From: Candidatus Hermodarchaeota archaeon
GTDB lineage: Archaea; Asgardarchaeota; Thorarchaeia; Thorarchaeales; Thorarchaeaceae
DNA: 13,631 bases
Reading direction: 5' to 3'
Assembly: GCA_048885865.1 (NCBI GenBank)
Contig: JBHLLF010000062.1
Coordinates: forward strand, 1-13,631
Under the pieces are notes generated by a model. It was not told the origin of the DNA. It saw nothing but the letters and a program-made list of their open reading frames with translations, and ran no database searches. A program made the position numbers and the translations under genes. This document shows positions 1-13,631 of the stretch, piece after piece. Position 1 is the first letter of the stretch. Every line of letters starts with the position of its first letter.

Positions 1-1336
1 CAATTGAATTCAGATTCTCTTTCGTCCAAAGAAAATGGCGATTATGAGGCAACCCTGCTTTATTGTGGATTATTATTCTCTTCTCGATATGGTTACATAC
101 TGAACATTCGTTCCCAAACAATTCTCTTCTCATTTCTTCAACACTGAGATTTTCGGTTTCGAAATTCATACGATTCCTATCAAGTGTTATTTTTCCATGG
201 AAATCGTGATTTTTCATTTCGAGATTTTCTAGAGTTGACTTTCTAAGCGATTCAATCTCACTCCATTCCATGCCTAGTTCATCAATAGTCCAATGTGACC
301 CTCTATGACAAGCAGTGCATAACCGCTGCCATTCTTCTGGATCAATCTGCTGCAAATCTCTCAAACTCCACAGATTGATGCCTTCGTGTTCTGAACCATC
401 CTTCCTATGTATGAACGATTTTCTCGATTCACTATCAATACCACAAAACCTGCACTCTGAACCGAAAAGCTCCTCCCTAAGTTCTTTGATTTTCTCATAA
501 GTTGCATGTCTATGTTCTCTTCTGGCTTCTATTCTTTCTTCATCAGCTTCAAATGTCCTCATTGTTATTCCGCGGCGAGGTCCTCGTGATTCCCAATCCA
601 TTTCTTCGAAAACTCGAAGGACAGTATCTTTTGAAATCCCCATCTCTTTGGCTACTTCTTCTTGAGTAAGTTTCTCTTCAAAATAGAGATGAAAGATGTC
701 ATCTTCTATACCATCCATCTTTCTGGAACGAACCTCCCATTCATTTCGCTTAAACACATCTTGAACCCATTTAGTAGACATTCTAAGTTTTTCAGCCACT
801 TCGGACTGGGTAAGCTCTTCATCAAAATACAGCTGATGGGCCTCTTCTTCTAACTCTAGATTTCTCTTGGGGCGTGTTTCCCATCCTTGTTCTTCGAAGA
901 TTCTTCTAACTGCTTTCACTGACTTTAATCCAAGCTTGTCAGCTACTTCTTTTTGTGACAATCCTTCATCGAAGTATAGTCTATGGACGTCGTCTTCGAT
1001 ATCAGTAACCTTTCCAGCCCTTGCTTCCCATCCCTCTTCGCGAAAAACCCGTTGAATTGGCTTTGTTGATTTGTGGCCAAGCTTATCTGCGATTTCAGAG
1101 TGAGTCAATCCCTCTTCGAAATACATTCGAAGAATGTCTTCTCTTGTTTCATCGGCAGCGTCTTTTTCGAGTTCTGACTGAGCTTCTGATGATTCGAGCT
1201 TCTCCAATGCGCGCTTTATTCTCCGTTCCATTTCAAATTCTCTGGCAATCTCCTTGGCGATTTCTTCAGCTTTAATCTCATCAACTTCTTCTGTTTCCTT
1301 AATCCTCTCAATACGAGAGAACCTTCTTCTTTCCAT
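1..1336 (-). CDS. Partial (3' end outside window) protein of >=445 aa: charged N-terminal helix, 4 tandem HTH repeats and >=2 tandem HNH-like Zn-finger nuclease-type modules
   Basis: My translation: open from ATG at 1336 (SD-like GGGTG just upstream) to the window edge with no stop, so it is missing from the ORF track. Starts MERRRFSRIERIKETEE. Repeats such as EDILRMYFEEGLTHSEIADKLG...VFREEGWEAR occur 4 times. Then LFGSECRFCG...FIHRKDG...LCTACHRGSH and LFGNECSVCN...IIHNKAG. Confidence 0.85.
   Translation of the reverse strand, partial: MERRRFSRIERIKETEEVDEIKAEEIAKEIAREFEMERRIKRALEKLESSEAQSELEKDAADETREDILRMYFEEGLTHSEIADKLGHKSTKPIQRVFREEGWEARAGKVTDIEDDVHRLYFDEGLSQKEVADKLGLKSVKAVRRIFEEQGWETRPKRNLELEEEAHQLYFDEELTQSEVAEKLRMSTKWVQDVFKRNEWEVRSRKMDGIEDDIFHLYFEEKLTQEEVAKEMGISKDTVLRVFEEMDWESRGPRRGITMRTFEADEERIEARREHRHATYEKIKELREELFGSECRFCGIDSESRKSFIHRKDGSEHEGINLWSLRDLQQIDPEEWQRLCTACHRGSHWTIDELGMEWSEIESLRKSTLENLEMKNHDFHGKITLDRNRMNFETENLSVEEMRRELFGNECSVCNHIEKRIIIHNKAGLPHNRHFLWTKENLNSI
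584..1141 (-). repeat. Four tandem 48-49 aa HTH-type protein repeats
   Basis: Consensus (D/E)(D/E)xxxLYF(D/E)ExL(T/S)xxE(V/I)AxxLG...(V/I)xx(V/I)FxxxxWExR in four consecutive units. Confidence 0.85.
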
Positions 1337-1379
1337 GGATTACACCCAAGAGAGTTCTATCCTCTTCAATTTGTAGAAA

Positions 1380-1460
1380 TGAACACGCTATAAGCGCGTA
1401 AAAACCCAGCGACCTTCTCGGTGTAAGCGAGACATCATAGCCGGGCTAGACTACCGGCCC
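1380..1460 (-). tRNA. tRNA-Val(TAC), 5' portion only (through T-stem 5' strand, 1460-1406), possible 22-nt intron at 53/54 (1405-1384); 3' end absent from window
   Basis: Minus strand GGGCCGG TA GTCT AGCCCGGCTA TGAT G TCTCG CT-TAC-AC CGAGA AGGTC GCTGG: acceptor 5' strand, D arm, perfect anticodon stem, variable loop, T-stem 5' strand. The expected AATCCAGCCCGGCCC is not found. Confidence 0.85.
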
Positions 1461-1485
1461 CTAGCATTCTCGGAGGTTTCAATTG

Positions 1486-1493
1486 AAATAAAA
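1486..1493 (-). promoter_or_regulatory. Probable TATA box of the tRNA gene
   Basis: TTTTATTT on the minus strand 26-33 nt upstream of tRNA position 1. Confidence 0.5.
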
Positions 1494-1500
1494 GAATTGC

Positions 1501-2178
1501 TCAATGTCGAGTGGCTATCAGATGTATCTCCTGACGGGTCTTGTCAAGGGTGAGATTCAGAATTTCGACAAAACCCAGTCTAGAGACTTGCCTACGCAAC
1601 TCCTCTATTGTTTCAGGAGTGCTTCTTGCTTTGAAGGCTGCCACAAGTCGACTGCCTTTCTTCATGAGAGAAGAGAATCTCTGGATCAAGCTTATTGTGC
1701 CATCTGGGTCAGTAGTGACATCCACAAGTAGCAGATCCAGTGTGGCATCGTTGCATACAACAGATGGGTCCATTGTGAAGGCATCGTCAATTAGAATCGA
1801 AATGGTTGGATGGGTTTCCACAAGTTCTTCAAGAGTTTCTGTAAACTCATCAGAAACTTCTACACCAATAGCACGAATATTCCTCTCACCTAAAAGAGTC
1901 AAAAACCCCCCAGCGGAGCTACCAATGTCGAGGGCCAGACTGATATCCCGTAGCAGGTTTCCTTCTAAATAATCGTCAATCTCCTTGAGTTTAGCATATC
2001 CAATTGGATTATCTTGTATTACAGTTGATACAACGACCGAGTCCGTTTCTGTGATATTTTTCGACGGCTTTGAAAGAACATTATTCACTTTAACATGACC
2101 CGCTCGTATGGCGCGTTTCGCAGCCTGTCGCGATGAGAAGTAACCTTGTTCCACGAGCCAAATATCAAGTCTTGGCAT
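1501..2178 (-). CDS. TlyA-like RNA methyltransferase (S4 domain + FtsJ-type SAM domain)
   Basis: N-terminal RLDIWLVEQGYFSSRQAAKRAIRAGHVKVN (S4); LDIGSSAGGF SAM-binding motif. Confidence 0.8.
   Translation of the reverse strand: MPRLDIWLVEQGYFSSRQAAKRAIRAGHVKVNNVLSKPSKNITETDSVVVSTVIQDNPIGYAKLKEIDDYLEGNLLRDISLALDIGSSAGGFLTLLGERNIRAIGVEVSDEFTETLEELVETHPTISILIDDAFTMDPSVVCNDATLDLLLVDVTTDPDGTISLIQRFSSLMKKGSRLVAAFKARSTPETIEELRRQVSRLGFVEILNLTLDKTRQEIHLIATRH
2015..2032. repeat. 9-bp-phased site array (inside TlyA-like CDS)
   Basis: TGTATTACA GTTGATACA. Confidence 0.55.
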
Positions 2179-2938
2179 GATACTTCTCTCCCACCTCGTC
2201 CGGAATAAAGAGATGCATTGGCACGCCCCTCAGTTTTGGACCAATGGCCGCCAATATCCCAGATGCCCGTGTACTTCTTTTACATCTGAGCGAATACTCG
2301 AAGCTACCAAGTCTTTCCACTCGATAGATGTCTTCCAAGTGCTTGGATTTTTCCAGTGCATTATCCAACATCTTTCTAGTACAACCTAGAATGAGCAGCC
2401 GTTCATGATCGTCTTCCACCCACCGATTGATTTGATTGAGAAACGACTCAGCAAGCTCGGCCTCGATTTTGGGACCTCGATTGTCGATGTTTGTTATGCT
2501 GACATTGACGGGTAGGTTGTCTACAAAGATGACTGTCTTGGCAATTGCACGTAGTGGAATTTTCTCCATTGAAAGCTGTTCTCGAAGACGAAAAAGGGGA
2601 ATCAGAGTATCGACTTGAAGTGGTGTGGTTATACCAATATCGACGTATAGACCATATCCAACCTTTCCAACATCTACAAAATGCCCGGAATATGCGGAAC
2701 CAACTGAGATAGAATCGGTAGTAGTCACTGTACCATATTCTTTAGAGAGCACATTGCCAACAAATTCCTCGTCCTCTCCCTCGATCTCGATGATTATACG
2801 GTTTCTATTGTCAGTCTTTAGCCTTGCAAGACTCACTTCAAGTTCTCTTGTCATCTCAGAGATTTCCGACTCTACGGCTTGGAGGATTCTTCCTCTAAAT
2901 GGGCCATAGGCACGGGCTTTGAGAACCAGATGCTTCAC
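2165..2938 (-). CDS. DUF2110 family protein
   Basis: FVDVGKVGYGLYVDIG and C-terminal ASGILAAIGPKL motifs; position downstream of tfe as usual in archaea; GTG start. Confidence 0.8.
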   Translation of the reverse strand: MKHLVLKARAYGPFRGRILQAVESEISEMTRELEVSLARLKTDNRNRIIIEIEGEDEEFVGNVLSKEYGTVTTTDSISVGSAYSGHFVDVGKVGYGLYVDIGITTPLQVDTLIPLFRLREQLSMEKIPLRAIAKTVIFVDNLPVNVSITNIDNRGPKIEAELAESFLNQINRWVEDDHERLLILGCTRKMLDNALEKSKHLEDIYRVERLGSFEYSLRCKRSTRASGILAAIGPKLRGVPMHLFIPDEVGEKYHAKT

Positions 2939-3005
2939 CAGTCCATCTCCAGATGCCTTCTAATCCTTGCTTGCTAAGTAGGTTTCTGAATCAGGTCAGG
3001 TTTCT

Positions 3006-3533
3006 CTATGTTGTAGATGTAGCCTCTAGATCCGCCTTTAGCTCCTCTACACGTTTCTTGAGAAAGTTGATGGCCCTCTTGTTGTCAACATACTCTAACT
3101 GCTCGTTACACGAAGGACAACGAAATGATAGATTCATTGCCTCTTCGAATGGAACTGGAGATGAATCACGGTTAACACAAGCATAAAGATCGTTGTTGGT
3201 TTCGTGTTGCAGTCTCTGTTCGAGTAGGTTCAACACCATACGTTTCTTCCGATTGACAAGGGCTTGGGCCTTTTTCGGGTCGATTTTCCAGTAGTAAAGG
3301 AACCAGCCAGTGTTAGTGTCACGAATCCTACGGTATGAAGCGAGGTGATTATCGTGTAGTTTGTAGAGAATTCTGCGTACAATGTTCAATTTCAAATCGG
3401 TCTTAGTAGCAATTTCCTCATCTGTGGTTTCTTCCGCATTGACAAGGACAGACGCAACGTCCACACCTTCCTTGCCTGATATCTCTTCAACTACAAGGCG
3501 GAAAAGGTCATGATTTATGTTCGCATGTGCCAT
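3006..3533 (-). CDS. tfe: Transcription factor E (TFIIE-alpha homolog)
   Basis: TDEEIA...VRRILYKL...GWFLYYW winged helix; Zn ribbon ending FRCPSCNEQL. Confidence 0.96.
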   Translation of the reverse strand: MAHANINHDLFRLVVEEISGKEGVDVASVLVNAEETTDEEIATKTDLKLNIVRRILYKLHDNHLASYRRIRDTNTGWFLYYWKIDPKKAQALVNRKKRMVLNLLEQRLQHETNNDLYACVNRDSSPVPFEEAMNLSFRCPSCNEQLEYVDNKRAINFLKKRVEELKADLEATSTT

Positions 3534-3679
3534 TTGAAGTAATCACCCTAGCGAATGGTAGCTGGCTAGTCGACTGTGTCTTAATGTAACCAAAAGCCCT
3601 GCGTTTGGAAACTAGAACTTGCACTTACTATTATAGTATAGTATAATAGACTATTTATTCACTTCGTTTGGGTCCTATC

Positions 3680-4249
3680 TCATTCAGACTTCTGGGACTT
3701 CTTTCGCTTGACAACCACTCTGTCTCCTAATGTAGGACCACTACCAGAGCTTCCTCGAGATGTCTTGATGGGAACGGCATCGATTGGTTCAAGCAACGAG
3801 ATTTCCAATTCCCTCTCAAGACCTCTGATTGTCCTACGGGTGGGCTTGATTCGACCAGCTTCTATTGCTTGCAGTGTCGATATGCGTTCACCCACTTTTT
3901 GCGCAAGCTCCTCTTGGTTCAGTTTCTTTTTCTGCCTTGCAGTTTGTATTCTTCTAGCGAAGTCTTCCACCAACATCATGTCATCAAGGAGAGTCCCAGC
4001 CGAGCTTGGTCTAGGTTTCTTCTTGGCAGGTGATGGTGACCTGATCAGAGGAGCTGACGCTGGTTTCCTTGACTCGCCAACCCAAGACGGTTTCATCTTT
4101 GGCGCGGATGAGCCCCGATGACCAGAAACAGACTCAGAACCACCAAATCTGCTAGCACATTGAGGGCAGACGTTCATTCGAGCGCCCTCAATCTCGATAT
4201 TCCGTCCACGACCCTTCATGTTTCGGCCACAAAGTTCGCAGCTGGGCAC
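3680..4249 (-). CDS. mbf1: Archaeal multiprotein bridging factor 1 (Zn ribbon + HTH)
   Basis: CELCG...IEGARMNVCPQCASRFG ribbon, ARQKKKLNQEELAQ HTH, C-terminal TLGD; GTG start. Confidence 0.93.
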   Translation of the reverse strand: MPSCELCGRNMKGRGRNIEIEGARMNVCPQCASRFGGSESVSGHRGSSAPKMKPSWVGESRKPASAPLIRSPSPAKKKPRPSSAGTLLDDMMLVEDFARRIQTARQKKKLNQEELAQKVGERISTLQAIEAGRIKPTRRTIRGLERELEISLLEPIDAVPIKTSRGSSGSGPTLGDRVVVKRKKSQKSE

Positions 4250-4391
4250 GTTGATTATCCCTCTTCAGGTCCTTCAAAATCGGATATGTAGATAAAAGTA
4301 ACTGACTGGACGTGGGTGTAAATTGGTGCATATAGACCCTCAAAATAAACCTTTTAACATCATCAGAGAATTGAGCTGCGAGGTGCGTTGA

Positions 4392-5591
4392 TTGCCAGGA
4401 ACTACTGATGCCAAAAAAGACGGCATCGATGATTCATCCCTAACAGAAAATTACACTCGACATCTTGAACGTCGTCTTCGTGCTCTTGAAACAGAGAAGC
4501 AGATACTTCAGGCTGAGCGTTCAAGGTTGGAGAAGGAAACGCAGACTCTCCGAACCGAGCTGGAAAAGCTTAGGCAGTCACCTCTAATCACTGCGACAGT
4601 GATTGAGATGCTGGAAGATGGTAGAGCTGTTGTGAAAAGCTCTACAGGACCAAACTTCGTAGTACATGTTTCTTCATCAATAGTCAAAGAGAAGATTCAG
4701 CCCGGTATGAGAGTGGCCCTCAACCAACGGTCTTTTGCAGTCACTCAAGAGCTGCCTCCATCAAGAGATCCAATGATTAGAGCGATGGAGATTGAAGAAG
4801 CTCCTGAGGTATCATATACTGACATTGGAGGCCTCAGAGATCAGCTTCTTGAGATCAAGGAAACTGTAGAGCTGCCGCTCGTGAAACCGCATCTGTTCGA
4901 ACAGGTAGGTATTGAACCACCAAGAGGAGTTCTCCTCACTGGACCACCAGGGACAGGAAAGACGCTTTGCGCACGTGCTGTCGCAAACGAAACCAATGCA
5001 ACATTCATTCGTGTGATTGGGTCCGAACTAGTACAGAAGTTCATTGGAGAGGGAGCCCGTCTTGTACGGGAGATATTCATGCTTGCCAAAGAGAAAGCAC
5101 CAGCCATCGTTTTTGTAGATGAACTGGATGCTGTGGGTTCACATAGACTTGACATAGCCACTTCAGGGGACAGAGAGGTACAGCGAACTCTGATGCAGCT
5201 TCTTAGTGAACTGGATGGTTTTGAGAATCGAGGACAGGTGGCGGTTCTTGGTGCGACTAATCGCCCGGATATTCTTGATCCTGCATTGCTAAGACCTGGT
5301 CGCTTTGACCGAATAATCGAGTTTCCATTCCCTGACGATGACAGTCGAGAGGAGATTTTCAAGATTCACACTCGTGGTATGAATTTGGACTCAAAACTTG
5401 ACTTTGCCAAACTGGTTTCCGCCACAGCTGGCAAAACAGGTGCGGATATCAAAGCAATGTGCACTGAAGCGGGTATGTTTGCTATTCGTGAAAGTAGAGT
5501 CTGTGTACTCCAGGATGACTTTAGCAAGGCAATAGCCAAGGTCCAAAGCCGCGGTAGAGGCGACGGGGCTCCTGGCAGCATGTATTGCTAA
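4392..5591 (+). CDS. pan: Proteasome-activating nucleotidase
   Basis: Coiled coil + OB (VKSSTGP), Walker A GPPGTGKT, pore loop KFIG, DREVQRT, RPGRFDR, C-terminal HbYX motif MYC; TTG start after GAGGTG. Confidence 0.97.
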   Translation: MPGTTDAKKDGIDDSSLTENYTRHLERRLRALETEKQILQAERSRLEKETQTLRTELEKLRQSPLITATVIEMLEDGRAVVKSSTGPNFVVHVSSSIVKEKIQPGMRVALNQRSFAVTQELPPSRDPMIRAMEIEEAPEVSYTDIGGLRDQLLEIKETVELPLVKPHLFEQVGIEPPRGVLLTGPPGTGKTLCARAVANETNATFIRVIGSELVQKFIGEGARLVREIFMLAKEKAPAIVFVDELDAVGSHRLDIATSGDREVQRTLMQLLSELDGFENRGQVAVLGATNRPDILDPALLRPGRFDRIIEFPFPDDDSREEIFKIHTRGMNLDSKLDFAKLVSATAGKTGADIKAMCTEAGMFAIRESRVCVLQDDFSKAIAKVQSRGRGDGAPGSMYC

Positions 5592-5710
5592 TATGTGGTC
5601 TAACCTGCAAGATATTGTAATGCGAGAAAGACAAAGTGAGAAACATAAATCGTAGGATAGGTTATCCTAGCACCAATGATTTATGGGTTTGGCCATGATA
5701 GGGAAAGCCA

Positions 5711-6532
5711 ATGCAATATCTGGAATATCTCAGAACTCGACTGCATGGGATTATTCCTGAGGAAACTAGACTCCCATCAGGATTTCATCTAATCGGACAT
5801 GTGGCCATTCTTAGCTTAGATCAGGATTCTGTTTATTTCGCGGGTGAAATTGGAAAGGCGACGCTAGAGTATGATGCAAGGATCAAATCAGTTGCAATGA
5901 AGACTGGTCCTACCAAAGGACGTGTTCGCAAACCGGATTATACCTTGATTGCAGGAGACTCAAATACTCTCACAACACATGTTGAGGGAGGGGTGAGTTT
6001 CAGAGTCGATCCACTACGATTTACATTCTCTGGAGGAAACCTTGCAGAGAGAATTAGAATGGGCAGAGTTATTGAATCAGAGGAAAAGGTCCTAGACATG
6101 TTTGCTTGCGTTGGACAATTCTCACTGCATGCAGCGAAGACTGGAAAGGCCGAAGTAACCTCCATTGAGATTAATCCCGAAGCATATGAGCTGCTGATTG
6201 AGAATGTCGGTCTGAACGATCTGACTGATAGAGTGAGTGCGATTCTAGGTGATTGTCGCGATGTGCATCCGACCAACTGTATTAATCGTGTGATAATGGG
6301 ATATCTTCATGACACTCAGGAGTACTTGATTCATGCACTGGAAGCTTTAGTGCCAGATGGGGGAGTAGTGCACATGCATATTGCACTGTCTGAAAACGAC
6401 CTTTCTAGAACTACTGAAGTGGTAAAAGGTATCTGCTCAGGTCAGGGATTTACATCTCAAGTTTCAATTCGCCAAGTAAAGATGTATGCCCCAAACATCG
6501 GTCACTATGTATTTGATATCGTAGTGAAATAA
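5711..6532 (+). CDS. taw2: tRNA wyosine-pathway aminocarboxypropyltransferase Taw2/TYW2 (Met-10+/Trm5 superfamily)
   Basis: FSGGNLAERIRM, VLDMFACVGQFS, EINP, RVIMGY, VKMYAP motifs. Confidence 0.8.
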   Translation: MQYLEYLRTRLHGIIPEETRLPSGFHLIGHVAILSLDQDSVYFAGEIGKATLEYDARIKSVAMKTGPTKGRVRKPDYTLIAGDSNTLTTHVEGGVSFRVDPLRFTFSGGNLAERIRMGRVIESEEKVLDMFACVGQFSLHAAKTGKAEVTSIEINPEAYELLIENVGLNDLTDRVSAILGDCRDVHPTNCINRVIMGYLHDTQEYLIHALEALVPDGGVVHMHIALSENDLSRTTEVVKGICSGQGFTSQVSIRQVKMYAPNIGHYVFDIVVK

Positions 6533-6610
6533 GAAAACACTGTTCAAGCGTAAGCATTTTATCTCCTCCTTCGAATGTCAGATTGAATACCTAGACTTGA
6601 GGATTGAACA

Positions 6611-7012
6611 ATGTCACGCAGACGTGGTCAACGTGGGATGTCACCTAGAGCAATTGCTCGAATGATGAAACAGATGGGTATCGAACAGCAAGATGTGCCT
6701 GGTGTCAAGGAAGTGATATTCCGTTTTGCAGACAAAGAATGGGTAGTTAATGATCCTCAGGTGTTGCTGGTGAAACAAGCTGGTAGTGAATCGTTCCAAG
6801 TATCAGGCACAAAGCTGGAACGTGGTTTGACTGCAGCTGCAGAAGGTGGCGAGGAGGCTGCTCAAGAACCAGTGAAGGAGATTGAGATTCCAATGGAAGA
6901 CGCTGCACTTGTTGCAGCACAGACTGGAGTTGATATCGAAATAGCAAAAGAAGCTCTGCAAGAAACTCAGGGAGATCTTGCAGCTGCAATTTTGAAGTTA
7001 CGGCATACATAG
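6611..7012 (+). CDS. nac: Nascent polypeptide-associated complex protein
   Basis: RMMKQMGI NAC domain start; C-terminal UBA-like LVAAQTGV...GDLAAAILKL. Confidence 0.95.
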   Translation: MSRRRGQRGMSPRAIARMMKQMGIEQQDVPGVKEVIFRFADKEWVVNDPQVLLVKQAGSESFQVSGTKLERGLTAAAEGGEEAAQEPVKEIEIPMEDAALVAAQTGVDIEIAKEALQETQGDLAAAILKLRHT

Positions 7013-7031
7013 CTGTAATACAGCTAATACA
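7010..7031. repeat. 9-bp-phased site array between convergent nac and atpD
   Basis: TGTAATACA GCTAATACA (7014-7031); the first unit is the centre of a 17-bp palindrome TAGCTGTA-A-TACAGCTA (7010-7026). Confidence 0.75.
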
Positions 7032-7035
7032 TATC

Positions 7036-7668
7036 TTAGCTCTCAGACTCCATCTGTTCTTTGAGGAACTTGAGCCTGAAGAAGTCCTCACGTTCTCTCT
7101 CTTCAAGAGCTTGCTTTACATACCGTGCCGTTGCATCCAGTCTAGGAATCACAATAGTTTCAAGAGCAGAAACACGTCTCTTGGTTCGCTCAATTTCAAT
7201 CGCCAGTCGTTTGACGGTCGAATCAACCTCGGCAAGACGAACTACAGCTTTCATGGCCTCGTTAAACCTAGTTGACATGACATCGAGCTGGACGCTTGAA
7301 TCTGGAAGAGAGTATGGGAGCTCGGGAATGTGTTGTTCTACGGACAGTACTGGAACTACTACACCCATCATAGATCTCGTAGAGATTCTCAGGTCAGCTT
7401 GGACTTTGCTTGCATTGGCAAACTCAACGACCTCAGCTGGACCCATGACCATCTTTGTCTTTGTTAGTGCGGAGAATGCTGAAGCAAGAGCCGCTTCCAC
7501 CTCCTCCCGAGTCTTCTTAATTTCTTCAATTGAGTTGAAGAACTCCATGATTAATGAGTCGCGTTTCTCTTTGAGAAGATTGTGACCTCGTTCTGCGAGT
7601 CTCATCCTATTTTTCAGTCGCAGAAGCTCCATGCGAGTCGTCTTTGTTCCAGGTAGAATTTTGCTCAT
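7036..7668 (-). CDS. atpD: A/V-type ATP synthase subunit D
   Basis: TRMELLRLK...RGHNLLKEKRDSL; EIERTKRRVSALE; LEEREREDFFRLK. Confidence 0.96.
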   Translation of the reverse strand: MSKILPGTKTTRMELLRLKNRMRLAERGHNLLKEKRDSLIMEFFNSIEEIKKTREEVEAALASAFSALTKTKMVMGPAEVVEFANASKVQADLRISTRSMMGVVVPVLSVEQHIPELPYSLPDSSVQLDVMSTRFNEAMKAVVRLAEVDSTVKRLAIEIERTKRRVSALETIVIPRLDATARYVKQALEEREREDFFRLKFLKEQMESES

Positions 7669-7744
7669 TGATATTCACTTCGAAGGATGAGATTGGTGCA
7701 GTCAGTCGTGCTATATTGATGTCCTAAAACTCTTGTGATGCACA

Positions 7745-8023
7745 TCATGCAAATGTAATGACTAGGGCACTGACAAGAATGGCAAACGCACAGATGATCA
7801 ACCAGTCTCGGAGATACTTCTTAACCAATCGGGGTCTGTCGTTTATCTGTCCAGTTGTGATAAGTGTCGTGAGGGAGATAAACAAGAATGCGAAGGGGAG
7901 GGCAACTGCTGGGCTTGTTAGCTCCACATCTGCGATTAGGATTATTGCTGCCAAACCTCCGAAGATTAGGAAACTGAGTATCATCAGAGAGTTCAGGACG
8001 TGCCGTATTCGATCGACATCCAT
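7745..8023 (-). CDS. Small membrane protein, ~3 predicted TM helices (92 aa)
   Basis: Three hydrophobic stretches; start moved to ATG 8023 (MDVDRIRH), which follows GGAG. Confidence 0.75.
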   Translation of the reverse strand: MDVDRIRHVLNSLMILSFLIFGGLAAIILIADVELTSPAVALPFAFLFISLTTLITTGQINDRPRLVKKYLRDWLIICAFAILVSALVITFA

Positions 8024-8161
8024 TCGAGGATTCTCCTGTGTGATTGACGGGTCATGCCCGACCGTGCATTCATGCCTATTCATTCTGTTCAAAAAGGTTG
8101 CGTCTTGGAAAAGCCAGACTGAAAGTCTACCACACTACTTATTAGTGGGCATCTGGGTGAT

Positions 8162-8188
8162 TGTATTACAAGAAGTACATGTGATACC
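8162..8188. repeat. Triple 9-bp-phased site array upstream of the ATPase gene (candidate operator/centromere)
   Basis: TGTATTACA AGAAGTACA TGTGATACC, ending 14 nt before the ATG at 8203. Confidence 0.75.
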
Positions 8189-8202
8189 ATGAGGTTCACA
8201 TC

Positions 8203-9177
8203 ATGACAATAGCAATTCACGAAAGTGCATTGATTCGTCACTTCAACACGCGCAAGGAAGTCTTGCGAGCTTGGGAGGAAAGAATTGGGTGTAGGTTTTC
8301 TCCATTTAGGGGATACAAGATGCCTGACTCCAGACTATATGTGGAGCACCCTGATTTTCTCGATAGCATTGTTGATTTGATAATCACGAATGAGAGACAC
8401 ATCTTTCTCAGAGGGCCGGTGGGTTCAGGAAAGAGTACTCTCATGTTGCTGGCTCTCAGAGACCTGCCTACCCTAGCAGATCGTCGAGGAAACAAATTCG
8501 TCACCGGATATGTTGGGATGACTGGCCTCTATGAGAAACAGATGTCAGCGGCAATAGCAGACTCGTTGAGAGTGAAATACCGTAGATCTTGGGAATCAAG
8601 TCAGATTGTAGAATCAATTGCCCAAGAATGTGTGAGAAGATATACTGAAGAGAAAAGCCGCACGGCCCTATTTGTGGAAGATGTTGCTGATAACCAAGAA
8701 GCAGCATTCCACAAGCTCAGATACCTTGCAGACCTGCCCACTCAGGAGATGAAAGAGGACAATCCAGAGGTATTAGATGAGCCAATTATCACTCTGATAA
8801 TGTCAGGGACTGCGGTTTACTGGAACGCAATGCTAAGCTTCTTGCCGCAAATTGCTGATAGAACTGAGCCACTTGATGTTCCTGCTTTAGACGATGAGAA
8901 AGCCAAGGAGTTCATTGGCAGAAGAATTGCATATGCAAAGGGACAGATTGACACCTTTGATGCGAACAGCTATGATATCTACCCATTCGTTGATGATGCT
9001 GTGATGGTCATCAATAGAGCAGCCAAGGGCAATCCACGTGACATTCGTATGCTGTCAAGAGGATGTCAACAGGTGGCTGCAGAGAACTTTAGGCAGAATG
9101 GCAATCCGGAAGTTAACAGAGAGATTGCAGAACTTGTATCGGATGCCTATGCAACAATACTGAGAGAGGTGCGTTAG
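8203..9177 (+). CDS. AAA+ ATPase (ExeA/AAA_22-like), stand-alone
   Basis: Walker A GPVGSGKS, variant Walker B ALFVED, LIMSG strand, QIADR (Arg-finger position), GNPRDI (sensor-2); GAGGT SD. Confidence 0.85.
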   Translation: MTIAIHESALIRHFNTRKEVLRAWEERIGCRFSPFRGYKMPDSRLYVEHPDFLDSIVDLIITNERHIFLRGPVGSGKSTLMLLALRDLPTLADRRGNKFVTGYVGMTGLYEKQMSAAIADSLRVKYRRSWESSQIVESIAQECVRRYTEEKSRTALFVEDVADNQEAAFHKLRYLADLPTQEMKEDNPEVLDEPIITLIMSGTAVYWNAMLSFLPQIADRTEPLDVPALDDEKAKEFIGRRIAYAKGQIDTFDANSYDIYPFVDDAVMVINRAAKGNPRDIRMLSRGCQQVAAENFRQNGNPEVNREIAELVSDAYATILREVR

Positions 9178-9179
9178 GT

Positions 9180-9467
9180 TTGAGTGTTCTGAAAAAGTAT
9201 AGGGATGCTGGTGAAGAAGAAAGGGAATCGGTTGCAGAGTCACGAACGAGAGTTGCAGTAGAGAAACCGAAAGCAATGATTGCTGTACCCAATAAGGAAA
9301 GGAAAAGTCCAATCGTGTCATTCTCGTTCACGACCGAGCTTCGATCTTGTCTTCAGGATGTGCGAAATGAAAGGGCAATCAACCTGAGTATGTGGGTTGA
9401 AAGAAAACTTTGGAAAGCACTGACCGAAGAGTTCCCAGACATAGCCGACAAGCATCATGAGGGCTGA
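9180..9467 (+). CDS. Small predicted ribbon-helix-helix DNA-binding protein with charged N-terminal tail
   Basis: TTG start 2 nt after the ATPase stop, with GAGGTG SD at 9166-9171. C-terminal IVSFSF (strand), TELRSCLQDVRNER (helix), AINLS turn, MWVERKLWKALTEE (helix). Fold inferred from pattern. Confidence 0.7.
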   Translation: MSVLKKYRDAGEEERESVAESRTRVAVEKPKAMIAVPNKERKSPIVSFSFTTELRSCLQDVRNERAINLSMWVERKLWKALTEEFPDIADKHHEG

Positions 9468-9499
9468 CTGCTCTCAGCATGAAGAAACAGCATTATTGT

Positions 9500-9521
9500 T
9501 ATAATACGTGTAATACAATCA
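9500..9521. repeat. 9-bp-phased site array downstream of the ATPase-RHH operon
   Basis: TATAATACG TGTAATACA (9500-9517); 9509-9521 is the exact reverse complement of 8158-8170. Confidence 0.75.
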
Positions 9522-9523
9522 TA

Positions 9524-9539
9524 TCTAGTCGTAACTAGA
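9524..9539. terminator. Short hairpin between convergent genes
   Basis: TCTAGT-CGTA-ACTAGA. Confidence 0.3.
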
Positions 9540-9544
9540 CCTGC

Positions 9545-10942
9545 TCAATCCCTTTTGGATGCGTGCATCTCTGAGTATTCCGTAACTCTTGCAATACACA
9601 ATGCAGCTATGGCCGGGTCGTCATAACAAGGAATACGATTCATCTCAAGTAGATCCTTTCCTGGTTTTCCAACATCACCTGCAAGCCATACTCCAACAAC
9701 GGGTTTCTTGACGTCTGCAGTTCGTATCCCTTCCAGGGTGCCTGCAGCATGTTCTGTTTGAGTCATTCCGGCAAAGGTCGGAACTCCGCATATCACCATT
9801 AGCATGTCTATGTTAGGATCTTTGAGCATCAGTTCTGTGGTAATTCGATATTCCTTTCTCCCTCCACTTGCTACAACATCTACAGGATTCTCTACTGACG
9901 CCATGGGAGATAGAACCTCCCTTAATTCCTGGCTTGTTTCTCGTTCTAGTGAAGGGATGTTCAGCTCGAAACTAGCTGATGCGTCTGTCGCAAGAACGCC
10001 TGCTCCTCCTGTATTACTGATAATACCAATATTACGTCCTTCTGGTAGAGGCTGGTAGTCAAACAATTTGGCAACCTCAAGAAAGGTATCAAGAGAAGGT
10101 GCTGTTACACAGCCGGCTTGTCGAATCATACCATCAAATACAGCTGTTGAACCCGCTAGGGATCCTGTGTGAGACTGGGTTGCCCGACTACCAGGCTCGC
10201 TTCTCCCACCCTTAAGCACTATGACTGGTTTCTGTCTAGCGGCTCTGCTGAGGGACTCAAAGAAAGCACGGCCGTCATCTACCCCCTCTACATAGACCAT
10301 AATCACAGTGGTCTTTGAATCGTTAGTGAAGTAATCCAGAATCTCTACAAAGCTGACATCAGCTGAGTTACCAATGCTGGCAAACTTACTAAGACCTATA
10401 CGCTTGACACGTGTGTTGTAGATGAGCATACCACCAAGTGCTCCACTCTGGGAGATTAGTGAGATATTCCCTCTCTCAGGCATCATAGTGAAAGTGCCAT
10501 TGAACAACCTGCTGTTGGAAACACCTACACAATTAGGTCCAATTATTCTGACTCCAGCCTCTTGGGCGGCTTTGACAAGCTCGTCCTCAAGTTGCGAGCC
10601 TTGTGGACCAGTTTCACTGAAACCGCCCGATATCACCACTGCAGCTCTCGCACCTGCTTCTCGGACCTGACTCATCAAGTCCGGACAATATTCTGCTGCA
10701 ACAGCAACTATGACCAAGTCGACAGGCTCAGGAATATTGGCAAGACTTGAATATGCCTTGACTCCAAGGACTTGTTCTCTGCTGCGAGTCACTGGATAGA
10801 TGTCGATCTCGGACGTGAGGAGATTCATGAGAATGGAATTGCCTAGCTTCCGATAGTCAGATGATGCACCAACAAGGGCAACCCGTGAAGGATTGAAAAA
10901 GGAATCAATCTCATCGAATCTCTTTGGGCCCAGACTGGTCAT
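9545..10942 (-). CDS. acdA: Acetate/acyl-CoA ligase (ADP-forming), alpha subunit
   Basis: FFNPSRVALVGAS, ISGGFSETG, IIGPNCVG, SQSGALG, catalytic SHTGSLAG, NPVD; start placed at ATG 10942 (MTSLGPK). Confidence 0.92.
   Translation of the reverse strand: MTSLGPKRFDEIDSFFNPSRVALVGASSDYRKLGNSILMNLLTSEIDIYPVTRSREQVLGVKAYSSLANIPEPVDLVIVAVAAEYCPDLMSQVREAGARAAVVISGGFSETGPQGSQLEDELVKAAQEAGVRIIGPNCVGVSNSRLFNGTFTMMPERGNISLISQSGALGGMLIYNTRVKRIGLSKFASIGNSADVSFVEILDYFTNDSKTTVIMVYVEGVDDGRAFFESLSRAARQKPVIVLKGGRSEPGSRATQSHTGSLAGSTAVFDGMIRQAGCVTAPSLDTFLEVAKLFDYQPLPEGRNIGIISNTGGAGVLATDASASFELNIPSLERETSQELREVLSPMASVENPVDVVASGGRKEYRITTELMLKDPNIDMLMVICGVPTFAGMTQTEHAAGTLEGIRTADVKKPVVGVWLAGDVGKPGKDLLEMNRIPCYDDPAIAALCIARVTEYSEMHASKRD
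10010..10036. repeat. Triple 9-bp-phased site array inside acdA
   Basis: TGTATTACT GATAATACC AATATTACG. Confidence 0.7.
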
Positions 10943-10997
10943 GATTCTGAACCAATTATCACTTGATTTATGTCTACCGAGCGAAACGAATGAGTAT

Positions 10998-11015
10998 TGT
11001 ATTACAAGTAATATC
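10998..11015. repeat. 9-bp-phased site array upstream of acdA
   Basis: TGTATTACA AGTAATATC. Confidence 0.75.
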
Positions 11016-12243
11016 ATTCTGGGGTGCTTCTCTTTTGGAAGCGTCTAAGATGCCTACGGTTCTTGCATTCAGACTCCAGAGCATCTTTGATCACCGTCAT
11101 GGTTTCGGGAGACTTCGTCAAGATGTTGTCAAGAGCAGTCAATGAAGCATCGATGACTCGCTTATCCATACTCCTACAAATCAGGTCGACAATGGCATGA
11201 GCGGATGATTCATGGTAGAGATTTCCAAGAGCTGTTATCGATGGCGTGATGATTCTTTGGTCATCAGTCCTCAATAGCTTCTCAAGGTGGGTAATCGAAT
11301 CCAAATGGCGGACAGCAACATGACCATTGATGCATTGTAGAAGCTGTCGATAGGCCTCGCTTGATTTAGAGCTCATGTATTGAGTGACTGCATTATCTAG
11401 CATTGCATTCAGAGTTGGCAAGGAATGAATACTGCCCTTGGAGATAAGACCTTCAATGTCTTGATGCATGATGTGTTCATGAAGTTCTTTGTACATTTGA
11501 TTTGATGGTCCGATGGAGCCCATGCCAGATGCTTCTACTGTTTCAGAAACTGTTATCCTTTGTTTGACTTCTGGTGATACTTGTATTACTGATAATACCA
11601 TATCAAACTGATCCATTGATGTTTTGTTTCCCTTTATCCCAAGATCGGACAGAGCGAGGCGACCATATTCAGAATACCATAATTGTGTAGCATCCACAAG
11701 ATCGCCAGTTCGCTTTAGATTGAGATTAGCTATCTGTTCAACCCGGATTGCCTCAAGCTGTTTGTTGAACTCCTCGAACTTGGTATCTGGAGGGAGATTG
11801 AAGTATAGTGTGTCACCGGATTCTATTTGTTTCATAGCAATCTCTTGAACATGGAAGGTGAAAGACTGTGATGCTTCAGCTAGAGATTTACTCGATTTCA
11901 GCGTTCGAAGAAGACTCACAGTTTCATTCTGTACAGGTTCAAATCCATTGCATGACAACAGGTCGAAAATCATTTCACGGTACTTCAGGGGCTCAATAGG
12001 CTTCTGTTGTTTTCCAAAGCCAGCTGGGGTAGAATACTCCATATTGCCTACATCAATGAGATATTCCAGGGCTGTGTTCCATCCCTTGTCTTGTTCTACA
12101 GTTGCAACGATATCAAGCAAATCCCGGGATCTTCTCTCGCCTATTGCGTTCACGATGTCCTTCAGCGAATTTTCCATCTCAGCTTTTTCTGCACGCTCAC
12201 GACTAGCCTTCAGGAACCACTTGCTATCTCTTTCTTCGGACAC
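11014..12243 (-). CDS. Hypothetical protein (409 aa) with C-terminal HEAT-like repeats
   Basis: Long ORF; probable GTG start at 12243 after GGAG; LEKLLRTDDQRIITPSITALGNL and IVDLICRSMDKRVIDASLTALDNI resemble HEAT/PBS-lyase repeats. Confidence 0.75.
   Translation of the reverse strand: MSEERDSKWFLKASRERAEKAEMENSLKDIVNAIGERRSRDLLDIVATVEQDKGWNTALEYLIDVGNMEYSTPAGFGKQQKPIEPLKYREMIFDLLSCNGFEPVQNETVSLLRTLKSSKSLAEASQSFTFHVQEIAMKQIESGDTLYFNLPPDTKFEEFNKQLEAIRVEQIANLNLKRTGDLVDATQLWYSEYGRLALSDLGIKGNKTSMDQFDMVLSVIQVSPEVKQRITVSETVEASGMGSIGPSNQMYKELHEHIMHQDIEGLISKGSIHSLPTLNAMLDNAVTQYMSSKSSEAYRQLLQCINGHVAVRHLDSITHLEKLLRTDDQRIITPSITALGNLYHESSAHAIVDLICRSMDKRVIDASLTALDNILTKSPETMTVIKDALESECKNRRHLRRFQKRSTPE
11573..11599. 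repeat. Triple 9-bp-phased site array inside the HEAT-like CDS
   Basis: GGTGATACT TGTATTACT GATAATACC. Confidence 0.7.
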
Positions 12244-12311
12244 ACTTGGCCTTACTCCTATAGCATGACTAGAATCATTATCCTGGGTGATAAGACTTTG
12301 TCGAGCTATTC

Positions 12312-12338
12312 TGTATTGTTTGTATCTTTTGTAATACA
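12312..12338. repeat. 9-bp-phased site array, intergenic
   Basis: TGTATTGTT TGTATCTTT TGTAATACA. Confidence 0.7.
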
Positions 12339-12436
12339 ATAAATATTCTACATATGAAAGGCACATTTAGTGAAGCAAGACAGAGGAAATGTCTGCGTTC
12401 TAAGATTAGAACTATGTATACTTGTGACCCTGTAAA

Positions 12437-12633
12437 GTATGAGCATGTTGTGTCAATGATGGCAACTAGTGCTACGGGATTTCCATCCTTTGGCACCCTC
12501 AAACGCCCGTCGTTGGCATCTCTATCTCCTCAAGTAAAAGTACCTCCAAGAAGATCCAATGCCGGTAAGAGTTCGGTGCTGGGAAACCTGAGCTACTTGC
12601 CGCAGATACGACATGCTCGTGCCGTTTCTTTTC
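12437..12633 (+). ncRNA. Candidate rod-like structured non-coding RNA (~190 nt), family unknown
   Basis: 18-bp closing stem 12437-12454/12605-12622 (all Watson-Crick or G-U on + strand), four further nested helices, then T-rich GTTTCTTTTC. Confidence 0.6.
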
Positions 12634-13181
12634 TATACTCCTGGTTCAGCTTTGCGTTTAGACAGCTCGGACTTTAGAACTGTTGATGAAGTGAGTTCTT
12701 CCAACGCCGATAGAATTGTACGTTCTGCTGTACTATAGCTCTCGATTTCTTCGTCGGACAGATCTGCCTTCCCTGCTAGTATATCACGAATCTTCCGATA
12801 ATCGCCAATCCTCGAGGCTATCTCCTCAAATGGCCTGAAGAGTGTGAATTCGAACAGACCAAGATACGCTAGAAGTAGCATTGTGTATAGACAACGCGTC
12901 ACGTTTGTTCGAGCCTGGCCTAGGGTTCTGTTAAACGAACCACGCGAAACTCCACTTCCCTTCCTTTTCAATCTGAGAGCTGCCTTCTCATCATATGGGA
13001 TATGACTCCCATGTTCGTCTTCTACAACGAGGTCTATCAGAAGAGTTTCTAGTTGGACCTTTGTCAGTGTAGATTGATCGAGCAGTGCTTTCAAGATGGG
13101 CTCTTGCAAGACCCTCTGTGCTCCATCCGCAAGTTGCTTCACAGTACCACGCCGTTTGATTTTGGACCTTTTTCGACTCAT
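12633..13181 (-). CDS. Hypothetical protein, possible HTH-type DNA-binding
   Basis: ATG after GAGG; basic N-terminus; STLTKVQLETL...YDEKAALR...GVSRGSFNRTLGQARTNV resembles a helix-turn-helix. Confidence 0.75.
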   Translation of the reverse strand: MSRKRSKIKRRGTVKQLADGAQRVLQEPILKALLDQSTLTKVQLETLLIDLVVEDEHGSHIPYDEKAALRLKRKGSGVSRGSFNRTLGQARTNVTRCLYTMLLLAYLGLFEFTLFRPFEEIASRIGDYRKIRDILAGKADLSDEEIESYSTAERTILSALEELTSSTVLKSELSKRKAEPGV

Positions 13182-13325
13182 ATTTGACAGGCCTCATAAG
13201 GGTGGAAATTGCAAAAAGAGGCTTCATAATGCTTTTTCCAGACCTCAGTCTTGTACATCTGTACGGATACAATTTTGTATACAATTGAACACATAAACCT
13301 TGCCGGCGAGGATTCGTAATATGAG

Positions 13326-13334
13326 TGTAATACA
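13326..13334. repeat. Single perfect 9-mer site, intergenic
   Basis: TGTAATACA, with a degenerate CGTAATATG at 13315-13323. Confidence 0.65.
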
Positions 13335-13352
13335 ACAATTAATAGTAAAGAG

Positions 13353-13631
13353 CTACCTAAATCGAAGTTTCCATTCTGACTCGGGAGGGGTCAACACAAA
13401 CCCCAGGATCAGATTGCCGCGTATCTCATCGAATTTGAAAACGCCAAAAACATAGTTCGTGTTGTTAGTTGACCACTCGACTCTGCCTCGTGTGAGATAA
13501 TGCTGGAATATGGCGCGGCATTGTTTCCGCACCTGTGCGAATAGGTTCCGATACCTTTTCCTCTGAGAAGGCCGAATGCCCCATCTCTCAAGGATGAACC
13601 TATTGGCGAGACTATTGCTCGATATGAGTGT
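13353..13631 (-). CDS. Partial hypothetical protein (C-terminal 92 aa; start outside window)
   Basis: My translation, open from the edge to TAG at 13355-13353: TLISSNSLANRFILERWGIRPSQRKRYRNLF...FGVFKFDEIRGNLILGFVLTPPESEWKLRFR. Confidence 0.7.
   Translation of the reverse strand, partial: TLISSNSLANRFILERWGIRPSQRKRYRNLFAQVRKQCRAIFQHYLTRGRVEWSTNNTNYVFGVFKFDEIRGNLILGFVLTPPESEWKLRFR

Follow-up and report, generated by a model that had tools for sequence, protein, structure and literature searches.

A single-locus field of 9-bp-phased GTAWTAC boxes on a Thorarchaeal chromosome, with an Orc1/Cdc6-like ATPase and a small protein as putative partners

The window, a 13,631 bp stretch of Thorarchaeal DNA which makes up an entire contig, carries seven perfect copies of the pseudo-palindrome TGTAWTACA (starting at 2015, 7014, 8162, 9509, 10998, 12330 and 13326), and this raises the question of which protein reads them and what they do. 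A sequence-only reading had located these copies, put their chance expectation well below one and proposed that they are parS-like loading sites. All seven were found where it had placed them, compared with 0.06 expected, and none of 200 dinucleotide shuffles reached seven. Its three one-mismatch copies (9590, 10010 and 11582) were also present, together with one more at 1336, and its placement of six of the seven perfect copies between genes holds when the AcdA and HEAT genes start at their conserved ATGs. The whole genome (3.58 Mb) has 13 perfect copies; the motif is not enriched genome-wide, as counts equal those of the reversed-pattern control.

The conserved core of the boxes is GTAWTAC, and arrays consist of two to four units phased at exactly 9 bp. 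The 9-bp spacing proposed earlier was borne out, with 12 two-unit pairs (≤3 mismatches in total) genome-wide at spacing 9 compared with 0–6 at each other spacing from 6 to 21. Among 69 perfect sites from nine genomes, a neighbour (≤3 mismatches) stands at exactly ±9 bp in 74%, compared with 0–9% for other offsets, and at ±18 bp in 38%. The sites in the window are as follows (none is assigned to a strand).

2015..2032: perfect unit with a weak neighbour, inside a TlyA-like methyltransferase gene
5616..5624: weak single box in the PAN/TYW2 gap (one unit with 2 mismatches), where the field may have its outer edge
7014..7031: two-unit array filling the 23-bp gap (7013–7035) that separates the stop codons of the convergent genes NAC and AtpD
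8162..8188: array of three units (27 bp) at the promoter of AAA-p95; no other array of the field is as well conserved
9500..9517: two-unit array in the gap (9468–9544) that separates the stop codons of the convergent genes p95 and AcdA
10010..10027: array of two units within the AcdA gene, covering its G-I-I-S-N-T codons
10998..11015: array of two units, lying between the stop codon of HEAT and the promoter of AcdA
11573..11599: array of three units within the HEAT/Arm-repeat gene, conserved in relatives
12312..12347: array of three to four units, ~15–20 bp upstream of the TATA-like element of the HEAT gene
13326..13334: one perfect unit, lying between the stop codon of p92 and the promoter region of p182

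The copy at 2015 lies 5 kb from the next array, is kept only in the near-identical genomes G010 and G015, and is probably an outlier rather than part of the field. The extent first given (2015–13334) took in this outlier and missed about a third of the field, which runs on past the window's end. That end overlaps contig C12 by 77 bp (position x of C12 is window position 13554 + x), and the first 5.9 kb of C12 contain two further perfect copies and more arrays (GTAWTAC cores at 835, 1897, 3274, 4134, 5292 and 5904). The field comprises 14 arrays over ~12.4 kb at roughly 1-kb intervals (CV 0.29; P < 5e-5 compared with random placement). The density comparison of genome and control gave the one-locus concentration which the sequence-only reading had predicted: a single locus representing 0.55% of the genome holds 9 of the 13 perfect sites and 9 of the 12 doublets at ≤3 mismatches (15 of 33 at a looser threshold). 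GTAWTAC occurs 1.1 times per kb within the field compared with 0.048 times per kb across the genome, and the field contains all three of the densest 5-kb windows. It is the only stretch of the chromosome studded about once per kb with boxes, genes included; relatives have the same single-locus concentration, with the genome-unique field kept at the same locus. Arrays occupy gaps of every kind and also lie inside AcdA, the HEAT-repeat gene, HypF and IorAB, at least six being within coding regions. Housekeeping genes in conserved order fill the field, GC content is that usual for the genome, and the window contains no known RNA families or tRNA genes. The regular 1-kb spacing could in part reflect the availability of one gap per gene.

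The sites are real and phased, they are genome-unique, and selection acts on them at the level of DNA. The same gaps keep arrays across at least 9 genera, although these and the following counts come from related genomes which are not independent samples. Array 8162..8188 is conserved nearly base for base family-wide, and 2–3-unit arrays were found upstream of the HEAT gene in every relative examined. The NAC/AtpD gap holds a 2-unit array in 7 of the 11 relatives which have this gap (two of the seven being near-identical to the window), the array being degenerate or missing in the remaining four, while the PAN/TYW2 gap has better, 2-unit arrays in L021, L024, L026 and L034. Within genes, 5 of the 6 synonymous positions in the six codons of the AcdA array do not vary among 14 genomes, whereas flanking Gly/Ala/Val/Leu codons vary. 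Synonymous sites are likewise frozen across genera in HypF (two places), IorA and IorB, and perfect sites occur at the equivalent place in the HEAT/Arm-repeat gene of five other genera (L024, L026, L028, L030 and L031). The arrays at 10010 and 11582, both conserved and intragenic, have an identical 19-mer in common in different reading frames.

These observations bear directly on the earlier argument against promoter operators, which pointed to the two gaps between convergent gene ends. Each gap does hold an array, and to their conservation the frozen synonymous sites inside genes can now be added. A reading as putative cooperative docking sites for a dimeric protein, which is partly supported, is favoured over a promoter regulon because the units are palindromic and phased at 9 bp, the convergent gaps are conserved and synonymous sites are frozen.

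The middle of the field encodes a two-gene operon whose products are potential partners of the boxes.

8138..8145, plus strand: TATA-like element of the AAA-p95 operon, a YTTATWWR block ~25 bp upstream of the array and conserved in all relatives
8203..9177, plus strand: AAA+ ATPase, 324 aa; Orc1/Cdc6-like fold that lacks a winged-helix domain (Pfam matches AAA_22/AAA_16, both below cut-off)
9180..9467, plus strand: p95, 95 aa, with a conserved N-terminal peptide, a disordered linker and a C-terminal strand and two helices

The promoter array, which follows the TATA-like element and precedes the Shine-Dalgarno sequence, overlaps the point where transcription is predicted to start. The ATPase is single copy, with 77–98% identity across the family, and its AlphaFold2 model (pLDDT 87) has archaeal Orc1/Cdc6 proteins as top Foldseek matches (E 1e-9 to 1e-8), followed by TnsC, MuB and ORC. 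A separate pair of canonical Orc1/Cdc6 genes is present in the same genome. The gene for p95 follows after 2 nt, has its Shine-Dalgarno sequence within the AAA gene and is translationally coupled to it. The p95 model is of moderate quality (pLDDT 64), its best Foldseek rows (Arc, CdbA and MazE) are not significant, and sequence searches against Pfam and PDB gave no matches; the modelled C-terminal strand-helix-helix is a probable ribbon-helix-helix, and p95 is the most likely candidate as binder of the boxes.

Two further genes and one element lie at the window's end.

12633..13181, minus strand: p182, 182 aa, conserved, of no known family; also accompanies the AAA-RHH pair elsewhere among Asgard families
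13265..13282, minus strand: element upstream of p182, with GTATAC and GTATCC half-sites spaced by 11 bp, distinct from the GTAWTAC arrays
13353..13631, minus strand: p92, the C-terminal part of a conserved ~138-aa protein whose gene continues on C12

On C12 the field ends at ORB-like repeats (5334 and 5566) which flank an AT-rich stretch (37% GC). This stretch is a predicted replication origin, based on the repeats and base composition; the nearest Cdc6 gene is ~24 kb beyond it, and in the window's family the field lies on one side of it only.

The AAA-p95 gene pair and the boxes travel together. GTAWTAC boxes upstream of the AAA gene were also found in Asgard families f2, f7, f21 and f27, in f7 although it is without a GTAWTAC field. 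In f27, which has GTAWTAC fields, the locus accounts for 11 of 12 and 10 of 10 genome doublets, while one closed f19 genome has a field of a different box, GATATC at a 13-bp phase, with all six genome doublets within 11.4 kb at the locus. In f13, genome G036 carries ParA-ParB between Cdc6 and p182, the slot held elsewhere by the AAA-RHH pair, and its 20-kb locus has no GTAWTAC cores. ParB_N was detected above cut-off in three genomes without the ATPase (G028, G036 and G039) and was not found in the window's genome, yet G018 (f1) has both the pair and borderline ParB_N matches (26.5–29.5 bits, cut-off 26.3). The complementary distribution of pair and ParB is weak evidence, because many Asgard families have neither.

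Our preferred explanation, to which we assign a probability of about 0.5, is that the boxes are docking sites of p95 which form a putative centromere-like or origin-organising complex. MetJ, omega and ParG are ribbon-helix-helix proteins which read tandem boxes by touching dimers. By the same principle each 9-bp palindrome would be occupied by a single dimer of a small DNA-binding protein, with adjacent dimers in contact, and p95, encoded mid-field, would be that protein. Its N-terminal peptide and flexible linker could reach the Orc1/Cdc6-like AAA+ ATPase from the same operon, and the promoter array would provide autoregulation as well. The ~14 arrays leading up to the predicted origin may build one large origin-side nucleoprotein complex, serving as a centromere-like handle or as an organiser of the newly replicated origin region. 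We infer the identity of the binder, its contact with the ATPase and the segregation or organising role. Of the original parS proposal, the palindromic units, the 9-bp phase and the concentration at one locus stand, and the comparison is strengthened because the field abuts a predicted origin and ParA-ParB holds the same slot in f13. As the ATPase is Orc1/Cdc6-like rather than ParA and no ParB was found, a role in origin control is equally open. By its fold the ATPase could equally act in replication initiation, and DNA segregation is not known for any AAA+ ATPase of this clade.

It is possible, if doubtful, that the locus is an origin-control device instead of a centromere, the boxes recruiting the ATPase through a small adaptor to the origin flank, where the ATPase would regulate initiation, for instance through titration or remodelling of initiator or helicase-loading factors or through an effect on the chromatin state nearby. 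The closest folds of the ATPase are indeed replication initiators and loaders, the field abuts ORB-like repeats, the pair lies 3–4 kb from Cdc6 and the PolD small subunit in four other families (f3, f7, f19 and f21), and f19 boxes also occur in Cdc6/PolD gaps. However, the ATPase is without a winged helix and a canonical Orc1/Cdc6 gene pair exists separately, the boxes do not flank the AT-rich stretch but extend across 12 kb and enter genes, and in f13 the slot is filled by ParA-ParB and not by a replication factor.

It is rather unlikely that another protein of the neighbourhood (p182, p92 or the HEAT-repeat protein) reads the boxes, with p95 binding something else. The fold of p95 is not proven, and p182 has a helix-turn-helix-like conserved block and accompanies the AAA-RHH pair in every family examined; in the protein atlas it falls only in unnamed archaeal clusters. 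Against this, p182 also accompanies ParAB in f13, where the G036 locus is free of GTAWTAC cores, and it has its own upstream element, present in all relatives including the sister family. Head-to-tail palindromes whose period is the length of one unit are the signature of ribbon-helix-helix binders, and the strongest array is at the promoter of the p95 operon.

Less probable again is a purely local regulon in which the boxes are operators of p95 or p182, as repressor or activator of AAA-p95, AcdA, the HEAT-repeat gene, p182, HypF and IorAB, with no chromosome-level role. The AAA-p95 promoter array does occupy the classical archaeal repressor position, the HEAT gene and AcdA each have an array a short way upstream of their TATA-like element (12289–12296 for HEAT and 10965–10973 for AcdA, both minus strand; array 10998..11015 is ~25 bp upstream of the latter), and IorAB and AcdA belong together as a coherent pair in amino-acid fermentation. 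However, an operator position is found in only one of ~14 arrays, two conserved arrays fill gaps between stop codons, at least six are intragenic with frozen synonymous sites, and AtpD, NAC, HypF and AcdA are not otherwise a coherent set; the 1-kb spacing and single-locus restriction also recur in one other family with another box and other neighbours. Chance, a compositional quirk or the remnant of an integrated mobile element is hardly credible and already contradicted by the present results, for although the genome-wide 9-mer count is no higher than the reversed control, the shuffles, the position-by-position conservation across genera, the conserved order of housekeeping genes at usual GC content and the lack of known RNA families and tRNA genes in the window all speak against it.

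No publication on this system was found in the literature, and the undescribed AAA-p95 pair looks like a new kind of putative chromosome-partition or origin-organising device. Among its nearest counterparts are type Ib plasmid partition cassettes, namely ParF-ParG-parH of TP228 and delta-omega with heptad arrays on pSM19035. These likewise have a two-gene operon, encoding an ATPase and then a small dimeric protein whose N-terminal tail is flexible, and several arrays of short head-to-tail repeats which act as both operator and centromere. However, their ATPase is a deviant-Walker ParA rather than an Orc1/Cdc6-like AAA+ protein, no similarity in sequence between p95 and either ParG or omega is detectable, and the Thorarchaeal system is chromosomal and vertically inherited, with arrays over ~12 kb at ~1-kb intervals and written into genes. 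The met boxes of MetJ are tandem 8-bp palindromes which bind one ribbon-helix-helix dimer per unit with neighbouring dimers in contact, and so also have palindromic units with a period equal to unit length, but they mark promoters of a dispersed regulon, with no single chromosomal field and no partner ATPase.

Bacterial parS sites of ParABS are similarly origin-proximal palindrome clusters, often intragenic and unique to one chromosome region, and ParA-ParB takes the same slot next to Cdc6 in f13; in contrast, parS sites are single 16-bp palindromes rather than tandem 9-bp units, the Thorarchaeal genome yielded no ParB_N, and its ATPase is of another class. In SegAB of the Sulfolobales, which is also archaeal and chromosomal and pairs a DNA binder with an ATPase, SegB has a ribbon-helix-helix motif and binds a repeat-containing centromeric site (segS) immediately upstream of its own operon as well as further chromosomal sites, and segS-like motifs are scattered along the chromosome (PMC12139799). 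SegA is ParA-like, however, the Thorarchaeal boxes are confined to one field, and a p95 profile found no SegB chain among PDB sequences. Archaeal ORB-Orc1/Cdc6 systems resemble the locus in the fold of the ATPase and in the ORB-like repeats which the field abuts, but GTAWTAC boxes are dispersed over many genes rather than flanking an unwinding element, and the ATPase is without the winged helix that reads ORBs. If the origin-control reading is true, the logic would be comparable to that of datA/DARS, the DnaA-box clusters of bacteria.

The locus holds a conserved, genome-unique field of regularly spaced and phased palindromic boxes which is under selection at the DNA level. The sequence-only reading had listed seven perfect copies of TGTAWTACA and several one-mismatch copies; all seven perfect copies were found at its positions, and the one-mismatch copies are also present. 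Shuffling of the window gave an expectation of 0.06 perfect copies, with none of 200 shuffles reaching seven. The genome bin (archaeal, 3.58 Mb in 117 contigs) has a total of 13 perfect copies, seven of which are on C62, the 13,631-bp contig that the window covers whole. The terminal 77 bp of C62 are identical to the initial 77 bp of a second contig, C12, and the two are therefore adjacent; two further perfect copies are located on C12 at 834 and 1896, with arrays continuing to 5904. The copy at window position 2015 is treated as an outlier, being 5 kb away from the others and retained in two near-identical genomes only.

The 9-bp spacing described in the same reading is specific. Doublets (two units with no more than three mismatches in total) number 12 genome-wide at a spacing of 9 compared with 0–6 at other spacings from 6 to 21, and nine of the 12 are inside C62 and the head of C12. 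Of the perfect sites of nine genomes (69 in all), 74% are accompanied by a second unit with three mismatches or fewer exactly 9 bp to either side, and 38% by one 18 bp away; other offsets gave 0–9%. No consistent orientation with respect to the predicted origin was seen by eye for the strong and the weak units. Two good GTAWTAC doublets of this genome lie outside the field, at C1:126688–126714 in a divergent intergenic region and at C111:1814–1831 directly after the phosphoglycerate kinase stop codon (the latter with almost the same sequence as the window 10998 array), and these may be distal sites or chance occurrences. The conserved core of the box is GTAWTAC. The 12.4-kb field has 14 copies of it, a density of 1.1 per kb, compared with 172 copies or 0.048 per kb for the genome as a whole, and when 5-kb windows of the genome are ranked by density of this core the top three all fall inside the field. 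The cores of the field are as follows.

Window: 7015, 8163, 9510, 10011, 10999, 11583, 12331, 13327
C12: 835, 1897, 3274, 4134, 5292, 5904

In joined coordinates their mean spacing is 957 bp with a coefficient of variation of 0.29, a regularity which was not matched by uniform random points in 20,000 trials.

Genes of the window, called from open reading frames (ORFs) and Pfam matches
2–1336, minus strand: multi-HTH protein with several sigma-70 region-4-like helix-turn-helix repeats
Next in order: TlyA-like methyltransferase, DUF2110 protein, TFE, MBF1-like protein
Then: PAN (proteasome-activating ATPase), TYW2/Trm5, NAC
7036–7668, after NAC: AtpD (V-type ATPase subunit D)
Between AtpD and the AAA_22-type ATPase: 115-aa membrane protein
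8203–9177, plus strand: AAA_22-type ATPase, 324 aa
9180–9467, plus strand: p95, 95 aa (ORF call)
9545–10942, minus strand: AcdA (alpha subunit of ADP-forming acetyl-CoA synthetase)
After AcdA: HEAT/Arm-repeat protein, p182 (182 aa) and the end of p92 (a protein of about 138 aa)

Pfam returned nothing usable for p95, p182, p92 or the 115-aa membrane protein, and in the protein atlas p182 fell in unnamed archaeal clusters only. The ORF at 2–1336 has at least 445 aa, is open at the contig end and encodes 4–5 tandem HTH repeats (Pfam Sigma70_r4, 3e-24) followed by two Cys-rich, HNH-like blocks, a multi-HTH architecture that is unusual for an archaeon. The AtpD gene is solitary and remote from the other ATP synthase genes, a placement kept in most of the family. 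Upstream of p182 there is a second conserved element (window 13265–13282, minus-strand sense) with GTATAC and GTATCC half-sites 11 bp apart, which is present in every relative, the sister family included; it is distinct from the GTAWTAC boxes and is probably the operator or promoter signal of p182 itself.

Arrays do lie in two convergent gaps between stop codons (NAC/AtpD and p95/AcdA), as had been noticed from the sequence. Other intergenic arrays are found in one divergent promoter region and upstream of the TATA-like elements of the HEAT-repeat gene and AcdA, and intragenic arrays in AcdA, the HEAT-repeat gene, HypF (twice), IorB and IorA. Gene order is kept in 14 related genomes and the arrays recur in the same gaps. 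Six codons of AcdA lie beneath an array, and five of their six synonymous positions are fixed in all 14 genomes (at least nine genera), while neighbouring Gly, Ala, Val and Leu codons vary freely in the same genomes. This frozen synonymous pattern was also observed at two sites in HypF, one in IorB and one in IorA. The AcdA 19-mer at 10010 has a second copy in the HEAT-repeat gene, at 11582, where it is read in another frame. At the array place in HypF the residues differ in a sister-family genome which does not have the field (G025), and they also differ in a genome of the window's own family which has it (G019).

The 9-mer is not over-represented genome-wide, totals being no higher than in the reversed control, and the signal is therefore purely positional. 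The sequence-only reading had interpreted the boxes as dispersed parS-like loading sites and had named concentration at a single locus as support, and such concentration was obtained. In G004 seven of eight 9-mer copies lie within 13 kb of a 2.58-Mb single contig, in G024 15 of 22 lie within 16.5 kb, and copies are similarly concentrated in G010 (9/15) and G017 (8/14). Doublets of the form GTAWTAC-NN-GTAWTAC (one mismatch at most) gave the same picture, with eight of nine at the locus in G004, all 24 in one 40-kb stretch in G024, and 11/12 and 10/10 at the locus in genomes of another Asgard family, f27. As expected of a parS-type element, the palindromic sites form a cluster that is unique in the genome and near the predicted origin.

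The field surrounds, and is co-inherited with, an operon of the ATPase and small protein genes, and its strongest array is at the operon promoter. This best-conserved array has three units in 27 bp (8162–8188) and is conserved across genera. It covers the predicted transcription start, the position of a repressor, because it is placed between a TATA-like block (8138–8145) and the Shine-Dalgarno sequence and ATG. The p95 gene starts with TTG 2 nt after the end of the ATPase gene, its own Shine-Dalgarno sequence being inside the latter. The ATPase is single-copy, with 77–98% identity within the family, and is labeled in databases only as hypothetical or “ExeA-like.” Its structural model (pLDDT 87) has its best Foldseek matches among archaeal Orc1/Cdc6 proteins (E 1e-9 to 1e-8), followed by TnsC, MuB and eukaryotic ORC/Cdc6. 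The protein ends after the lid domain and is thus without a winged helix. Membership of the Orc1/Cdc6 family proper was rejected, as the AAA+ and lid domains only were matched and Cdc6_C (PF09079) gave no match; the genome has two true Cdc6 genes, both on C12. In the Walker B region of the ATPase (residues ~156–163) the hydrophobic residues are followed by Glu-Asp, not the usual Asp-Glu.

In the candidate DNA-binding protein, p95, the N-terminal peptide is invariant, the linker is variable, charged and disordered, and the C-terminal part is a conserved strand followed by two helices. Its best structural matches were Arc repressor, CdbA and MazE, which are ribbon-helix-helix proteins. This fold is graded as likely only, because the monomer model is of moderate quality (pLDDT 64), none of the structural matches is significant, and searches of Pfam and of PDB sequences gave no match.

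About 40 bp separate the end of the field from an 18-bp ORB-like palindromic repeat at C12 5334. This repeat and a second copy at 5566 are placed on either side of a stretch with 37% GC, the lowest of the area, which contains the mini-ORB-like TTCCACTGGAA. Further copies of the 18-bp repeat are at C12 5876 and 14661, an ORB-like element with a G-string is at C12 9596, and the 18-bp repeat is also found at the corresponding position in relatives and next to Cdc6 in family f7. C12 5334–5580 is a predicted replication origin. ORB-like elements were noted in two intergenic regions of C12, 5334–5580 and 9290–9760 (the latter with the G-string element), as candidate origin(s); saccharopine-dehydrogenase-like genes lie between the two, and the regions are ~19–24 kb from the nearest Cdc6. 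The Orc1/Cdc6 genes themselves are at C12 28.7–29.9 kb and 68.8–70.1 kb. Two small proteins of C12, a 99-aa protein (5585–5884) and a winged-helix-like protein of ~130 aa (8651–9049), are homologs of those encoded between Cdc6 and the ATPase in f7, f19, and f21. In the window's family the ancestral origin neighborhood seems to have been split by insertions.

The ATPase family has a patchy distribution in Asgard archaea, being found in the window's family f1 (54 of 59 genomes), its sister f2, f3, f7, f19, f21, and f27 and not found in f5 (0/26), f9 (0/54), f14, and f22. In f3, f7, f19, and f21 the gene order is PolD small subunit, Cdc6, a winged-helix-like protein, a ~90-aa protein, the ATPase, a small ribbon-helix-helix-like protein, p182 and usually HypF, with 3–4 kb between Cdc6 and the ATPase pair. 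The boxes differ between lineages. Family f27 has GTAWTAC at 9-bp phase and f19 has GATATC at 13-bp phase (32 in 20 kb compared with 5 expected); in a closed 3.6-Mb f19 genome all six GATATC-N7-GATATC doublets lie within 11.4 kb at the locus, with none in the reversed control. In f7, the origin-side gaps have an excess of GTTAAC, and GTAWTAC boxes occur upstream of the ATPase gene only. A one-locus field with lineage-specific boxes is what a co-evolving pair of protein and site would produce. In G036 (f13, one 2.8-Mb contig) a canonical ParA (AAA_31, 182 bits) and ParB (ParB_N, HTH_ParB) are encoded between Cdc6/PolD-small and a p182 homolog, the slot taken by the ATPase pair in f3. ParB_N scored far above its cut-off in three genomes, all without the ATPase (G028, G036, and G039). 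Among f1 genomes, it was just above the cut-off at two places in G018, which has the ATPase (26.5–29.5 bits vs. 26.3), and borderline, below 26.3, in G022. This distribution is suggestive only, as many families are without either system.

In our preferred reading, dimers of p95 would bind the units, one per 9 bp, in contact with their neighbors, and the p95 tail would engage the ATPase, the whole assembly acting as an origin-side complex with a partition-like or organizing role. A bolder reading, given a probability of roughly one in three, is that in several Asgard lineages the origin region is segregated or organized by a previously unknown class of partition machine, evolutionarily interchangeable with ParABS, consisting of an initiator-clade (Orc1/Cdc6-like) AAA+ ATPase, a tailed ribbon-helix-helix adaptor that drives it, and a regular centromere field of several kilobases. 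The main rival to the preferred reading is that the locus controls initiation instead. A plain regulon fits poorly: transcription-factor operators would be confined to the promoters of related genes, and while some arrays do lie at promoters, two are in convergent stop-stop gaps and at least six positions are coding. The boxes were also rejected as ORB elements of an archaeal oriC, which would border an AT-rich unwinding element within a single intergenic region next to cdc6 and be recognized by the winged helix of Orc1/Cdc6, since they are spread over 12 kb including coding sequence, the ATPase is without Cdc6_C, and the ORB-like repeats are separate, at C12 5334–5580. A general promoter or TATA element was rejected with only 13 copies in the genome and separate TATA-like blocks, and boundaries of a mobile element or cassette, of the kind present elsewhere in this genome, with gene order and array positions conserved across the family and housekeeping genes throughout. 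A Pumilio-type RNA element (UGUA…) was considered and dropped, as the spacing misfits and the sites are palindromic, phased and also present in stop-stop gaps. An RNA family or tRNA-linked repeat was rejected, as no Rfam family or tRNA gene was found in the window.

Asgard archaea are the closest known relatives of eukaryotes, and we know of no account of how their chromosomes are organized and separated. The locus offers a concrete, testable candidate with a defined DNA field, adaptor and ATPase. As the ATPase belongs to the ORC/Cdc6 clade and not to ParA, a role in moving or anchoring origins would make this a new class of segregation machine, with an initiator-type ATPase at a centromere-like site. 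The known Walker, actin-like and tubulin-like partition systems would then be joined by a further class of NTPase, and ORC-type ATPases would be tied to the function of centromeres in the archaea most closely related to eukaryotes. If the locus controls initiation instead, the regulation of archaeal origins would have a level that has not been described. Under both readings the predicted origin region of an uncultured genome can be recognized by its boxes with no more than the sequence, and selection at the DNA level is powerful enough to influence the codons, and even the residues, of housekeeping proteins.

Full-text searches (the 9-mer; Asgard with origin or ORB; Asgard with segregation or SegB) found no description of such a system. 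The locus is not a member of ParABS, type Ib or SegAB/segS: the ATPase is not ParA-like, no ParB was found and a SegB relative is undetectable. Its boxes are not ORBs. The position of the field resembles that of a chromosomal parS cluster. In contrast to type Ia ParABS, there is no ParB beside the sites (ParB_N, PF02195, matched neither any ORF of the window nor this genome and 16 others of the genus) and the ATPase is AAA_22/Orc-like, not a deviant-Walker ParA; the ParA/MinD-type matches of the genome are weak, and the best two are not beside a centromere-binding-type gene. SegAB has a ParA-like SegA, unlike the ATPase here, and a profile search of PDB sequences with p95 (E up to 10) gave no SegB chain. 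The ATPase of type Ib systems (ParF-ParG, delta-omega) likewise belongs to the ParA family, whereas Orc1/Cdc6, TnsC, and MuB are the top Foldseek matches here. In layout the locus appears like type Ib and SegAB/segS, with an ATPase, a tailed small binder (p95 being the candidate) and repeats that would serve as both operator and centromere; the tandem short repeats upstream of type Ib operons seem to have their counterpart in the 27-bp array, which follows the TATA-like element of the operon and precedes its Shine-Dalgarno sequence.
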